Part shown: piece after piece, positions 1 through 64,000 of the stretch | Layout: every line of letters starts with the position of its first letter | Numbering within the stretch: position 1 is the stretch's first letter | Source: an uncultured Candidatus Saccharibacteria bacterium | GTDB taxonomy: Bacteria; Patescibacteriota; Minisyncoccia; Phycocordibacterales; JAACPR01 | Length of the DNA stretch: 64,000 nt | Reading direction: 5' to 3' | Assembly: GCA_964538855.1 (NCBI GenBank) | Contig: CAZIEY010000002.1 | Coordinates: 65,709-129,708, forward strand | Translations under genes and position numbers: made by a program | The notes under the pieces: model-generated | Database searches by the model: none | Told to the model about the DNA's origin: nothing | What the model saw: only the letters and a program-made list of their open reading frames with translations

Positions 1-770
1 CAACCGCTCACATGAACTGGTGTAGAAAAAGTCGCTGTTTTAATTTTGACACCATTTTGATCATCCATCACGCGAATTGGTGAAAGCGCATTTTCACATG
101 CCACGAATTGCCCTTGCTCGAGAGTTCCATTTTTAATTACAAGCGTTGCGGAAATTCCGATGCGTTTGTCTTTATTTACTTCGACAATATAACCAGTTGC
201 AGGTAGGGAAGTATCGGCTTTGAGACCTTCTACTTCGGCAGAAAGCAAAATGAGGTCGAGTAATTCCTCGATGTTTTCACCAGTTTTTGCAGAAATTGCA
301 ACGGCTGGCACATTACCACCGTAACCTTCGACATAAATTCCGTTTTCGACAAGGCTGTTTTTTGTTCCATCAACGTTAGCACGCGGCGCGTCGATTTTGT
401 TAATTGCAACAATGAAAGGCATTTTTACGCGATTAATGACCTCGTAAGCTTCCATTGTCTGGGGCATGACACCATCTTCTGCAGACACAATTAGAATCGC
501 AATGTCTGCGACGGAGGCACCGCGACTACGCACACCTTTGAATGCTTCGTGACCAGGAGTATCCAAAAAAGTGATACGTTTTACTATACCTGCCTTGTCT
601 TTATGTTCGACTTCGTATGCACCGAGGTGTTGGGTAATTCCGCCTGCTTCGCCTGCAACAACATTCGATTTGCGAATAAAATCAAGAAGTGTCGATTTTC
701 CGTGATCGATGTGACCCATGATAACAACCACAGGTGGGCGCTCTATGAGGTTAGGAGTTTTGTCAGACAT
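1..770 (-). CDS. infB: Translation initiation factor IF-2, partial; the gene runs off the window start
   Basis: Reverse translation from the ATG at 770..768 gives MSDKTPNLIERPPVVVIMGHIDHGKSTLLDFIRK...FLDTPGHEAF...AINKID, the IF-2 GTPase G1/G3/G4 motifs. The G domain sits at the very N-terminus. Confidence 0.8.
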   Translation of the reverse strand, partial: MSDKTPNLIERPPVVVIMGHIDHGKSTLLDFIRKSNVVAGEAGGITQHLGAYEVEHKDKAGIVKRITFLDTPGHEAFKGVRSRGASVADIAILIVSAEDGVMPQTMEAYEVINRVKMPFIVAINKIDAPRANVDGTKNSLVENGIYVEGYGGNVPAVAISAKTGENIEELLDLILLSAEVEGLKADTSLPATGYIVEVNKDKRIGISATLVIKNGTLEQGQFVACENALSPIRVMDDQNGVKIKTATFSTPVHVSG

Positions 771-774
771 TGCC

Positions 775-1266
775 CTACATGATGCATGATTTTTGGGCGT
801 TTGTCAAAGCTAGATTTTCTTCTTCTGACAGATTTACCTCTGCTTTAAAGCTTGAAATTTTCTTGGTAAAGACATTGACGCGGTCACGAGTGTGGAGGCT
901 CGATACGATAACCCCATCACCGTTGCTATTGAGAAGTGCCACTGCGAATGATTTTCCGCCAGATTCAGCGCCGGCAAACGCATTGAAGTTGATTGCTTCT
1001 ACTCCGCGAATACTTTGGCCAATTCTTTTCTCGACTGTTTTCAAGTAGCTTTCTAGCTCTGTCTTAAACACACCAAAATTGTTCAGGTCTTTGCGCATAA
1101 TAACAAAAGAATCTTCGAGAGATTGGGCGTCTTTTCCATACATCAATTTACTGACTCGAATTTGCAATCGGATATTCCAAACAAGTAAAATAATGAAAAG
1201 AATCGATAAAAGAATCAACATATAAAATTGTATGTCACTTGTGATGAGTTCCATAATGTGTAACAT
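775..1266 (-). CDS. Hypothetical membrane-anchored protein; the start may be an internal Met
   Basis: 163-aa ORF with an N-terminal hydrophobic helix (MLILLSILFIILLVW). Divergent from the downstream + gene, with only 8 bp between the annotated starts. Confidence 0.4.
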   Translation of the reverse strand: MLHIMELITSDIQFYMLILLSILFIILLVWNIRLQIRVSKLMYGKDAQSLEDSFVIMRKDLNNFGVFKTELESYLKTVEKRIGQSIRGVEAINFNAFAGAESGGKSFAVALLNSNGDGVIVSSLHTRDRVNVFTKKISSFKAEVNLSEEENLALTNAQKSCIM

Positions 1267-1274
1267 TATAAAGT

Positions 1275-2495
1275 ATGAATCTATTTTTCAAAAGGGTGTT
1301 CTTAGATTATGCAGCAACAACGCCGGTTGATGCGCGGGTTTTTCGCGCAATGAAACCGTATTTTTCGGATAATTTTTCTAATCCGCTCTCTTTTTACCAA
1401 GAGGGTTTAATCGCAGAAAGGGCCGTGTCAGAAGCGCGTAAAAAAGTTGCTCAAATTACTGGAGTTAAAGACACTGAAGTTTTTTTCACTGGCTCAGGAA
1501 CCGAGAGTGATAATCTTGCTTTATTTGGAATCTTGTCTGGAATTAAAAAAGATGACTCTCATTTATTTGAAATGTGGAAAAATAAAAAGCCGCACATTTT
1601 AACAACGGTTGTTGAGCATCCTGCAATTTTAGAATCAGCACGAGAAATTGAAAAGATGGGTTTGGCGACGGTCGCATATATGCCAGTTTTGGAAGAGGGT
1701 TTGGTCGACACGTCAACACTTCAAAAGTATTTGTCGGAAGACACACTCGTTGTTTCTATAATGCTTGTAAATAATGAGATCGGTTCTATTAATTCTATTC
1801 GAGATGTGAGCCGTGAAATTAAAAAGTTCAAGAATAAAATTGGACGTCGACACGATGAAGCTCCGTATCTTCACACTGATGCGAGTCAGTCACCATGTTT
1901 TCTGGATGTTCATTTGGATAGGCTTGGCGCAGATCTCATGACGCTCGATGGGTCAAAGATTTATGGACCAAAGGGAATTGGGTGTTTGATCAAAAAAAGT
2001 TATGTGCCGATGGCAGGAATTCAGTTCGGTGGTAATCAAGAATATGGTATTCGTCCAGGGACACACAATGTTCCAGCGATTGTCGGATTTGCAAAGGCTC
2101 TTGAGATCGCACATATGTATCGTGAAAAAGATAGTGCAAGAATTGCTGCGCTTCAAACATATTTTTTGGACGTTCTCGCAAAAGATTTTCCAGAGGTGCG
2201 AGTAAACGGTGGAATTAAAAATCGTATCCCTAATAACGTGAATATTTGTGTTGATGGTTTAAATTCTGAATTTGCTGTGATTCAACTCGATGAACTCGGT
2301 GTGGCATGTTCTGCGATGACATCGTGTAAAAGCACTTCCGAAAATGCCCGGTCGTATGTAGTTGATGCGCTTGGAAAAAAATGCGGAACATCGTCGTTAC
2401 GATTCACACTTGGAAGAAACACTTCTCGCACTGACATCAATTTTGTAGCCAAAAAGTTACGAAAGGTTATTGACTTGCAAAAACTTGGAAAATAG
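1275..2495 (+). CDS. Cysteine desulfurase (class V aminotransferase, IscS/NifS family)
   Basis: VFLDYAATTPVD N-terminus, HTDASQS, PLP-lysine context DGSKIYGPKG, and the catalytic Cys region GVACSAMTSC. Confidence 0.85.
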   Translation: MNLFFKRVFLDYAATTPVDARVFRAMKPYFSDNFSNPLSFYQEGLIAERAVSEARKKVAQITGVKDTEVFFTGSGTESDNLALFGILSGIKKDDSHLFEMWKNKKPHILTTVVEHPAILESAREIEKMGLATVAYMPVLEEGLVDTSTLQKYLSEDTLVVSIMLVNNEIGSINSIRDVSREIKKFKNKIGRRHDEAPYLHTDASQSPCFLDVHLDRLGADLMTLDGSKIYGPKGIGCLIKKSYVPMAGIQFGGNQEYGIRPGTHNVPAIVGFAKALEIAHMYREKDSARIAALQTYFLDVLAKDFPEVRVNGGIKNRIPNNVNICVDGLNSEFAVIQLDELGVACSAMTSCKSTSENARSYVVDALGKKCGTSSLRFTLGRNTSRTDINFVAKKLRKVIDLQKLGK

Positions 2496-2523
2496 GTGAA
2501 ATTTTGCTACTATAGAAATACAT

Positions 2524-3327
2524 ATGAATGATTTAAATTCGCAACAAATCGTTTTATTGACTCTTCTCGTAAGCTTCGTAACTTCGATTGCAACGGGTAT
2601 TGTGACTGTATCATTATTAGAGCAGGCTCCTGAACCTGTAACGCAAACTATTAACCGAATTGTAGAGAAAACAGTAGAGCGAGTTGTGTCTGAACCAGTA
2701 GAGGGAAATGATAAACCAACTGAAAAAGAAGTAGTAACCGTGGTTGTTAAAGAAGAGGACCTCACTATCGATGCTGTCAAAAGAAATTCAGACAGTGTGG
2801 TGCGAGTTTACAGTGTAGTGGGCGGTGTCAAACAATTTATCTCGCTAGGTCTTGTCATAGGGGGTAATGGTGATTTTATTACTGACAGTAGTCGAATCCA
2901 AAAACGAAATAAATATGTTGCTGTCTATAAAAACGGAGAATTTCCTATCGAAATTTCATATCAAGAAGACGGTGGATCTTTCGTAATTATGACACCGACT
3001 CAAAAAGATGCGACTGGTTTCGTGACGGGAACATATGCTGATTCAAACAGTATGCAGCTCGGTCAATCGGTAATTGCACTTGCAGGAGAAAATTCGCTTG
3101 CGGTTGCCACAGGAATAATTACACAGATTCTCAAGGAGGGCGAATCGGTTACTCGAATCGACACTTCGATTCCTTCAGTAAGTGTTTTGCCTGGCACAAT
3201 GTTTTTGAATCTCAAGGGTGAAATCGCAGGTCTCAATGTGTCGACCGTTGGCTCGATTTCATTTGTGCCAGCTAATATGGTAAAAGAGTTTTTATCACGT
3301 CGCGTCCCAGTTGTTGCTAATAAATAA
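2524..3327 (+). CDS. Membrane-anchored HtrA/trypsin-like (S1C) domain protein with degenerate catalytic residues (pseudoprotease)
   Basis: N-terminal TM helix. The C-terminal region TRIDTSIPSVSVLPGTMFLNLKGEIAGLNV aligns to HtrA [27 protein letters not shown] with the Ser position replaced. The GYVVTNNHVV region aligns to GDFITDSSRI, with no His. Confidence 0.45.
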   Translation: MNDLNSQQIVLLTLLVSFVTSIATGIVTVSLLEQAPEPVTQTINRIVEKTVERVVSEPVEGNDKPTEKEVVTVVVKEEDLTIDAVKRNSDSVVRVYSVVGGVKQFISLGLVIGGNGDFITDSSRIQKRNKYVAVYKNGEFPIEISYQEDGGSFVIMTPTQKDATGFVTGTYADSNSMQLGQSVIALAGENSLAVATGIITQILKEGESVTRIDTSIPSVSVLPGTMFLNLKGEIAGLNVSTVGSISFVPANMVKEFLSRRVPVVANK

Positions 3328-3333
3328 AAAATT

Positions 3334-6018
3334 ATGGTGCCACCATTCAAAAATTTTACATCGAAAGCAAGAGAGGCGATTCGACAAGCGCATGAATTGG
3401 CGCTTGAACGTGGACAAAATCACGTCAATCCACTCCATTTGCTCACCGCACTTCTCACACAAGACGAGAGTTTGGTTATTTCCATTCTCGATAAAATGTC
3501 CAAAGATAGCACTCTGATTTCAGAACGCCTCTTTGATTTGATTGAGGCGCCAGAAGGTTCACCTACATTGTCACCATCATTTCAAATGTATCTATCACCG
3601 GAATTGGCGCAGGTGATCGAGCATTCTAGTCGTATTGCAACCGCGATGAAGGATGAATTCGTTTCAGTCGAACACCTTTTACTTGCAATGTTTGATGCGG
3701 GTGGAGAGGTCACTGAAATTCTTAATCAATTTAAAATTGATAAAGAAGAAGTACTCCGCATCATGAAAGAATTGAAAAATTCCAAGGGTTCAGAAACACA
3801 CGCCACAAAATCTACAAAATCGATTCAGAAATATACACAAAGCCTGACTAAAAAAGCACTCGAGAAAAAGATTGATCCTGTGATAGGTCGTGATTCAGAG
3901 ACAAATCGCATTATTCAAATTTTGTCTCGTCGCACAAAAAATAATCCAATTTTAATTGGAGAAGCGGGTGTTGGTAAAACCGCGATTGTCGAGGGGCTTG
4001 CGAATCGAATCACATCGGGCGATGTACCAGAATCTTTGAAAGACAAAGATGTCGTTTCGCTTGATCTCGGTTCATTGGTGGCCGGAACAAAATACCGTGG
4101 TGAATTCGAGGATCGCCTCAAGAAAATCATGAAGGAAGTCAAAGAGGCCGACGGTAAAATTATTTTGTTTGTGGACGAAATTCACATGCTTGCAGGTGCG
4201 GGTGCAGCCGAAGGGTCACTTGATGCTTCGAATATGCTAAAGCCGGCTTTGGCACGTGGAGAATTTAAATGCATTGGCGCGACGACTCTCAAAGAATATC
4301 AAAAATATATTGAAAAAGACGCGGCGCTGACTCGACGTTTTCAGCCTGTTTTGGTGAGCGAACCTTCCGTCGAAGACGCAATTGCGATTATGCGTGGACT
4401 CAAAGAAAAATATGAACTTTACCACGGTGTACGAATTACAGATGACGCGATTGTGGCATCAGTTGAATTGTCGAGTCGTTACATCACCGACCGATTTTTG
4501 CCAGACAAAGCAGTTGATTTAATTGATGAAGCTGCATCAAGTTTGAAAATTGCGCTTGATAATATGCCACCGGAATTGGAGGCGGCTCGTCGTAAAATTT
4601 TGCGTCTTGAAATTGAACATGAAGCGTTGAAAAACGAGGAGAAAAAATCTGTCAAAGCCCAAAACCGTTTTCGTGATGTCAAAAAAGAAATTGCTGACCT
4701 CAAAGAGGCTAATAGCGAATTGGATTTGAAATGGAAAAACGAAAAGGAAACTATTGCGATCATCAAAGGCCTCAAACAACAGCTAGAGGTGGCGCGCATC
4801 GATGCGGATGCGGCGGTTGCTTCGGCTGATTTGACGACAGCTGCCGAAATTAAGTACGGTAATATTCCAAATCTCGAAAAAGAATTGGCGGCTGCTGACA
4901 AGCGCCTCAAAAAATTGCAGAGCTCTCGACGTATTTTAAAAGAAGAAATTTTGGAATCGGATATTGCCGAAGTAGTTGAACGATGGACTGGTATCCCAAC
5001 AAACCGCATTTTGGAAGGGGAAATCGATAAATTGTCACGCATCGAGACAGAACTCAAAAAGAAAATCATCGGTCAAGATGTTGCAGTCCGAAAAATCGCT
5101 GATACGATTCGTCGCTCACGCGCTGGGATTTCTGATCCAAATCGTCCGATCGGTTCGTTTATTTTCCTCGGGCCAACAGGTGTGGGTAAAACTGAATTAA
5201 CAAAAACGCTCGCGGAATTTTTATTCAATGACGCCAAGGCACTTATCCGTGTCGACATGTCTGAATTTATGGAGAAACATTCAGTTTCAAAATTAATCGG
5301 TGCTCCGCCAGGATATGTTGGTCACGAAGAATCGGGCAGTTTAACTGAAACGGTACGTCATCGACCGTACTCGGTAATTTTGTTTGATGAAATTGAAAAA
5401 GCCCACCCAGAGGTTTTCAATATTCTTCTTCAAGTTCTCGACAATGGACGCCTCACGGATGGAAAGGGTCGCGTGGTCAACTTCAAAAACACTGTTATTA
5501 TTTTGACTTCAAACATCGGTGCTGAACACATCGACAAGATGGAAAAAATCGGTTTCATCGACAATACGAGCGAAGCGAAACAATACGAGGACGCCAAGAA
5601 AAAAATCGAAAAATCTCTCAAGGATCATTTCCGTCCAGAATTTTTGAATCGTCTCGATGATATTGTGATTTTTGATGTCTTGAATCAGGACGTGATCAAA
5701 CAAATTGTTGATATTCAAATGACCGAAGTTGCAAAGCGTCTTGCTGAAAAAGAAATTACACTCAAATTTACACCGGCTGTCGTTGCGTATCTCGGAGTGA
5801 ATGGTTATGACGCACATTACGGAGCGCGTCCTATCAAGCGCATTATTCAAAACAAGATTTTGAATCAAATTGCACAGCTCATTATTAATCGAAAAATCTC
5901 AGCTGGTGACACGATTTCTCTCAATGTGAAAAACGATCAATTTGTCTTTGACGTAAAATCTGGCAAAATCGCGTCATCTTTCAAAGACTCGGACATCAGC
6001 GAAGTTTTATCTGTCTAA
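3334..6018 (+). CDS. clpB: ATP-dependent chaperone ClpB
   Basis: Clp N-domain repeats, two Walker A boxes ([15 protein letters not shown] and [19 protein letters not shown]), and a long coiled-coil M-domain between the AAA modules; 894 aa. Confidence 0.9.
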
Positions 6019-6137
6019 AAACAAAATAACTCGAAATTTTAAAAGTCTGGTTGATCATCAACACAAAACGCACATCCACTTCTGAACGTGCGTGATGCGA
6101 CCCGAGGACTTTAAAATTTCGAGTTATTTTGTTTTTT
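6019..6137. repeat. Palindromic intergenic element, copy 1 (long form)
   Basis: Outer inverted repeat aaaacaaaataactcgaaatttt / aaaatttcgagttattttgtttt encloses a conserved core, ttaaaagtctggttga...gcgacccgaggactttaaaa, with an inner hairpin (acgcac...gtgcgt). Starts 1 nt after the clpB stop and abuts the tRNA-Tyr 3' end. Confidence 0.75.
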
Positions 6138-6224
6138 TGGTGCGCAGAGAAGGATTCGAACCTTCGTAACCCATTGGGTGACAGATTTACAGTCTGTTGT
6201 AATTGACCACTCTACCATCTGCGC
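6138..6224 (-). tRNA. tRNA-Tyr (anticodon GUA), type II long variable arm; CCA encoded
   Basis: Reverse complement reads GCGCAGA-TG-GTAGAGTGG...AGACTGTAAATCTG...CACCCAATGGGTTACG-AAGGTTCGAATCCTT-CTCTGCGC-A-CCA. Acceptor pairing is perfect, the T-loop is TTCGAAT, and the anticodon loop is CTGTAAA. Confidence 0.9.
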
Positions 6225-6327
6225 AATACATACTATACTAACCGTTTTTGAGGTGATTGTCCATCATGGAAAGTCATCTTTTGTTGACATCGCTAATAAC
6301 TATTAGTATAATATTACCCATACAAAT

Positions 6328-6948
6328 ATGTTTAATCACGACGACTCAAAGGATTTTTATGCAAACATCTCGTACTTCCTTGCGGTTACTATAGGGGTTT
6401 TTGCCGTTACTTTTGGGACCTTGTATTATTTGAATTTGGTTCCTGGTTCGCTTCGACAAGCGGCCACCTTGCCGGAAGAAGAAATAGAAGATGTCGAGGA
6501 CGCTCCAATCAGTGCTACTTTGCCGGATCGAATTACCATTCCAAAAATAGGACTTGATGCAATTGTTGGGCATGCGCCTTCACAGGACATTGCGACACTC
6601 AATAGATATGTTGCAGCTGGCGCAGTGTATTATCCTGGGTCTGGAACAATAGAGCAGGGGAATATGTTCGTATTTGGCCACAGCTCTGATTTGTATCGCT
6701 CGGTGCAAAATCCTGCCGACAAGGTTTTTAATAATTTGACCAAGCTTTCTGCTGGCGATGAAATCACTGTGACAGGGGATGGTCAACGATATGTGTATGT
6801 TGTTACTTCCGTTCGTGCCGCCAAGGAGGACACAGAATTGGTGACTTTTGATACTTCTAAGCGTCGAATTACGCTTTCTACTTGTAATACTTTTGGCGAG
6901 AAACAGGATCGTACTGTGGTTGAAGCCGAATTTAGCTATAGTTTATAA
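6328..6948 (+). CDS. Sortase-family transpeptidase
   Basis: N-terminal TM anchor, beta-barrel motifs PDRITIPKIGLDAIV and FVFGHSS, the active-site TLSTC motif (ITLSTCNTF), and a conserved downstream Arg. Confidence 0.8.
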   Translation: MFNHDDSKDFYANISYFLAVTIGVFAVTFGTLYYLNLVPGSLRQAATLPEEEIEDVEDAPISATLPDRITIPKIGLDAIVGHAPSQDIATLNRYVAAGAVYYPGSGTIEQGNMFVFGHSSDLYRSVQNPADKVFNNLTKLSAGDEITVTGDGQRYVYVVTSVRAAKEDTELVTFDTSKRRITLSTCNTFGEKQDRTVVEAEFSYSL

Positions 6949-6973
6949 GGGTATTTGAGACTATCAATATTGC

Positions 6974-7002
6974 TTGACAAAAGTATACAAGGTGATATAA
7001 TA
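6974..7002 (+). promoter_or_regulatory. Sigma-70-like promoter (TTGACA-16-TATAAT) upstream of the 7092 gene
   Basis: ttgaca at 6974-6979 and tataat about 16 nt downstream. Followed by SD aggagaag 7 nt before the ATG at 7092. Confidence 0.5.
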
Positions 7003-7091
7003 TATTTCAGGAGTTTAGGTGATGCGTCGTTACGCGTTATTCTGAGCTTGCTCATTCTCAAATCTCGAACCAACCCCCTAGGAGAAGTATC

Positions 7092-7964
7092 ATGTGGATG
7101 TGGACCTGGATCAAAACTCATAAGGCGCTGACGGCACTTGTAGTCTTGGCGATTGCCATTGCGGTGACTGCCTGGAGGAAGTGGCCTGATACCACCAAGA
7201 TCGAAGCGTCCGCAAAGGCTGAAATGCATGTTAAACTGCAGCAGCTTGAGGACGAGAAAAAGGTCTTAGCGGATAAACTTGCGAGTTCGGAAAAGTTCAC
7301 CAAAGAGTTGGATGAATGGAGCACGCAGCAAACAAATAAGCTTGCTGCCGTGTCGAACGAACTCGTGCAGGTCAAAGCAGCTCTTGAAGCTGCTACTAAG
7401 CCGGCGACTACAGACGCGGTGGAGCGGGCTTCAAACCCCAGTTCATCGGTGTCGTCGACCCTGACGATCAAGGTGCAGGAGAAGAGTCAGGCAGTTGACC
7501 GAGAGCACGCCGAGGCAAAGCTGCAAGGCATGTTCACTTCGGGAACGTTGGTTGATCCAAAGGCGCCTGTTGAAACCCAGCGTGCCTTCGGAGAAGCTCT
7601 AGCCTCGATGTCTGTTCCCAGCAAGTCTGGTGCAGACCTCAAGGTGACGGAGCGCTTCGTTCCTGCGGGATATCTGTTGGTTCCCACCTGGGAGCAGCAA
7701 CAGACAAAGCTGGGTGGAAACCCAGAGATCGATATCCCCCTGTACAAGGGTGAGTTGGTTGCGGGAACTAAGACCGCTCCACCTGTCGATATCGACTTGG
7801 AATCGGGATACTACTGGTTCCATGTCACCGATGCAAAATTGGTGAATCGGGCGTGGAAACACGCCGTTGAGCAAGAGGTACTTTGGGGCAGAAAGAAAGG
7901 AACTGCGCCCAAGACCCCTTCTCCTCGATCCAGCTTCTTCGGAAGAGGGTCGAGGACATCATAA
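7092..7964 (+). CDS. Hypothetical membrane-anchored coiled-coil protein; conspicuously GC-rich gene
   Basis: 290-aa ORF with strong SD. N-terminal TM (ALTALVVLAIAIAVTAW) followed by a coiled-coil (KLQQLEDEKKVLADKLASSEKF). G+C is visibly above the flanking genes. Confidence 0.6.
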   Translation: MWMWTWIKTHKALTALVVLAIAIAVTAWRKWPDTTKIEASAKAEMHVKLQQLEDEKKVLADKLASSEKFTKELDEWSTQQTNKLAAVSNELVQVKAALEAATKPATTDAVERASNPSSSVSSTLTIKVQEKSQAVDREHAEAKLQGMFTSGTLVDPKAPVETQRAFGEALASMSVPSKSGADLKVTERFVPAGYLLVPTWEQQQTKLGGNPEIDIPLYKGELVAGTKTAPPVDIDLESGYYWFHVTDAKLVNRAWKHAVEQEVLWGRKKGTAPKTPSPRSSFFGRGSRTS

Positions 7965-8110
7965 AGTCGTGGGGGTCGCAAGAGTGAGGATAAACACTCA
8001 AGCGACCTGGTCCATGCAATACGCGTCTCCCGTCTGGGCGACGCGTTTTCATTTGACAAATACTCTTACATATGGTATCATATTAATGAAAATAAATTAT
8101 TTAAAAATAT

Positions 8111-9133
8111 ATGAGTTTATCATTCAACACAAAGAAATATATCAAAATTATCGCATCTTTAATGTGCGTGTTTGCTTTGGTTCCTGGTAGTGTTCATGCA
8201 TTTACAACTATTGCTCCTCAAGATGGTTCATTTACTACAATCGCGCCGCAAGACAGTTCGGTTACAACTATTGCTCCTCAAAATGGATCGGTTACAACTA
8301 TTGCTCCGACGCATCACCAAGACTCGTCTTTTACTACAATCGCACCCTCATACGGTGGTTCTAGTAATTATGGTTCATACGGCGGATCTATCAACTACGG
8401 TGGTTACTCCGGCTATTCAAGCGCATACAGCTACGGCACAAACGGTCCTTCATATACGCCTCGATGGAATCCGAATGTTGGCAACTGGTCTGCGAGCTAC
8501 CAAACAAATTATGCGGTGAATGCCCCTGTTCCAAATACACCAGCTTTCGTTAACGGAAACGGCGGAGAAGTTGATATGAGTGGTTGGACTACAGACTATC
8601 GATTAACATACGGAACAAATACAAGCACAGATTATCGCGTAACTTGTTTCGTTGAAGATACAACTGTTCGACGTGGTGACGATGTAGAATTTTCTGCTCG
8701 AGCTATCGGCGGTTCTGGTGACTACGAATACGAATGGTTTGGTGACGACGGTATCGACAGTTCACGAGATGAATTCGAACATGACTTTGATCACGATGGT
8801 GTGTATCGTGTTTCTGTTGAAGTAACAGATGCGGATGGTTACACTACTTCTGATGATTGTGATCCTATATATGTCGGACAGGGTTATTACGGAGTAAATT
8901 ATGTCCAAGATTACGGCTCACCAGAAGGTGAATTGGCAAATACTTCGTCTGTGTATTTGAGCCAGGTGCCTTATACAGGTGCCAAAGACAATGCGAAAAT
9001 CATTGGTCTTGTCGCACTTGTTGCAGTGTGGTCGGTCGCTCTCGGGTATTATTTCTTGAAGCGCCGAAGCACTCAGGCCGTTTCTAACCGAATTGCAGAT
9101 TTCAAGAAGGCGAATCTCGCAAGTCGAATCTAA
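8111..9133 (+). CDS. Cell-surface protein with tandem repeats, a PKD-like domain and an LPXTG-like (VPYTG) sorting signal
   Basis: Signal peptide, then five ~10-aa repeats (FTTIAPQDGS and variants) and a G/S/Y-rich segment. A PKD-like motif follows (YEYEWFGDDG...HDGVYRVSVEVTDADGYTTS). The C-terminus is VPYTG + hydrophobic helix + KRRS tail, the classic sortase-substrate architecture. Confidence 0.7.
   Translation: MSLSFNTKKYIKIIASLMCVFALVPGSVHAFTTIAPQDGSFTTIAPQDSSVTTIAPQNGSVTTIAPTHHQDSSFTTIAPSYGGSSNYGSYGGSINYGGYSGYSSAYSYGTNGPSYTPRWNPNVGNWSASYQTNYAVNAPVPNTPAFVNGNGGEVDMSGWTTDYRLTYGTNTSTDYRVTCFVEDTTVRRGDDVEFSARAIGGSGDYEYEWFGDDGIDSSRDEFEHDFDHDGVYRVSVEVTDADGYTTSDDCDPIYVGQGYYGVNYVQDYGSPEGELANTSSVYLSQVPYTGAKDNAKIIGLVALVAVWSVALGYYFLKRRSTQAVSNRIADFKKANLASRI
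8201..8362 (+). repeat. Five tandem ~30-39 bp in-frame coding repeats inside the surface-protein gene
   Basis: tttacaactattgctcctcaagatggttca / tttactacaatcgcgccgcaagacagttcg / gttacaactattgctcctcaaaatggatcg and two more variants. Confidence 0.8.
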
Positions 9134-9138
9134 TACGA

Positions 9139-9223
9139 ATCAAACAAAAAACTCTTATATTTTAAAAGTCTGGTTGAGCGAAAGCGACCCGAGGACTTTA
9201 AAATTAAGAGCTTTTTTGTTTGG
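9139..9223. repeat. Palindromic intergenic element, copy 2 (short form) between convergent genes
   Basis: caaacaaaaaactcttatattttaaaagtctggttga-gcgaaa-gcgacccgaggactttaaaattaagagcttttttgtttgg. Same core ends as copy 1, no inner 45-bp module, and the outer arms are again self-complementary. Confidence 0.75.
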
Positions 9224-10996
9224 CTACTTCTGATCTAATCGAGTTGCAATTTCTTCTTTGATTCGAGCAACCAAATCTGATTCCGAAAATGCGATTTTAT
9301 CGCCGGAACGCAATTCAACTTGGAATGTTTTTGATTCAACTTCTTTGTCACCGATTACCACAAGGTACGGCACTTTGTAATTTTTAGCTTCGTGAATACG
9401 TTTACCGAGGCTGCTGTTGCCGCTATACGTAGTGCATCGAATGCCGTTTTCGCGCAACACGTCGTGCAATTTTTTCGCAGCTTCGTCATGATTTTCACGC
9501 ACTGGAATTACCGCAACTTGAATTGGTGACAGCCATGTAGGGAAGTTTCCAGCAAAATGTTCAATCAAAAATCCGATGAACCGTTCGTGAGTTCCAAGGG
9601 GTGCGCGGTGAATGATCGCAGGTGTTTTTCGAGTGCTGTCTTTATCGGTATATTCGAGCCCGAATTTTTTACCCATGTATAAGTCGAGCTGATTTGTCGA
9701 AGCGGTAAATGAGCGTCCGATCGATGAATAAATTTGGAAGTCCATTTTTGGTCCGTAGAATGCAGCACCTTCGTGAGCAATTTTAAATGGTACGCCAGAT
9801 TTTTTCATGGCTTCAATCGTCATATTTTCTGCATCCTTCCAATCATTTTCGTCACCATGATATTTATCCATTTTGTTTGGATCACGCAATGCCAATTCCA
9901 TTTCATAGTTAGTGATACCGAGAATTTCGTAATAGTATTGGTGCATTTTAATTACATTCACAAATTCATCAACCGCTTTTTCTTTTTGAATATAGATGTG
10001 GGCATCATTCATTTGCATTCCTCGAACACGCATCAAACCAAAAAGACTGCCAGAATCTTCGAATCGGTGGCACCAGCCGTATTCAGCGAGGCGCACTGGC
10101 AAATCGCGATAACTTTTTGGTCGAGCTGCAAAAGTTTTATGGTGGAAAGGACAGTTCATTGGCTTGATGTAGTAATTTTCTTCCTCGATTACAATCGGAG
10201 CGTACATACTGTCTTTGTATAATGGCAAGTGACCAGACGTATGGAAGAGGTGCTCTTTTGTAATGAGCGGAGTTGTGACGCGTTGATAGCCCCATTTTTC
10301 TTCGGTTTCTTTTGCCCACTTTTCCAATTCTTCTTTTATAATGTTTCCATTTGGCAACCAAATTGGAAGTCCTTTACCAATTTCTTCGTCGAAATAGAAA
10401 ATGTCCATCGCATCGCCAATTTTTCGGTGATCACGTTTTTCAGCTTCTTCGAGATTTTTCTTGTAAGCCTCAAATTCCGCTCCAGTTTCAAACGCCACGC
10501 CGTAAATTCGTGTGAGCATTTTGTTTTTTTCGCTACCACGCCAATATGCGCCGGCGATTTTTGTGAGCTCGAATCCGTCGGCATCAATTTCGCTCGTGTT
10601 TTCAATGTGAGGGCCTGCGCAGAGATCGGTGAATTTATCACCGGTTTTGTATACAGACAACGTTGCGCCGTCTTTGATAAGGTCGGCAATTAATTCCATT
10701 TTATATGGTTGGTCTGCAAACATTTTCTTTGCTTCGTCTGCGGTCACTTCTGCATACGTGAAAGGGAGTTTGCCACCAATTAACTTTTTCATGCCTTTCT
10801 GAAAATCCTTCAATTCTTTTTCAGTCGGAGCTTTTCCTTCGCTAAATTCAAAATCGTAATAAAACCCATTATCAATAACCGGTCCAATCGCCAATTTGGC
10901 TTTCGGATCGAATTTAAGCACTTCGATTGCAAGAAGGTGCGCCAAAGAATGGCGAACTTTCGCAACGTGCGCTACGTTGTTGTCTGTTTTTGTCAT
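9224..10996 (-). CDS. thrS: Threonyl-tRNA synthetase (short form without the N-terminal TGS domain)
   Basis: Class II aaRS catalytic core and C-terminal anticodon-binding domain. The N-terminus starts at the editing-domain HxxxH region (VRHSLAHLLA); 590 aa. Confidence 0.9.
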   Translation of the reverse strand: MTKTDNNVAHVAKVRHSLAHLLAIEVLKFDPKAKLAIGPVIDNGFYYDFEFSEGKAPTEKELKDFQKGMKKLIGGKLPFTYAEVTADEAKKMFADQPYKMELIADLIKDGATLSVYKTGDKFTDLCAGPHIENTSEIDADGFELTKIAGAYWRGSEKNKMLTRIYGVAFETGAEFEAYKKNLEEAEKRDHRKIGDAMDIFYFDEEIGKGLPIWLPNGNIIKEELEKWAKETEEKWGYQRVTTPLITKEHLFHTSGHLPLYKDSMYAPIVIEEENYYIKPMNCPFHHKTFAARPKSYRDLPVRLAEYGWCHRFEDSGSLFGLMRVRGMQMNDAHIYIQKEKAVDEFVNVIKMHQYYYEILGITNYEMELALRDPNKMDKYHGDENDWKDAENMTIEAMKKSGVPFKIAHEGAAFYGPKMDFQIYSSIGRSFTASTNQLDLYMGKKFGLEYTDKDSTRKTPAIIHRAPLGTHERFIGFLIEHFAGNFPTWLSPIQVAVIPVRENHDEAAKKLHDVLRENGIRCTTYSGNSSLGKRIHEAKNYKVPYLVVIGDKEVESKTFQVELRSGDKIAFSESDLVARIKEEIATRLDQK

Positions 10997-11011
10997 ACCT
11001 GTGAATTATAC

Positions 11012-14000
11012 CTATTTTATAAGATTTTCCAATGTCGCCGCCTTGTCGACGAGTAAACTGAATTCGCCGTTGCGATCCGAATATTTTCCCTTAACAATAA
11101 TACAATTGCCCGGAACGAGTATAGTTTTGGACTTTTTGTACATTTCGGGGAAAAATACAACCTCGGCGGTGTCATTCGCGTCGGCGATTTGTACAAATGC
11201 CATCGCTGCGCCCTTTTTGGTCAAAATTTCTTTGACCGTTTCAACGTGTCCAATGAGTTTAAGTTCAACTCCGGCCTTTGCAGTTTTTTTAATTTTTGAA
11301 ATATTGAAGTCCGATTTCGCAAATTTTCCGCTATATTTGTCGAGAGGGTGGCCGGAAATGTAGAGACCGAGTAATTCTTTTTCCCATCGCAATTTTTGAT
11401 CGTTTGAAACCGGTTCGGCTTTTGTTAATTTCAATTTCGGCGCCGCGACAAGGTCAGAATTCGCAAACAAATTTGTCTGAGATTGTGATGCTTTCGCGAT
11501 TTCTTTGTTGTAGGCTAAAATCTCGTCCAAATTTTCAAGCATTTCATTTCGCTCTCCAAATGAATCGAGCGCGCCAGTTTTAATTAATGCTTCGAGAGAT
11601 TTTTTATTGAAAGCCCGACTGTGAACGCGCGAGATAAAGTTTTCAAGCGACGTATATGGTCCGCGCGCCTTTCGCTCTTCAATCATTTCAAGGGCGATAC
11701 CTTCACCAAAGTTTTTAATACTGCTGAGTCCAAAACGAATATCGCCGTCTGGGTGACCTTCTGGATTAGCTGCATTTTTTCTTTCGACCACAGCAAAGTC
11801 GACGAATGATTCGTTGATGTCGGGTGGCAATACGCGAATCCCAATTTTTTTACACTCCGCAATCATTTCAGCGATTTTTTCAACTTCACCAGAATCGGAT
11901 GTCAAAACGGCCGCCATATAAATGACAGGGAAGTTTGCCTTCAAATATGAAGTTAAATACGCAACGCGACCGTACGAAGCAGCGTGACCTTTGTTGAATC
12001 CGTAGGCGGCGAATGTTTCAATTGACTCCCACAAATGTTGTGTGTCTGATTTTGAAAGCCCACCTTTTTCAATACAACCTTTGGTGAATTTTTCGTACTC
12101 AGCCTTCATAACCTCGGGAATTTTCTTACCCATGGCTTTACGGAATTTGTCGGCTTCTCCCCATGAATATCCCGCTATCTTCACAGCAATCATCATAATA
12201 TCGTCTTGATAAATCAAAACTCCGTAGGTGCCTGCGATAATTTCTTTGAAGCGATCGTCGATGTACGTCACTTTGCTTGGGTCGTGTTTACGTGCGATAT
12301 AATCGGGAATGAAAGCCATCGGACCTGGACGGTAGAGCGCCACCATCGCGTTGATGTCGTTGATGTTTGTTGGTTTGAGCTCTTTCAAAAAGCGTGTCAT
12401 ACCCTGACCGTTCAATTGGAAAGTTGCCGCAGTTTCGCCACGTGCGAGCATCTCGTATGTTTTTTTGTCATCGAGTGGAATCGTTTCTGTATCCAAATCG
12501 AGTCCGCGAATTTTTTTAATAATGCGCAGAGTGTTTCCGATGATGGTTAAGTTTTTCAAACCAAGGAAGTCAAATTTCAAAAGCCCGATGCCGTCTTCAC
12601 CGACCGCGTGCATGTCGTACTGAGTAATTAATTTTCCTTCACCTTTTGGATCATATTGTACGGGCACGTGTTCGATCAGGGGGTCAGGAGAAATCACCAC
12701 ACCTGCGGCGTGGACACCAATGTGACGGGCGCAGCCTTCGATTTTTTGGGCCATATCGAGAATTTGTCCGACCTCTTCGTCGCTCTCGTACATTTCTTTC
12801 AGCTCAGGAACTTCATCAAGTGCCTTTTTGATGGTCATTGGAAAACCTTGCGCACCCATTGGAATTAATTTTGCAATTCTGTCGGCGATAGAAATTTCAA
12901 AACCCATAGCACGAGCAGCGTCGCGCACAGATCCACGGGCAAGCATAGTACCGAAAGTTCCGATTTGAGCCACGTGATTCGCACCATATTTTTCACGTAC
13001 GTAGGCGAGCAATTCGTCACGTCTATCGTCGGCAAAGTCCATATCGATGTCGGGCGCAGACGGACGTTCTGGATTGAGGAAGCGTTCAAACGGCAAACCG
13101 AACGCAATCGGATCAACTGCGGTAATTCCGACGAGATAGGAAATGTACGAACCAGCTGCGGAACCTCTTGTATTACTTTGGATTTTTAATTCTTTTGCTT
13201 TAGAAAAAAGATCCGCCACCACGAGGAAATATTTTGAGTAGCCTTTTTGTGAAATAATTTTAAGTTCGTAATCGATACGTTCTTGAATTGACGGCGTTAT
13301 GTCGATACCTTTTTTCACAGCGCCAGCCAAAGCCATTTCACGTAACGCTTCGTCCGCAGTTTTGCCACCAGGAATTATGAAGTTGGGGAATTTCCATTGT
13401 TTGAGGGGAATTTCCAAATTGCAAGCATCGACGATTTTTTGAATGTTGTCGAGAGCTTCTGGTGTGTCTTTAAAAAACTCGTTCGCTTTTTCTTGTGTTG
13501 TAAATGAAAAATCCTCTGTCGTCGTATCAAAAGTAGACTCTTTGCCACCGAAACTGCTTTGTACGGAAAGGAGAGTTCGTCGCGCACCGTAATCGTCCGG
13601 TTTGATGTAATAGACGTCGTTTGCTGCGACGAGTGGAATTTTTTCGGTCGCTGCGAATTTCTTGATTTTTTCGGTAAGCGCAGGGAATTCGGCAATTTCA
13701 GGGTGATGTAATAATTCGAGGTAAAAATCATCGCCGAAAATACCACGCAAAAATTGCGCTGTCTCACGAGCTTTCTCGGCTTCATCATTTTTCAGGTGCA
13801 CGGAAATTTCCCCAGCAAACGCGGGTGAAATACAAATCAAATCATTGTGATATTTTTCGAGTAACTCGCGGTCGATGCGCGGTTTGTAATAAAAACCTTC
13901 GAGATGCGAATAGGTGACGAGCTTGATGAGGGTTTTGTAGCCTTCGAAATTTTTTGCGAGCAACACGAGTCGTGTGCGCCGGTTATCGATACGCCCCTCT

Positions 14001-14242
14001 TTGTCATGTCGTGTTCGCACCGCCATGTACGCGTCGATTCCTAAAATTGGTTTGATACCTGCGCCTTTGCATTCTTCATAAAAAGAAATCGCACCGTATA
14101 AATTTCCATTGTCGGTGAGTGCAACCGCAGTTGCTCCGTCATTTTTCGCAGCCTCGACAATCTCATCAATTTTCGGAAGTGCGTTCAAAAGACTGTAATG
14201 GCTGTGTACGTGGAGATGGGTGAAGGGCTTCATAATGTGCAC
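11012..14242 (-). CDS. dnaE: DNA polymerase III alpha subunit
   Basis: N-terminal PHP domain FTHLHVHSHYSLL, polymerase core, and C-terminal OB fold; 1076 aa. Confidence 0.9.
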   Translation of the reverse strand: MHIMKPFTHLHVHSHYSLLNALPKIDEIVEAAKNDGATAVALTDNGNLYGAISFYEECKGAGIKPILGIDAYMAVRTRHDKEGRIDNRRTRLVLLAKNFEGYKTLIKLVTYSHLEGFYYKPRIDRELLEKYHNDLICISPAFAGEISVHLKNDEAEKARETAQFLRGIFGDDFYLELLHHPEIAEFPALTEKIKKFAATEKIPLVAANDVYYIKPDDYGARRTLLSVQSSFGGKESTFDTTTEDFSFTTQEKANEFFKDTPEALDNIQKIVDACNLEIPLKQWKFPNFIIPGGKTADEALREMALAGAVKKGIDITPSIQERIDYELKIISQKGYSKYFLVVADLFSKAKELKIQSNTRGSAAGSYISYLVGITAVDPIAFGLPFERFLNPERPSAPDIDMDFADDRRDELLAYVREKYGANHVAQIGTFGTMLARGSVRDAARAMGFEISIADRIAKLIPMGAQGFPMTIKKALDEVPELKEMYESDEEVGQILDMAQKIEGCARHIGVHAAGVVISPDPLIEHVPVQYDPKGEGKLITQYDMHAVGEDGIGLLKFDFLGLKNLTIIGNTLRIIKKIRGLDLDTETIPLDDKKTYEMLARGETAATFQLNGQGMTRFLKELKPTNINDINAMVALYRPGPMAFIPDYIARKHDPSKVTYIDDRFKEIIAGTYGVLIYQDDIMMIAVKIAGYSWGEADKFRKAMGKKIPEVMKAEYEKFTKGCIEKGGLSKSDTQHLWESIETFAAYGFNKGHAASYGRVAYLTSYLKANFPVIYMAAVLTSDSGEVEKIAEMIAECKKIGIRVLPPDINESFVDFAVVERKNAANPEGHPDGDIRFGLSSIKNFGEGIALEMIEERKARGPYTSLENFISRVHSRAFNKKSLEALIKTGALDSFGERNEMLENLDEILAYNKEIAKASQSQTNLFANSDLVAAPKLKLTKAEPVSNDQKLRWEKELLGLYISGHPLDKYSGKFAKSDFNISKIKKTAKAGVELKLIGHVETVKEILTKKGAAMAFVQIADANDTAEVVFFPEMYKKSKTILVPGNCIIVKGKYSDRNGEFSLLVDKAATLENLIK

Positions 14243-14322
14243 CTATTATAGATGAAAAATTGTATTTTGCATAAGTATAAGAATTTCATATACAAAATAT
14301 CTAAGCGAGGTATAATTCTGGC

Positions 14323-15171
14323 ATGATAGATCAAAATCAATCAAACAACCAAACGCCACATTTTACTTCACCAGAAGTTACATCAATAAGAAATTATAAA
14401 CCGTATGTGTATGTTGCTATCCTCGCACTTATTGCAGTCGCAGGACTCGGATATTATGTGATGCCAGAAAAATATACACATCAACCGAGCTCTGTCCTGG
14501 AAGATGTACCAAATGCATCAAGCACTCCGGTTATTACGCAGCCAGTAACTCCACAAAATCCGAACCCAGTTGTAAATCCCACTCCTGAGCCAATCGCCTG
14601 CACAATGGATGCGATGATGTGTCCGGACGGAAGTTATATTGGTCGAAGTGGACCGAATTGCGAGTTTGTGTGTAAACAAAATCCGATAATTGACCGTGCG
14701 AGAGAAGTTTTGTTTATGTTGCAAAATAAAAATTACTCACAACTCGAGGAATTTATCAGTTCAGATGGTTTAGCTCTCAATAACCTTCCGAATGTAAACC
14801 TGACTAAAAATAACGTATTAAAGAAGGATATTTCCGATATTCCAAATGATTCAAAGGTGCATCTCTGGGGGTATACCGACGGGAAAGGGGACCCAATTAA
14901 CTTAACGACGAAAGATTTTATTGAGAAATGGATTACTCCAGAATTATTTATTAATGCTGATGAAATCGTTGTAAACAAAATTAAAGATGAAGGAACAAAC
15001 AGTTTGAATACTGTTTTACAAGATGCGGGAAATCGGACAGTTATCGGATTTTATCACGCAAGTGATGCAGCTTACCCAGGGTTAAATTGGGCGACCTTAT
15101 ATCTAGTTTTTGATCAGGAAAATGGCGTGTATATGTTACGTGGGATTTCAAGAAACCAGTGGTCAATTTAA
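14323..15171 (+). CDS. Hypothetical membrane-anchored protein with a Pro-rich linker
   Basis: 282-aa ORF with a TM helix (YVYVAILALIAVAGLGYYV) and a PVITQPVTPQNPNPVVNPTPEP linker. No recognisable catalytic motif. Confidence 0.55.
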   Translation: MIDQNQSNNQTPHFTSPEVTSIRNYKPYVYVAILALIAVAGLGYYVMPEKYTHQPSSVLEDVPNASSTPVITQPVTPQNPNPVVNPTPEPIACTMDAMMCPDGSYIGRSGPNCEFVCKQNPIIDRAREVLFMLQNKNYSQLEEFISSDGLALNNLPNVNLTKNNVLKKDISDIPNDSKVHLWGYTDGKGDPINLTTKDFIEKWITPELFINADEIVVNKIKDEGTNSLNTVLQDAGNRTVIGFYHASDAAYPGLNWATLYLVFDQENGVYMLRGISRNQWSI

Positions 15172-15184
15172 GAAGAAAAGGTGC

Positions 15185-15817
15185 ATGTTAAAACTTAATT
15201 ATGTTATAGGTATTGATGAAGCTGGTCGTGGCCCATTGTTTGGTCCTGTTTCTGTGGGCACCGTTATGGTTGATTCTGTCGTATTGAAACAAATTCGCAG
15301 AAAAGGTGCCTTGCGCGGTTTGACGGATTCTAAAAAACTTTCAGAAAAAGAGCGCGAGCGATTATATACAGAGTTGGTTGCGTTACAAAAACAAAACATT
15401 CTCAAATTCGCGTGCGCTTTGATACCGGCAAAAATTATTGATACAAAAGGTATCTCGTTTGCAATTAAGTCTGGCATTCAGAAAAATCTAAAACAATTAG
15501 TCGGAAAAGTATGGGATGTAAAAACGACAGATTCGATTCAAATATTGCTCGACGGCTCACTGCACGCTCCAGTAGAATTTGCTCACCAAAAAACCATTAT
15601 TAAAGGCGACCTGAAAGAGCCAATAATTTCCGCCGCATCAATAATCGCCAAGGTGACACGTGACCGACAAATGCAAAAAATCGCTCGGCTTAAAAAATAT
15701 GCTCGATATAAAATAGATGTTCACAAAGGATATGGTACTGCCACACACCGTGCTTTGATTGCAAAATACGGCTTATCGGATATGCACAGAAAGAGCTTTT
15801 GTAAGCGCCTTGCGTAG
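15185..15817 (+). CDS. rnhB: Ribonuclease HII
   Basis: The start was moved to the internal ATG (MLKLNYVIGIDEAGRGPLFGPV) behind SD aaaggtg; the ORF-track start overlaps the upstream gene. IGIDEAGRGP is the RNase HII signature. Confidence 0.85.
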   Translation: MLKLNYVIGIDEAGRGPLFGPVSVGTVMVDSVVLKQIRRKGALRGLTDSKKLSEKERERLYTELVALQKQNILKFACALIPAKIIDTKGISFAIKSGIQKNLKQLVGKVWDVKTTDSIQILLDGSLHAPVEFAHQKTIIKGDLKEPIISAASIIAKVTRDRQMQKIARLKKYARYKIDVHKGYGTATHRALIAKYGLSDMHRKSFCKRLA

Positions 15818-15860
15818 TCTCTTGCCAAAAAACCGTATATCTGCTATTCTATTCAGCATT

Positions 15861-16121
15861 ATGGTAGTACGAATGAGACATACCCGGGCCCACACAGGGA
15901 ACCGACGATCACACCACGCTTTAACAGCGCCTGCAGTTTCTAATGGTCCAGACGGTTTGGCACATCGCCACCGAGTTTCTCCAATCACTGGAAAATACAA
16001 AGGTGTCCAAGTTCTCGATATGACAAAAGGCGAGGCGAAAAAATCTGCAAAAGCTGAAGCAAAAGATTCTAAAAAAATTGCCGCGAAATCAGAAGTAAAG
16101 AAAGACGAAAAGAAGAAGTAG
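15861..16121 (+). CDS. rpmF: Ribosomal protein bL32-like with a Lys-rich C-terminal extension
   Basis: MVVRMRHTRAHTGNRRSHHALTAPAVSNGPDG...HRHRVSP matches the bL32 core (RRSHHALTAP ... HRV). The ORF-track start at 15759 overlaps rnhB and was trimmed. Confidence 0.65.
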   Translation: MVVRMRHTRAHTGNRRSHHALTAPAVSNGPDGLAHRHRVSPITGKYKGVQVLDMTKGEAKKSAKAEAKDSKKIAAKSEVKKDEKKK

Positions 16122-16172
16122 ACAAATAACTGGCACTTGGCCGGTTTTTTGTTATACTAGAAAAGTATTCAT

Positions 16173-17072
16173 ATGGCGAATCGGCACCTTTCCAGATCAA
16201 TAGTGTTACAAACGCTTTTCGAAAGCGATGTGCGTGAAAAAGGATTAAAAGAATCCGAGGAGATTTTGATACGAAACGCAACTGAATTTGCAGAAGGAAC
16301 TTCTGATTCAGGCTTTATGATGGGTCTCTTGGCGACAGTTTTAGGCAAGCAAACTGAAATTAATAACATTATTGAAAAGGCGGCGCCTGACTGGCCTCTC
16401 GAAAAAATCTCGGTGATTGATAGAAATGTGCTGCGAATTGGTCTCGCGGAATTAATTTTTGGAAATCGTGCTGAAGTGCCGGCAAAAGTTGCAATTAACG
16501 AAGCGATTGAGCTCGCCAAAGCGTTCGGTGGTGAATCGTCTGGCAAATTCGTGAATGGAGTTTTGGGGGCGGTATACAAAGAACTTGGTGAACCCGGAAA
16601 AGACGAGGTGGCGAAGGACAAAAAAGTTCACGAAAAAATTCCGACCGAAACAAAGGCGGGTGCAATTATTTATGCACGCCAAGGAGAAGAAATTTATATG
16701 GCGCTCGTGCATGACGTATTTGGGCACTGGACTTTGTCAAAAGGTGGCATTGAAAAAGATGAAAATCCAGAGGAGGGTGTGGTGCGTGAGATAAAAGAAG
16801 AGCTCGGTCTTGAAATAATCGTTCGTGATAAAATTGGTGAAAATCAGTATATTGCAAATCACCCAGAGCGCGGAAAGATTCGCAAACACGTTGTGTATTT
16901 TTTGGCAGAAGCAGAGTACGCTGAAATCAAGCTCGAAAAATCAGGCGGGCTTGATGACGCACGATGGTTTAAATTAAAAGAGATACTTGATTTGAATTTT
17001 TATGATGATATTATGCCGCTCATCACGGATGCGGTGAAAAAAATTAGTAAACTCACGAAATTACCTTCGTAA
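16173..17072 (+). CDS. nusB: NusB (N-terminal ~140 aa) fused to a C-terminal NUDIX hydrolase domain
   Basis: The N-terminal half is NusB-like ([18 protein letters not shown]...[28 protein letters not shown]). The C-terminal half carries a Nudix box [24 protein letters not shown] (Gx5Ex7REUxEExGU). Confidence 0.8.
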
Positions 17073-17078
17073 ACTCTT

Positions 17079-17768
17079 ATGGATTTTAAAATTTTAGAGA
17101 AAAAAATCGGCATTGATTTCAAGGATAAAAATTTATTGAAACAAGCTTTTACACATCGCTCTTACCTAAATGAAAATCGTAAATTAGAAATGGGGCATAA
17201 TGAACGCCTCGAATTTTTGGGTGATGCGGTGCTCGAACTCGTGACAACTGATTTTTTGTATCATAAATACCCAAAGAAAGACGAAGGGGATTTAACTTCT
17301 CTTAGATCAGCACTAGTGAACACTATTACTATTTCAGAAACAGCGTCGGAACTTGGTTTCAATGAATACTTGTTAATGTCTCGAGGGGAAGCCAAAGACA
17401 CAGGTCGCGCGCGTCAATATATTTTAGCAAACACATTTGAATCGGTAATTGGTTCAATTTATCTTGATGGTGGATATGCCGAGGCTTTAAAATTCATTTC
17501 TACTTTTCTATTACCAAAACTAGATGAAATCGTCGAAAAGGGTTTGTGGTTGGATGCGAAAAGTAAGTTACAAGAAATTTCTCAAGATAAGTTTTCGATG
17601 ACACCCCTATACGAAACGATTAAACAAACAGGGCCAGATCACGACAAGACATTTACTGTTGTTGTGACATATGGCAAGGGTAAAAAAGCCGAAGGTGACG
17701 GAAAATCAAAACAAGAGGCCGAACAAGATGCGGCGCGCAATGTCCTTGTCGACGAAAATTGGTTATAA
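17079..17768 (+). CDS. rnc: Ribonuclease III
   Basis: ERLEFLGDAVLELV signature and a C-terminal dsRBD. Confidence 0.9.
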   Translation: MDFKILEKKIGIDFKDKNLLKQAFTHRSYLNENRKLEMGHNERLEFLGDAVLELVTTDFLYHKYPKKDEGDLTSLRSALVNTITISETASELGFNEYLLMSRGEAKDTGRARQYILANTFESVIGSIYLDGGYAEALKFISTFLLPKLDEIVEKGLWLDAKSKLQEISQDKFSMTPLYETIKQTGPDHDKTFTVVVTYGKGKKAEGDGKSKQEAEQDAARNVLVDENWL

Positions 17769-17776
17769 TATACCTC

Positions 17777-19999
17777 ATGAATTTGAAGTCGCTAGAAATA
17801 AATGGTTTCAAGTCCTTTGCGAAAAAGGCGATTTTGAATTTTAACGCGCCAATTTCTTCGATTGTGGGACCGAATGGTTCTGGAAAATCTAACGTGGCAG
17901 AAGCGTTTCGATTTGCACTTGGTGAACAATCTTTTAAATCGATGCGTGGAAAACGTGGCGAAGATTTGATTTTTGGTGGAACGGCGACTGTACCAAAACA
18001 AAATCGGGCGAGCGTGAAAGTGACTTTGGACAACTCTGACAAAAAATTACCAATTGATTTCGAAGAAGTTATTTTAGAGCGCGTTGTACACCGTGACGGT
18101 GTGAATGAATATCTGATTAATGGATCACAGGTACGTTTGCGTGATATTAACGAATTGCTTGCTTCTGCAAATATTGGTTCGAGTGGTCATCACATCATTT
18201 CTCAGGGTGAGGCGGACCGGCTTTTGAATGCTTCAATCAAGGAGCGCAAGCAGACGTTAGAAGAAGCACTCGGCTTACGAATTCACCAATACAAAAAAAT
18301 TGAGAGTCAAAAGAAGTTACAGAAAACTCGTGAAAATATCGAGAAGGTCGAATCGTTACGTCGCGAGATTATTCCGCATTTGAAATTTTTGAAAAAGCAG
18401 GTGGAAAAAATTGAGGAAGGTAAAAAGCTCAAAGAAAGTTTGAAGGCGGCGTATCAGACGTATTTGAAAATCGAATCACTCTATTTGCAGGCTGAAAAAA
18501 ATCGTATCGCAGTGGAAATCACTGTACCAAAAGATCGTCTCAAAGAAATTGAGCGTGATATTCAAAAATATGAGGTGGAAACTAAACAGGCAATAAATAA
18601 TGCCCTTGTCGAAGCCGTTAAGCAAGGTGAAACAAATGTGTCGGCTATCTTTGCTTTAAAAAGCGAATTACAGAGAAAAATCGGGCGTCTGGAGGGGCAA
18701 ATCAGTTCGCTTGAGAAATTAAGGGAAAAAACTGAAAGAAAAGAGCAGTTTAGTTCGCTTACACTTTCGTCTGAAGATGTGCACACGCTCAAAAAAGAGA
18801 GTGAATTGATGGAGGTGAATGTCGGCAATATCGAACTATTGCGCGAAGTCGTAACGCGCGTGATTGCATTTATAAAGAAAATTACTCAGTCAAACTATTC
18901 AAACGAAAAGGAGAATGTTTTTTACGACGAGGAAATTAAAAATTATCGCGCCGAATTGGCGGAGGCTGAAGATGAATTGGTTGTGGCTGAGCAAAAAGAA
19001 TTGCATGCTCAACAAACTCTCGCTGATGCGCGCGTCGCTTTGGAAGCTGATAAATCTCAGTCGTTTGAAGCGGAAAAGAAAATTATTGCTCTTATGTCGG
19101 AAAAAAATGATTTACAAAAAATTGTTTCAAATTTTGCAATTGCACTCGACATTTTGGAACGTGACGAGGCTGCGTATAAATTGGAATTGACCGAGGCAGC
19201 GGTGCTCGTAGGTCGTGACGTGCTCGAATTTGAATCAGTTGTGGTGCCGACTAATGAATCGCGTGATGCACAAATTTCTCGTCGCAAAGATTTGGAGCGA
19301 ACGAAAATCAAGGTTGAAGAATCTGGTATTGGATCAGGTGATGATACCATAAAAGAATTTAAAGAAGTTTCAGATCGCGATGTATTTTTGCTTGCCGAAA
19401 TTACTGATTTGGAAAATTCTGCACAATCGCTCGAAATGCTCATCGTGGATTTGGAAAATAAGATAGAAACTGAGTTCGAGTCGGGTCTCGAAAAAATCAA
19501 CACCCAATTTCAAAAGTTTTTTGAGCTTATGTTTGGTGGGGGAAGTGCTTCTCTCAAGAAAATCAAAATCGCAGCACGTAAACGCAAAGACACGGATTTG
19601 CTATCCGAAGACGACATGGAAAATCCAGAAGAGTTTGATGAAGGTGAGGAAGGTGTCGACATCAGTGTGAATTTACCTCGCAAAAAAGTGCGGGATTTGA
19701 TGATGTTATCGGGTGGGGAACGCGCGCTGACTTCGATTGCGCTTTTGTTTGCAATTTCTCAGGTCAATCCGCCACCATTTATTATTTTGGATGAAACTGA
19801 TGCCGCCCTCGACGAAGCAAATAGCCGAAAATACGGTGACATGATCGAAAGTCTTTCAAAATATTCTCAACTCATTCTAATTACTCATAATCGAGAAACG
19901 ATGTCGCGCGCAGGAATTTTGTATGGTGTGACTATGATGCATGGCGTATCCCAATTATTGTCGGTCGCGTTTGAGGAGGGTGTGAAGTTTGCGAAGTAG
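17777..19999 (+). CDS. smc: SMC-like chromosome segregation ATPase (short, ~740 aa)
   Basis: N-terminal LEINGFKSFA...IVGPNGSGKSNVAEAFRFALGEQS Walker A. C-terminal signature LSGGERALTSIALLFAI plus Walker B ILDETDAALD, with long coiled-coils. The start was moved to MNLKSL (17777) because the track start overlaps rnc. Confidence 0.8.
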   Translation: MNLKSLEINGFKSFAKKAILNFNAPISSIVGPNGSGKSNVAEAFRFALGEQSFKSMRGKRGEDLIFGGTATVPKQNRASVKVTLDNSDKKLPIDFEEVILERVVHRDGVNEYLINGSQVRLRDINELLASANIGSSGHHIISQGEADRLLNASIKERKQTLEEALGLRIHQYKKIESQKKLQKTRENIEKVESLRREIIPHLKFLKKQVEKIEEGKKLKESLKAAYQTYLKIESLYLQAEKNRIAVEITVPKDRLKEIERDIQKYEVETKQAINNALVEAVKQGETNVSAIFALKSELQRKIGRLEGQISSLEKLREKTERKEQFSSLTLSSEDVHTLKKESELMEVNVGNIELLREVVTRVIAFIKKITQSNYSNEKENVFYDEEIKNYRAELAEAEDELVVAEQKELHAQQTLADARVALEADKSQSFEAEKKIIALMSEKNDLQKIVSNFAIALDILERDEAAYKLELTEAAVLVGRDVLEFESVVVPTNESRDAQISRRKDLERTKIKVEESGIGSGDDTIKEFKEVSDRDVFLLAEITDLENSAQSLEMLIVDLENKIETEFESGLEKINTQFQKFFELMFGGGSASLKKIKIAARKRKDTDLLSEDDMENPEEFDEGEEGVDISVNLPRKKVRDLMMLSGGERALTSIALLFAISQVNPPPFIILDETDAALDEANSRKYGDMIESLSKYSQLILITHNRETMSRAGILYGVTMMHGVSQLLSVAFEEGVKFAK

Positions 20000-20000
20000 A

Positions 20001-20040
20001 TTGACTATATTATTGCTTTTTAAAAAAGTAGAGTTATAAT
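20001..20040 (+). promoter_or_regulatory. Candidate promoter for the GC-rich unit upstream of rnr
   Basis: ttgact 20001-20006 and ttgctt 20014-20019 as alternative -35 elements; tataat at 20035-20040. Spacing of 15 or 28 bp is suboptimal either way. Confidence 0.35.
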
Positions 20041-20091
20041 CGTATTTGGATGCACTGAAACCACAACGCAAGCACTGGAGGTAAAGACCAC

Positions 20092-20202
20092 ATGTCAAAG
20101 CGTCACGAAAAACAAAAAGCGAAGAAAAGGCACAGAGAGGCTAGCAATGGAGGTCCGTCTAGCAATTCGGGGACTCGGCAGAGCGGTAGAGGGGGTAAAT
20201 AG
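20092..20202 (+). CDS. Candidate small basic protein (36 aa) with strong SD; could instead lie within a structured RNA
   Basis: SD ggaggt is 9 nt upstream of the ATG. MSKRHEKQKAKKRHREASNGGPSSNSGTRQSGRGGK. Not in the ORF track because it is under 60 aa. Confidence 0.35.
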   Translation: MSKRHEKQKAKKRHREASNGGPSSNSGTRQSGRGGK

Positions 20203-20204
20203 CC

Positions 20205-20366
20205 ATGGCGCTTAAACCCCTGAAGTTCACATGCCGAAATCCTTGTTTCCGCTCGATTGACGGTACTGGCGGTGGCAAAGGAAAACGGGTGTTCGTTGCC
20301 CGTAAACTCTCGAAGGGTGCTTGCCCTTCCGCTTCTGGTATTCCCAATAAGGCGAGGTGGGAATAA
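20205..20366 (+). CDS. Candidate small protein (53 aa) with strong SD, immediately downstream
   Basis: SD gaggggg is 9 nt upstream of ATG 20205. MALKPLKFTCRNPCFRSIDGTGGGKGKRVFVARKLSKGACPSASGIPNKARWE has three Cys. A GC-rich segment inside an AT-rich genome. Confidence 0.35.
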   Translation: MALKPLKFTCRNPCFRSIDGTGGGKGKRVFVARKLSKGACPSASGIPNKARWE

Positions 20367-20390
20367 TCGTTTCTCTCCCTTGTCTCATTT

Positions 20391-20421
20391 GGCCCGCGCA
20401 AGCACGCGGGCCTTTCCTTTT
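20391..20421 (+). terminator. Rho-independent terminator
   Basis: ggcccgcgcaagcacgcgggcc is a perfect 8-bp stem, followed by tttccttttat. Confidence 0.7.
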
Positions 20422-20449
20422 ATCTACAAACTGCTACCATATATATCAA

Positions 20450-22381
20450 ATGCCAGATTCAACTTTCGAGGGGATTATTAATATAAGTACAAAGGCGGTT
20501 GGATACGTGCGAAATCCAAATGGGGGTGATGACGTGGTGATTGAGAGTGCTGATTTAAACAAAGCCCTCAACGGCGATAAAGTTCGCATTCAATTACAAG
20601 CTGCGACTGTCGATGGAAAGCCAAAAGGCGAAGTGACTGCGATTCTTTCTCGAGCTCGTGAACAATTCGTAGGTACTGTTTTGAAAAAAGAAACTGGTTG
20701 TGAAATTTTACCAGACAATCGTCGCATTCATGTGCGTTTTAATTTGCCGGAGGCCGATGCGGAAAAAACTGCTGCAAACGACAAGGTACTCATCAAATTG
20801 GGTGATTGGATTGATGAGAGTCAAAACCCAAGTGCAAAGCTTCTCAAAATTTTTGGTCAGAAAGGCAAACACGAAGTCGAAATGCAATCGATCATTTACG
20901 ACAAAGGTTTCGATTCAGAATTTCCAGCCGAAGTTGAGGCCGAAGCAAAACGCCTCAAGGCAGAATGGACTCCAATTCCTGCCGCAGAAATCGCAAAGCG
21001 TCGCGACATTCGCGAGAAAAACGTTTTTACAATTGACCCGTATGACGCAAAGGACTTTGACGACGCCCTCCACATTATTCCGCTTGAAAATGGGAATTTC
21101 GAAGTTGGTATTCACATCGCCGACGTTTCAAATTTCGTGACGCCGGGCAGCGCTTTGGACCGTGAAGCACATGAACGTGCGTTTTCTGTCTATCTCGTTG
21201 ACCGCACAATTCCGATGTTGCCAGAAATTTTGTCGAACGAACTTTGCTCGCTTAATCCGAACGAAGACAAAATGTCATTCAGTGCCATTTTTGAAATGAA
21301 CGCCAATGCCGAAGTCGTTTCTCGATGGTTTGGGAAAACAATTATGAATTCCAAAAAGCGCTTCACGTATGAAGAAGCTCAAGCGGTGCTCGACGCGGAA
21401 TCAGGACCTCTCGCTGCGGACTTGCTCAAAATGAATGAGCTCGCCAAAATCATGCAAAAGCGTCGAAAGGAAAGTGGCGCCATCGATTTTGAAAGTCAAG
21501 AAATTAAATTCGAGCTCGATAAAGATGGTCACCCAATTCGCATCATTAAAAAAGACCGTATCGACACAAACAAATTGGTCGAGGAATTTATGCTTCTTGC
21601 AAACAAAGAAGTAGCGAAATTTATTTACGATCAAAACAAAAAAGTCGGAGGCAACGACATTGGTCTTATGTATCGAATTCACGATGTCCCGAACCCTGAC
21701 AAAATTAAACAACTCGCATTGTTCCTCAAAGCGATGGGATATGTGTTGCCCATTAATGACGAAGGTAGTATCACAGCAAAAGACTTGAACGCACTTTTCG
21801 AAAAAGTGGCTGGCAAAGCAGAAGAAGCACTCGTGAAAACCGCGTCTGTGCGAACAATGAGCAAGGCGATTTATTCAACCGAAAATTCCGGTCACTTTGG
21901 TTTGGCGTTTGAATATTACACGCACTTTACATCGCCGATTCGGCGTTATCCGGACTTGCTTGTGCACCGCATTCTGCAAGCCTTTTTAACGAACAAAAAA
22001 TTGGAAGAAAGCGAATTGCAACATTTCCAAGAATCAGCTAGCCGTTCAAGTGAACGCGAAGTCAACGCTGCTGATGCAGAACGTGATTCTATCAAATATA
22101 AACAGGCCGAATACATGGCGGATCATATTGGCCAAGTTTATGAAGGTGTGATTTCCGGCGTGTCTGCATGGGGAATTTATGTTGTGGTTGATGAAACTCT
22201 CGCCGAAGGTATGGTGCACATCTCAAAACTCGGCAACGATTTCTTTAACTTGGATGAGAAAAATTACGCAATTGTCGGCGAGAAAACCAAAGTCCGCTTC
22301 AGTTTGGGCGATAAAATTAAGGTAAAAGTTGAAAAGACTGATTTGGACAAGAAAAACATAGATTTTTCTTTGGCGAAATAA
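20450..22381 (+). CDS. rnr: Ribonuclease R
   Basis: RNB catalytic domain (IDPYDAKDFDDALH), cold-shock/OB domains, and a C-terminal S1 domain. The start was moved to MPDSTFEG; the upstream part of the track ORF covers the GC-rich unit. Confidence 0.85.
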   Translation: MPDSTFEGIINISTKAVGYVRNPNGGDDVVIESADLNKALNGDKVRIQLQAATVDGKPKGEVTAILSRAREQFVGTVLKKETGCEILPDNRRIHVRFNLPEADAEKTAANDKVLIKLGDWIDESQNPSAKLLKIFGQKGKHEVEMQSIIYDKGFDSEFPAEVEAEAKRLKAEWTPIPAAEIAKRRDIREKNVFTIDPYDAKDFDDALHIIPLENGNFEVGIHIADVSNFVTPGSALDREAHERAFSVYLVDRTIPMLPEILSNELCSLNPNEDKMSFSAIFEMNANAEVVSRWFGKTIMNSKKRFTYEEAQAVLDAESGPLAADLLKMNELAKIMQKRRKESGAIDFESQEIKFELDKDGHPIRIIKKDRIDTNKLVEEFMLLANKEVAKFIYDQNKKVGGNDIGLMYRIHDVPNPDKIKQLALFLKAMGYVLPINDEGSITAKDLNALFEKVAGKAEEALVKTASVRTMSKAIYSTENSGHFGLAFEYYTHFTSPIRRYPDLLVHRILQAFLTNKKLEESELQHFQESASRSSEREVNAADAERDSIKYKQAEYMADHIGQVYEGVISGVSAWGIYVVVDETLAEGMVHISKLGNDFFNLDEKNYAIVGEKTKVRFSLGDKIKVKVEKTDLDKKNIDFSLAK

Positions 22382-22461
22382 TTCGGCGTATTAAAATTGT
22401 AAAACCCCGCTGAGCGATTGCTCGAGCGAGGCAGAAAGAGGGCGCCTCTTTCTAATGCGAG

Positions 22462-22959
22462 TCACCAGATGTCCGGACCTTCTTGGATGACCTCGATGGT
22501 GCCGGGTTGGTAACCCTCCTCTCCGGATCGTCCTGCATTCAGCAGACGTTGGAGTTCTTGAGCGTTACTGGTTGTAATCGTTATTGTGACGAACCCATCA
22601 GCCGGGAAGTGTTTCCGAATCACACGAATGTACAGCTGCCGCCTGACTCCACCTGCGTCCAGCATTTCTTTGAACAGGTAACGGACCTTATCGTTGTGAC
22701 ACATGAGGTAATGAAGGTCGCGCCAGCAAGCTTCACGAATAACCTGACGTGCAGCGTCCATATTTTCGTACATGGCGCGAAAAGCTTCCAGTGTAACCTC
22801 ATGAAAATCATGAGTAGGCAAGGAGATCGTGCCAGCCTTAGCCGTCACCAACAAATCACGGCACTTTCTTGCCTGCGTAATATCAAACTTCTCGCGACCC
22901 CACATGAGGTCGTACAGTCCTTGGTAAAACGCAAAGACCTGCTCCATAGGCTTTTTCAT
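22462..22959 (-). CDS. Hypothetical protein; GC-rich gene
   Basis: 165-aa ORF with no recognisable motif and markedly higher G+C than its neighbours. Convergent with rnr, with a palindromic hairpin (agaaagagggcgcctctttct) between them. Confidence 0.5.
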   Translation of the reverse strand: MKKPMEQVFAFYQGLYDLMWGREKFDITQARKCRDLLVTAKAGTISLPTHDFHEVTLEAFRAMYENMDAARQVIREACWRDLHYLMCHNDKVRYLFKEMLDAGGVRRQLYIRVIRKHFPADGFVTITITTSNAQELQRLLNAGRSGEEGYQPGTIEVIQEGPDIW

Positions 22960-23165
22960 CGTCTATACTCCCGAAAGGTCATGTTTTTCACGATGACCAA
23001 CGTGAAGCTTGGCAAACCGACGTGGTAGCCATAGCCAATAAATTCCTAGGTGCAAGAATCTCTTGGCTATGGCTAACAGTGTGTAAAAGAACTTTGGATA
23101 CAATTATATCACATATAAGACACATGTCAAATACTGCGTATCACACCAATATCCAAGTGTATCAG

Positions 23166-23194
23166 TTGACCAAAATCACGTATTCTGTTAGTAT
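23166..23194 (+). promoter_or_regulatory. Promoter TTGACC-17-TAGTAT placing the start site about at the rpsP ATG (probably a leaderless mRNA)
   Basis: ttgacc at 23166-23171 with a 17-nt spacer, then tagtat at 23189-23194. The ATG sits 7 nt after the -10 element and there is no SD. Confidence 0.5.
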
Positions 23195-23201
23195 TTCACC
23201 C

Positions 23202-23549
23202 ATGTTATCAATACGACTACAACGAGTAGGTCGAAAGAACGAACCAGCATTTCGTTTTGTTTTGACTGACTCAAAAAATTCAACAAAAAGCGGCAAGTTT
23301 TTAGAAATTCTTGGTTCACACGATCCTCGCAATAAAAAGGCGACTGTCATGAATGTGGAACGAATGAAGGAACTTATTGCCCAGGGTGCAAAACCTTCTG
23401 ACACAATCACAAACATGTTGATTGAGAAAAAGGTAATCACAGGAAAGAAAATCAACGTTCTTCCAAAGAAAAGCCCGATTAAAAAAGAGGGTGCGGACGC
23501 GGCGGCGGCTCCAGCAGCAGAAGCTCCAAAAGAAGAAGTGAAGGCATAA
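23202..23549 (+). CDS. rpsP: Ribosomal protein bS16 with an Ala/Lys-rich C-terminal tail
   Basis: MLSIRLQRVGRKNEPAFRFVLTDSKNSTKSGKFLEILGSHDP...AQGAKPSDT matches the bS16 consensus. The track start at 23022 was trimmed. Confidence 0.85.
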   Translation: MLSIRLQRVGRKNEPAFRFVLTDSKNSTKSGKFLEILGSHDPRNKKATVMNVERMKELIAQGAKPSDTITNMLIEKKVITGKKINVLPKKSPIKKEGADAAAAPAAEAPKEEVKA

Positions 23550-23585
23550 GCTTCATAAAAACTGTCCGAAAGGGCGGTTTTTCAT

Positions 23586-23615
23586 TTGACAAACCACTGT
23601 TTTTTGATTTATAAT
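23586..23615 (+). promoter_or_regulatory. Promoter TTGACA-18-TATAAT upstream of the KH-domain gene
   Basis: ttgaca at 23586-23591 and tataat at 23610-23615. Confidence 0.5.
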
Positions 23616-23672
23616 ATAACCTAGGCAGTGCGTAATGCACGCTGAAAGTGTTTTAAGAATAATAAACCATAC

Positions 23673-23987
23673 ATGACTGACAATAAAGAACTAGACTATC
23701 AATTTCTAGAGTACGTGGTTAAAAATCTCGTAGACAAGCCGGATGAAGTCAAAATCACCCGAACAGTCGACGAAATGGGAGTGCTACTTACTTTGGGAGT
23801 GAGCCCGGAAGACATGGGAAAAATTATTGGTCGACAAGGTAACACAGCAAAAGCTATTCGAATTTTGCTTCGAGTGGTAGGTATGAAAAATACAGCACGT
23901 GTAAACTTGAAGATTAACGAACCAGAAGGAGGATCTCGAGTCGCGCCAAAATCAGTTGATGAGGCGGTGGATGATTTGAAGCTTTAG
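23673..23987 (+). CDS. KH-domain RNA-binding protein (YlqC/UPF0109-like)
   Basis: The GXXG KH core is LTLGVSPEDMGKIIGRQGNTAKAIRILL. It sits in the typical position after rpsP. Confidence 0.75.
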   Translation: MTDNKELDYQFLEYVVKNLVDKPDEVKITRTVDEMGVLLTLGVSPEDMGKIIGRQGNTAKAIRILLRVVGMKNTARVNLKINEPEGGSRVAPKSVDEAVDDLKL

Positions 23988-23989
23988 CT

Positions 23990-24117
23990 AAGAAAAACAA
24001 AGTAACTAAATTTTAAAGTCCTCGGGTCGCATCACGCACGTTCAGAAATGAATGTGCGTTTTGTGTTGATGCTCAACCAGACATTTAAAATTTAGTTACT
24101 TTGTTTTTCTTGACAAG
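23990..24117. repeat. Palindromic intergenic element, copy 3 (long form, inverted orientation)
   Basis: aaaaacaaagtaactaaattttaaagtcctcgggtcgc...ctcaaccagacatttaaaatttagttactttgttttt. Near-exact reverse complement of the copy-1 core, including the 45-bp inner module. The outer arms, taactaaa / tttagtta, are self-complementary but differ from copy 1. Confidence 0.75.
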
Positions 24118-24193
24118 ATCCCTCGCATGGTGTTTGATTGCAGTAGATGGAACGTTCCATCATCACTTGGTAATCCTATAACGGAGATACACG

Positions 24194-24487
24194 ATGACTG
24201 AACCTGAGTTTCAAACGCTCTTGAAGACAGCTGCTGGGCCGTATCAATCGGCTTATTTTGCGGGTCAGAATGCGCGAGGTGAATTTGTCCGTCTTGGTTT
24301 CAATCGAGAACAGGTGGACTCAGCCGTCAAGGCGGTGGAAAAGCTGTTCGAGGGTAATCTTGGTTTTTTCCCCCAACCCCACATCGTCACGGCGGCTTAT
24401 GAAGATCACAATAGGCTCGGGTTGCAAAACTCCGAAAGCGAACAAGGCATCAGTCTTGTTGATGCTGAGGTGTCTGGCAAGATTTGA
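24194..24487 (+). CDS. Hypothetical protein (97 aa) at the position where rimM is usually found
   Basis: ORF followed by a strong terminator. No RimM motifs. Moderately GC-rich. Confidence 0.45.
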   Translation: MTEPEFQTLLKTAAGPYQSAYFAGQNARGEFVRLGFNREQVDSAVKAVEKLFEGNLGFFPQPHIVTAAYEDHNRLGLQNSESEQGISLVDAEVSGKI

Positions 24488-24506
24488 GCCGCTTGCCTTT
24501 TCTGGA

Positions 24507-24539
24507 CTCTGGAGCGTGCCCACGCTCCAGAGTTTTTTA
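24507..24539 (+). terminator. Rho-independent terminator
   Basis: ctctggagcgtg-ccc-acgctccagag, followed by ttttttat. Confidence 0.8.
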
Positions 24540-24559
24540 TTTGTCAAACACATAAACTT

Positions 24560-25219
24560 GTGATTAAATATAGCCCAATGAATTTCCATATCATCACACT
24601 TTTTCCAGAATCATTTGATTCGTATGTTAATGCGTCTATCATCGGTCGCGCTATTAACGATAAGAAAATTCGTATTAAATTTTATAATCCCCGCGACTAC
24701 ATGGCTCGACCAAAAGACCGCGTTGATAAGAAACCGTACGGTGGCGGACCTGGCATGGTGCTCGAAGCTTTACCAATTGTAAAAGCCATCGCTAAAGCCA
24801 AAGGTTCCAAGAAGAAAGTGAAAATATTTTTCATGTCGCCTGGCGGGGAAAAATTCACGAATGAAATCGCGCACACCGCAGTTGAAAAATTCACCGATAT
24901 TATTATTATTTGTGGTCGCTATGAAGGCATCGATGAACGAGTCAACAAAATTTTTAAAACTGAAAAGATTTCTATCGGTGATTATGTTGTAACTGGCGGA
25001 GAATTGCCAGCTATGATTATGATCGACACCATGGCGCGACAGATACCGGGTGTGCTCGGTAATTTTGACTCAGTCGAAGAAAATCGTATCTCGACAAACG
25101 CGGTGTATACCCGTCCGGAAAAGCTTGTTTATAAAGGCAAAGCATACAAAGTGCCAAAGGTCCTCCTCAGCGGTAATCACGCCAAAATCGACGAGTGGAA
25201 ATTGCAAAATAGGGGATAA
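24560..25219 (+). CDS. trmD: tRNA (guanine37-N1)-methyltransferase
   Basis: FHIITLFPESFDSY N-terminus and SPOUT knot motifs (GGELPAMIMID). The start could alternatively be MNFHII at 24578. Confidence 0.85.
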   Translation: MIKYSPMNFHIITLFPESFDSYVNASIIGRAINDKKIRIKFYNPRDYMARPKDRVDKKPYGGGPGMVLEALPIVKAIAKAKGSKKKVKIFFMSPGGEKFTNEIAHTAVEKFTDIIIICGRYEGIDERVNKIFKTEKISIGDYVVTGGELPAMIMIDTMARQIPGVLGNFDSVEENRISTNAVYTRPEKLVYKGKAYKVPKVLLSGNHAKIDEWKLQNRG

Positions 25220-25262
25220 CTCGCTTGAAAATACGGCTTTGAATTGCTGTGGGTAACTCGGT

Positions 25263-25292
25263 TTGACAGCGCGCCTAAATTTGTGCTATATT
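25263..25292 (+). promoter_or_regulatory. Promoter TTGACA-18-TATATT in the 270-bp AT-rich region upstream of rpoB
   Basis: ttgaca at 25263-25268 and tatatt at 25287-25292. Confidence 0.45.
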
Positions 25293-25495
25293 ACTTGTCA
25301 AGTGAATAACGAATGTGTTACGGGACACGATATATGTTAAGGGTTTTATGGATTAGAATTTTTTGCAAAATTTTTTAATAATGTAGGATTCATTTATTTG
25401 AATCAAAAAAATCGATATTAAATATAAGAAAAACCAATCTTGGGGAAGATTTGGCTCACCTTCTTTTATTTTTTGTTGAGTAAATACAATTACAC

Positions 25496-28400
25496 ATGTC
25501 CACTGAAAAAAGCGCGAAGGATTTTGGAATGAGCGTGGGAGCTCGTCCGAAAAAGTATTTCAAACGGTATCATAAATCCGCTTTGGAATTACCTGATTTG
25601 TTTGAAGGTCAAACCAAATCATTCGAATGGTTATTAAAAGACGGCATCAAAGAAGTTTTTCAAGAATACGGATCAATTCCTGATTACTCTGGTAAGAAAT
25701 TCGAACTAAAGTTCACTGATTTCACTTTTGAAAAGCCAAAATTTGACGACAAACATGCGAAAGTCAAGAATTTGACTTACGAAGCTGCGCTGAAAGTCAC
25801 TGCAAAGTTGATGAATCGTGTTTTGGGTACAGAAAAAGAACAGGAAATTTTCCTTTCTGATTTTCCAATGATGACAAAGTACGGAACCTTCATCATCAAC
25901 GGTGTTGAACGTGTTATCGTTCCACAACTCGCTCGTTCTTACGGAATCATCTTTACGAGTCAAATTGTGAAGGGTCACAATACATTCGGTGCAAAAGTTA
26001 TTCCAGCTCGTGGTGCATGGGTTGAACTTGAAACTGATCAAGACGACATTGTCTATATTCGCATCGACCGAAATCGAAAATTCCCAATTACTTCATGGCT
26101 CCGCGTCATGGGTCTTTCGACTGACGAAAAAATCCTTGCTCTCTTCAAAAAGAATGAAAAAGTCCTCACTGCGATCAAAAAGACTCTTGAAAAAGACTCT
26201 GTAAAGACCGTAGAAGAAGCTTACACAGACATTTATAAGCGCCTTCGTGACGGAGACTTGGCGACACTTGAAAATGCCCGTGAATTTATCGATTCTATTT
26301 TGTCTGAAACTCGTTACGATCTTTCTGAAGTTGGACGATTTAAATTTAATTCACGATTTTCTCTTGCGACAGATAAAAAATCTCTTGCGATTCGAACTCT
26401 CACTACAGATGATTTTGCGGTAATTATTAATCATATGATTGCGCTCAACCACACTCCTGGCGCAGAAGCTGATGATATCGATCATCTCGGATCACGACGT
26501 GTTCGTTATGTTGGTGAATTGCTCCAGCAAAAATTGCGAACAGGTATGGCGCAAATGAAGCGAAATATTCAAAACCGAATGTCGACTATCGACACGGATA
26601 CTTCTTTGCCGATCAGCCTTATTACACCTCGACCGCTCCAGGCGCGTATCAAGGAATTTTTCACTACAAACCAGTTGTCACAATTCATGCAACAGGAAAA
26701 CACGCTCACTGAAATCGAGCACTTGCGAACAATTTCAGCACTTGGTCCCGGCGGTTTGACTCGTGAACGAGCAGGTCTTGAAGTTCGTGACGTGCACCCT
26801 TCGCACTACGGTCGAGTTTGTCCAATCCATACACCAGAAGGTCAAAACATTGGTTTGATTTTGCGCTTCTCACTTTTTGCTCGAACAAATATTTTCGGAA
26901 TGATCGAAACTCCATATTTGCGAGTAAAAAATGGAAAACTTACTAAAGAAATTGTGTATTTAAACGCTCTCGAAGAACACGATCATAGAATTGCGAATGC
27001 GACTTCTCCAATGACAGACGGTGAATTGACTGAGAAATACGTAAACATTCGTATCGATGGTCGTCCTGATGTTTGTAAAAATGAAGAAGTTGACCTCATC
27101 GACATTGTTCCGAGCCAGGCGTTTTCTATCGCGACTTCGATGATTCCATTTTTGGATCACGACGATGCAAACCGTTCTTTGATGGCATCGAACATGCAAA
27201 AGCAAGCGACACCTGTTTTGGTTCCAGAAGCTCCGCTCGTTGCAACTGGTGTCGAAGAAGAGGCTCTTACATATTCAAACCGGATTATCCGATCGAAAGA
27301 AGAAGGTGTTGTTTCAAAAGCTGACGCTCGAAAAGTTGCTGTCAAAGATTCAAAGGGTAAGGAAACTGTATACGATTTGATTAACTTTGAACGAACAAAC
27401 GGCTTTACTTCATTCCATCAACGACCTGTTGTTGAAGTTGGACAAAAAGTAAAAAAGAATCAATTGCTCGCTGACAACTCGACAACTGATAATGCACAAA
27501 TTGCGATTGGTAAAAACCTCCGCATCGCGTTCTTGTCATGGTCTGGTTCTAACTACGAAGATGCGATCATCTTGAATGAACGCCTCGTAAAAGACAGCGA
27601 ATTGACTTCTATTCACCTCGAAGAAGTTGTAGTAAACGTTCGTGATACAAAACTTGGTCCGGAAGTTACAACATCTGATATTCCAAACGTAAGCGATCAG
27701 AAACTTAAGAACCTCGACGAAGAAGGTATTATCCGAATCGGTGCCGAAGTTCGACCTGACGATATTTTGGTTGGTAAAATTACTCCAAAGGGTGAAACAC
27801 AATTGACTCCAGAAGAACGCTTGCTCCGATCTATTTTCGGTGAAAAAGCGCGTGAAGTAAAAGACTCTTCAAAGCGAGCTGAAGGTGGTTTGCGAGGTCG
27901 TGTTGTTGGTATCAAGGTATTCTCACGAGAAAATGGCGATAAATTGGATTCAGGTATTATCAAGAAAATTCACGTCGAAGTAGCACAACTCCGTAACATT
28001 TCTGTCGGTGATAAATTGGCGGGTCGTCACGGTAACAAGGGTGTTATCTCAAAAGTTCTTCCTTCAGAAGATATGCCATTCACAGAAGACGGTGAACCTG
28101 TCGATTTGATTTTGACACCACTTGGTGTTCCGAGCCGTATGAACCTCGGTCAGATTTTGGAATTACACCTTGGCCATGCTGCGCACAAATTGGGTTATCA
28201 AGCGATTTGCCCAGCATTTGCCGGAGCAACTGTAGATGAAATTCGTGAAGAATTGAAAAAAGCTGGTCTTCAGGAAGATGGTAAGGCGAAATTGTTCGAT
28301 GGACGAACAGGAGAAAAATTTGAACAAGACGTCTCGGTCGGTTACATGTACATGTTGAAACTTCACCACATGGTCGAAGACAAATTGCACATGCGATCTA

Positions 28401-28711
28401 TTGGTCCATACTCTCTCATTAACCAACAACCGCTCGGAGGTAAGGCTCAAAACGGAGGACAGCGATTCGGAGAAATGGAAGTCTGGGCATTGCTCGGTCA
28501 CGGAGCGGCTCACACGTTGCGAGAAATGTTGACGTACAAATCTGACGATATTTTGGGTCGTTCGGCAGCGTTTGACGCCATCGTGAAAGGCGAACCGATT
28601 TCACAAGCAAACTTACCAGCCTCATTCGATGTGTTGGTCAAAAATATGAGAGGACTTGCTCTCGATATTGACTTCAAGAATGTTGATGAAGCTAACGGTG
28701 AAAACAAATAA
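25496..28711 (+). CDS. rpoB: DNA-directed RNA polymerase beta subunit
   Basis: 1071 aa. Conserved RpoB blocks include GAKVIPARGAW and, near the C-terminus, MEVWALLGHGAAHTLRE. Confidence 0.95.
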   Translation: MSTEKSAKDFGMSVGARPKKYFKRYHKSALELPDLFEGQTKSFEWLLKDGIKEVFQEYGSIPDYSGKKFELKFTDFTFEKPKFDDKHAKVKNLTYEAALKVTAKLMNRVLGTEKEQEIFLSDFPMMTKYGTFIINGVERVIVPQLARSYGIIFTSQIVKGHNTFGAKVIPARGAWVELETDQDDIVYIRIDRNRKFPITSWLRVMGLSTDEKILALFKKNEKVLTAIKKTLEKDSVKTVEEAYTDIYKRLRDGDLATLENAREFIDSILSETRYDLSEVGRFKFNSRFSLATDKKSLAIRTLTTDDFAVIINHMIALNHTPGAEADDIDHLGSRRVRYVGELLQQKLRTGMAQMKRNIQNRMSTIDTDTSLPISLITPRPLQARIKEFFTTNQLSQFMQQENTLTEIEHLRTISALGPGGLTRERAGLEVRDVHPSHYGRVCPIHTPEGQNIGLILRFSLFARTNIFGMIETPYLRVKNGKLTKEIVYLNALEEHDHRIANATSPMTDGELTEKYVNIRIDGRPDVCKNEEVDLIDIVPSQAFSIATSMIPFLDHDDANRSLMASNMQKQATPVLVPEAPLVATGVEEEALTYSNRIIRSKEEGVVSKADARKVAVKDSKGKETVYDLINFERTNGFTSFHQRPVVEVGQKVKKNQLLADNSTTDNAQIAIGKNLRIAFLSWSGSNYEDAIILNERLVKDSELTSIHLEEVVVNVRDTKLGPEVTTSDIPNVSDQKLKNLDEEGIIRIGAEVRPDDILVGKITPKGETQLTPEERLLRSIFGEKAREVKDSSKRAEGGLRGRVVGIKVFSRENGDKLDSGIIKKIHVEVAQLRNISVGDKLAGRHGNKGVISKVLPSEDMPFTEDGEPVDLILTPLGVPSRMNLGQILELHLGHAAHKLGYQAICPAFAGATVDEIREELKKAGLQEDGKAKLFDGRTGEKFEQDVSVGYMYMLKLHHMVEDKLHMRSIGPYSLINQQPLGGKAQNGGQRFGEMEVWALLGHGAAHTLREMLTYKSDDILGRSAAFDAIVKGEPISQANLPASFDVLVKNMRGLALDIDFKNVDEANGENK

Positions 28712-28712
28712 C

Positions 28713-32384
<3,672 letters not shown>

Positions 32385-32394
32385 ACAAAAACTC

Positions 32395-34113
32395 ATGAGC
32401 CAAAGCGACGTTGAAAAAATCAAAGAGCGGCTCAGTATCGAAGAAGTGGTTGGGACATATGTCAAATTGGAAAAAGCGGGCAAAAATCTGAAGGCTCGAT
32501 GTCCTTTTCACAACGAAAAAACTCCGTCATTTACGGTGTCACCGGACCGCGCTTCGTACTATTGTTTTGGTTGTGGGGCAAAGGGCGATATTTTCACTTT
32601 TGTTCAAGAATTCGAGGGGATGGATTTTCGGGCTTCATTAAAGTTTTTGGCAGATCGTGCCGGGATTCAATTGACTGACGCTTCAAGCAAAATTAAAAAT
32701 TCAGATGATACATTACGTCGAATATTAGAATTGTCAGTAAAATTCTTCCAGGCGCAACTAGCTAAAAAGAATGATGCGGTAAAATATTTGCTCGATCGCG
32801 GACTCACCTCTGCGACCATCAAAGAGTGGCAAATCGGTTTTGCTCCAGAGGGGTGGCAAAATTTGATGAATTTTTTGAAGGAGAGTAACTATTCTGATAG
32901 TGAACTCGAAAAAGTTGGTCTCATCAAAAAAGGTGATAAAGGGAAATACTACGATCGATTTCGAAGTCGAATTATGTTTCCTATCTTTGACTCAAGTGGG
33001 CGTCCCGTTGGTTTCTCTGGCCGAATTTTTAATGGCAAGGAGGACGAGGCAAAATACTTGAATAGTCCGGAAACTATTTTCTTCGATAAGTCGCGCATTT
33101 TGTACGGTTTCGATCGTGCGAAAAGTGTGATTCGCAAAAGCGATTTCTCGATTCTCGTAGAAGGGCAAATGGACTTAATTATGTGTCACCAGGCGGGTTA
33201 TAAAAACGCAGTGGCATCGTCAGGGACCGCATTAACACGAGAACAATTGGAAAAACTATTTCGTATTTCGGAGCGATTAGTCATCGCATATGACTCGGAC
33301 GGAGCTGGATTTCGAGCTTCTGAAAAAGCTTGGCAAATGGCGCTCTCTTTGGGAATGGATGTCAAAATCGCGCCAATTCCTGACGGTTATGACCCAGCCG
33401 ATGTGATCAAGGAGGATAAAAATAAATGGAAGGAAATCGTCAAAAATTCTCGGCACATTATCGAAATTATTATTGAACACATCGCACGTGATGCAAAAGA
33501 CGAGCGAGATACTGGCCGAAAAGTTTCTTCGCACCTCATTCCGTATTTGGCGAGTATCTCAAGCCACATTGATCAAGCACATTTTGTGAAAATGATTAGC
33601 GAAAAATTGAACATTGAAAGTGATTCTATTCGGGCAGAAATTACAAACTACATAAGTAGTCACGGGACAAGTACAGTCGGATCGACTATTATGAGCAAAT
33701 CTTCGATTAAAGAGAACAATGACATCATAAAAATAGCTCGACAACTTATCGGTATCGCATTTTGGCAGGAACAAGAAAAGGATAAAGTGGTAGACTCGCA
33801 GGAAATATATTCAAAGACTCATGAAATTTTGGGAGATGAGTATCAAAAAGTTTTTGAGAATATAAGTAGTCAGCGTGAAGCACTTATATTTGAGATCGAA
33901 TCAATGTATGCGCGTTCGAAGAAAAACGAAACAGTTACACACGAAGTCGCAGAGTTGTTAGAGAACCTCAAGAGTAAGCATCTTCTCCATCGAAAGGAAG
34001 CCCTGAAAGATGAATTGAAACGGGCTGAATCAATAAAGGATGATGCAAAAATTGAGGAAGTGTTGCGAAAAATTCACGATATTACCACACAAATGAAGCC
34101 GGGCAGTCAATAA
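32395..34113 (+). CDS. dnaG: DNA primase
   Basis: Zn-ribbon CPFHNEKTPSFTV...CFGCGAKGD and a TOPRIM domain (EGQMDLI). Begins 10 bp after rpoC. Confidence 0.9.
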   Translation: MSQSDVEKIKERLSIEEVVGTYVKLEKAGKNLKARCPFHNEKTPSFTVSPDRASYYCFGCGAKGDIFTFVQEFEGMDFRASLKFLADRAGIQLTDASSKIKNSDDTLRRILELSVKFFQAQLAKKNDAVKYLLDRGLTSATIKEWQIGFAPEGWQNLMNFLKESNYSDSELEKVGLIKKGDKGKYYDRFRSRIMFPIFDSSGRPVGFSGRIFNGKEDEAKYLNSPETIFFDKSRILYGFDRAKSVIRKSDFSILVEGQMDLIMCHQAGYKNAVASSGTALTREQLEKLFRISERLVIAYDSDGAGFRASEKAWQMALSLGMDVKIAPIPDGYDPADVIKEDKNKWKEIVKNSRHIIEIIIEHIARDAKDERDTGRKVSSHLIPYLASISSHIDQAHFVKMISEKLNIESDSIRAEITNYISSHGTSTVGSTIMSKSSIKENNDIIKIARQLIGIAFWQEQEKDKVVDSQEIYSKTHEILGDEYQKVFENISSQREALIFEIESMYARSKKNETVTHEVAELLENLKSKHLLHRKEALKDELKRAESIKDDAKIEEVLRKIHDITTQMKPGSQ

Positions 34114-34160
34114 GTTCCAGGCATTTATTAAAAGTTATTGTATAATACAACCCAGTCGTT

Positions 34161-35324
34161 ATGACAAATAAAAAGTTAGTTAAAAAAAATAAAAAAGTTG
34201 TCAAAAAGGCTTCAAAAAAAGCCCCTTCAAAAAATACAAAAACCGCCAAAGGCGGAAAAGGAGATTGGGAAGCGAAAGCTCGAAAGATCGTTTCTCGTGG
34301 TCGTGAAAAAGGTTTCGTAACATACGATGAAATCATCAAGGAGTTTCCAAATATTGAACAAGATATTTCATTTTTGTCTGATTTGTATGATCAGTTGCAG
34401 ACTGCGTCTATCGATGTTCTTGAGAGCGGTGGATTTTTGGAAATGGAAAAAGAGGAAGACACTAAAAAATATTTATACGGAAAAAATCCTTCACAATATG
34501 ACTCGATTCAAATGTATTTGAAAGAGATTGGTCAGTATCCTCTCATTAGTGCTTCTGATGAAAAAGATTTGGCAAAACGAATTGAAAAAGGTGATGTCGA
34601 GGCGACCAATTTGCTCGCCAAAGCAAACCTTCGATTGGTTGTTTCAATTGCTAAAAAATACGTCGGTCGAAGTCCTGATCTGACCCTTCTTGACCTTATT
34701 CAAGAAGGAAACCTCGGGCTTTACAAGGCCGTCAGCAAATTCGATTGGACTAAGGGGTATAAATTCTCGACGTATGCGACATGGTGGGTGCGCCAAGCGA
34801 TTACACGTGCCTTGGCTGACCAATCTCGAACTATCCGCGTTCCGGTGCACATGGTTGAAACTATTGCGAAATACAAGCAATTCCACCGTCGTCTGTCCCA
34901 AGAATTAGGCCGCGAACCGATGCCAGAAGAAATTGCGATTGAAATGGGTGTAGATGTCGACAAGATTTACATTATTGAAAAAATCGATCAAAATACCGTT
35001 TCGCTCGAAAGCCCAGTTGGTGATGACGGAGATGAGAAATCAACTCTCGGCGATTTTTTGGCTGATGATAAAATTTCTTCGCCTGATCAAGATGCTTCAC
35101 GTAGAATTTTACGCGACCAAGTGAGCGTTATTTTGAATGAGCTCTCTGAAAAGGAACGTGAGATTTTGGAATTACGACATGGATTACATGACGGGATTCA
35201 GCATACTCTCGAAGAAGTGGGTAAGAAATTTGGTGTCACTCGCGAACGAATTCGACAAATTGAAGCCAAGGCTCATGAAAAAATTCGCCAACATAAAGAC
35301 GCACATCGCCTTCGAAACTATTAA
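34161..35324 (+). CDS. rpoD: RNA polymerase sigma-70 factor
   Basis: Region 2 [36 protein letters not shown] and region 4 [20 protein letters not shown], with a Lys-rich N-terminus. Confidence 0.9.
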
Positions 35325-35330
35325 AATAAA

Positions 35331-36842
35331 TTGATGGTCAAAGTTGAAAACAAACACCTTCAAATTACCAAGACGGATTATTTGAATTTTCGATTTTGTC
35401 GTAAAAATTTGTGGCTCGAGAAAAATCGACCTGACGAATTTCAGCGTATGCCAATGTCGGAATTCGAATTGGCGTTACTGCACGAAGGTCAGGATGTTGA
35501 TACAGAGGCGCAACATTTATTTCCCGAAGGCATCGTGGTGCGAAATCCAAAAAAGGAGGATGCGATTGAAAAAACTGCGGAATTACTACCTCTTAAAAAA
35601 ACGCTTTTTCAGGCGGCAATTTTCACCGAACCTTATTATATTCGTGCCGATGTTTTGCGGTGGAACGATAAAATAGCGGGGTGGGAAATTATCGAAGTAA
35701 AAGCAACAACACAAGTTAAAACTGAAAAGTTCAATAATCACGTGTACGATTTGGCTTTCCAATATAATGTATGTCGGCTCGCAGGACTTGATATAAAAAA
35801 AGTGAGTGTTACTCACCTCAATTCTGAATATAAAAAAGACGGAGATATAGACTATCAAAAATTATTTATCACCGAAGATATTACGAAGGAAGTGTTGGAG
35901 ATTCATGAAAAAGTCGCAGGTGAGATGGATATTATGATTTCGTATTTGAATGGTCCTGAAGAGAAGCATTGTCAATGTAGAATTCGTACCAGAAGTAATC
36001 ACTGCACTTCTTTCGCGTATTCAAACCCAGATGTGCCGTCGTATTCTGTACATGATATCACTCGTATTAATGCGAAAAAATTGACTATGCTCGTGGATGA
36101 TGGCTGTCTCGATATTACTTCAGTTCCAGATACATTGAAATTATCAGAAGGGCAGAAGTTACAAATTCAAACTGCGCAACGTGGCGAACCCTACATTGAC
36201 GAGGAAAAGATATCGGCGTTTCTTAAAAGTCTCGAATATCCGATTTATTTCATTGACTACGAATCATATTTGCCAGCCATTCCAATTTTTGATCGCTATG
36301 GTCCGTATCAGAATATTGTTTTTCAGTATTCTCTGCATATTTTGGAAAAACCTGGCGGACAACTGACGCATACTGATTTTTTGGCAACGATTCCGGGGCA
36401 TGAACCAAGCGGTGATTTGGTGGAAAAAATGACCAGAGATATCGGAAAACTCGGTTCAATTATTGTGTGGCATAAACCTTTTGAGATGGGTCGTAATCGT
36501 GAAATGGCGAAACTCAATCCGCGATTCGAGAAATTTTTGATCGAAGTAAATGACCGTATCGTTGATTTGAAAGAAGTCTTTTCCAAGAGTATGTACGTTG
36601 ATGCCAAATTCAAGGGTAGCGCTTCAATAAAAAAAGTATTACCAGTACTTGTGCCAGAATTGAGTTACAAGAATTTGGAAATTAATAACGGAGCCGATGC
36701 TAATAAACAGTGGGGGAAAATGATGAGTGGAGAATTAGATCAAGATGCTAAAGATGAGGTAGTTAAAAATTTGCTCGTATATTGTAAATTAGATACGTTT
36801 GCAATGGTCAAGATTTTCGATTTTCTCCAGAAATTTATTTAA
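35331..36842 (+). CDS. Two-domain nuclease: N-terminal Cas4/RecB-like PD-(D/E)xK domain with a 4-Cys cluster and C-terminal DnaQ/RNase H-like domain (architecture recalled as DUF2779-like)
   Basis: An N-terminal Cys (FRFCRKNLW) plus CQCRIRTRSNHC form the cluster, and D...EIIEVK is the PD-(D/E)xK motif. C-terminal Exo-like motifs are IYFIDYES, YSLHIL and YCKLDTFAM. Confidence 0.5.
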   Translation: MMVKVENKHLQITKTDYLNFRFCRKNLWLEKNRPDEFQRMPMSEFELALLHEGQDVDTEAQHLFPEGIVVRNPKKEDAIEKTAELLPLKKTLFQAAIFTEPYYIRADVLRWNDKIAGWEIIEVKATTQVKTEKFNNHVYDLAFQYNVCRLAGLDIKKVSVTHLNSEYKKDGDIDYQKLFITEDITKEVLEIHEKVAGEMDIMISYLNGPEEKHCQCRIRTRSNHCTSFAYSNPDVPSYSVHDITRINAKKLTMLVDDGCLDITSVPDTLKLSEGQKLQIQTAQRGEPYIDEEKISAFLKSLEYPIYFIDYESYLPAIPIFDRYGPYQNIVFQYSLHILEKPGGQLTHTDFLATIPGHEPSGDLVEKMTRDIGKLGSIIVWHKPFEMGRNREMAKLNPRFEKFLIEVNDRIVDLKEVFSKSMYVDAKFKGSASIKKVLPVLVPELSYKNLEINNGADANKQWGKMMSGELDQDAKDEVVKNLLVYCKLDTFAMVKIFDFLQKFI

Positions 36843-37527
36843 TTGCTTCGATAATTTCTACCAAGTCTTCGTATTCTTGAACTCCGCTGATTTGGGTTTG
36901 AATACCAGATTTAGAAGTTATGATAATGTACGGTGTCCCAAATGAGGCGTCATTATGGTAAATCAATTTCCCGTCTGCAATATCAGAGTTTATTTTAGAA
37001 TCAAATTTATTGAGTAATAAACATGCGTCATATTTCGCATCATCGATTTCAAGACTAGTTGCAATGCGTCTGAGATTTTCGGGTAAGAGAGAATTTGGGG
37101 CTTCATCAAAAACAATATCTGCAAAATCCCAAAACTTTTTCGCACCACCAACATCAGCAACACATTCAGACGCTTTTGCCGCACCGAGAGCATTAGCGTG
37201 TACTTCTTCGATAGGAAAATGTCGATAGACCCATGCTACTTCTCCTTTTTTACCATACTCGTCAATTACGCGTTGCATAATCGGGTGGAATTCTTTGCAG
37301 GCAGGACATTCGAAATCAGAATATTCAACAATCAATACCTGCGCATCAGGATTGCCAAGCACATGATCGGTGTTTGATATTGGTTGCACGTCGATTTTTT
37401 TGTCGATAGGAACCATGGCGGGGAGTTCTGGTTGTTTGTATTCTCTTCGAGAAAACATAATTCCTCCAGCAATAATAAGTGCAATAATCACAATTGATAA
37501 CGGGAAAAGAATATTGTTCCGATTCAT
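36835..37527 (-). CDS. DsbA-like thiol:disulfide oxidoreductase, membrane-anchored
   Basis: N-terminal TM and a thioredoxin fold with CPACKEF (CxxC). Confidence 0.8.
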   Translation of the reverse strand: MNRNNILFPLSIVIIALIIAGGIMFSRREYKQPELPAMVPIDKKIDVQPISNTDHVLGNPDAQVLIVEYSDFECPACKEFHPIMQRVIDEYGKKGEVAWVYRHFPIEEVHANALGAAKASECVADVGGAKKFWDFADIVFDEAPNSLLPENLRRIATSLEIDDAKYDACLLLNKFDSKINSDIADGKLIYHNDASFGTPYIIITSKSGIQTQISGVQEYEDLVEIIEAIK

Positions 37528-37548
37528 GAGAAAATTATAGCATGAAAT

Positions 37549-38190
37549 TTAAAACGACATGGAATGTGTCATACCAGAATCCTTTTTTTCTTCCCACGTC
37601 TTTGTATTAAGCGGAATTTTGATAATTTCTCCTTTAAAGTCTTTGATTTTGACGAACGCATTGTCGCGAGCGAATTTAAAAAGTTCGTGGGTGAGGGCTA
37701 CATCAGCTTCACAGTATTTGATAATTTGATCAATTTTTCCTTCCTTCCACCATTTTACAGCTTCCAAACCATGAGCTGTTTTTTTAGCACCAAGTGTGGC
37801 GTGTGCAATATCGTCTAATTTCGGACGCCGCCCGAGCGATTCTTTTATGAAAACCATTAAATCAATACTTTTAATTTGAGTAAGGTCTCCGGAATAGTAT
37901 TTATTAAGCAAGGGAATGTCGAAGTGTTCACTGTTATATCCAATGATCGCATCTGTATTTTCAAACAGTGACCACATCTTTGGGAAATCTTTTTCGAGGA
38001 AACTTTGCATCGAATTGTCAGCTGAATTGTAGATTGATACTACTGAAATATCGAGCGCTGTCGGGTCGTTTGAACCAACATCACTAAAGATATTTTTTGT
38101 TTCGATATCGAATACCAGATAATTCATTCCACAAATTGTAACTTTAATGGTAAAATTACGCAAAGGCCTATGAAGGAAAAAATCGTACAA
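37549..38190 (-). CDS. DEDDy-type 3'-5' exonuclease (DnaQ-like fold)
   Basis: Exo I YLVFDIETKN, Exo II IIGYNSEHFDIPLL, and Exo III YCEADVALTHELF. The start is possibly the internal MNYLVFD. Confidence 0.7.
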   Translation of the reverse strand: MYDFFLHRPLRNFTIKVTICGMNYLVFDIETKNIFSDVGSNDPTALDISVVSIYNSADNSMQSFLEKDFPKMWSLFENTDAIIGYNSEHFDIPLLNKYYSGDLTQIKSIDLMVFIKESLGRRPKLDDIAHATLGAKKTAHGLEAVKWWKEGKIDQIIKYCEADVALTHELFKFARDNAFVKIKDFKGEIIKIPLNTKTWEEKKDSGMTHSMSF

Positions 38191-38400
38191 ATTATTGCGT
38201 CAGTTCAGCCAGATTTTTTGTGGGGTATTTTAGCCTTTGTGCTTTTTATTTTTTTAATTATTGCGCTTATATTGCAATATCATTGGAAGCATTACGGTAT
38301 TGAAGGTAGCGGAAAAGTATTTGCAAAAAGTATTTTTTGGATCGTTTCGATTTTCTTAATTTTAATCGCCACTTTTGCGCTTGTAGCCTTTGAAGCCTAA
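38170..38400 (+). CDS. Small two-TM membrane protein
   Basis: 76-aa ORF with two hydrophobic helices. Confidence 0.45.
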   Translation: MKEKIVQIIASVQPDFLWGILAFVLFIFLIIALILQYHWKHYGIEGSGKVFAKSIFWIVSIFLILIATFALVAFEA

Positions 38401-39016
38401 ACCTATGATTGATTTTGATCAAGATGAAAAAATAATATATGAAGTTCGCAAGCATTGGCTTATCTTCTGGTCTGAAGTTGGTGTACTTTTGCTTATCGCA
38501 ATTGCGCCACTCGGGCTCGCTTCGATTTTTAGTGTCGAAGCGTGGGATAGTAGTTTTTCCTACACCGGGTTACTGAGCCTTTTTGTATTTTTATATTCGC
38601 TATGGCTACTCGTATGTTGGACTCTTATATTTGTATTTTGGACCAATTATTATTTGGATGTGTGGATTATTACTAATAAAAAAATCCTGAGTGTTGATCA
38701 ACACGGTTTATTCAAACGTGAAGTTATGATTTTACACCTCGATAAAATCCAAGACATCGCCTATATGATTGATGGTTTAGTAGCGACAACTTTGAATTAC
38801 GGAAATATTTCTATTACCAGTGCTGGTACGGACACCGAATTTAAGATCAAGGGAATTCCAAACCCTGCACTTGTTCAATCCAAAGTTAACGAAGCACTTC
38901 TTGCCTTCAAGACCGAATCCCTTAAAGAAGATTTAGAGCTCGAACAGACTGTTCGAGATTCAAAAAATGAAATCGATGGATTGGTAAATACACAGACAAC
39001 TACGCCCCGATTTTAA
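38390..39016 (+). CDS. Membrane protein with a bacterial PH-like (YdbT/bPH_2-like) domain
   Basis: Two TM helices after DEKIIYEVRKHWLIFW, then a soluble domain; pattern typical of the bPH_2 family (inference). Confidence 0.45.
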   Translation: MKPKPMIDFDQDEKIIYEVRKHWLIFWSEVGVLLLIAIAPLGLASIFSVEAWDSSFSYTGLLSLFVFLYSLWLLVCWTLIFVFWTNYYLDVWIITNKKILSVDQHGLFKREVMILHLDKIQDIAYMIDGLVATTLNYGNISITSAGTDTEFKIKGIPNPALVQSKVNEALLAFKTESLKEDLELEQTVRDSKNEIDGLVNTQTTTPRF

Positions 39017-39701
39017 CAGGTGTTTTTCTAATAGTTTCAATCACCAAATCCATATCGTCAGTAATCGTATAGAGATTCAAATCCTCGGCATCGATTTTTT
39101 CGTGAGTGAGCATGTGATCTTTGATGAATTTTTCCATTGGTTTCCAATATTCTGAACCGAACAAGATGACCGGTACTCGCGGAATCTTTTTGGTTTGAAT
39201 CAAAGTTAGAATTTCAAAAAGCTCGTCGAATGTTCCAAATCCTCCAGGAAAATAGATGTATGTTTCTGCTGAGAAAGAAAGACATACTTTGCGAGTGAAG
39301 AAATACTTGAAATCAACATGTTCTGACAAATATAAATTTGTTGATTGTTCGTTTGGTAAGTTTATAGTGAGACCAATTGACCGACCGCATGCATCGATGG
39401 CACCACGATTTGCCGCTTCCATAATTCCGAGGCTACCACCGGTAACAATGGTGTAGTTTAATTCTTTGCAAATTCGGCTTGATAATGTTCGAGCATTGAT
39501 GTAATCCTTTTCGTCTTCCATAGTGCGTGCTGATCCGAAAAAAGTGACCGTTTTTGGGTATTTTTTGATTAAATCGAGTCCTGCTTTGAGTTCATGTCCA
39601 ATAACCTCAATTCTATTGTCGATTGACTCGTCAATCTTTTTTAAAGTAAACGTCTCTAGTGCGTCTGGTTTTTGTGGTCTTTGTCTTTTTATTTCATCCA
39701 T
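39000..39701 (-). CDS. LOG-family protein (cytokinin riboside 5'-monophosphate phosphoribohydrolase-like)
   Basis: VTFFGSAR, GGSLGIMEAANRGA, and PGGFGTFDELFEILTLIQTKK (the PGGxGTxxE motif). Confidence 0.8.
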   Translation of the reverse strand: MDEIKRQRPQKPDALETFTLKKIDESIDNRIEVIGHELKAGLDLIKKYPKTVTFFGSARTMEDEKDYINARTLSSRICKELNYTIVTGGSLGIMEAANRGAIDACGRSIGLTINLPNEQSTNLYLSEHVDFKYFFTRKVCLSFSAETYIYFPGGFGTFDELFEILTLIQTKKIPRVPVILFGSEYWKPMEKFIKDHMLTHEKIDAEDLNLYTITDDMDLVIETIRKTPVKIGA

Positions 39702-39738
39702 GCGCTATATTGTAAGCTAAAAAATCAATCCTTCCAAA

Positions 39739-40275
39739 TTGATTTCGAGGAAGATTAGTGGCATAATGGTTTTTATGAAAAACTCGTATAGCAGTATTAT
39801 TGTAATTTTAGTAGTCATAATCGCAGTGCTTTCTTTGATGCTTGTGAATACTAAAAGAGACGAGAAGATTTCAGAAGTTATTAATCAAGTTAATCAAATT
39901 GCAACAACAACTATGACTACACCACAATCAGTAGCCGGTTTAGATATTAAAGTTTTAGCAGAAGGTAGTGGCCCAGAAGCGAAAAATGGTGATACTGTTT
40001 TTGTTCACTATACAGGAAAATTAACCGATGGATCTGTTTTTGATAGCTCGATTCCACGAGGTACACCTTTGGATTTTGTACTTGGATCTGGCAGGGTAAT
40101 TGTTGGTTGGGAAAAAGGCGTGCTCGGTATGAAAGTTGGTGAGAAACGAGTGCTTACTATTGCACCAGAATTGGCATACGGAAGCCGTGAAATTACTAGT
40201 CCTGCAAACGGCAAGGTAATCATTCCTAGCAACGCGACTCTTGTGTTTGATGTCGAATTGGTAGAAATTCAGTAA
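39739..40275 (+). CDS. FKBP-type peptidyl-prolyl cis-trans isomerase, membrane-anchored
   Basis: [21 protein letters not shown]...[39 protein letters not shown]. Confidence 0.85.
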
Positions 40276-40292
40276 GTATCTCGATCTAAAAA

Positions 40293-41519
40293 GTGAAATT
40301 CGAAATTCTCAAAAAACTGGACGGCGCATTGGGCCGGGCCGGCGTCATTGAAACAGAACATGGTCGGATTGAGACTCCGGCGTATGTTACCGTTGGAACA
40401 AAAGCGACAGTGAAATCGTTGACTCCGGAACAGGTGGCGTCGCTCGGGGCGCAGGTCGTGCTCGCAAATACGTATCATTTGTATTTGCAGCCGGGGCATG
40501 AGCGCATTGCGCGGGCGGGCGGTCTGCACAAATTCATGAATTGGAATGGGCCGACAATGACGGATTCAGGCGGGTTCCAGGTTTTTTCGCTTGGCGCGGC
40601 GTTCGGAAAAAACATCACGAAAATTACTCGTGAAGAAGACCCAGAGCGGCTTTTGACTGAAATTACAGAGACGACCAAGGCGCGCGGTGGCCAAGTGTCT
40701 GCGCATTTCAAGCCGGCAAAAATCATGGAAGATCGCGTGATTTTTCGCTCGCACATTGATGGGACGGTGCACGAATTTACTCCGGAACGTTCTATCGAAA
40801 TTCAGCATGCGATTGGTGCCGATATTATTTTTGCATTTGATGAATGTACTTCGCCGAATGAATCGATTCATTATCAACGCGAGGCGTTAGATCGCACACA
40901 TCGTTGGGCGAAAAAATGTTTGGCGTATCATCAGTCAAAAGAAAATTCGAAACACCAGGCGTTGTTTGGCGTGATTCAAGGTGGACGTCATGAAGAATTG
41001 CGTAAACAGAGCGCGGAATTTTTTGCGGGGCTTGATTTCGATGGTTATGGTATTGGCGGCAGCTTTGCAAAACAAGACATGACGCAGGGTGTGCAGTGGG
41101 TGAATGCGATTTTACCAGAAGGGAAACCGCGGCACCTGTTGGGCATCGGCGAGCCAGAAGATTTATTTATGGCGGTTGAACATGGTTGTGATTTGTTCGA
41201 TTGCGTGGCAGCGACGCGTGTTGCGCGCAACGGCCAGGTGTACACTGCGCACGGAAAAATAAATTTGTTTAATGAAAAATTCCAAGATGATTTCACGGCG
41301 CTCGAGGCGGACTGCGGATGTGAGACGTGTAAACATTACACCCGCGCGTATCTCGCGCACCTATTCCGAGCCGATGAAATGCTCGCAGCGACACTGGCGT
41401 CGGTGCACAATTTGTATTTTTTGATTAATTTGGTAAAGAAAATGCGAGCGACACTTTTGGATGGGACTTTTTTTGAGTTTAAAAAAGCGTGGTTAGAGAC
41501 ATACGCATCAAAGAAATAA
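40293..41519 (+). CDS. tgt: Queuine tRNA-ribosyltransferase
   Basis: MKFEILKKLDGALGRAGVIETEHGRIETPAYVTVGT, LANTYHLYLQPG, and the Zn site CGCETCKHYTRAYLAHL. Confidence 0.9.
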   Translation: MKFEILKKLDGALGRAGVIETEHGRIETPAYVTVGTKATVKSLTPEQVASLGAQVVLANTYHLYLQPGHERIARAGGLHKFMNWNGPTMTDSGGFQVFSLGAAFGKNITKITREEDPERLLTEITETTKARGGQVSAHFKPAKIMEDRVIFRSHIDGTVHEFTPERSIEIQHAIGADIIFAFDECTSPNESIHYQREALDRTHRWAKKCLAYHQSKENSKHQALFGVIQGGRHEELRKQSAEFFAGLDFDGYGIGGSFAKQDMTQGVQWVNAILPEGKPRHLLGIGEPEDLFMAVEHGCDLFDCVAATRVARNGQVYTAHGKINLFNEKFQDDFTALEADCGCETCKHYTRAYLAHLFRADEMLAATLASVHNLYFLINLVKKMRATLLDGTFFEFKKAWLETYASKK

Positions 41520-41520
41520 T

Positions 41521-42228
41521 ATGGTACATAATTTTTCACCAATACAAAATCATATTCTATCAATGCTGAAAAACGCGCTGTCTTTGAAATATAGTGAACT
41601 TAAACCTGATAAAGTCCCGAATGATTTATTTAATTATCACTTGCAGTATTTAGTGAAAAAAGACTTTGTGACTAAAAATGATTCGACATACTCGCTCTCT
41701 CCGCAAGGTATTAAATATGTAGCAGATCCATTTACTACTGATACCAGTATCTCGAGTCTATTTAAAGTTAATGTGATTACAATTGTGTCTCGGATACACA
41801 ATGGTGAGCTGCAAATCTTAAATCAGCTTCGCACATCACATCCTTCGTATGGAAAAATCGGAGTGATGGGTGGGGTAGTGCGTAAGGGTGAATTGATTGA
41901 AGCCGCCGCGACACGTAAATTACAAGACGAAACAGGCCTCATTGCGTCATTTAAAATTTTGGGATGCGAACGACGCATTATGTATAAAGATAGCGAACTC
42001 TTTTCGGATGTACTTTTTCCTATTGCATACGCGGATACACACTCAGGAGAACTTTTATTTGAAACTAAATTCGGGCGAAATGTATGGGTTCCTATAGATC
42101 AAGCCATTCAAAATGAATCCGCAGAATTTGATTCAATTAGAAGTATTACTCACGTATTGCGAGCCATCAAAGACAACACAGTACGTACAATGCCATATTT
42201 CTTCAACGAAGAAATCCAAAGCAATTAA
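41521..42228 (+). CDS. Winged-helix DNA-binding domain fused to a C-terminal NUDIX domain
   Basis: N-terminal MarR-like wHTH (ILSMLKNALSLKYSELK...YLVKKDFVTKNDSTYSLSPQGIKYV). Nudix box GGVVRKGELIEAAATRKLQDETGL. Domain order is the reverse of NrtR. Confidence 0.5.
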   Translation: MVHNFSPIQNHILSMLKNALSLKYSELKPDKVPNDLFNYHLQYLVKKDFVTKNDSTYSLSPQGIKYVADPFTTDTSISSLFKVNVITIVSRIHNGELQILNQLRTSHPSYGKIGVMGGVVRKGELIEAAATRKLQDETGLIASFKILGCERRIMYKDSELFSDVLFPIAYADTHSGELLFETKFGRNVWVPIDQAIQNESAEFDSIRSITHVLRAIKDNTVRTMPYFFNEEIQSN

Positions 42229-42303
42229 AAGCTTGATACATAAGCCTATTTTTACCGAGGACCCCCTCGCTTTTTTATAATTTTTAGTATTTTAGAATGA
42301 TGT

Positions 42304-43188
42304 TTGGTCGTCATGTCTGGCGACTATCAACGTAACCATCCATCAAGGATCACCATCATGAATTCATCAATCAGAGACTTGCTATCAAAAGGCATTGTGC
42401 GGGTTGAATATCCACCTCGCGTTCGGAAACTTATTATCGACGCTGTGGAGGCCTGGAAAGTTTTTTGCACCTTACCGCTCGAATTAAAGCAGTCACTTCC
42501 GTACAGTGACCCGAGCACTGGTGTCGGCTATGAAAATAAAGACGGATCAGGACTGCGCGGTGACAAAAAAGAAAATTTCGATTTCGCATTGCGTGGAGCA
42601 GAATGGTTGTCGCGTAATCGTGGCAGTCTCCCATCCGAAGCTATTGCATTTCTTGATAAAGCAGAGCGTGCAGTGATTGCGGTGCGAGATATCATTCATG
42701 CATTTGCGCGAGATGTTGAGGCACAGTACGGTTTGAAGGATTTTTACAACGAAGTTGTTGACAGCGACGAATTGTTTTTTATTCGGTTCATTCATTATCA
42801 GGGTGATCGTGAAATTGGAGATGAAACTGCCACGGCACACGTTGATCAGAGTGGCTTCACGTTACACTTGTTTGAAAGCGCCCCGGGGTTCCAATGCCTG
42901 ACTTATGGAGACAAACAATGGCAGGACGTGGCATTTGATGGCACAGATACTGTCATTATCTCGTCCATGCAAATGCAACTACGTTCGAACAATGCAATCA
43001 AAGCAATGTGTCATCGTGTGGTGGCGACTGCGGAGACTGCAAATACGGGGCGTTATTCGGCGGTTTGCTTTGTTCAGTTGCGTTGGACTGCAAAATATAA
43101 CAAGGAAAGATTCGGACGTTTGCAGGAAAAAGCACCGGGCTTTAATTACGACATGAACGAGCAGGCGTTTGCGAACATGTTCAAATAA
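42304..43188 (+). CDS. 2OG-Fe(II) oxygenase superfamily protein
   Basis: HxD...H...RxS pattern: AHVDQSGF, MCHRVV and RYSAVCF. The start is possibly the internal MNSSIRD. Confidence 0.45.
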   Translation: MVVMSGDYQRNHPSRITIMNSSIRDLLSKGIVRVEYPPRVRKLIIDAVEAWKVFCTLPLELKQSLPYSDPSTGVGYENKDGSGLRGDKKENFDFALRGAEWLSRNRGSLPSEAIAFLDKAERAVIAVRDIIHAFARDVEAQYGLKDFYNEVVDSDELFFIRFIHYQGDREIGDETATAHVDQSGFTLHLFESAPGFQCLTYGDKQWQDVAFDGTDTVIISSMQMQLRSNNAIKAMCHRVVATAETANTGRYSAVCFVQLRWTAKYNKERFGRLQEKAPGFNYDMNEQAFANMFK

Positions 43189-43202
43189 TATAGTCTGAAA
43201 AA

Positions 43203-43231
43203 AACCGCAGCGTGGCGACCTGCGGTTTTTG
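43203..43231 (+). terminator. Rho-independent terminator
   Basis: aaaaaaccgcagcgtggcgacctgcggttttt. Confidence 0.8.
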
Positions 43232-43270
43232 ATTTTGTCAAAATTAGAAAATATGCTAAACTCAGTGTCA

Positions 43271-45358
43271 ATGAGCGTCTTTAACCTCAAATCCGAATAC
43301 AAACCCGCCGGCGATCAACCAAAGGCAATCGCGTCGCTTATGGACGGCCTCAAAAAAGGCATGCGTCATCAGACGCTTTTGGGTGTGACTGGGTCTGGTA
43401 AAACGTTTACCGCGGCCAATGTGATTGCGCAGGTAGGCAAGCCGACGCTCGTTATCGCACACAACAAAACGCTCGCCGCGCAATTGACTCAGGAGTACAA
43501 GGAATTTTTTCCTGACAACGCCGTGCATTATTTCGTGTCATATTACGACTACTATCAACCCGAAGCCTACATGCCGGCATCCGACACCTATATCGAAAAA
43601 GAGGCGATGATTAACGAAGAAATCGAGCGACTTCGTCACGCTTCGACGCAGGCACTTTTGTCACGCAAAGACGTGATTATTGTCGCGTCAGTTTCATGTA
43701 TTTATGGTTTGGGTTCGCCGGTTGAATATGAAAAAGTGAACTTCAAAATTTTTAAAGGCCTCAAGATGACGCGCAGTGAGTTTATGCGAAAATTAGTTTC
43801 GATTCATTACGACCGTACTACGGCGGATTTAACTTCGGGCGTATTCCGAGCAATCGGTAACAAAGTTGAATTAATGCCGGTTTCTGAAAAATTTATTCTC
43901 TCGATGGAATTTGATATCGACGGAATTTCTCGCATTCAAAAAATCGACGGCATCACACGCGAAATTATCGAAGAAGATGTCGCGCCATTTTTCCTTTTCC
44001 CAGCAAAACACTTTATCGCCGACAAGGAAAAAACAAAACTCGCGATTGATACAATCGAAGCCGAGCTTAAAGAGCGCCTCGCCGAATTCAAAGAGCAAGG
44101 CAAAATTTTGGAAGCAGAGCGTCTGAAACGCCGCACAAAATACGACATCGCGCTCATTCGCGAAGTCGGCTATTGCAACGGAATCGAAAACTACTCTCGA
44201 CATTTCGATGGTCGCAGCGCAGGCGAACCTTCTGATTCGCTGCTCTCATATTTTCCACACAAACCTGACGGAACGCCGGACTTTTTGACTATTATCGACG
44301 AATCACACGTGACAGTTTCTCAAATTGGAGGAATGTTCGCGGGGGATGCTTCTCGAAAAAAGACACTCGTTGAGCACGGCTTCCGATTGCCGAGCGCCTG
44401 CGACAATCGCCCTCTGAAGTTTGATGAATTCGAAGCTCGTGTTGGGCAAACAATTTACACTTCGGCAACACCCGGCAAATACGAATTGGAACACAGCACC
44501 AATGTGGCGGAACAAATTATTCGTCCAACAGGATTGATTGATCCGGTTATTGATGTAAAACCGATTATCGAGCAAGGAAAATATCCAGGTCAAGTTAAAG
44601 ATTTTATAAAAGAAGCCGAAGCGGCAATTAAAAAAGGTGGGCGTGTCATCGCGACGACCTTGACCAAAAAAATGGCCGAAGATTTGTCTGAATATTTGAA
44701 AGAAAAGGGAATTAAGGCGGCGTATTTGCATAGCGAAATTAAAACCATCGAGCGCATCGAAATCATTACAAATTTCCGCAAGGGCGAGTTTGATATTTTG
44801 GTGGGTGTGAACTTGCTGCGTGAAGGTCTTGATATGCCAGAAGTGACCTTGATTGGCATTTTGGACGCCGACAAAGAAGGATTTTTGCGTTCTGAAAGTT
44901 CTCTTATTCAAACGATTGGTCGCGCTGCGCGTAATGTGGATGGACGCGTGATTTTGTATGCTGACGTGGTGACTGGTTCAATGGAACGTGCAATGAAAGA
45001 AACGTTGCGACGTCGAGCTTTGCAATTGGCGTATAACGAAAAGCATGGCATCACCCCAAAAACAATTATCAAAGCAATCAAAGACATCACCGAGCATATG
45101 AAAACCGAACATGGTCGGGCGGTTGACGCGATGTTGCTTGTCGATAAAAAAATGTTGGAGAAGGACCCAGAAAAATTGATGCGACAAAAAGAAAAGCAGA
45201 TGAATGCGGCTGCGAAAATTTTGGATTTCGAGACGGCGGCCATTTTGCGCGACGAAATCGCTAAATTGGAAGAGCTGATTGATAAAAAGGCGAAGCAAGA
45301 TAAGAAAGATGAAAACGCGCGATTGAAGGCTCAGAAGAAATTCGGGAGGGTGGATTAG
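43271..45358 (+). CDS. uvrB: Excinuclease ABC subunit B
   Basis: Start set to MSVFNLKSEYKPAGDQPKAI, the canonical UvrB N-terminus. Helicase motifs GVTGSGKTF, a beta-hairpin, and a C-terminal UVR domain FETAAILRDEIAKLEE. Confidence 0.9.
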   Translation: MSVFNLKSEYKPAGDQPKAIASLMDGLKKGMRHQTLLGVTGSGKTFTAANVIAQVGKPTLVIAHNKTLAAQLTQEYKEFFPDNAVHYFVSYYDYYQPEAYMPASDTYIEKEAMINEEIERLRHASTQALLSRKDVIIVASVSCIYGLGSPVEYEKVNFKIFKGLKMTRSEFMRKLVSIHYDRTTADLTSGVFRAIGNKVELMPVSEKFILSMEFDIDGISRIQKIDGITREIIEEDVAPFFLFPAKHFIADKEKTKLAIDTIEAELKERLAEFKEQGKILEAERLKRRTKYDIALIREVGYCNGIENYSRHFDGRSAGEPSDSLLSYFPHKPDGTPDFLTIIDESHVTVSQIGGMFAGDASRKKTLVEHGFRLPSACDNRPLKFDEFEARVGQTIYTSATPGKYELEHSTNVAEQIIRPTGLIDPVIDVKPIIEQGKYPGQVKDFIKEAEAAIKKGGRVIATTLTKKMAEDLSEYLKEKGIKAAYLHSEIKTIERIEIITNFRKGEFDILVGVNLLREGLDMPEVTLIGILDADKEGFLRSESSLIQTIGRAARNVDGRVILYADVVTGSMERAMKETLRRRALQLAYNEKHGITPKTIIKAIKDITEHMKTEHGRAVDAMLLVDKKMLEKDPEKLMRQKEKQMNAAAKILDFETAAILRDEIAKLEELIDKKAKQDKKDENARLKAQKKFGRVD

Positions 45359-45442
45359 TGCTTGACGGACTAAAAATACATATGTAACATAGGAATCTGG
45401 TGATCCTTTTTTCATAAACCGAAACTCACATGGAGGTGAACT

Positions 45443-46075
45443 GTGTTTGATCTCATTACTCAACCCGTGATGGTTTTGTGTGGTCGTGCCGCATCAGGCA
45501 AACGAAAGTTTGCAAGACTATGCAAAGATCGTTATCCCAGCATTGAGCACATCGAAGTGGGGCAACTGCTTCGTGATGCGGCTAGGTTCAGTAATTCTGG
45601 TATTGGAACAATCATCGCTGGCTACCAATTACGAGGTGAACACGTTCCGGATAATTTGGTGTTTGAATTTCTTCGAAAACGTATCGAGGATCTGAAGGCA
45701 CCAATTATTTTGGATGGATTTCCTCGTACTATGCCACAGGCAAGAGTCTTCTCTTCATTTAGACAAGCTTGGTACGGAGTCCGGATCGAGCGCGATGAGG
45801 AATTTTGTCGCAACCTGGTTCAGCGTCGTATCGCCGAATATCGGGAGTTAGGTGAGGAACCTCGACCTGATGATACACTCGAAACCTTCGAAAAGCGGGT
45901 TGCGAAGTATCCAAAGGAATTGGCTTCGTTCGAATTCGCAGTCGAATTGTGTGGTTCTGCCGTGTATCATACCCATCCCAATACTCCGGAATTGCAGCCG
46001 GAGGTCGAAGCTGTCATTAAATATCACGCTGGTTTTTTCAAGGGACTCCAGTGTGTTAGTGAGCGAGCTGGGTGA
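45443..46075 (+). CDS. Adenylate-kinase-family protein with a non-canonical P-loop; GC-rich gene
   Basis: ILDGFPRTMPQA (the Adk NMP-binding signature), IEVGQLLRDA, and GEHVPDNLV. Walker A is GRAASGKRK, with Arg where Thr/Ser is expected. GTG start behind SD ggaggtg. Confidence 0.55.
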   Translation: MFDLITQPVMVLCGRAASGKRKFARLCKDRYPSIEHIEVGQLLRDAARFSNSGIGTIIAGYQLRGEHVPDNLVFEFLRKRIEDLKAPIILDGFPRTMPQARVFSSFRQAWYGVRIERDEEFCRNLVQRRIAEYRELGEEPRPDDTLETFEKRVAKYPKELASFEFAVELCGSAVYHTHPNTPELQPEVEAVIKYHAGFFKGLQCVSERAG

Positions 46076-46096
46076 GACCAGTTTCGCCCTCCTTGA

Positions 46097-46129
46097 GCCG
46101 CGTAAGTACATTGGTACGCGCGGTTTTTA
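46097..46129 (+). terminator. Rho-independent terminator after the Adk-like gene
   Basis: gccgcgtaagtacattggtacgcgcggttttt. Confidence 0.6.
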
Positions 46130-46142
46130 AATCTCACATATT

Positions 46143-46171
46143 TTGACACCCCCTCATTTTTCATATACAAT
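46143..46171 (+). promoter_or_regulatory. Promoter TTGACA-17-TACAAT for uvrA
   Basis: ttgaca at 46143-46148 and tacaat at 46166-46171. About 100 nt of structured leader follows. Confidence 0.55.
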
Positions 46172-46274
46172 CACCTCTGTAGCCAGCTTAAAAATCGCTT
46201 ACCCCCTGTACGAAAGGACAGAGGGGACGTTGCTTTATTAACCACAAAAACGCCCGAATCGGCGCTTCAACAAC

Positions 46275-48893
46275 ATGTCAAAACCAATCAATCGCAAAGA
46301 CGAAAAAATCATCGTAAAGGGTGCCCGCACGCACAACCTTAAAAATATCGATGTTGAAATGCCACGCAACAAGTTGGTGGTTTTCACTGGACTTTCTGGT
46401 TCTGGAAAGTCGTCGCTCGCCTTCGATACGATTTTTGCCGAAGGTCAGCGTCGATATGTGGAATCTCTCTCGGCGTATGCTCGTCAATTTTTGAATACGA
46501 TGCAAAAGCCGGACGTGGATGAAATTATTGGGCTTTCGCCAGCGATTTCGATTGATCAAAAATCTCGCTCAAACAATCCGCGTTCAACCGTAGCGACTAT
46601 CACTGAAATTTACGACTACTTGCGTATTTTGTTTGCTCGAGTCGGCCGCCCTCACTGTTTGGAATGTGGTCGCGAAATTAAAAAACTTTCGCACGAAGAA
46701 ATCATGCACACAATTATCGAATTCGTTGAATCGATTGATGTGTCAAAAGATCAGAAAGAAGTGCTCGGCGTGAAATACGACGATTTTAAAGTGCAACTCT
46801 TTGCGCCGGTTGTTGTTGGACGAAAAGGTGAATACTATCAGCTTCTCTACGATATGTTGAACAAGGGCTACACGAAAGCCAAAATCGACGGCCACATTGT
46901 CAGCTTGCGCGATAAAATCGTCTTGAGCAAAAACAAAAAGCATGACATCGACATCATGGTCGAAGAATTTTACATGTCTGAAATTTTGAAAAAGGAAGCG
47001 ACGTTTAAAGAACGCCTTTCCGAAGCAATCGAGCGTTCAATTCAAGAATCAAACGGCCTCATTAAAATCATTACGCCGGTCGAAGAGCGCCTCATGTCGT
47101 CAAAATTCATGTGTCCTTACGACGGATTTTCTTTCCCGGAAATCGAACCGCGTCTTTTCTCCTTTAACTCTCCGCACGGGGCCTGCCCAGAATGTAATGG
47201 TCTCGGGACAAAACACATGTTCGGTGACGAACCTTGCGCTGTATGTGAAGGCCGCCGTTTGCGAGCCGAAGCTTTGCGTGTCTATTTGCCGAACACCGGT
47301 GAGAAAAAGGGCGAGCACACCATCAACATCGATGCGGTTGTAAAATTGTCGGTGAAAAACGCACTCGACTTTTTCGAGGGCTTGAAATTATCCGAAAAAG
47401 ATCGCGAAATTGCCAAAGTCATTTTGAAAGAAATCAGCGAGCGTCTCAAATTCATGAACAATGTTGGTATTGAATATTTGACTCTTGAACGACGGGCGCA
47501 CACTCTGTCTGGTGGGGAAGCACAACGTATTCGTTTGGCGTCGCAACTCGGTTCCGGCCTCGTCGGTGCGACATATGTGTTGGACGAGCCTACAATCGGT
47601 TTGCATTCTCGCGACAACGACCGCTTGATTCAGACTCTTCTTGATTTGCGTGATGCCGGCAACACTATTATCGTAGTCGAACACGACGAGGACACAATTT
47701 ACGCGTCTGACTATTTGGTGGACATTGGTCCGGGTGCGGGGCGACACGGTGGAAACGTAGTGGTGTCTGGCGACATGGACAAATTGCTGACTGCAAAAAC
47801 GAATCCTTCGAAATCGGTTACGCTCGATTATTTGCGAGGCGACAAAGAAATTGAAGTTCCTAAAAAACGTCGCGATGCCGACAAGGGAAAGATTAAAATT
47901 CGCGGAGGTCACGCGTTCAACATCAAAAATTTGAATGCCGACATTCCGCTTGGAAAATTTGTGGCGGTGACTGGTGTGTCTGGTTCTGGAAAATCGACTT
48001 TTGTGTACGAAATTTTGCACAAGAATTTGCAGAATCGTTTTGATCGCCGATATCGTTCTAACGAAGTTGTGAATTGCGCAGAAATCACCGGCACCGAATA
48101 CGTGTCACGTGCGATTTTGATTGACCAATCTCCGATTGGACGAACTCCGCGTTCAAACCCTGCGACGTACACCGGCGCATTCACATTCATCCGCGACATG
48201 TTTGCTGAAACAGAAGAAGCTCGTTTTCGCGGTTGGAAATCAAATCGATTTTCTTTCAACGTCAAAGGTGGTCGCTGCGAGGCGTGCCAAGGTAATGGTT
48301 ACATCGCCGTTGAAATGCACTTTTTGCCGACGGTCTATGTGCCGTGCGACGTCTGCGAGGGTAAGCGCTTTATGAAAGAAACGCTCGAGGTGAAATACAA
48401 AGGTAAAAGCATTTACGAAGTCCTCAATATGACAATCGAGGAGGCTTTGAAATTTTTCGAAGATATTCCTGCGATTTACGATCGATTGAAAACGCTCGAC
48501 GAAGTGGGGCTCGGCTATTTGCAACTCGGACAATCCGCGACAACGTTGTCTGGCGGTGAAGCGCAACGCGTGAAAATTTCTTCTGAATTGTATCGCGCCC
48601 ACATTGCAAAAACGATTTACATTTTGGACGAGCCAACAATCGGTCTCCACTACGAAGACGTTAAAAAATTAATCGAGATTTTGCAAAAACTTGTCGACAC
48701 CGGCAACTCAGTTCTTGTTATCGAACACAACTTGGACATCATTAAAAGTGCTGACTACATCATCGATATCGGCCCAGAGGGAGGTGATAAGGGTGGTACT
48801 GTCGTTGCCCGCGGTACTCCTGAACAAGTCGCTGACGTCCAAGAAAGTTACACTGGGCAGTATTTGAAGAAGGTGTTGAAGAAGAGGAAGTAA
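46275..48893 (+). CDS. uvrA: Excinuclease ABC subunit A
   Basis: [25 protein letters not shown], two ABC modules ([14 protein letters not shown] and [10 protein letters not shown]), LSGGEAQR signatures, and Zn-finger Cys pairs. Confidence 0.9.
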
Positions 48894-48972
48894 AAACGAA
48901 AACCGCCGATCTCATCAAGTGAGACCGCGGTGGGTGGAGCATTTTCGACAGGTTGCTCAACCTGGTCCTACT

Positions 48973-49323
48973 TCAGTAGGTGTTGCCGGGAAGGATCATC
49001 GGTTGGCTCTGGTTGGGAAACCATGCCACACTCAGATACTTCGGCGTGAATTCTTCGTTGTCCGCCATGGATCCCGAATCATACGGGATGATCTTCAGGC
49101 CGTTTTGGCTCTTGACCAGGAACCCGGGCGAGCCCGAGAATCCGTCGAAGGACTGATTGTAACGGCCGACGACTTCGACGACCTCCTCGCGACGGGTGTC
49201 ATCGGTTTTCTTCTCCATACGGTCGAGCACCAGTGTGCTCGCAATGACGATCAGACAGATCGTCTTCAGGACGTTCAGCAGGTCTTTCATTGTGCTTATC
49301 TTTGGTGTTGGTTTTTGGGACAC
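48973..49323 (-). CDS. Hypothetical small membrane-anchored protein; GC-rich, between uvrA and uvrC
   Basis: GTG start behind SD aggagg with 5-nt spacing, and a TM/signal-anchor LKTICLIVIASTLVL; 116 aa. Confidence 0.5.
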   Translation of the reverse strand: MSQKPTPKISTMKDLLNVLKTICLIVIASTLVLDRMEKKTDDTRREEVVEVVGRYNQSFDGFSGSPGFLVKSQNGLKIIPYDSGSMADNEEFTPKYLSVAWFPNQSQPMILPGNTY

Positions 49324-49424
49324 CAGGGCCTCCTTTCAAGGCCACTACCCACTAAATCGTATAATACCACATGTATATACTACTTGTCAAACATCCCAAA
49401 ATCCTGTAATATCAAACCAATCGT

Positions 49425-50660
49425 ATGATTTTCGCCGACCTCAAAAAACTTCATCTGCCAAGCCAGCCCGGCGTCTATTTCTTTCGCAAAGGACGCGAGA
49501 TTTTGTATATCGGCAAGGCGACGTCGCTTTCTGACCGAACCAAAAGTTATTTTTCAAACGACCTCATTGCGACACGCGGACCGCTCATCATCGACATGGT
49601 GACGCAGGCAGACACGGTGACATGGCAGACGACGGACTCGGTGTTGGAGGCGCTCATTTTGGAATCGGCGCTCATCAAAAAACATCAGCCTCGCTACAAC
49701 ATCAAGGAGAAAGATAATAAAAGTTACAACGCTGTCATCATCACCGACGAGGAATTTCCACGCGTGTTTGTGATGCGTAGTCGAGATTTGAAAATGCGAG
49801 AAGCAACTGGCGCGAGTGATTTCAAAATCAAGCGCGAGTTCGGCCCATTTCCAAATGGTACACAACTAAAAGAAGCTCTCAAAATCGTGCGCAAACTTTT
49901 CCCATTTTTCGACAAGTCGGGCACGACGGGGCAATCGACGCTCAATGTTCAACTCGGGTTGATGCCGGACATTCGCACCATCACACGTCGCGAGTATCAA
50001 AAAAATATTCGCAACATCTCGCTCTTTTTTGCAGGCAAGAAAAGCACGCTCGTCGCCGCTCTTAAACGCGACATGAAATCGGCTTCGAAAAAGCGTGATT
50101 TTGAAACGGCGGAACGCATCAAACGCACTATGTTTTCGCTCGAACACATTAACGATGTGTCGCTCATTTCGCGTGACGCGGATTTTGCGCAGGCGACAGG
50201 CGACATATTCCGCATCGAGTCATATGACATCGCGCATCTCGGCGGATCAAACACAGTCGGTGCGATGGTGGTGATGGAAAACGGCGAGCTCAACAAAAAC
50301 GAATATCGTAAATTCATCATTCGTGAAGCCAAAGCCGGCGACGATTACGGAGCGCTTCGCGAAGTGTTGCGCCGCCGCTGTGCCCACGATGATTGGCGAA
50401 TGCCGAATTTGATTGTGATTGACGGAGGTAAAGCTCAAAAAGCCGTCGTCGAAAAAGTTCTGCGCGAATTTTCCGAAAAAGGTTTCGACAAAATCCCTCT
50501 CGTCTCAGTCGTTAAAGACGAATTTCACCGCGCCCGCGAAATTTTGGGCGACACTGCGCTCGTTGAAAAACATAATCTCGACATTTTGAAAGTTAATGCG
50601 GAGACACATAGGTTTGCGATCGGGTTTCATAGAAAACGGAGAAATAATAGCTTAAGATAA
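49425..50660 (+). CDS. uvrC: Excinuclease ABC subunit C, short form lacking the C-terminal (HhH)2 region
   Basis: GIY-YIG (GVYFFRKGREILYIGKA), a UvrB-interaction UVR motif (RDFETAERIKRTMFSLE), and an RNase H-like endonuclease domain (ESYDIAHLGG). 411 aa versus about 600 for typical UvrC. Confidence 0.8.
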   Translation: MIFADLKKLHLPSQPGVYFFRKGREILYIGKATSLSDRTKSYFSNDLIATRGPLIIDMVTQADTVTWQTTDSVLEALILESALIKKHQPRYNIKEKDNKSYNAVIITDEEFPRVFVMRSRDLKMREATGASDFKIKREFGPFPNGTQLKEALKIVRKLFPFFDKSGTTGQSTLNVQLGLMPDIRTITRREYQKNIRNISLFFAGKKSTLVAALKRDMKSASKKRDFETAERIKRTMFSLEHINDVSLISRDADFAQATGDIFRIESYDIAHLGGSNTVGAMVVMENGELNKNEYRKFIIREAKAGDDYGALREVLRRRCAHDDWRMPNLIVIDGGKAQKAVVEKVLREFSEKGFDKIPLVSVVKDEFHRAREILGDTALVEKHNLDILKVNAETHRFAIGFHRKRRNNSLR

Positions 50661-50826
50661 CTAATAGAAAGTATTGTTACTGTATACCAATCTAGGTAAT
50701 GGCGACGTAGAGGGTAAATTGCCTATAAAAATTGTAGGTAACTCATCCTCTACGAGGATTACTATCTCATGTCGGGATAGTGAAACTTGGCACGCCACAG
50801 TGGCACGCCAAAAAAGGAGATTAGCA

Positions 50827-52160
50827 TGAAATCGTTATCGCAATTACGTGATAAGGCGCAACTTGCACTTGCAAAACGCGAACTGGTTCAAGTGGCCGAG
50901 AATTTCTCGCCCACAGCAGCTTACGAGCGAGCAATCGCATTATACTATAGCGAAGAGATGGCGCGAAGCTGTCGATTCCTAGCGATCATCTACCGTGACT
51001 ATGGCAAGGATGCTGTTGAGAATTTGATCAGGGATAAGCGCGAGGCAGACCTTGACCGATTTTTCAAGGAACGTGTAGTTCCAGGCATCTCTCTTCTGGA
51101 AACGGTTGGCGGTGGTAAATTGATGATTGTCGATCCTCAAGATTGTGATTTGCCGCTATTGGATTATCTCGAGAGATCGAAGGTTCACTCGTTGGACGTT
51201 GGGATGACGCTCGGAGAATACAGAATTGCTTTCAAGTGGCAGATTAAAAAGGACAGTAAGCACAACGATACGGAATGTCGTCTCGTTGTGATTGGTCCCG
51301 ATGGCAAGAACTTGGAATACACGGACTCCGACAACAAGGTTTATACCGAACAGTCCTTTACTATGATGTGTGGAAAGAGGCATCATCCAGACTCTGTGAA
51401 TCTTCGAAGCGAATTGTATCATGCCATCGAGAGACTCCTGTACGGAAACGTAGAGTGGCCTCACCAATCTGTAATGCTTCTGATTATTGCTGACTTGGAG
51501 AAGCGTGGGTGTAAGATGGCTCCCCGCCTCCAGCAGTACTGCAAAGATCGTGGGTTGGAACTGTGGAAGTTGAATGAGTATGGTCTCGTTGGTCAACTCA
51601 AACAGTTCGCCATGGATCTTCGTGGAAAAGCAGTTGCTGATGGAGTGTGTCCGCAAGGACTCGCATTTCTTGATCTGCAGATCGACCGAGCTATCAGTGA
51701 AGCAACTCTCTATAATGAAGTGTTCGATATGGGCACTTTACTTGTGAGTAAGCTTCATAATGTACATTTTTGGGTCGATTACCACGTAATTCCTGGCCCG
51801 AGGGCTGAAAAGACTTACAATTTTTTGCTCCACACGGATTCAGGAATGGGTGATTGGGTTACATTGCTGGAGAAGAAGGGTTACGGTGGTAGCGTCGTGA
51901 TTGCATTCTTTAATATCCACAGTGGCATGCAAGTTGCTCGGACCGGACAATGCGATGCCCTCCTTCTCCAACAGCACGGAGGTTGTCAAAAAGATGACAT
52001 CCTTGCTGAAGCTCAGAGTTCAATGGAGATAGCACAAGCAGCTCGTGGTAACACCAAAGTCTCGAAACTTCCGAGGTACAAATGGGACTCACACCATAGC
52101 GGTAGTCATCAGACGTGCGGTGGTTTCGATAAATTTCTTGACGAGTACTTTCCTAAATAA
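50827..52160 (+). CDS. Hypothetical protein (444 aa); GC-elevated, no recognisable domain
   Basis: Start set at MKSLSQ behind a perfect SD aaggag. Cys/His-rich C-terminal part. Confidence 0.55.
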
Positions 52161-52187
52161 GAACTGAATTGGTCGTAAAAGAAACTC

Positions 52188-52216
52188 AAGAGAGCCTGAC
52201 CAGCTCTCTTTTTTAA
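52188..52216 (+). terminator. Rho-independent terminator
   Basis: aagagagcctgaccagctctct followed by tttttaatttttt. Confidence 0.75.
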
Positions 52217-52282
52217 TTTTTTAATTTCTCACCTTGGGTACATAAAAACCTTTTCAAAATTTTCCCATGCTAAAATATCTTC

Positions 52283-53251
52283 ATGATTCGCAAACGCATC
52301 GCCATCGTCCGTGGGGGACCTTCGTCCGAATATGATGTATCGCTCAAATCGGGCAAGCATGTTTTGCATGAATTGTCTGACGATTTTCATGTCGTTGATG
52401 TCGTGATTGACAAAGCCGGCGTCTGGCATATTTCTGGCCTGCCACGCGACCCTCACGAAGCACTCGCGCACGTCGATGTGGTTTTCAATGCGATGCACGG
52501 CGAATACGGCGAGGACGGCAAATTCCAACAGCTCATGGAAAATTTGGGCAAGCCTTACACAGGATCTGGTGCGCTTGGTGCCGCGATGTCGATGAATAAA
52601 GAAAAGGCGAAAGAGCTTTTCAAAAAAGCCGGCCTCAAAACGCCCGTGCATAAAACGCTGTCTCGTCCAGAGAGCGAGGGCGGTCTCGAATTTCAAGCGA
52701 CGCTCGTCTTTCGCAATTTCACGATGCCCGTCATTGTAAAGCCGATTAACAAAGGCTCATCGATTGGCGTTTCGAAAGCTCACACATTCGAAGAATTAAA
52801 AACCGCGATGTCGACCGCGTATTCGTTCAGCGAAAAAATTATTGTCGAAGAATTCATCGACGGCAAAGAGGCAACAGTCGGCGTTCTTGAAAATTTCCGA
52901 GGCGAAAATGTCTATGCATTTATGCCCGTCGAAATTGAAGTTCCAAAACAGAAAAAACTTTTTGATTATGAAGCAAAAACGTCGGATGAAACTCGTAAAA
53001 AAAGCCCCGGCAATTTCACTCGCGAGGAAAGCAAATTGCTCGAAGACGCGGCTCGCACCGCCCACGAAGTGCTCGGCTTGCGCCACTACTCTCGCTCTGA
53101 TTTTATCGTGCACCCACGCCGTGGCGTCTACATTTTAGAAACGAACGCGTTGCCCGATATTTCGCGCGACTCGACATTGCATCATTCGTTGCAGGCGGTG
53201 GGGATGTCGTACAAGGATTTCTTGATTCATGTGATTAATTTACTAAATTAA
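52283..53251 (+). CDS. ddl: D-alanine--D-alanine ligase (paralog 1, compact)
   Basis: MIRKRIAIVRGGPSSEYDVSLKSG and an ATP-grasp fold; 322 aa. Confidence 0.85.
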   Translation: MIRKRIAIVRGGPSSEYDVSLKSGKHVLHELSDDFHVVDVVIDKAGVWHISGLPRDPHEALAHVDVVFNAMHGEYGEDGKFQQLMENLGKPYTGSGALGAAMSMNKEKAKELFKKAGLKTPVHKTLSRPESEGGLEFQATLVFRNFTMPVIVKPINKGSSIGVSKAHTFEELKTAMSTAYSFSEKIIVEEFIDGKEATVGVLENFRGENVYAFMPVEIEVPKQKKLFDYEAKTSDETRKKSPGNFTREESKLLEDAARTAHEVLGLRHYSRSDFIVHPRRGVYILETNALPDISRDSTLHHSLQAVGMSYKDFLIHVINLLN

Positions 53252-53253
53252 AA

Positions 53254-53276
53254 CCCACCAACTTGTCATTGGTGGG
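53254..53276. terminator. Hairpin cccaccaa-cttgtcatt-ggtggg; the T-run lies on the minus-strand side
   Basis: Perfect 8-bp stem. On the minus strand it is followed by tttt, terminating leftward transcription of the tiny ORF; it may also act for ddl. Confidence 0.45.
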
Positions 53277-53316
53277 CACAGCGGACCTGCTCCACTGTGT
53301 AAGAAGAAGTGCCGGC

Positions 53317-53388
53317 TTATTGGCCGGTCAATATCGCTTCTTCTTCGTCCTGAGATCCTTCGTAATCTTCATCCCATTGGTGCTTCAT
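53317..53388 (-). CDS. Candidate 23-aa acidic micro-ORF with a strong SD
   Basis: MKHQWDEDYEGSQDEEEAILTGQ. SD gaaaggag sits 10 nt upstream. Confidence 0.2.
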   Translation of the reverse strand: MKHQWDEDYEGSQDEEEAILTGQ

Positions 53389-53494
53389 GATAATCTGACT
53401 CCTTTCTAGGGAATCACCACAACAATGCAGTGAATTCACCTATATATTATAATAAGTATATAACTCAATTTGTCAATACCTATTGGTAATGCGG

Positions 53495-53653
53495 ATTTAT
53501 TGTTATGAAAATCATTGTAAACAACATCGCCACCGAATACACGGATGAGGGCTCTGGCCCAGTCATTTTGTGTTTACATGGATGGAAGGACAGTTTGCGA
53601 ACATTTGATGCGCTCGAGCCTGAATTAGTGAAAAAAAATGTAGAAAACTCCGC
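53495..53653 (+). pseudogene. Truncated duplicate of the 5' end of the alpha/beta hydrolase gene
   Basis: 53495..53610 is 116/116 identical to 54135..54250, both starting exactly at the ATG. It then diverges and hits a stop after 13 codons (52 aa). Confidence 0.7.
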
Positions 53654-53666
53654 TCGTATGTAGGCG
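53636..53666 (+). terminator. Rho-independent terminator after the truncated duplicate
   Basis: aactccgctcgtatgtaggcggagtt followed by tttga. Confidence 0.7.
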
Positions 53667-53702
53667 GAGTTTTTGAGGGCTGAAACCTCGCGTTGATGTT
53701 TG

Positions 53703-53996
53703 TCAGACCGGATCCCATGGTGCCGATTTGTTGTTCGGACGGTTCTTTGCTGGGCTGATCACCATGATGAGTCCAACAATGAGGGCGTATGCCGCTAGAC
53801 AATTTGAAAGGCCATGAGCGACAACGTGCAGAAAGGTCTCATCTCCATGCACGAGCCCATCCTCGATCCGTATTTGCTCTGCGTGCACGGTCTCGACGAT
53901 GGTTGTTGCCTCGGCGCGGGTTTTTTGGTTGATGACCAAAAACCAGATTGTATAGTACATCAAGATAACTATAATCAATTTCTCTGAGGTATGCAT
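53703..53996 (-). CDS. Small two-TM membrane protein carried on the 524-bp insert
   Basis: 97 aa with hydrophobic helices at both ends. SD gaggag 5 nt before the ATG. Confidence 0.6.
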   Translation of the reverse strand: MHTSEKLIIVILMYYTIWFLVINQKTRAEATTIVETVHAEQIRIEDGLVHGDETFLHVVAHGLSNCLAAYALIVGLIMVISPAKNRPNNKSAPWDPV

Positions 53997-54048
53997 GACT
54001 TCTCCTCACATGTGCCTGCTTAGAAAATCCAGCTATCAGCACATTATT

Positions 54049-54077
54049 AGTATAGCATACATGTAGTATAAAGTCAA
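54049..54077 (-). promoter_or_regulatory. Minus-strand promoter TTGACT-17-TATACT for the small membrane-protein gene
   Basis: On the minus strand: ttgactttatactacatgtatgctatact. Confidence 0.55.
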
Positions 54078-54134
54078 GTATATAAAAACTCATATTTCAC
54101 AATTCAAAAATGCTACAATATTTCCACCACTCAC

Positions 54135-54884
54135 ATGAAAATCATTGTAAACAACATCGCCACCGAATACACGGATGAGGGCTCTGGCCCAGTCATTTTG
54201 TGTTTACATGGATGGAAGGACAGTTTGCGAACATTTGATGCGCTCGAGCCGGCATTGCTCCAAAAAGGCCGAGTCATCGCCGTTGATTTGCCGGGCTTTG
54301 GCGAAACGGGAAATCCACCCGAAGCGTGGCAGGTTGGTGATTATGTGCAATTCGTCGCGGACTTTTTGAAAAAATTGAATGTCGAGGCGGACGTGCTCAT
54401 TGGCCACTCGTTCGGCGGGCGTATCATCATCAAGGGGCTTGGTGAAGGGAAATTGCGAGCTCAGAAAATAGTTTTGATCGCTTCCGCTGGAATCGTTCCT
54501 GAGAAAACGTGGCGAAGCCGTCTCGTCGCGATTGTCTCGCGTGCCGCGGCCGTTTTCTTCCGCATCCCGCCATTTCATTTTCTTCGCAATAAAATGCGCG
54601 CGATTTTCTATAAAAAAATCGGTAGCGATTATTTGAATGCCGGCGCTCTCCAGGAAACTTTCCTAAAAATTATTGCCGAAGATCTCTCTGACTACGCGCG
54701 ACGCATCACTATTCCGACCTTGCTCATCTGGGGCAAGCACGACAAGGCGACTCCTCTCGCGACCGCTGAAAAATTGCACGCGCTCATCGCTGGGTCTCGT
54801 CTCGAAGTTTTTCCCGACGCTGCTCATTTTGTGCATCATGAAAAAGCGGTGGAAGTCGGAGGGTTGATCAGTCGATTTTTGTAG
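54135..54884 (+). CDS. Alpha/beta-fold hydrolase
   Basis: LHGWKDS, nucleophile elbow GHSFGG, and a C-terminal His in the catalytic triad region. Extended -10 tgctacaat upstream. Confidence 0.8.
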   Translation: MKIIVNNIATEYTDEGSGPVILCLHGWKDSLRTFDALEPALLQKGRVIAVDLPGFGETGNPPEAWQVGDYVQFVADFLKKLNVEADVLIGHSFGGRIIIKGLGEGKLRAQKIVLIASAGIVPEKTWRSRLVAIVSRAAAVFFRIPPFHFLRNKMRAIFYKKIGSDYLNAGALQETFLKIIAEDLSDYARRITIPTLLIWGKHDKATPLATAEKLHALIAGSRLEVFPDAAHFVHHEKAVEVGGLISRFL

Positions 54885-55000
54885 TTATTGACATCGCCGT
54901 TTTAAAAGGGTAATAATATATTTAGAAGGAGGTAAAATCTGGCGTGTGCTAGGTTACTTCCGCTCTTTTTGTTGGAACTTAACTGGAGGATAGACGAATC

Positions 55001-55339
55001 ATGTATGCAAGAACCGTGTTGCAAATAACCACTTGGCATGATGACTTGGAATTCGTTATTCGAGAGCACAAAGCCAAAGGAAAATTCGGTTATTGGATTT
55101 CGCGGGGACCAGGAGGCCATATGGGACTTTTGTCGACCACTAATGCCGATTACCCTGTGACTGAAGCCCATGCATTCGAAGAGATTTCGAAGTTGCTTGA
55201 AAAAGCGCTCGAAGTCGCGGCATTGTTCGATGAAGGTGGTGGCCTTATGACCCGTGCTACTGTTGATCGAATTCTCTCTGATCTCAGGATAGGGAGGGTC
55301 GCGTCGACTTACAAATACAAACAACCGGCGATGACCTGA
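55001..55339 (+). CDS. Hypothetical protein (112 aa); GC-rich
   Basis: SD ggagga upstream; no recognisable domain. Confidence 0.45.
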   Translation: MYARTVLQITTWHDDLEFVIREHKAKGKFGYWISRGPGGHMGLLSTTNADYPVTEAHAFEEISKLLEKALEVAALFDEGGGLMTRATVDRILSDLRIGRVASTYKYKQPAMT

Positions 55340-55443
55340 GAAACCGACGCCTTCTGAAGACCTCGAACACCAGTTGTTCGGGGTCTTGCTTCATTATGTA
55401 ACTACTATTTAACCTCACCACATTTTAGTGATAAACTATTGGT

Positions 55444-56922
55444 ATGTTGAAAAGCTTTTTTAAAAAATTCCTCTCGCAATTTCACTATCGATTTCCGCGT
55501 AGTATTATTTATATGTTGCAAGTGAGCGAGTATAACATTCGCGACTATGTGCAGTGGTTGGATCGTGTGCATCATTTTGGTCGAGTTGAAGTGCGCAAAA
55601 CTCTTGTGCCGACCGCAAAATCGAAATTGATGCGAATCAAATTATGGGCAATTATCGTGGCGCTTTTTGCGGGGTCGATTGCTGGGTTCGTGTTCGCCGA
55701 TACTTTTTTTGAGAACCTGATCGCAGTCGTCGTGTTTTTATTCACGCCGATTTTGTCCGCGTATGTGATGGTTATTCCGGTCTTTTTCTTTGCGCTTCTT
55801 GTGCAGAAACCGCATGAGTGGCATATGATTCGTCAGGCTACCAAAAAATTGGCTGGGCATAAAGGCTTCAAAATCGCAATCGCTGGCAGTTATGGCAAGA
55901 CTTCGATGCGCAACATGCTCGCAACTGTTTTGCGCGAGGCAAAAAATGTGGCGACGCAAGAAAAAAACTTTAACACGTTGGCCGGTATTAGCCGCTTCAT
56001 TACAAATCTGAAAGGTGATGAGGAAGTGATCATTTTCGAGCTCGGCGAATACATGCCTGGTGATATTGCAAAAATGTGCACGATTATTCGGCCGGACCTC
56101 GGTATTGTGACGGGGATTAACGAGGCGCACCTACATAATTTCAAGAATGTAAACGCAACGGCGCACGAAATTTTTACGCTTGCTGATTTTGTCCACGACA
56201 AGCCGCTTTATGTGAACGGAGAAAATACTCGCGCGCGGCAATTTGTGGCGCACATGAACTCAAAGAATTTGCACGAATATTCTCGAGAGGGAATCGCGGT
56301 CGCACATGTGGCTGGTGCGAATTTCACCGTGTCCGAAGCTGAAACGGATTTGGATGGGGTGCGTTTTACTATCACTTGTGACGATACGCCGATTCGAGCA
56401 GAATCAGGATTGCTCGGGCTTCATCAAATTGGGCCGTTGTCTGCGGCGATTAAAATTGCACATGATATGGGTTTGACTCGTGAGCAGATCGAAGCTGGCA
56501 TCACTAAAACGCGCGCGTTTGAACATCGTCTCGAACCTAAAATAAATTCAGTTGGAGTAATTACGCTCGATGACAGTTACAATGGCAATCCTGATGGAGT
56601 GGTTGCGGTGATTGATTTTTTGGCGAGTCTCCGCAACACACGCCGATTTTATGTAACACCTGGTCTTGTCGAAATGGGGAGTGCGAGCGAAGCGGTCCAC
56701 CGCATGATTGGTCAGAAATTGGCTCGGTCCGGAATTGAAAACGTGGTGCTCATTCAAAATTCTGCGACACCCGATATCGAATTCGGACTTCTCGAAAATA
56801 AATATCCGGGCAAAATTATTACATTCCCAAACGCATTCGCGGCATTTGCGGCACTCGAACATTTGACGACGACAGGTGATGTGGTGCTTTTGCAAAATGA
56901 TTGGCCGGACCAGTATGCGTAA
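55444..56922 (+). CDS. murF: MurF-like Mur ligase with an unusual N-terminal multi-TM domain
   Basis: IAGSYGKTSMRNM (compare MurF GSSGKTSVKEM), NTLAGI, and LDDSYNGNPDGV (compare MurF DDSYNAN). The first ~120 aa are hydrophobic helices instead of the usual MurF N-domain. Confidence 0.7.
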   Translation: MLKSFFKKFLSQFHYRFPRSIIYMLQVSEYNIRDYVQWLDRVHHFGRVEVRKTLVPTAKSKLMRIKLWAIIVALFAGSIAGFVFADTFFENLIAVVVFLFTPILSAYVMVIPVFFFALLVQKPHEWHMIRQATKKLAGHKGFKIAIAGSYGKTSMRNMLATVLREAKNVATQEKNFNTLAGISRFITNLKGDEEVIIFELGEYMPGDIAKMCTIIRPDLGIVTGINEAHLHNFKNVNATAHEIFTLADFVHDKPLYVNGENTRARQFVAHMNSKNLHEYSREGIAVAHVAGANFTVSEAETDLDGVRFTITCDDTPIRAESGLLGLHQIGPLSAAIKIAHDMGLTREQIEAGITKTRAFEHRLEPKINSVGVITLDDSYNGNPDGVVAVIDFLASLRNTRRFYVTPGLVEMGSASEAVHRMIGQKLARSGIENVVLIQNSATPDIEFGLLENKYPGKIITFPNAFAAFAALEHLTTTGDVVLLQNDWPDQYA

Positions 56923-56931
56923 ATAAAAAAA

Positions 56932-56970
56932 CCTGCGTCGCCGTACGCAGGAAGGCCGCCGGCCTTTTCT
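56932..56970 (+). terminator. Tandem-hairpin rho-independent terminator
   Basis: cctgcgtcgccgtacgcagg, then ggccgccggcc followed by ttttctt. Confidence 0.7.
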
Positions 56971-56979
56971 TACTTTCAT

Positions 56980-57408
56980 TCACCCTTCGGCTACCACAAC
57001 CGCGGGATTGGATTTGTCGGCCGTCGCCCAGTCGCTGGTCGTCGAGTGCCCAGTCTTCTCGACCTCTGCGACAATTCTGTCGATCTGGGCATAGGTCATG
57101 ATACTGCCCCTGTCTTTGTGAGCTCTCGGGATGTACCTGACCACTTTTCTTAGGAGTTTGCGAATAATCTTCGCCCCCTCCTTCGAATCCTGGATTTTCA
57201 ACGACTTTCTCGTCATGAAGATCTTTTCGGGTTTTGGCCCCGGATCGAGTCGCATGAGAATCCGAAGTTCGTTATCTCCTCCGTTATGTCGTTTTCCGAC
57301 GATAAACTCCAGGCGGAGAGGATTTTCCCAGATCAACCTCCTGCGAGTTTTGGGTATCTTCACATTGGGTATCTTAACAGTACGTTTTTTCACAAGACGC
57401 TTCTTCAC
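56980..57408 (-). CDS. Hypothetical highly basic protein (142 aa)
   Basis: Lys/Arg-rich ORF (MKKRLVKKRTVKIPNVKIPKTRRR...). Function unknown. Confidence 0.4.
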   Translation of the reverse strand: MKKRLVKKRTVKIPNVKIPKTRRRLIWENPLRLEFIVGKRHNGGDNELRILMRLDPGPKPEKIFMTRKSLKIQDSKEGAKIIRKLLRKVVRYIPRAHKDRGSIMTYAQIDRIVAEVEKTGHSTTSDWATADKSNPAVVVAEG

Positions 57409-57553
57409 GGCACATTCCTCCGTTTGAGCCTAAGGAACAGAACCCACCTGGCGCATGCCAAGTTTCGCTTCCTTCTAATGTACCTTTCTACCTAAAATTG
57501 CTAAATGTGTCAAACCTCGCGCCCATCTCGGAACTTGTGCTAAAATAAATCCC

Positions 57554-58891
57554 ATGAACACCACCCGTAAAACAGTCGCCGTTATTTTTGGAGGTCGCAG
57601 CGCCGAGCACGACGTTTCGATTATCACCGCACACAATCCAATTATCGAGTCGCTTCTCGCAACCAATTTGTACGAAGTTGTGCCAGTTTACATTTCCAAA
57701 AAAGGCGTGTGGTATTCCGATGTGGCAATGAACGATTTGGCTTTCTTCAAAAATCCGGCGTATGAACAAAATTTGGAAAAGACAAAACCAGTTTCAATTT
57801 CGGTGAATGGCGCTTTCGAATTAATTTGGCATGGACTACGCGACAAGCGCGTCAAAATCGATCTTGTGTTTCCTGCAATGCACGGAACATACGGCGAGGA
57901 CGGTTCGCTCATGGGATTGCTCCGTATGGCGAATGTGCCATTTGTGGGATGTGATTTGTTTGCATCGGCCGTTGCGATGGACAAAGTCTTGACCAAAGAC
58001 CTTGTGAAATCAAATGGTGTGCCAGTCGTGCCTCATGTGTGGTTTACCGCGTCTGATTGGGCTGATAAAACAAAACGCGTCGCTTTAAAAACAGAAATGA
58101 TGAAATTGATGAAGGTCGAGATTCCTGATCCTACTCCGACGCCAGCACCTGTGGTGGAACCGGTTGTAGAGGTTGCGCCAATGTCGGCGGGGGAAGTTTC
58201 TTTGGAAAATCCTGTTGCACCAGCACCAGCCCCCGCTCCTGTCGAAGCTCCAAAACCAATTTTCAAAATACGCCCGCTTTTCGTAAAGCCAGTGCACCTT
58301 GGCTCTTCGATCGGAATCACAAAGGTCAAAACTGAACGCGAATTGGACAACGCGATAGAAGTTGCGCTTCACTATGACGACAAGGTGCTTGTCGAACTTG
58401 GTGTTGAAAATTTGATCGAGGTCACTTTGCCGATGATCGGAAACGACGTCGTGGAATTTGCAGCAATCGAACGCCCTTTGAACAAAGGAGAATTTTTGGA
58501 TTACAATGAAAAATATTTAAAGGGTGGTAAAAAGGGTGGAGGAGTCAATAGTGGCGACCAACGAGAAATTCCCGCAAAAATTGACGATGAATTATCTGCG
58601 CGTGTTCGTGAAATCGGCGAGAAGACTTACAAGACACTTGGGTGTACTGGAATCGCTCGTGTTGACATGCTTATTGATTCAATGGCGCGTACTGTTTTCA
58701 TGAACGAAGTGAACACTTTGCCAGGCAGTCTCTATGCGCACAATTGGCGCCGAGTCGGGGTCTCAAATATCGACCTTATCACGAAACTAATCACATTTGC
58801 CGAGGCTCGCTTTGCAGCACAAAACAAAATTACACACACATTCAATTCTACAATTTTGCAAAAGTCAGGAGGTGGAAAAAAGCTGGGCTAG
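57554..58891 (+). CDS. D-alanine--D-alanine ligase family (paralog 2) with a ~60-aa Pro/Ala-rich insertion
   Basis: VAVIFGGRSAEHDVS, HGTYGEDGSLMGLL, and ATP-grasp C-terminal motifs. The insertion is IPDPTPTPAPVVEPVVEVAP...PAPAPAPVEAPKP. Confidence 0.8.
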   Translation: MNTTRKTVAVIFGGRSAEHDVSIITAHNPIIESLLATNLYEVVPVYISKKGVWYSDVAMNDLAFFKNPAYEQNLEKTKPVSISVNGAFELIWHGLRDKRVKIDLVFPAMHGTYGEDGSLMGLLRMANVPFVGCDLFASAVAMDKVLTKDLVKSNGVPVVPHVWFTASDWADKTKRVALKTEMMKLMKVEIPDPTPTPAPVVEPVVEVAPMSAGEVSLENPVAPAPAPAPVEAPKPIFKIRPLFVKPVHLGSSIGITKVKTERELDNAIEVALHYDDKVLVELGVENLIEVTLPMIGNDVVEFAAIERPLNKGEFLDYNEKYLKGGKKGGGVNSGDQREIPAKIDDELSARVREIGEKTYKTLGCTGIARVDMLIDSMARTVFMNEVNTLPGSLYAHNWRRVGVSNIDLITKLITFAEARFAAQNKITHTFNSTILQKSGGGKKLG

Positions 58892-59035
58892 GAACAATCC
58901 CTCTTGGTTCTATTGCGTGGTAACATAATATGTGCTATAGTATTTTCTGGTTTTTTCAGGGTTTCCAGATGTGACTGATGTCATGTCGCCCTTGTTCGTT
59001 GAATCGTTTGTTGGATTGTGAAGAAGGGGTTTTCA

Positions 59036-59304
59036 TGAGAATTTCCATTGATCGACGCGCTGGCTGTATTGTAGTTGAAGCCGACGCGAAGAGTAAGACC
59101 GAAACTGCAATTAGAATGATGGAAGATCTCCATCAGCATGGTCAACTCAAAGATGTGACCGAGATTAAGATCAGGGGCTTCGTACGAGCTGCGGCCGAAA
59201 GGGTGCTTCTTATCATCGCCCGAAGGGTTGCGTTTGTGCGGGAATACATCTACGATGATGCCGCTCAGGATTACCTCGTCTACGATGAGACTGAACCCGC
59301 TTAA
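59036..59304 (+). CDS. Hypothetical protein (89 aa); GC-rich
   Basis: Start chosen at MRISIDRRAG behind a weak purine-rich SD-like element (gaagaagggg). Confidence 0.4.
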
Positions 59305-59387
59305 CCGCGGCACCAAGACAATAAGACTTTTATTTAAATCTTCAACCACAAACGAAAAAATCGCGTGCCACATCAGCCGCGATTTTT

Positions 59388-59693
59388 TCAATTTATTCTC
59401 GCTTTTTCAAAAGCCTCGGTAAGAAAATTCGCGACATCCGAAAGTCCGGGTAAAAATCCCATTAATTTTAAAATCCAACCAGCGAGAATTACAAAAGCGG
59501 TTGCACCAACGATGATGCCAGCTCCGCGCAACATTCCTCCCCAAAACATATGACCCCAACCAAACATTTTTAAGCTTCGATCGATTGATTCGCGTAGTTT
59601 TACAACTTCCTCTGCCATGTTTGCACGTGGCGCAATAATATTTGATTTGTTATTAAGCTCTTCTTGAATTGATTCTAGTTCTGTGTCGGCCAT
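59388..59693 (-). CDS. Hypothetical small membrane protein
   Basis: 101 aa. Hydrophobic segment GAGIIVGATAFVILAGWILKLMGFL. Confidence 0.45.
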   Translation of the reverse strand: MADTELESIQEELNNKSNIIAPRANMAEEVVKLRESIDRSLKMFGWGHMFWGGMLRGAGIIVGATAFVILAGWILKLMGFLPGLSDVANFLTEAFEKARIN

Positions 59694-59966
59694 GGGAATA
59701 TTGTAACATTAAAAAAGTGCGGACGAAAAGATTCATCCGCAGCACGCTTATTGCCACACTGTCAAATATGTGCTATTGACAAATATATCACATATGATAT
59801 ATTTACCATAAGACAGAAAGTTCATTAAAAACTCAACCGGCCCATTCTCCTGTAGACGGCATTGTTGATTTAATGATGGTTTTTACTGGGGAGGGGGTAG
59901 GATGGCAATCAGGCTATCGCGAGCGCAGTCGAGCGCACGTCAAACCTTCTCGTAAAAATCAACCAT

Positions 59967-60146
59967 ATGAAGATTTTCCGGGTATTAGGAATCGCCTTGT
60001 TTATAGTCGTCCTACGCGCCCTCGCGCCGAGCCTCTGGCACGCGCTTGAGGGCACCCTCCTGACGTTCTTTGAGACACTGCAAAAACTGCTCGCGATGAG
60101 TACAAACTTTGCAGCGTCAGGACCAGGAATTTGGATACCTCAATAG
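59967..60146 (+). CDS. Candidate 59-aa hydrophobic small protein with its own promoter and terminator
   Basis: MKIFRVLGIALFIVVLRALAPSLWHALEGTLLTFFETLQKLLAMSTNFAASGPGIWIPQ. Promoter ttgaca-16-tatatt at 59776-59803 overlaps the palindrome gtcaaata-N5-tattgac. GC-rich 150-nt leader and no clear SD. Confidence 0.35.
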   Translation: MKIFRVLGIALFIVVLRALAPSLWHALEGTLLTFFETLQKLLAMSTNFAASGPGIWIPQ

Positions 60147-60159
60147 GGTGTCCACATGC

Positions 60160-60189
60160 AAAACCGCATCTATACAGGTGCGGTTTTTT
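60160..60189 (+). terminator. Rho-independent terminator
   Basis: aaaccgcatctatacaggtgcggtttttt. Confidence 0.7.
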
Positions 60190-60251
60190 GATTATGTAAT
60201 CACACTCGTTCTACTTTCAAAAAAGCGCCTTTGTGCTATACTCTTTTGCAT

Positions 60252-60335
60252 GCGCGGGTGGCGAAATTGGTAGACGCACTACCTTGAGGTGGTAACGCTC
60301 GCAAGGGCATGGAGGTTCGAGTCCTCTCTCGCGCA
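60252..60335 (+). tRNA. tRNA-Leu (anticodon GAG), type II; CCA not encoded
   Basis: GCGCGGG-TG-GCGAAATTGGTAGACGC-A-CTACC-TTGAGGT-GGTAA-[long variable arm]-GGAGG-TTCGAGT-CCTCT-CTCGCGC-A. Extended -10 tgctatact just upstream. Confidence 0.85.
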
Positions 60336-60493
60336 CATCAATGTGTCTGATTGACATATTACCTATAAATTGTGTAGTATTAGCCACGGCGTTATTGAAC
60401 CTTAACCCGAGCTGTCTTCGGACATCTCACACTGGCTTAATCAACCCGTGTCATTCAAAATCACCGATTGATTATCGGTTGTAGGAGAAGCAA

Positions 60494-61204
60494 ATGCATT
60501 CGGAACACCAGAAAACCTGGCGCGAGTTGTTAAACGGGCCGCGCGGGTGGGTCTTTGTTTGGTTGATGCTCATAATCGTTCTGTCCACAACGTGTGGCAG
60601 AACCGCAGAGGTGGAGGGTGGAGGATTTAACTTCACCGCGAGCGGCGAGCTGATCAATCTTCCAGCGTTCACACACGCGCATTTAACCCACCGAGGAGAT
60701 TCTTTCTTGCCGAATTCCCAGGCGTCTGGGTCGGCGGGGACGACCTCTGTTGGGGGATCGTGGGAGCCATTTTGTGCAATCGGGGTTGAATATCAACGAC
60801 CTTTGATTGCGGACAAGCTTCAGCTTTCTGTGGCTGGATCATTGATGCTCAGTGACGAGCGTGATCAGGTGCAGAATAAAAACGATTCGCGCCCTGCCTC
60901 TGAATCGGCCTATGTTTTTTCCTCCGCTGAATGCGGTGGAAATGCGCAAGTAGGCTTACTCTATAATCTGGCACCATCAATCGGTGTTGGAGTAGTGGGG
61001 CAACTCACTGTCATTAGTGAGAGATACGGATGGAACCGGTTCGGTGAGGATGAAACGAGTGGAAGGCAATTCCATCCGTTTATGTCCGTTGGACCAAAAG
61101 TCCATTGGGCGTTTTGCAAAACTCAGAGGCTAGAGTTTGCCGTACTTGCCGGCGAATTGACTAGTTTTCGGGTGATGTGGTTGCTTGAGGTGGGTGATCC
61201 GTAA
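60494..61204 (+). CDS. Hypothetical secreted/membrane protein (236 aa); GC-elevated
   Basis: N-terminal hydrophobic segment WVFVWLMLIIVLSTTCG. SD aggaga upstream. Structured ~105-nt 5' UTR with a GUC-UUCG-GAC hairpin. Confidence 0.5.
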   Translation: MHSEHQKTWRELLNGPRGWVFVWLMLIIVLSTTCGRTAEVEGGGFNFTASGELINLPAFTHAHLTHRGDSFLPNSQASGSAGTTSVGGSWEPFCAIGVEYQRPLIADKLQLSVAGSLMLSDERDQVQNKNDSRPASESAYVFSSAECGGNAQVGLLYNLAPSIGVGVVGQLTVISERYGWNRFGEDETSGRQFHPFMSVGPKVHWAFCKTQRLEFAVLAGELTSFRVMWLLEVGDP

Positions 61205-61231
61205 AGGAGGAGGCGGACCCTTTTTTTTGGG

Positions 61232-61266
61232 GAGGTGAATCGTGCGCACGATTCACCTCTTTTTTC
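61232..61266 (+). terminator. Rho-independent terminator (12-bp perfect stem)
   Basis: gaggtgaatcgtg-cgc-acgattcacctc followed by ttttttc. Confidence 0.8.
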
Positions 61267-61269
61267 AAT

Positions 61270-61875
61270 TTAATTAAGCGGATATTTTTTATATTCCTCC
61301 AATAATTGTTTCCCGTGAATGAGTCTTGAAAAAGCCTCGGCTTCGAGTCGCGCGCCATTAATTGCGATATGCGGTTTCGGTTCTTCTGGCAATCCTAAAT
61401 ATTTTAAGGTATCGTCGAGTCGTATCGACGGTTTCGTGTTGTTCATTGGGATCGGTATTCCTTTTTTCAAATGTTCGGCGTATGAAATGGAGTGGAGATC
61501 GATAAAATGACGCGGGAAGAAATATTCAATTTTGGCTCGCGCACATGCCGCTTGTAAATATTCGATGTCTTTGGAAATAAATTGACCCGCGATAATTTTC
61601 ATCGTGTTTTGACGTGCGACCCATGCGGCGAATCGCGCGACTAGTTCTGCTTCAGATTGTTTGCGCGGATCGGTCGCTTGCTCCATTGTGTAACCATTGA
61701 CGAACATTCCATCTTCGGTAAAAGTCGCACCGTCGAATGCACGACACTCTTCGTAAAATTGTTCAGTTGGGTTATCAAAATTAATTGCGCCAATGCTTAA
61801 AATGCTGCATGTGTCTGCGTCGAGCCCAGTTGCTTCTATGTCGGTAATTATCATGTGGTATATTGTAGCACTCAC
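61270..61875 (-). CDS. DEDDh 3'-5' exonuclease (DnaQ/epsilon-like)
   Basis: Exo I IITDIEATGLD and Exo III HIAINGARLEAEAF (H-x4-D). Confidence 0.7.
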   Translation of the reverse strand: MSATIYHMIITDIEATGLDADTCSILSIGAINFDNPTEQFYEECRAFDGATFTEDGMFVNGYTMEQATDPRKQSEAELVARFAAWVARQNTMKIIAGQFISKDIEYLQAACARAKIEYFFPRHFIDLHSISYAEHLKKGIPIPMNNTKPSIRLDDTLKYLGLPEEPKPHIAINGARLEAEAFSRLIHGKQLLEEYKKYPLN

Positions 61876-61957
61876 GCCATGTACTTAAAAATGAAAAAGA
61901 GCCCGCATATGTAAGAGGGAGGACTCTTTTTCATGGGGCTCGTTTTTACCAGAACCA

Positions 61958-62194
61958 CTAGTGGCTCTTGAAGGTGTTGATGGCACTCGCGACCAGAAGG
62001 GCACGGAGGTGGCCAGGAAAACGTCTTCCGATACACTCATCTTGTATCACCCGGGTAATTGCTTTTTGTTGGTCTACGGATATTTTCACACCCCAGTTCG
62101 TCGCAAGAATTATGGTTTCCAGAAACTCTTTAGTTTCATCACCTCGATATGATGGCTGGGTAAGCAAAGTCCGCAGAAACGTGCGTGCATTCAT
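61958..62194 (-). CDS. Hypothetical protein (78 aa)
   Basis: Strong SD aaggaga 7 nt upstream of the ATG. No recognisable motif. Confidence 0.4.
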   Translation of the reverse strand: MNARTFLRTLLTQPSYRGDETKEFLETIILATNWGVKISVDQQKAITRVIQDECIGRRFPGHLRALLVASAINTFKSH

Positions 62195-62315
62195 GAGATC
62201 TTCTCCTTGCGTTGGATTGGTTTTTCGAAAAGGTCATTCCTCCACGTCTTGAATTACAATACTCCAATGAAATTTAGTTTGCAAGACATGGTTATTTGAC
62301 TATTGTATTTATATG

Positions 62316-62388
62316 TGGACCGGAGAGGACTCGAACCCCCTACCTCCTCAGTGCAAGTGAGGCGCTCTACCAGGTGAGCTACCGGCCC
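62316..62388 (-). tRNA. tRNA-Ala (anticodon UGC); CCA not encoded
   Basis: Reverse complement GGGCCGG-TA-GCTCACCTGGTAGAGC-G-CCTCA-CTTGCAC-TGAGG-AGGTAGGGG-GTTCGAGTCC-TCT-CCGGTCC-A. The G3:U70 identity pair is present. Confidence 0.9.
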
Positions 62389-62478
62389 TTAATTAGGACT
62401 TTGATTATTCTACCTGCTTTGGCTAATAAATCAAGTCCAATATGCGATTTCGTTGGTATAATAAAAGCAACTGGGTCT

Positions 62479-63462
62479 ATGCGACGTACAAAATTACATC
62501 ACAAAATTCGGAATCATGTGGCGCGAAATTATGCTTTTTTCATATTCGTCTCTGTTTTTGCTGGTGTTTATCTATTGTCGAATTCGGTGCGTAGTGATAA
62601 GCCGGAAATTGTTTTCATTAAAGCTGCGAGCGAAGAGACTATCTTGCAAGAGTTAGACGACCGTGGATTTTTCAAAAACCGTCCGACATATTGGTTTGTT
62701 TCGGCTCTCGCTCGGTTCGACGAGAAAATTCAATCGGGCGGATATGTTGTGTCGCGAAACGCGAATGCAATTGCACTCTATTCAGAATTACGTGATCCGT
62801 CGTATCGATATGTGGCGATTCAGGAGGGTTTGCGCAAGGAAGAGATTGCTGAAAGATATGCCAAGGTGTTGGATTGGGATCCGGCAAAAACCGCCGAATT
62901 TCAAGCGAGTCCAAACGCCTGCCTCTATTCTGGTCGCGAAGGGAGACTTTATCCTGGAGAATATTTGGTTTCCAAGGATGTGAGTATTCAAAAAATTCAG
63001 GATGAAATGGAAAATAATTTTGCGAACGCTTTTTCGAGCGTAATTTCGACCGAGAAAGAAAAAACTCTCGACGAAGATCAGATTGTAATTGTCGCCTCGC
63101 TCATTCAACGCGAGGCGGCCGGCGCGCACGATATGCGTCTCATTTCTGGCATCATTTGGAATCGCATTTTTGCAGGTATGCCGCTACAACTGGACGCGAC
63201 GTTGCAATATGCAAAAGGGGACGATGGCAAATGGTGGCCTCAGGTGAAATCCGAGGATAAATTTCTAGATTCGCCGTTCAACACGTATCAAAACGCGGGG
63301 CTTCCGCCGGCACCAATCGCAAATCCTGGCAAAGCGGCGCTCGATGCGGCTGCAAACCCGATCAAAACCGATTGTCTCTTTTACTTGCATGATCGCAACC
63401 GCACAATTCATTGTTCGCCGACCTATGAAGGGCATTTGCTGAATATTAAAAATTATTTGTAA
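62479..63462 (+). CDS. mltG: Endolytic murein transglycosylase MltG (YceG-like)
   Basis: The start was moved to MRRTKLHH because the track ORF overlaps the tRNA-Ala. N-terminal TM and the YceG signature NTYQNAGLPPAPIANPGKAALDAAANP. Confidence 0.8.
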   Translation: MRRTKLHHKIRNHVARNYAFFIFVSVFAGVYLLSNSVRSDKPEIVFIKAASEETILQELDDRGFFKNRPTYWFVSALARFDEKIQSGGYVVSRNANAIALYSELRDPSYRYVAIQEGLRKEEIAERYAKVLDWDPAKTAEFQASPNACLYSGREGRLYPGEYLVSKDVSIQKIQDEMENNFANAFSSVISTEKEKTLDEDQIVIVASLIQREAAGAHDMRLISGIIWNRIFAGMPLQLDATLQYAKGDDGKWWPQVKSEDKFLDSPFNTYQNAGLPPAPIANPGKAALDAAANPIKTDCLFYLHDRNRTIHCSPTYEGHLLNIKNYL

Positions 63463-63527
63463 GGAGTTGCGGTACGCTGTGATTTTTGATAAGAAATAGA
63501 GCGGACCACAACCATAAGGAGGTTTTC

Positions 63528-64000
63528 ATGGGTGGATCTTTGTCGGCAAAAATGCCGCAACTCTTGATTGATGCTTCTGTCAAAGCAACGCTGGCTGATT
63601 TGATAGAAGAAATCGGCTTTGCATTCGTTGATCATCGTATCAATCTGGATACTATCGACTGCGAAGCTAGCGGTGTTCCATTCACTGCTGAATTCCACGA
63701 TTTGCTCGAGGTGCCTTCGGTATATCAAGTCACTGAAACCGAGGGGCGACACTTGGCGACCTTGCGCGACATACTGCTTTTTACCCAGGAATTGATTTTG
63801 CAGTGCGAAACCGACGTATTGGAAAAGCTGCACGTAGTGATTTACGCGCTTGGCTCCGAGGTGAGGATTGGAAGTGTTATCCATCTTCCGAAAGTCGAGA
63901 TCGATCGCGGGGTGTTCCGGCTTGAGCTCGTCTTCATGTACGAGGAGAAGTTTTCTGCTCGAGACGTGTACATGAAGCGCGGTGACCCAGCCGCCGCTTA
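63528..64000 (+). CDS. Hypothetical protein, partial (runs off the window end); GC-rich
   Basis: SD aaggagg 5 nt upstream of the ATG. Preferred over the overlapping minus-strand ORF 63453..63884, which lacks an SD. Confidence 0.45.
   Translation, partial: MGGSLSAKMPQLLIDASVKATLADLIEEIGFAFVDHRINLDTIDCEASGVPFTAEFHDLLEVPSVYQVTETEGRHLATLRDILLFTQELILQCETDVLEKLHVVIYALGSEVRIGSVIHLPKVEIDRGVFRLELVFMYEEKFSARDVYMKRGDPAAA

Follow-up and report, generated by a model that had tools for sequence, protein, structure and literature searches.

Organization of the smc–rnr Intergenic Segment

The DNA considered here is a stretch of 64,000 nt (the window, with an overall G+C content of 43%) from a genome whose best RNase R homologues carry the name Candidatus Paceibacterota (Parcubacteria, CPR). 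In this stretch, an smc gene encoding an SMC_N/AAA_23-family ATPase of about 740 amino acids (17759–19999, plus strand; taken from the ORF list and its translation, with Pfam labels from its orthologues) lies upstream of rnr, and the smc stop codon and the rnr ATG are separated by 450 nt, 431 nt of which constitute a spacer that varies among related strains. This spacer has the highest G+C content of all window spacers longer than 150 nt, with 53% at 20100–20399 compared with 41–44% in the flanking DNA. A self-similarity search within the window showed the element to be single-copy and revealed neither inverted nor direct terminal repeats.

The features of the spacer are all carried on the plus strand. 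Close to the smc stop codon is a promoter-like site, read by eye (20013–20040), that consists of TTGCTT at 20013–20018, a 16-nt spacer and TATAAT at 20035–20040, and from which transcription would start near 20047; the site was not called in a consensus scan because its -35 hexamer matches at just three of six positions. The putative 5′ untranslated region of about 45 nt (20047–20091) contains the motif CACAACGCA at 20062–20070, common to the window and the related strains L081 and L095, and the Shine–Dalgarno (SD) sequence SD1 (GGAGGT, 20077–20082), which lies 9 nt before the first start codon, ATG1. ORF1 (20092–20202; MSKRHEKQKAKKRHREASNGGPSSNSGTRQSGRGGK), the best-supported functional part of the segment, specifies a very basic peptide of 36 amino acids with a net charge of about +9. 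ORF2 (20205–20366), which specifies 53 amino acids including three cysteines, begins 2 nt after the ORF1 stop codon (20200–20202) and is led by SD2 (AGGGGGT, 20190–20196), situated inside the last codons of ORF1 and 8 nt before the ORF2 start codon, ATG2. Towards the rnr side of the spacer lies a predicted intrinsic terminator (20391–20422) made up of the stem GGCCCGCG / CGCGGGCC, in which eight of eight pairs are G-C, a 6-nt loop (hairpin 20391–20412) and the T-rich tail TTTCCTTTTA, i.e., a G+C-rich hairpin followed directly by a run of T residues.

Much of this architecture had been noticed in a preliminary description of the same DNA, and the GC-rich character of the segment between smc and rnr, the two tandem small ORFs with their sizes, basicity and cysteines, the near-consensus SD sequence ahead of each of them and the perfect 8-bp terminator stem at the 3′ end are all as it described. 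It was mistaken in having the first stop codon overlap the second SD sequence, as the stop codon sits between SD2 and ATG2. The candidate promoter that it placed at the 5′ end gains from the presence of the same arrangement in four other strains, detailed below, but has the weak -35 hexamer and the missing scan call against it.

The pairing of SD sequences with ORFs is not expected by chance for a segment of this composition. Among 3000 dinucleotide-preserving shuffles of the segment body, 2% had a single ORF that was SD-led, began with ATG and ran to 36 or more amino acids, and none contained two such ORFs. The length of an ORF is in itself of little weight here: the opposite strand of the segment carries equally long ORFs, of 80 and 53 amino acids, and an ATG ORF of at least 53 amino acids arose in 14.5% of the 3000 shuffles.

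Leaderless Genes and the Start of rnr

An SD core, even one of only four nucleotides, precedes 5 of the 51 long ORFs in the window. A TAnnnT box ending 3–13 nt before the ATG is found at 17 of its 29 ATG-start genes, and in many cases TGn, or TTG at a distance of 16–18 nt, stands ahead of the box. Together, the scarcity of SD cores and the frequency of such -10 boxes near start codons therefore suggest that leaderless mRNAs dominate; a literature search on SD and leaderless usage in Patescibacteria returned nothing directly relevant.

At rnr, the core promoter and start (20431–20452, plus strand) comprise an extended -10 element, TGcTACCAT, with TG at 20432–20433 and TACCAT at 20435–20440, which ends 9 nt before a leaderless ATG at 20450 that has no SD sequence. 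This region forms the right boundary of the variable spacer, since homology among close strains resumes exactly at 20431, 19 nt before the rnr ATG. The sequence CTGCTACCATATATATCAAATG at the rnr start is common to all close strains, with two small differences in L093. With its own promoter and leaderless ATG, rnr would therefore leave no room for an upstream leader or attenuator.

Variability of the Spacer among Relatives

Close relatives were drawn from a protein collection by means of their RNase R sequences and then traced to contigs. A scan of a genome collection by the same protein gave distant relatives only, at no more than 51% identity except for one partial match at 67%, and nhmmer and blastn searches of the 80 genome loci found via RNase R (mostly Bacteroidota and distant Patescibacteria) detected no DNA similar to the segment. 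One contig, L089, matches the window at 100% identity over 6.5 kb and is regarded for this reason as the same strain. In L085 and L087, where RNase R is 70–73% identical, smc and rnr are separated by a gap of 52–65 nt with no such element, while in L083 (RNase R 75% identical) a His_Phos_1 gene lies between them. The close set, defined by RNase R identity of at least 90%, comprises L081/82, L090/91, L092, L093, L094, and L095; its spacers are 431–1560 nt long with 47–50% G+C, six distinct ones were found, and BLAST detected no similarity of any of these to another or to that of the window.

The boundaries of the spacer are sharp. On the left, homology to every close strain is lost at 19998, where the smc stop codon forms the boundary, and it returns at 20431. 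SMC of the window is 96% identical to that of L093 and 79% identical to those of L090, L094, and L095 at the amino acid level, whereas RNase R is 95–97% identical to its counterparts in all four strains alike. To judge from these identities, the smc–rnr junction is a boundary of evolutionary history, at which the type of smc changes and that of rnr does not. No integrase, repeat or other mobile-element signature was found for the islet, and a blastn search in "distant" mode against phages and plasmids gave no match to the segment. Two possible sources of the spacer DNA were considered and rejected: a decayed copy of the L083 His_Phos_1 gene or of the L081 inserts (no tblastx match), and a remnant of the minus-strand gene of 96–100 amino acids found in L081 and L090 (an HMM search of the six-frame translations came back empty).

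The Orthologous Spacer of L093

The spacer of L093 has the same layout as that of the window. A promoter-like site (TTGCGC, 17 nt, TATTTT) is followed by a first ORF of 43 codons (P0128; L093 positions 2606–2737) preceded by GAGGAGGT, a second ORF of 44 codons (2753–2887) preceded by the SD sequence AAGGAG, and a G+C-rich hairpin of 12 bp with a T-run (2905–2932). The two spacers are therefore considered orthologous on the basis of their global alignment, which scores 86 compared with 28.7 ± 8.1 for shuffled sequences. Identity over this alignment is about 50–57% with many indels, and the fourfold-degenerate sites of the flanking smc and rnr genes are 60–62% identical between the same two strains; with spacer identity so near the fourfold-site level, most of the element therefore appears to drift at about the neutral rate. 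There are also patches of DNA similarity outside ORF1 that pay no regard to the reading frames (e.g., AGTTCACATG..AAATCC). The terminator hairpin is retained in L093 with different stem bases, including two-sided compensatory changes (alignment columns 367–388). On this alignment, the window and L093 versions of the spacer are seen to differ by drift and not by replacement.

Coding Potential of ORF1 and ORF2

Both spacers were translated in all six frames and every pair of frames was compared. The ORF1/ORF1 pair scores 56, and none of the other 35 pairs exceeds 24. The alignment of the two peptides, MSKRHEKQKAKKRHRE--ASNGGP in the window and MGNRHEQQQARRARKENRRCNGGP in L093, reaches a score that was attained by none of 2000 composition-preserving shuffles (26.6 ± 5.2). 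Identical bases are found at 14, 15, and 8 of 22 sites for codon positions 1, 2, and 3, respectively (Fisher p = 0.035), and several of the exchanges between lysine and arginine alter all three bases of the codon. DNA identity in the N-terminal block is about 55%, which is not above the neutral expectation given by the fourfold sites. The C-terminal tail is out of register with that of L093, there being a 2-nt difference in the distance between the GGP codons and the aligned TAA. By host codon usage, ORF1 lies in the highest-scoring of the three frames, at -0.09 per codon compared with 0.37 ± 0.16 for real genes (5th percentile 0.07) and -0.56 ± 0.32 for off-frame sequence (95th percentile -0.07). 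AlphaFold2, run on the two-sequence alignment, predicted a helix at residues 3–18 and no structure in the remainder (mean pLDDT 65). The coding evidence is confined to 22–24 aligned codons because L093 is the one independent orthologue, L089 being the same strain. On these comparisons, ORF1 appears to show gene-like behaviour in its first 22–24 codons at least.

Searches for further homologues were negative. A six-frame chimeric query was unmatched at E ≤ 10 in a collection of 5.8 billion clustered proteins, and a profile built from the two ORF1 peptides recovered the L093 peptide alone both from that collection and, in an exhaustive search with no word filter, from 1.84 billion representative proteins. 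ORF1 patterns were not matched in JGI metagenomes or viral contigs; there was no match in Pfam, NCBIfam, PHROGs or PDB sequences (E ≤ 1 to 10 for Pfam, NCBIfam, and PDB); and the bL34, bL36, bTHX, and SRA family profiles (Pfam, NCBIfam, PDB) gave no match to ORF1. The L093 counterpart is called by gene callers, and the window ORF1 product has no exact or similar entry in the protein collections.

The comparison is less favourable to ORF2. Its frame pair with the second ORF of L093 scores 24, compared with up to 30 for other pairs, and the amino acid similarity of the two products is within chance (p = 0.28). In the alignment, the L093 second ORF begins opposite a window ATG (20231) that lies out of the ORF2 frame and opens a mere nine codons. 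Codon usage in ORF2 (+0.04 per codon, the best of the three frames) lies between that of real genes and that of off-frame sequence, and the C-terminal PSASG and PSACG stretches, compared by eye, keep the reading frame in the two strains and show synonymous differences. ORF2 was not matched in viral contigs, and its sole metagenome hit, in L096, was judged to be due to chance: the match contains an exact 8-amino-acid seed forced by the search, in a 69-amino-acid ORF that is one of several overlapping short ORFs adjoining a large dehydratase/epimerase-like ORF on an unrelated high-GC contig. ORF2 thus does not seem to be conserved in frame; it is best treated as a drifting 3′ region that may be translated by coupling, and annotating it as a conserved protein would be unwarranted. 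The proposal of the preliminary description that the segment encodes a pair of small basic proteins, and the comparison of coding conservation across related loci that it suggested, accordingly come out in favour of the ORF1 frame, which is conserved with L093, but not of the ORF2 frame.

A Common Start Arrangement after smc in Related Strains

The promoter-like arrangement TTGnnn-16/17-TAnnnT occurs directly after the smc stop codon in L093, L081, L095, and L092, as it does in the window. In L081, L095, and L092 it is followed by a leader of roughly 40–45 nt and then by an SD sequence and an ATG, and across all five strains the SD and ATG are found 85–94 nt after the smc stop codon, with the ATG columns of the alignment invariant. 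The segments that comprise the promoter and 5′ untranslated region are more alike than shuffled sequences in nine of ten strain pairs (z from 2.3 to 5.5). The fourfold-site identity of smc between L095 and the window is 44%, close to saturation; L095 is the only such strain that is comparable at smc. The ORFs at this position are 63 codons long in L081 and L095 and 130 codons long in L092, and the 63-amino-acid products share RGGPRHRR with synonymous differences in their genes. Homology of ORF1 to the 63- and 130-amino-acid ORFs (MxxR...GGP) is suggestive by eye and was rejected as not significant.

A bolder interpretation of this shared start is that the smc–rnr junction of the clade, in a genome otherwise given to leaderless translation, serves as a cradle of fast-turnover, SD-dependent genes for small basic peptides, with products of 36, 43, 63, and 130 amino acids whose starts lie 85–94 nt after smc behind a common promoter and leader. 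ORF1 would in that case have arisen recently, possibly de novo, and its basic peptide would have RNA, ribosomes or the host cell of the organism as its target. This proposal is speculative and, at present, more probably wrong than right by a wide distance.

Search for RNA Genes and RNA Structure

A cmscan of the whole window with all 4227 Rfam families at the gathering score returned three tRNAs and nothing else, and ARAGORN found the same number of tRNAs and no tmRNA. With the threshold relaxed to E ≤ 10 over 19950–20500 (551 nt), weak matches appeared solely on the terminator hairpin, far below the gathering score, and the models for tmRNA, RNase P RNA (types A and B), 6S RNA, SRP RNA, and riboswitches, T-boxes or leaders had no match in this interval. 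Nor was any RNA family beyond terminator look-alikes found in six related loci at the gathering score or in the L081 spacer at E ≤ 1. Two motifs that resemble the conserved regions of RNase P RNA by eye (GGAGGUAAAGACC and CGUAAACUC) were rejected because the covariance models gave no match and no partner strand for P4 could be found.

Thermodynamic folding gave little sign of structure. The minimum free energy of 20040–20425 is no lower than that of shuffled sequences (z = -0.72 for the plus strand and -0.57 for the other strand), while the L093 counterpart folds better than its own shuffles (z = -3.8). The consensus fold of the two spacers is weak, at -35.9 kcal/mol over 398 columns, and the terminator is its only solid helix.

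The preliminary description had reported neither tmRNA nor RNase P RNA in the segment and had proposed a scan for tmRNA, RNase P, 6S, and SRP RNAs; that scan, together with ARAGORN, agrees with it, as neither found such an RNA in the segment. Its two other suggestions, an unclassified structured or dual-function RNA and a leader regulating rnr, were not upheld, the former in view of the unremarkable folding energy, the lack of an Rfam family and the near-neutral drift, and the latter in view of the conserved extended -10 and leaderless ATG of rnr itself and of the relatives at 70–73% RNase R identity that lack the element.

Interpretation of the Segment

The spacer is interpreted here, with conviction and doubt about evenly balanced, as a lineage-specific, small and self-contained transcription unit at a hypervariable position, in which ORF1 is an orphan, SD-led gene for a basic peptide and the rest is a drifting 3′ region. 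We infer that this small unit is both transcribed and translated. In the proposed mechanism, the sigma-70-like promoter (TTGCTT-16-TATAAT) would give rise to an RNA of about 375 nt from near 20047, the 45-nt leader with its strong SD sequence GGAGGT would direct translation of ORF1, and the product would be a peptide, predicted to form a basic helix at its N terminus and to end in a disordered tail rich in Gly and Ser, that, from its composition and its charge of about +9, would most likely bind nucleic acid or the ribosome electrostatically. The remaining 190 nt or so, including ORF2, would constitute a near-neutral 3′ region, with ORF2 perhaps translationally coupled and not kept as a protein. 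The G+C-rich terminator would end the unit, as well as any transcription reading through from smc, and would so shield rnr, which would be transcribed separately as a leaderless mRNA from its conserved extended -10 promoter.

The competing explanations that retain most weight differ from this one in how much of the spacer they hold to be functional. The spacer could be essentially without function, its DNA being of foreign origin or left over at a hotspot of recombination and drifting neutrally, with the ORFs and SD-like runs as by-products of a G-rich composition and selection acting only on a terminator that serves smc. The element is absent from relatives at 70–75% RNase R identity, the distinct spacers of close strains are unrelated in sequence, the type of smc switches at the junction where rnr stays uniform, the ORFs are orphans, and the identity between the window and L093 does not exceed that of fourfold sites, all of which would be expected of such DNA. 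This explanation is nevertheless unlikely, though it should be kept in mind, given that amino acid conservation is specific to the ORF1 frame, that the promoter–SD–ATG module keeps its offset in five strains despite the near-saturated fourfold sites of L095, and that two SD-led ORFs never arose in shuffles; moreover, small streamlined genomes are not expected to hold 400 nt of useless spacer for long. At the other extreme, both ORFs may be real and form a bicistronic, translationally coupled operon for two small basic proteins of 36 and 53 amino acids. The near-consensus SD2, the 2-nt distance between ORF1 and ORF2, the shuffle test, the second SD-led ORF ahead of the L093 terminator, the codon usage of ORF2, and its PSASG/PSACG stretches speak for such an operon. 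It is made doubtful by the ORF2 frame pair being outscored by others, by the alignment of the L093 second start to an out-of-frame ORF of nine codons, by the about neutral divergence of the ORF2 region and the equally long ORFs of the opposite strand, and by the lack of ORF2 homologues in the databases searched.

Explanations that assign the function to RNA fare less well. A small RNA of about 375 nt that belongs to no Rfam class, whether regulatory, structured or dual-function, and whose ORFs are incidental would account for the promoter-like site and terminator of the segment, its G+C content above that of the genome, the stable folding of the L093 counterpart, and the frame-blind patches of similarity outside ORF1; it is distinctly improbable when set against the folding of the window sequence, which is no better than that of shuffles, the terminator look-alikes that were the sole yield of Rfam, the weak consensus fold, and the near-neutral divergence in which the best-conserved block is coding-like. 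For control of rnr in cis, by a leader or attenuator that works through read-through of the terminator, the placement of the terminator on the same strand and 30 nt upstream of the rnr ATG is the attraction, and yet rnr has its own extended -10, near-identical in all close strains whatever lies upstream, a read-through transcript would presumably be poorly translated with no SD at rnr, relatives do without the element, and no riboswitch, T-box or leader family is matched; this makes such control very improbable. A divergent tmRNA, RNase P RNA, 6S RNA or SRP RNA would suit the size of about 375 nt and the G+C content, and in other bacteria rnr often has smpB and ssrA nearby; such a housekeeping RNA is hardly credible in the face of the empty cmscan and ARAGORN searches and of the absence of the element from sister strains with 97% identical RNase R, since an essential RNA gene would not be missing from these. 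To judge from the sequence comparisons, annotation of the segment as an rnr leader or as a housekeeping RNA, tmRNA and RNase P RNA included, is effectively excluded.

Read as an orphan ORF1 unit, the segment is likely an ordinary finding, an unannotated small-protein gene in a variable spacer, and nothing about it suggests a new mechanism. Its practical value is mostly negative, in that it keeps the labels of housekeeping RNA, rnr leader, and ORF2 protein off the segment, and it adds one likely unannotated small-protein gene, ORF1. The segment also provides a clean example, from a mostly leaderless, ultra-small CPR genome, of an orphan gene that depends on an SD sequence and occupies a hypervariable junction of core genes and, if the ORF1 peptide is functional, would be a tractable instance of small genes turning over rapidly in Patescibacteria.

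Comparison with Known Systems

The resemblance to tmRNA (ssrA) extends to the rnr neighbourhood and the approximate size only, whereas the tRNA-like domain, a match to the model, and conservation of the element in sister strains are all wanting. Hypervariable intergenic hotspots and islets offer a closer parallel, with fixed sharp boundaries, strain-variable content, atypical G+C, and a phylogenetic switch at the junction; the smc–rnr islet differs from them in being tiny (0.4–1.6 kb), in having no integrase, repeats or mobile signatures, and in the drift, as opposed to replacement, that separates the window from L093. As for its product, ORF1 may presumably be likened to orphan small basic peptides of the SRA/RpsV (stationary-phase ribosome-associated) or bTHX type. 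Unlike these, ORF1 matches nothing in Pfam, NCBIfam, PHROGs or PDB and has been found in two lineages only; like them, it would specify a strongly basic and largely disordered peptide, of 36 amino acids, from a stand-alone unit with its own promoter, SD sequence, and terminator.

Mosaic ancestry at the smc-rnr junction

The genes on either side of the hypervariable smc-rnr spacer differ in their relationships to those of related strains, whose RNase R proteins are at least 90% identical to that of the window. The SMC protein (17759-19999) shares 96% amino acid identity with L093, the strain carrying the orthologous spacer, but only 79% with L090, L094, and L095, and fourfold sites in smc are 37-44% identical between the window and these three. 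RNase R (20450-22381) is 95-97% identical to the proteins of L093, L090, L094, and L095 alike, with 49-62% identity at fourfold sites. This mosaic of ancestry, read from sequence comparison, suggests a recombination breakpoint within the spacer.

Variable sequence flanking rnr

Further small cassettes occupy the same spacer in L081 (1422-2982) and L095 (2237-2982), and include a 63-aa Arg/Pro-rich ORF (…RGGPRHRR…RRPR…) furnished with a Shine-Dalgarno (SD) sequence and a terminator. These spacers also contain a second strong promoter (TTGACAAA…), followed by GGAAGGAGGTGA preceding a tiny ORF that varies in length, from 19 aa in one strain to 12 aa in the other. A gene for a helical protein of 96-100 aa, on the minus strand and divergent from rnr, is common to L081 (2606-2896) and L090 (2586-2888); the two proteins gave a Smith-Waterman score of 83 versus 27 ± 5 for shuffles, and BLASTP comparison of the pair reported no alignment. 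L094 has an ORF of 95 aa at this position as well, but it is unrelated to them.

Directly 3' of rnr, and convergent with it, lies a gene of ~160 aa (22462-22959, minus strand), with counterparts in L081 (5014-5505), L090 (5024-5500), L092 (5020-5502), and L093 (5014-5490). It is rich in G+C (50-54%) and has no match in Pfam, NCBIfam, or PHROGs. Its product is only 27-62% identical between strains, the RNase R of the same strains being 95-97% identical, and relatives with 70-73% RNase R identity do not carry the gene, rpsP directly following rnr. Fast-evolving, lineage-specific sequence is therefore found on both sides of rnr.

Translation initiation and annotation

In the window, a TAnnnT box ends 3-13 nt before the ATG in 17 of 29 ATG-start genes, several of which additionally have TGn or a TTG -35, and an SD-like 4-mer lies upstream of only 5 of 51 long ORFs. 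Leaderless mRNAs, with candidate starts for example at 6328, 10996 (-), 14323, 20450, 39701 (-), 52283, 57554, and 59693 (-), thus appear to be the mainstay of this genome.

At 60252-60336 (+), ARAGORN reported a tRNA of no definite identity with a two-base 'anticodon', and Rfam matched a tRNA with 46 bits. Inspected by eye, the sequence has a class II appearance, with a long variable arm and the anticodon loop TTGAGGT, and probably represents tRNA-Leu(GAG), the closing pair of its anticodon stem being mismatched.

Orthologues of the 'smc' gene (17759-19999) match SMC_N, AAA_23, AAA_15, and AAA_21 in Pfam. The product, at only ~740 aa, falls far short of the length of about 1100-1200 aa seen in canonical bacterial SMC proteins, so the annotation may merit checking.

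Follow-up and report, generated by a model that had tools for sequence, protein, structure and literature searches.

A duplicated hydrolase gene start in a Patescibacterium as the probable scar left when cassettes were exchanged imprecisely at a strain-variable locus

In a stretch of 64,000 nucleotides from an uncultured Candidatus Saccharibacteria bacterium (hereafter the window), the beginning of an alpha/beta-hydrolase gene is present twice, once as a truncated stub and once at the head of an intact gene. This arrangement raises the question of how the duplicate arose and which of the sequences around the two copies is the newcomer. The initial annotation regarded the segment between the copies, which contains a small membrane-protein gene, as a recent insert and was reminded of integrating elements that carry a replacement gene end. 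Here, the locus was examined together with nine related loci (L007, L008, L009, L010, L012, L013, L026, L027 and L029), of which L007 belongs to assembly GCA_020049755.1 and L008 to GCA_013558375.1.

Results

The two copies constitute an exact direct repeat in which positions 53505-53620 equal 54135-54250 at 116 of 116 positions. Their start-to-start period is 630 nt, with 514 nt (53621-54134) between them. The perfect identity given in the initial annotation is therefore real, although the interval it assigned to the first copy (53495-53610) is not identical to 54135-54250, and what it described as a 524-bp insert and a 640-bp segment measure 514 and 630 nt, respectively. It correctly placed the beginning of both copies exactly at the hydrolase start codon: the ATG of the hydrolase ORF is the first base of each copy, and the repeat has no leftward extension, the base preceding the ATG being different in the two. 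The right end falls at an arbitrary position within a codon. Over the next 16 nt, 10 positions match, which lengthens the similarity to 132 nt at 95%. This pair is the sole exact direct repeat of at least 25 nt in the whole 64-kb window, so a chance origin is excluded. No inverted repeats were found at the ends of 53621-54134.

Copy 2 (54135-54250, plus strand) heads the intact hydrolase gene (54135-54884), the product of which matched Pfam Abhydrolase_1 with an E-value of 2.9e-27. A predicted extended -10 element (TGCTACAAT; 54111-54119, plus strand) lies 15 nt before the ATG, as located by upstream-region alignments and by BLAST of 54103-54134 against L010, L029, L026 and L009. Irrespective of the upstream gene, eight relatives keep the promoter region beside copy 2 with minor changes, and the extended -10 itself is conserved to a similar degree in those relatives that have an insertion at this site.

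Copy 1 (53505-53620, plus strand) corresponds to hydrolase nucleotides 1-116 and opens a 52-aa stub ORF (53505-53663, plus strand) composed of 38 hydrolase codons, a shared proline, 13 unrelated codons (ELVKKNVENSARM) and a stop codon. The intact gene continues beyond nucleotide 116 as ...GAGCCGGCATTGC. The stop codon of the stub sits within a 12-bp A-tract/T-tract hairpin at 53643-53674 (termed T2), in agreement with the earlier description of a first copy that diverges into 13 junk codons followed by a terminator. The GHSFG nucleophile motif (hydrolase residue 90) is absent from the stub, and a promoter scan gave no convincing plus-strand site upstream of copy 1. With no catalytic residues, no promoter-like site in front and T2 directly in its path, the stub looks inert, and it would be silent and non-functional in the cell. 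Behind the repeat follows a junction zone of ambiguous origin (53621-53636; TGAATTAGTGAAAAAA), which matches hydrolase nucleotides 117-132 at 10 of 16 positions and the corresponding L007 sequence at about the same number by manual count; clear homology to L007 begins at 53637. These 16 nt may be a diverged hydrolase continuation (PELVKK against PALLQK) or, since they match the L007 cassette about equally, part of that cassette.

The stretch between the copies carries what is referred to here as the 'B' cassette. Its cargo is a 97-aa orphan gene on the minus strand (53703-53996), identified from the ORF list and predicted by hydropathy to encode a protein with two transmembrane helices (hydrophobic spans at about residues 4-25 and 58-85). 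The AlphaFold model contains two long helices at low confidence (pLDDT 67). The gene has the Shine-Dalgarno sequence GAGGAG and a predicted promoter (TTGACT-17-TATACT; 54077-54049, minus strand) with a TG before the -10 that makes it an extended one; the initial annotation of this gene, its promoter and its ribosome binding site was thus upheld. To the left of the gene lies T2 (AAAACTCCGC...GCGGAGTTTT), a predicted bidirectional terminator hairpin with dG values of -16.6 on the plus and -13.6 on the minus strand. In the homologue search, the 97-aa protein retrieved itself, one 85%-identical protein on L007 and a weak repetitive match with an E-value of 4e-4, leaving the L007 protein as its only solid relative. 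No match was obtained in Pfam, PHROGs or NCBIfam for the 97-aa, 112-aa, 142-aa and 457-aa proteins, and the same collections revealed no toxin or immunity signature in the cargo genes.

The part specific to the window is instead 53252-53636 (385 nt), which contains a series of three hairpins, a very short acidic ORF preceded by a promoter of its own, and the stub. The three consecutive hairpins (T1; 53253-53327) follow the ddl stop codon and form the left end of the 'A' cassette. The minus strand of 53245-53335 folds with a dG of -39.4, terminator-like sites are found inside T1 at 53277-53253 and 53327-53312, and no T1 homologue was present among the relatives. The acidic ORF (MKHQWDEDYEGSQDEEEAILTGQ; 53317-53388, minus strand) has an AGGAG-type ribosome binding site and would encode 23 aa from an ATG or 40 aa from a GTG at 53439. 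It is faced by a predicted near-consensus promoter (TTGACA-16-TATTAT, 11/12; 53449-53476, minus strand) obtained from the promoter scan. The ORF belongs to no family in Pfam or PHROGs and has no homologue and no exact protein record; exact-protein look-ups of the hydrolase, the 97-aa protein, the 52-aa stub ORF and the 40-aa form of the acidic ORF returned no record. Likewise, 53252-53636 has no DNA or protein relative in any collection searched, and in scans of genomes, metagenomes and viruses no contig carried the A segment or the stub junction, and none had a locus of the A type. Rfam (gathering thresholds, and E<=1 over 53200-55100) reported only three tRNAs, all elsewhere. The region from the ddl stop into copy 1 (53252-53504) was also considered as a diverged copy of 53997-54134, but the marginal, AT-rich local alignment of 43 columns was reached by 2 of 500 shuffles and was therefore not relied on.

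The comparison with related strains determined the polarity of the change. The conserved left flank is ddl, encoding D-Ala-D-Ala ligase (52283-53251, plus strand; Pfam Dala_Dala_lig_C/N), which we propose as the homologous anchor of the event. In L007, the ddl stop codon is followed by 40 nt, a conserved T2, the 97-aa gene, its promoter and the full hydrolase gene, with no stub and no repeat. The 97-aa gene is regarded as resident because L007 carries the same module without a stub, and in the window 53252-53636 takes the place of the 40 nt that separate the ddl stop from the start of homology in L007. The first 15 nt past the ddl stop (AAAACACCCCGGGTG) are common to L007 and L009 despite their different cargo genes, indicating that a direct ddl-to-cassette junction is ancestral. 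Since, in addition, a crossover between the 116-nt repeats could not yield the L007 arrangement, the A cassette and the stub are the derived part. This reverses the polarity assumed initially, in which the 514-nt segment with the 97-aa gene was the insert. The L008 contig begins inside the 97-aa gene and so covers no stub region, and the stub arrangement is not conserved in any relative examined.

The ddl-hydrolase gap measures only 10 nt in L027 and is occupied on the minus strand by genes for proteins of 156 aa in L026, 505-508 aa with a PG_binding_1 domain in L029 and L010, 106 aa in L012, 149 aa in L013 and 97 aa in L007, as well as by a small protein with a lipoprotein-like signal sequence in L009. 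Across the relatives, homology picks up again on one side at the ddl stop and on the other at the promoter module or the start codon. By this comparison, the gap is a hotspot of apparent gene turnover. The repeat starts at the ATG because conserved coding sequence meets the strain-variable upstream cassette at that point, and not because of a recombinase site.

The flanking genes are, as judged from alignments, mosaics of recombined tracts, and homologous recombination between diverged alleles appears to be frequent. The 3' half of ddl (52763-53242) has 90-96% identity to L029 compared with 80-93% to L009, L010 and L026, which marks the gene as mosaic. This half and the ddl terminus, L029-like and unlike L007, L009 and L010, would be consistent with an imported block. 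The first about 300 nt of the hydrolase gene are L029/L012-like and the last 400 nt L007/L009/L010-like. Downstream of it, a second cargo swap between conserved flanks distinguishes the window and L008 from L012. The window and L008 are identical across 53838-55496 save for one patch, differ by 26 mismatches in 55497-56103 and are then identical again. The patch comprises five substitutions at 54146-54152 (53516-53522 in copy 1) that give IVNN in both copies and IIQN in L008. L012 and distant relatives likewise carry the IVNN allele, and the fact that it is found in both copies but not in L008 is a hint of gene conversion. Identity over the first 116 nt of the hydrolase gene is 87-101 of 116 positions in seven relatives and 111 of 116 in L008, a 99% strain; these values support the recent recombination event initially suggested, recent being relative to strain divergence.

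Pfam, PHROG and NCBIfam searches of the segment and of the neighbouring ORFs that were scanned, which lie within about 10 kb, detected no integrase or transposase. The surrounding 10 kb or so is core chromosome (UvrA/B/C, murF, ddl, RpoB/C and DnaE). An integron-like or transposon origin was discarded, as there were no recombinase, attC-like sites or terminal inverted repeats, and 116 nt compares with the 2-14 bp of a transposon target duplication. Flanking direct repeats, as a site-specific element would leave, are present; at 116 nt, they are unusually long for att repeats, the recombinase is absent, and no relative has an empty A-type site with a single repeat. Together with the conservation of the promoter beside copy 2 in eight relatives, this speaks against the integrating element envisaged initially. 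Simple tandem duplication does not describe the locus either, since only 116 (to 132) nt are shared and not a whole unit.

Discussion

Considering the sequence comparisons as a whole, we propose, with a probability of roughly 55%, that the duplication is the scar of an imprecise cassette exchange at a strain-variable hotspot in a core cell-wall gene cluster (ddl, hydrolase, murF, ddl2) of this Kaiserbacteria-like Patescibacterium, produced by homology-facilitated illegitimate recombination (HFIR). In HFIR, an insertion is coupled with a deletion and one side is anchored by homology (PMC3240628). An insertion coupled with a deletion is what the locus displays, with 385 nt in place of the 40 nt of L007. 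The resident locus would have been of the B type as in L007, with ddl, about 40 nt, T2, the 97-aa gene on the minus strand, a divergent promoter region and the hydrolase gene. The donor would have been a closely related strain with an A arrangement of ddl, T1, the acidic mini-ORF on the minus strand, its promoter and the hydrolase gene. Donor DNA may have recombined homologously in ddl; in place of an in-register crossover in the hydrolase gene, its other end would have undergone illegitimate joining, with hydrolase nucleotide 116-132 fused to the resident cassette at a site shortly before T2, about 24-40 nt inside that cassette. Such an event would insert about 370-385 nt, delete about 24-40 nt and leave the A cassette and the 116-nt stub in front of the intact B cassette and gene. 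The copy itself is most likely a harmless recombination scar.

We infer both the donor and the single-step course from the comparisons. The donor is hypothetical because no A-type strain (acidic ORF, promoter and full hydrolase gene) was found in any collection. The only relative covering the joint, L007, is 12-16% diverged, and for this reason the joint is not resolvable to the nucleotide and microhomology is not demonstrable. The 116/116 identity implies either a donor nearly identical to the recipient here or later homogenisation of the copies; the shared IVNN patch hints at the latter type of process, gene conversion, for which the one-step model alone does not account. Conservation of the com genes for DNA uptake extends across CPR phyla, and Saccharibacteria have been shown to be naturally transformable (PMC10633639); by analogy with these CPR-wide genes, the present organism may be competent as well.

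The layout is formally repeat-insert-repeat with perfect repeats, and it could also have arisen if a 630-nt unit (T2, the 97-aa gene, its promoter and hydrolase nucleotides 1-116) had entered the hydrolase start of an ancestor with the order ddl, acidic ORF, promoter and hydrolase, either through a Campbell-type single crossover of a small circle or as an integrating element with a replacement gene end. If RecA mediated a crossover at the repeats, exactly this unit would be lost and the gene would again be intact, and the 97-aa gene appears self-contained, with its own predicted strong promoter, ribosome binding site and terminator. We nevertheless consider this course unlikely: L007 has the module directly after ddl without stub or repeat, the promoter region by copy 2 is ancestral to the clade and common to strains with unrelated cargo, neither a nearby recombinase nor an A-type empty site was found, and a circle of 630 nt would have to survive cell-to-cell transfer. 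A two-step history is similarly doubtful. In it, microhomology would first have mediated tandem duplication, in a B-type genome, of the 630-nt unit that runs from T2 to hydrolase nucleotide 116; ordinary allelic replacement, with crossovers in ddl and in the first stub, would then have exchanged the first unit's cassette for an A-type cassette. It invokes two events where one suffices, has a right homology arm of only 116 nt and calls for an extra explanation of the loss of about 24-40 nt after ddl, and no strain with two full units was seen; to its credit, tandem duplication would create exactly the junction of hydrolase nucleotide 116 with T2, exchange of cassettes between conserved flanks has been documented here, and the copies would be identical without a near-identical donor.

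We consider it improbable that the arrangement exists in no cell and results from assembly, the A and B alleles of co-existing strains having been concatenated by a scaffolder, a gap-closer or manual curation. The source looks like a metagenome-derived contig of 253 kb, the population is demonstrably multi-strain and mosaic, and exact-protein and pattern look-ups yielded no second assembly of the stub or its junction, so that neither the A segment nor the 53620/53621 join has independent support. The repeat length also equals k-1 for a k-mer size of 117, which some assemblers use, and this coincidence is a lead only. However, the two sides of 53620/53621 share no long k-mer, so a de Bruijn or overlap assembler would need reads containing the join; overlap-type errors give adjacent duplicates at contig ends and not copies 514 nt apart; and the sequence has no N runs. 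Moreover, the sequence after the stub is not the hydrolase continuation and thus cannot be the gene of strain A. The right-hand junction of the 97-aa gene, promoter and hydrolase gene is supported by L007 and by L008 (100% over 53838-54134, with the one five-position patch at 54146-54152). A function of the stub is highly improbable, whether as a decoy leader or short peptide or by way of read-through from the 97-aa promoter across T2 to give an antisense RNA regulating hydrolase mRNA in trans. The antisense complementarity to the first 116 nt would be perfect and cover the start codon, and the predicted strong promoter of the 97-aa gene points towards the stub; yet the stable T2 hairpin stands between the two, the arrangement is conserved in no relative, Rfam gave no RNA family match, and perfect identity is expected of any young duplicate.

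The finding is ordinary, and the stub, a young and probably neutral structural variant, is of little consequence in itself. Annotation of the 52-aa ORF should flag a gene fragment and not a gene. The locus illustrates imprecise recombination cleanly, and in a natural setting, for an uncultured bacterium with a reduced genome. Furthermore, the comparative series, from a compact 10-nt junction to eight different gap occupants, shows turnover of orphan small genes inside a conserved cell-wall cluster, each of which brings a strong promoter along or comes to lie under one. Should the pattern hold generally, it would offer a handle on how CPR genomes acquire and discard small lineage-specific proteins, both membrane and secreted ones, without recourse to classical mobile elements. 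More speculatively, and as a long shot, the ddl-hydrolase-murF cluster might host an integrase-free cassette system in these Patescibacteria. Small orphan genes acquired by DNA uptake would be swapped in this system, with recombination anchored in conserved promoter/leader modules and in the initial codons of core genes. The 116-nt stub would then be an intermediate trapped in the process, and stubs of this kind would be a systematic by-product, recurring throughout CPR genomes.

The locus resembles several known systems without coinciding with any of them. With the HFIR products of S. pneumoniae, Acinetobacter baylyi and P. stutzeri, it shares continuous homology on one side (ddl), an illegitimate joint on the other, and a small insertion (about 385 nt) with a small deletion (about 24-40 nt) that need no recombinase. 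Here, however, the event is deduced from comparative data rather than observed, and the illegitimate end would lie inside a gene that the recipient also has, giving a gene-start duplicate and not purely foreign DNA. In the Rhs/CDI/T6SS effector-immunity arrays, successive cassette replacement likewise shifts the old module and leaves fragments of a conserved gene as repeats, and HFIR has been invoked for the displaced gene fragments in T6SS/Rhs arrays (PMC5361080). Such arrays conserve a 5' core and displace 3' ends together with immunity genes, whereas the piece repeated here is the 5' start of a housekeeping-type hydrolase gene and the cargo consists of tiny orphan genes. Phages and islands integrated into tRNA or protein genes with a replacement gene end also have target-gene repeats flanking a segment while the gene stays intact; in contrast, the present locus combines the absence of an integrase with a 514-nt 'element', a 116-nt repeat and cargo that a relative carries without the repeat. 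Flexible genomic islets are similar in that one core gene pair brackets different cargo in each strain and the flanks are mosaic. The present case differs from them in its very small scale of single orphan ORFs of 23-508 aa, in its position inside the peptidoglycan-precursor cluster of a reduced CPR genome, and in having conserved promoter modules as one of its flanks.

A 116-nt direct repeat opens a hydrolase gene and an upstream stub

Sequence comparison within the window identified an exact direct repeat of 116 nt (53505-53620 and 54135-54250). The initial annotation had recognized the 116-nt exact duplication, but its first interval, 53495-53610, lies 10 nt too far to the left and does not match the second copy exactly; its spacings of 640 and 524 give way to a period of 630 nt with 514 nt between the copies. 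As it had stated and the ORF positions confirmed, each copy starts at the ATG of an alpha/beta-hydrolase reading frame (54135-54884, plus strand, 249 aa; Abhydrolase_1, E 2.9e-27). The repeat has no leftward extension, the base preceding the ATG differing between copies, and only a weak 16-nt rightward one (10/16 matching), which brings it to 132 nt at 95%. Chance origin was excluded because this pair is the sole exact direct repeat of at least 25 nt in the 64-kb window. The ATG edge was rejected as a recognition site, since the repeat starts where conserved coding sequence meets a strain-variable upstream cassette.

The first copy opens a 52-aa ORF whose hydrolase content ends after codon 38/39. 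ORF and hairpin-fold analyses bore out the described divergence into 13 unrelated codons and then a terminator, with the stop codon falling within T2, a bidirectional 12-bp hairpin with an A-tract on one side and a T-tract on the other (53643-53674; dG -16.6 on the plus strand, -13.6 on the minus strand). This stub lacks the GHSFG nucleophile (residue 90) and all sequence downstream, leads directly into T2, and had no promoter-like site upstream in a promoter scan. We regard it as a probably inert gene fragment; the intact hydrolase gene retains its clade-conserved promoter. The 97-aa gene between the copies (53703-53996, minus strand) was likewise found as described: its product has two hydrophobic spans, and it is preceded by a GAGGAG ribosome-binding site and a TTGACT-17-TATACT promoter of the TG-extended type. 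Homologue and family searches left its product an orphan without assigned role.

The window is core chromosome, encoding ClpB, ThrRS, DnaE, SMC, RNase R, RpoB/C, DnaG, UvrB/A/C, a D-Ala-D-Ala ligase (ddl), the hydrolase, a murF-type ligase and a second ddl (ddl2). No integrase or transposase was found among the ORFs scanned within ~10 kb. The nearest named relatives of the hydrolase belong to Candidatus Kaiserbacteria MAGs, and hydrolase-murF adjacency is kept even in relatives at 40-52% identity. Elsewhere in the window, two inversely oriented ~120-nt elements with ~27-nt terminal inverted repeats (6017-6136, flanked by the clpB stop and a tRNA gene, and 23989-24110) each form one long hairpin (dG -48 and -60 kcal/mol). 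Neither matched Rfam; they are either MITE-like or unusually large terminators.

The ddl-hydrolase gap varies among related strains

Nine informative related loci, retrieved via the hydrolase, were compared with the window. The most compact, L027 (71% hydrolase aa identity), reads ddl, 10 nt, hydrolase, 34 nt, murF. In seven others the gap between ddl and hydrolase is occupied by a minus-strand gene: a 156-aa gene in L026 (75%), a PG_binding_1 protein of 505-508 aa in L029 (77%) and L010 (87%), a small protein with a lipoprotein-like signal sequence in L009 (88%), a 106-aa gene in L012 (78%), a 149-aa gene in L013 (71%), and the 97-aa gene, 85% identical to that of the window, in L007 (86%). 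Inter-strain homology ends at the ddl stop codon and restarts in a ~30-130-nt promoter module before the hydrolase ATG (extended -10 TGCTACAAT in the window, with minor variants in relatives), which argues that the gap is a gene-turnover hotspot where cargo is swapped between conserved flanks.

A second strain-variable islet lies between hydrolase and murF (54885-55443). Here the window and its 99% strain L008 have two stretches in common with L012, a promoter/leader element and the 109 nt immediately preceding murF (99% identity). The ORFs enclosed by these stretches are unrelated: a 112-aa orphan (55001-55339) found only in the window and L008, versus a 130-aa ORF in L012. This gap is nearly absent in L027, L029 and L007. 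The element comprises a TTGACA-18-AATAAT promoter and a ~45-nt conserved leader with a 21-nt invariant core, AAAATCTGGCGTGTGCTAGGT, and precedes unrelated ORFs in strain-dependent position and orientation (window 54888-54960; L026 5594-5661, minus strand; L012 1845-1919; L008 1051-1123). The reading frame across the leader is not conserved, and 54888-54960 matched nothing in Rfam; a portable promoter/leader module and a regulatory RNA that has escaped recognition are both possible readings. Two further orphans, one of 457 aa that separates uvrC from ddl (50787-52160) and one of 142 aa, on the minus strand, that separates murF from ddl2 (56980-57408), had no Pfam, PHROGs or NCBIfam matches. The corresponding junctions are compact in L027, and these orphans suggest several turnover hotspots in the cluster.

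The derived piece is probably the left cassette with the stub

In the window, 385 nt (53252-53636) occupy the place of the 40 nt that follow the ddl stop in L007. This A segment contains three hairpins, the 116-nt stub, 16 ambiguous nt, and an ORF for a strongly acidic 23-aa peptide, MKHQWDEDYEGSQDEEEAILTGQ (53317-53388, minus strand), with a strong ribosome-binding site, a promoter matching consensus at 11/12 and a hairpin of its own that spans the stop codon. The segment had no DNA relative in the fetched loci or the rest of the window; the peptide had no relative anywhere searched, leaving it an orphan without assigned role.

L007 runs ddl stop, 40 nt, T2, 97-aa gene, promoter module and hydrolase, without a stub. 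Its first 15 nt past the ddl stop are shared with L009 despite differing cargo, so a direct ddl-to-cassette junction is the older state. Recombination between the two repeats cannot yield the L007 arrangement, because it would remove the 97-aa module. The L007 arrangement, the shared 15 nt and the uniqueness of the A segment together indicate that the 97-aa module is resident and that the left cassette plus stub is derived. This reverses the polarity initially proposed, in which a 524-bp segment with the 97-aa gene was the insert, and the idea of an integrating element that brings a replacement end for the gene was not supported.

The proposal of a recent recombination was supported. The two copies show zero differences in 116 nt, placing their divergence below ~2.6% at 95% (simple binomial), while identity to the window over this gene start is 111/116 in L008 and 87-101/116 in other relatives. 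The event, or the last homogenisation of the copies, postdates the split from all relatives, possibly excepting L008, whose contig does not extend as far as the stub.

Homology-facilitated illegitimate recombination as a candidate origin

L008, the nearest strain, is identical to the window over 53838-55496 bar five substitutions within 7 nt (54146-54152), carries 26 differences across 55497-56103, and matches fully once more beyond that tract. The ddl 3' half and first ~300 nt of the window hydrolase are L029/L012-like, and its last 400 nt L007/L009/L010-like. These tracts argue for frequent homologous recombination between diverged alleles at the locus. The mosaic ancestry is sharp (52763-54434 versus 54485-54884; also 55497-56103, a 600-nt murF tract 4% diverged from the otherwise identical L008). 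The 5-nt patch at 54146-54152 (IVNN replacing IIQN) occurs in both window copies and in L012 and distant relatives, compatible with duplication after its acquisition or gene conversion between copies.

We infer that the structure arose by homology-facilitated illegitimate recombination (HFIR). DNA from an A-type sister strain (ddl, A cassette, hydrolase) would have entered a B-type cell, one with T2, the 97-aa gene and its promoter, and paired in ddl. Its other end would have been joined illegitimately, with hydrolase nt 116-132 meeting a site 24-40 nt inside the resident cassette and no in-register crossover within the hydrolase. An A-type donor was not found in the collections searched. Alternatively, the 630-nt unit may have been duplicated in tandem and the cassette in the first of the two units then exchanged by allelic replacement, which gives a product identical to that of the one-step joining. 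The structure may also be a chimera in which scaffolding or curation joined two alleles that co-exist; exact-protein and pattern look-ups found neither the 53620/53621 junction nor the A segment in a second assembly. However, an assembler cannot make that join without reads containing it, because no long k-mer is common to its two sides and the post-stub sequence is not hydrolase.

The duplication looks real and is an ordinary scar left by recombination at a small cassette hotspot. HFIR yields insertions coupled with deletions, as in this structure (PMC3240628), and is the mechanism proposed to explain gene fragments displaced within T6SS/Rhs arrays (PMC5361080). The com genes for DNA uptake are a conserved feature of CPR phyla, and Saccharibacteria have been shown to undergo natural transformation (PMC10633639). 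The scar would be a fresh instance of an already known kind of event.
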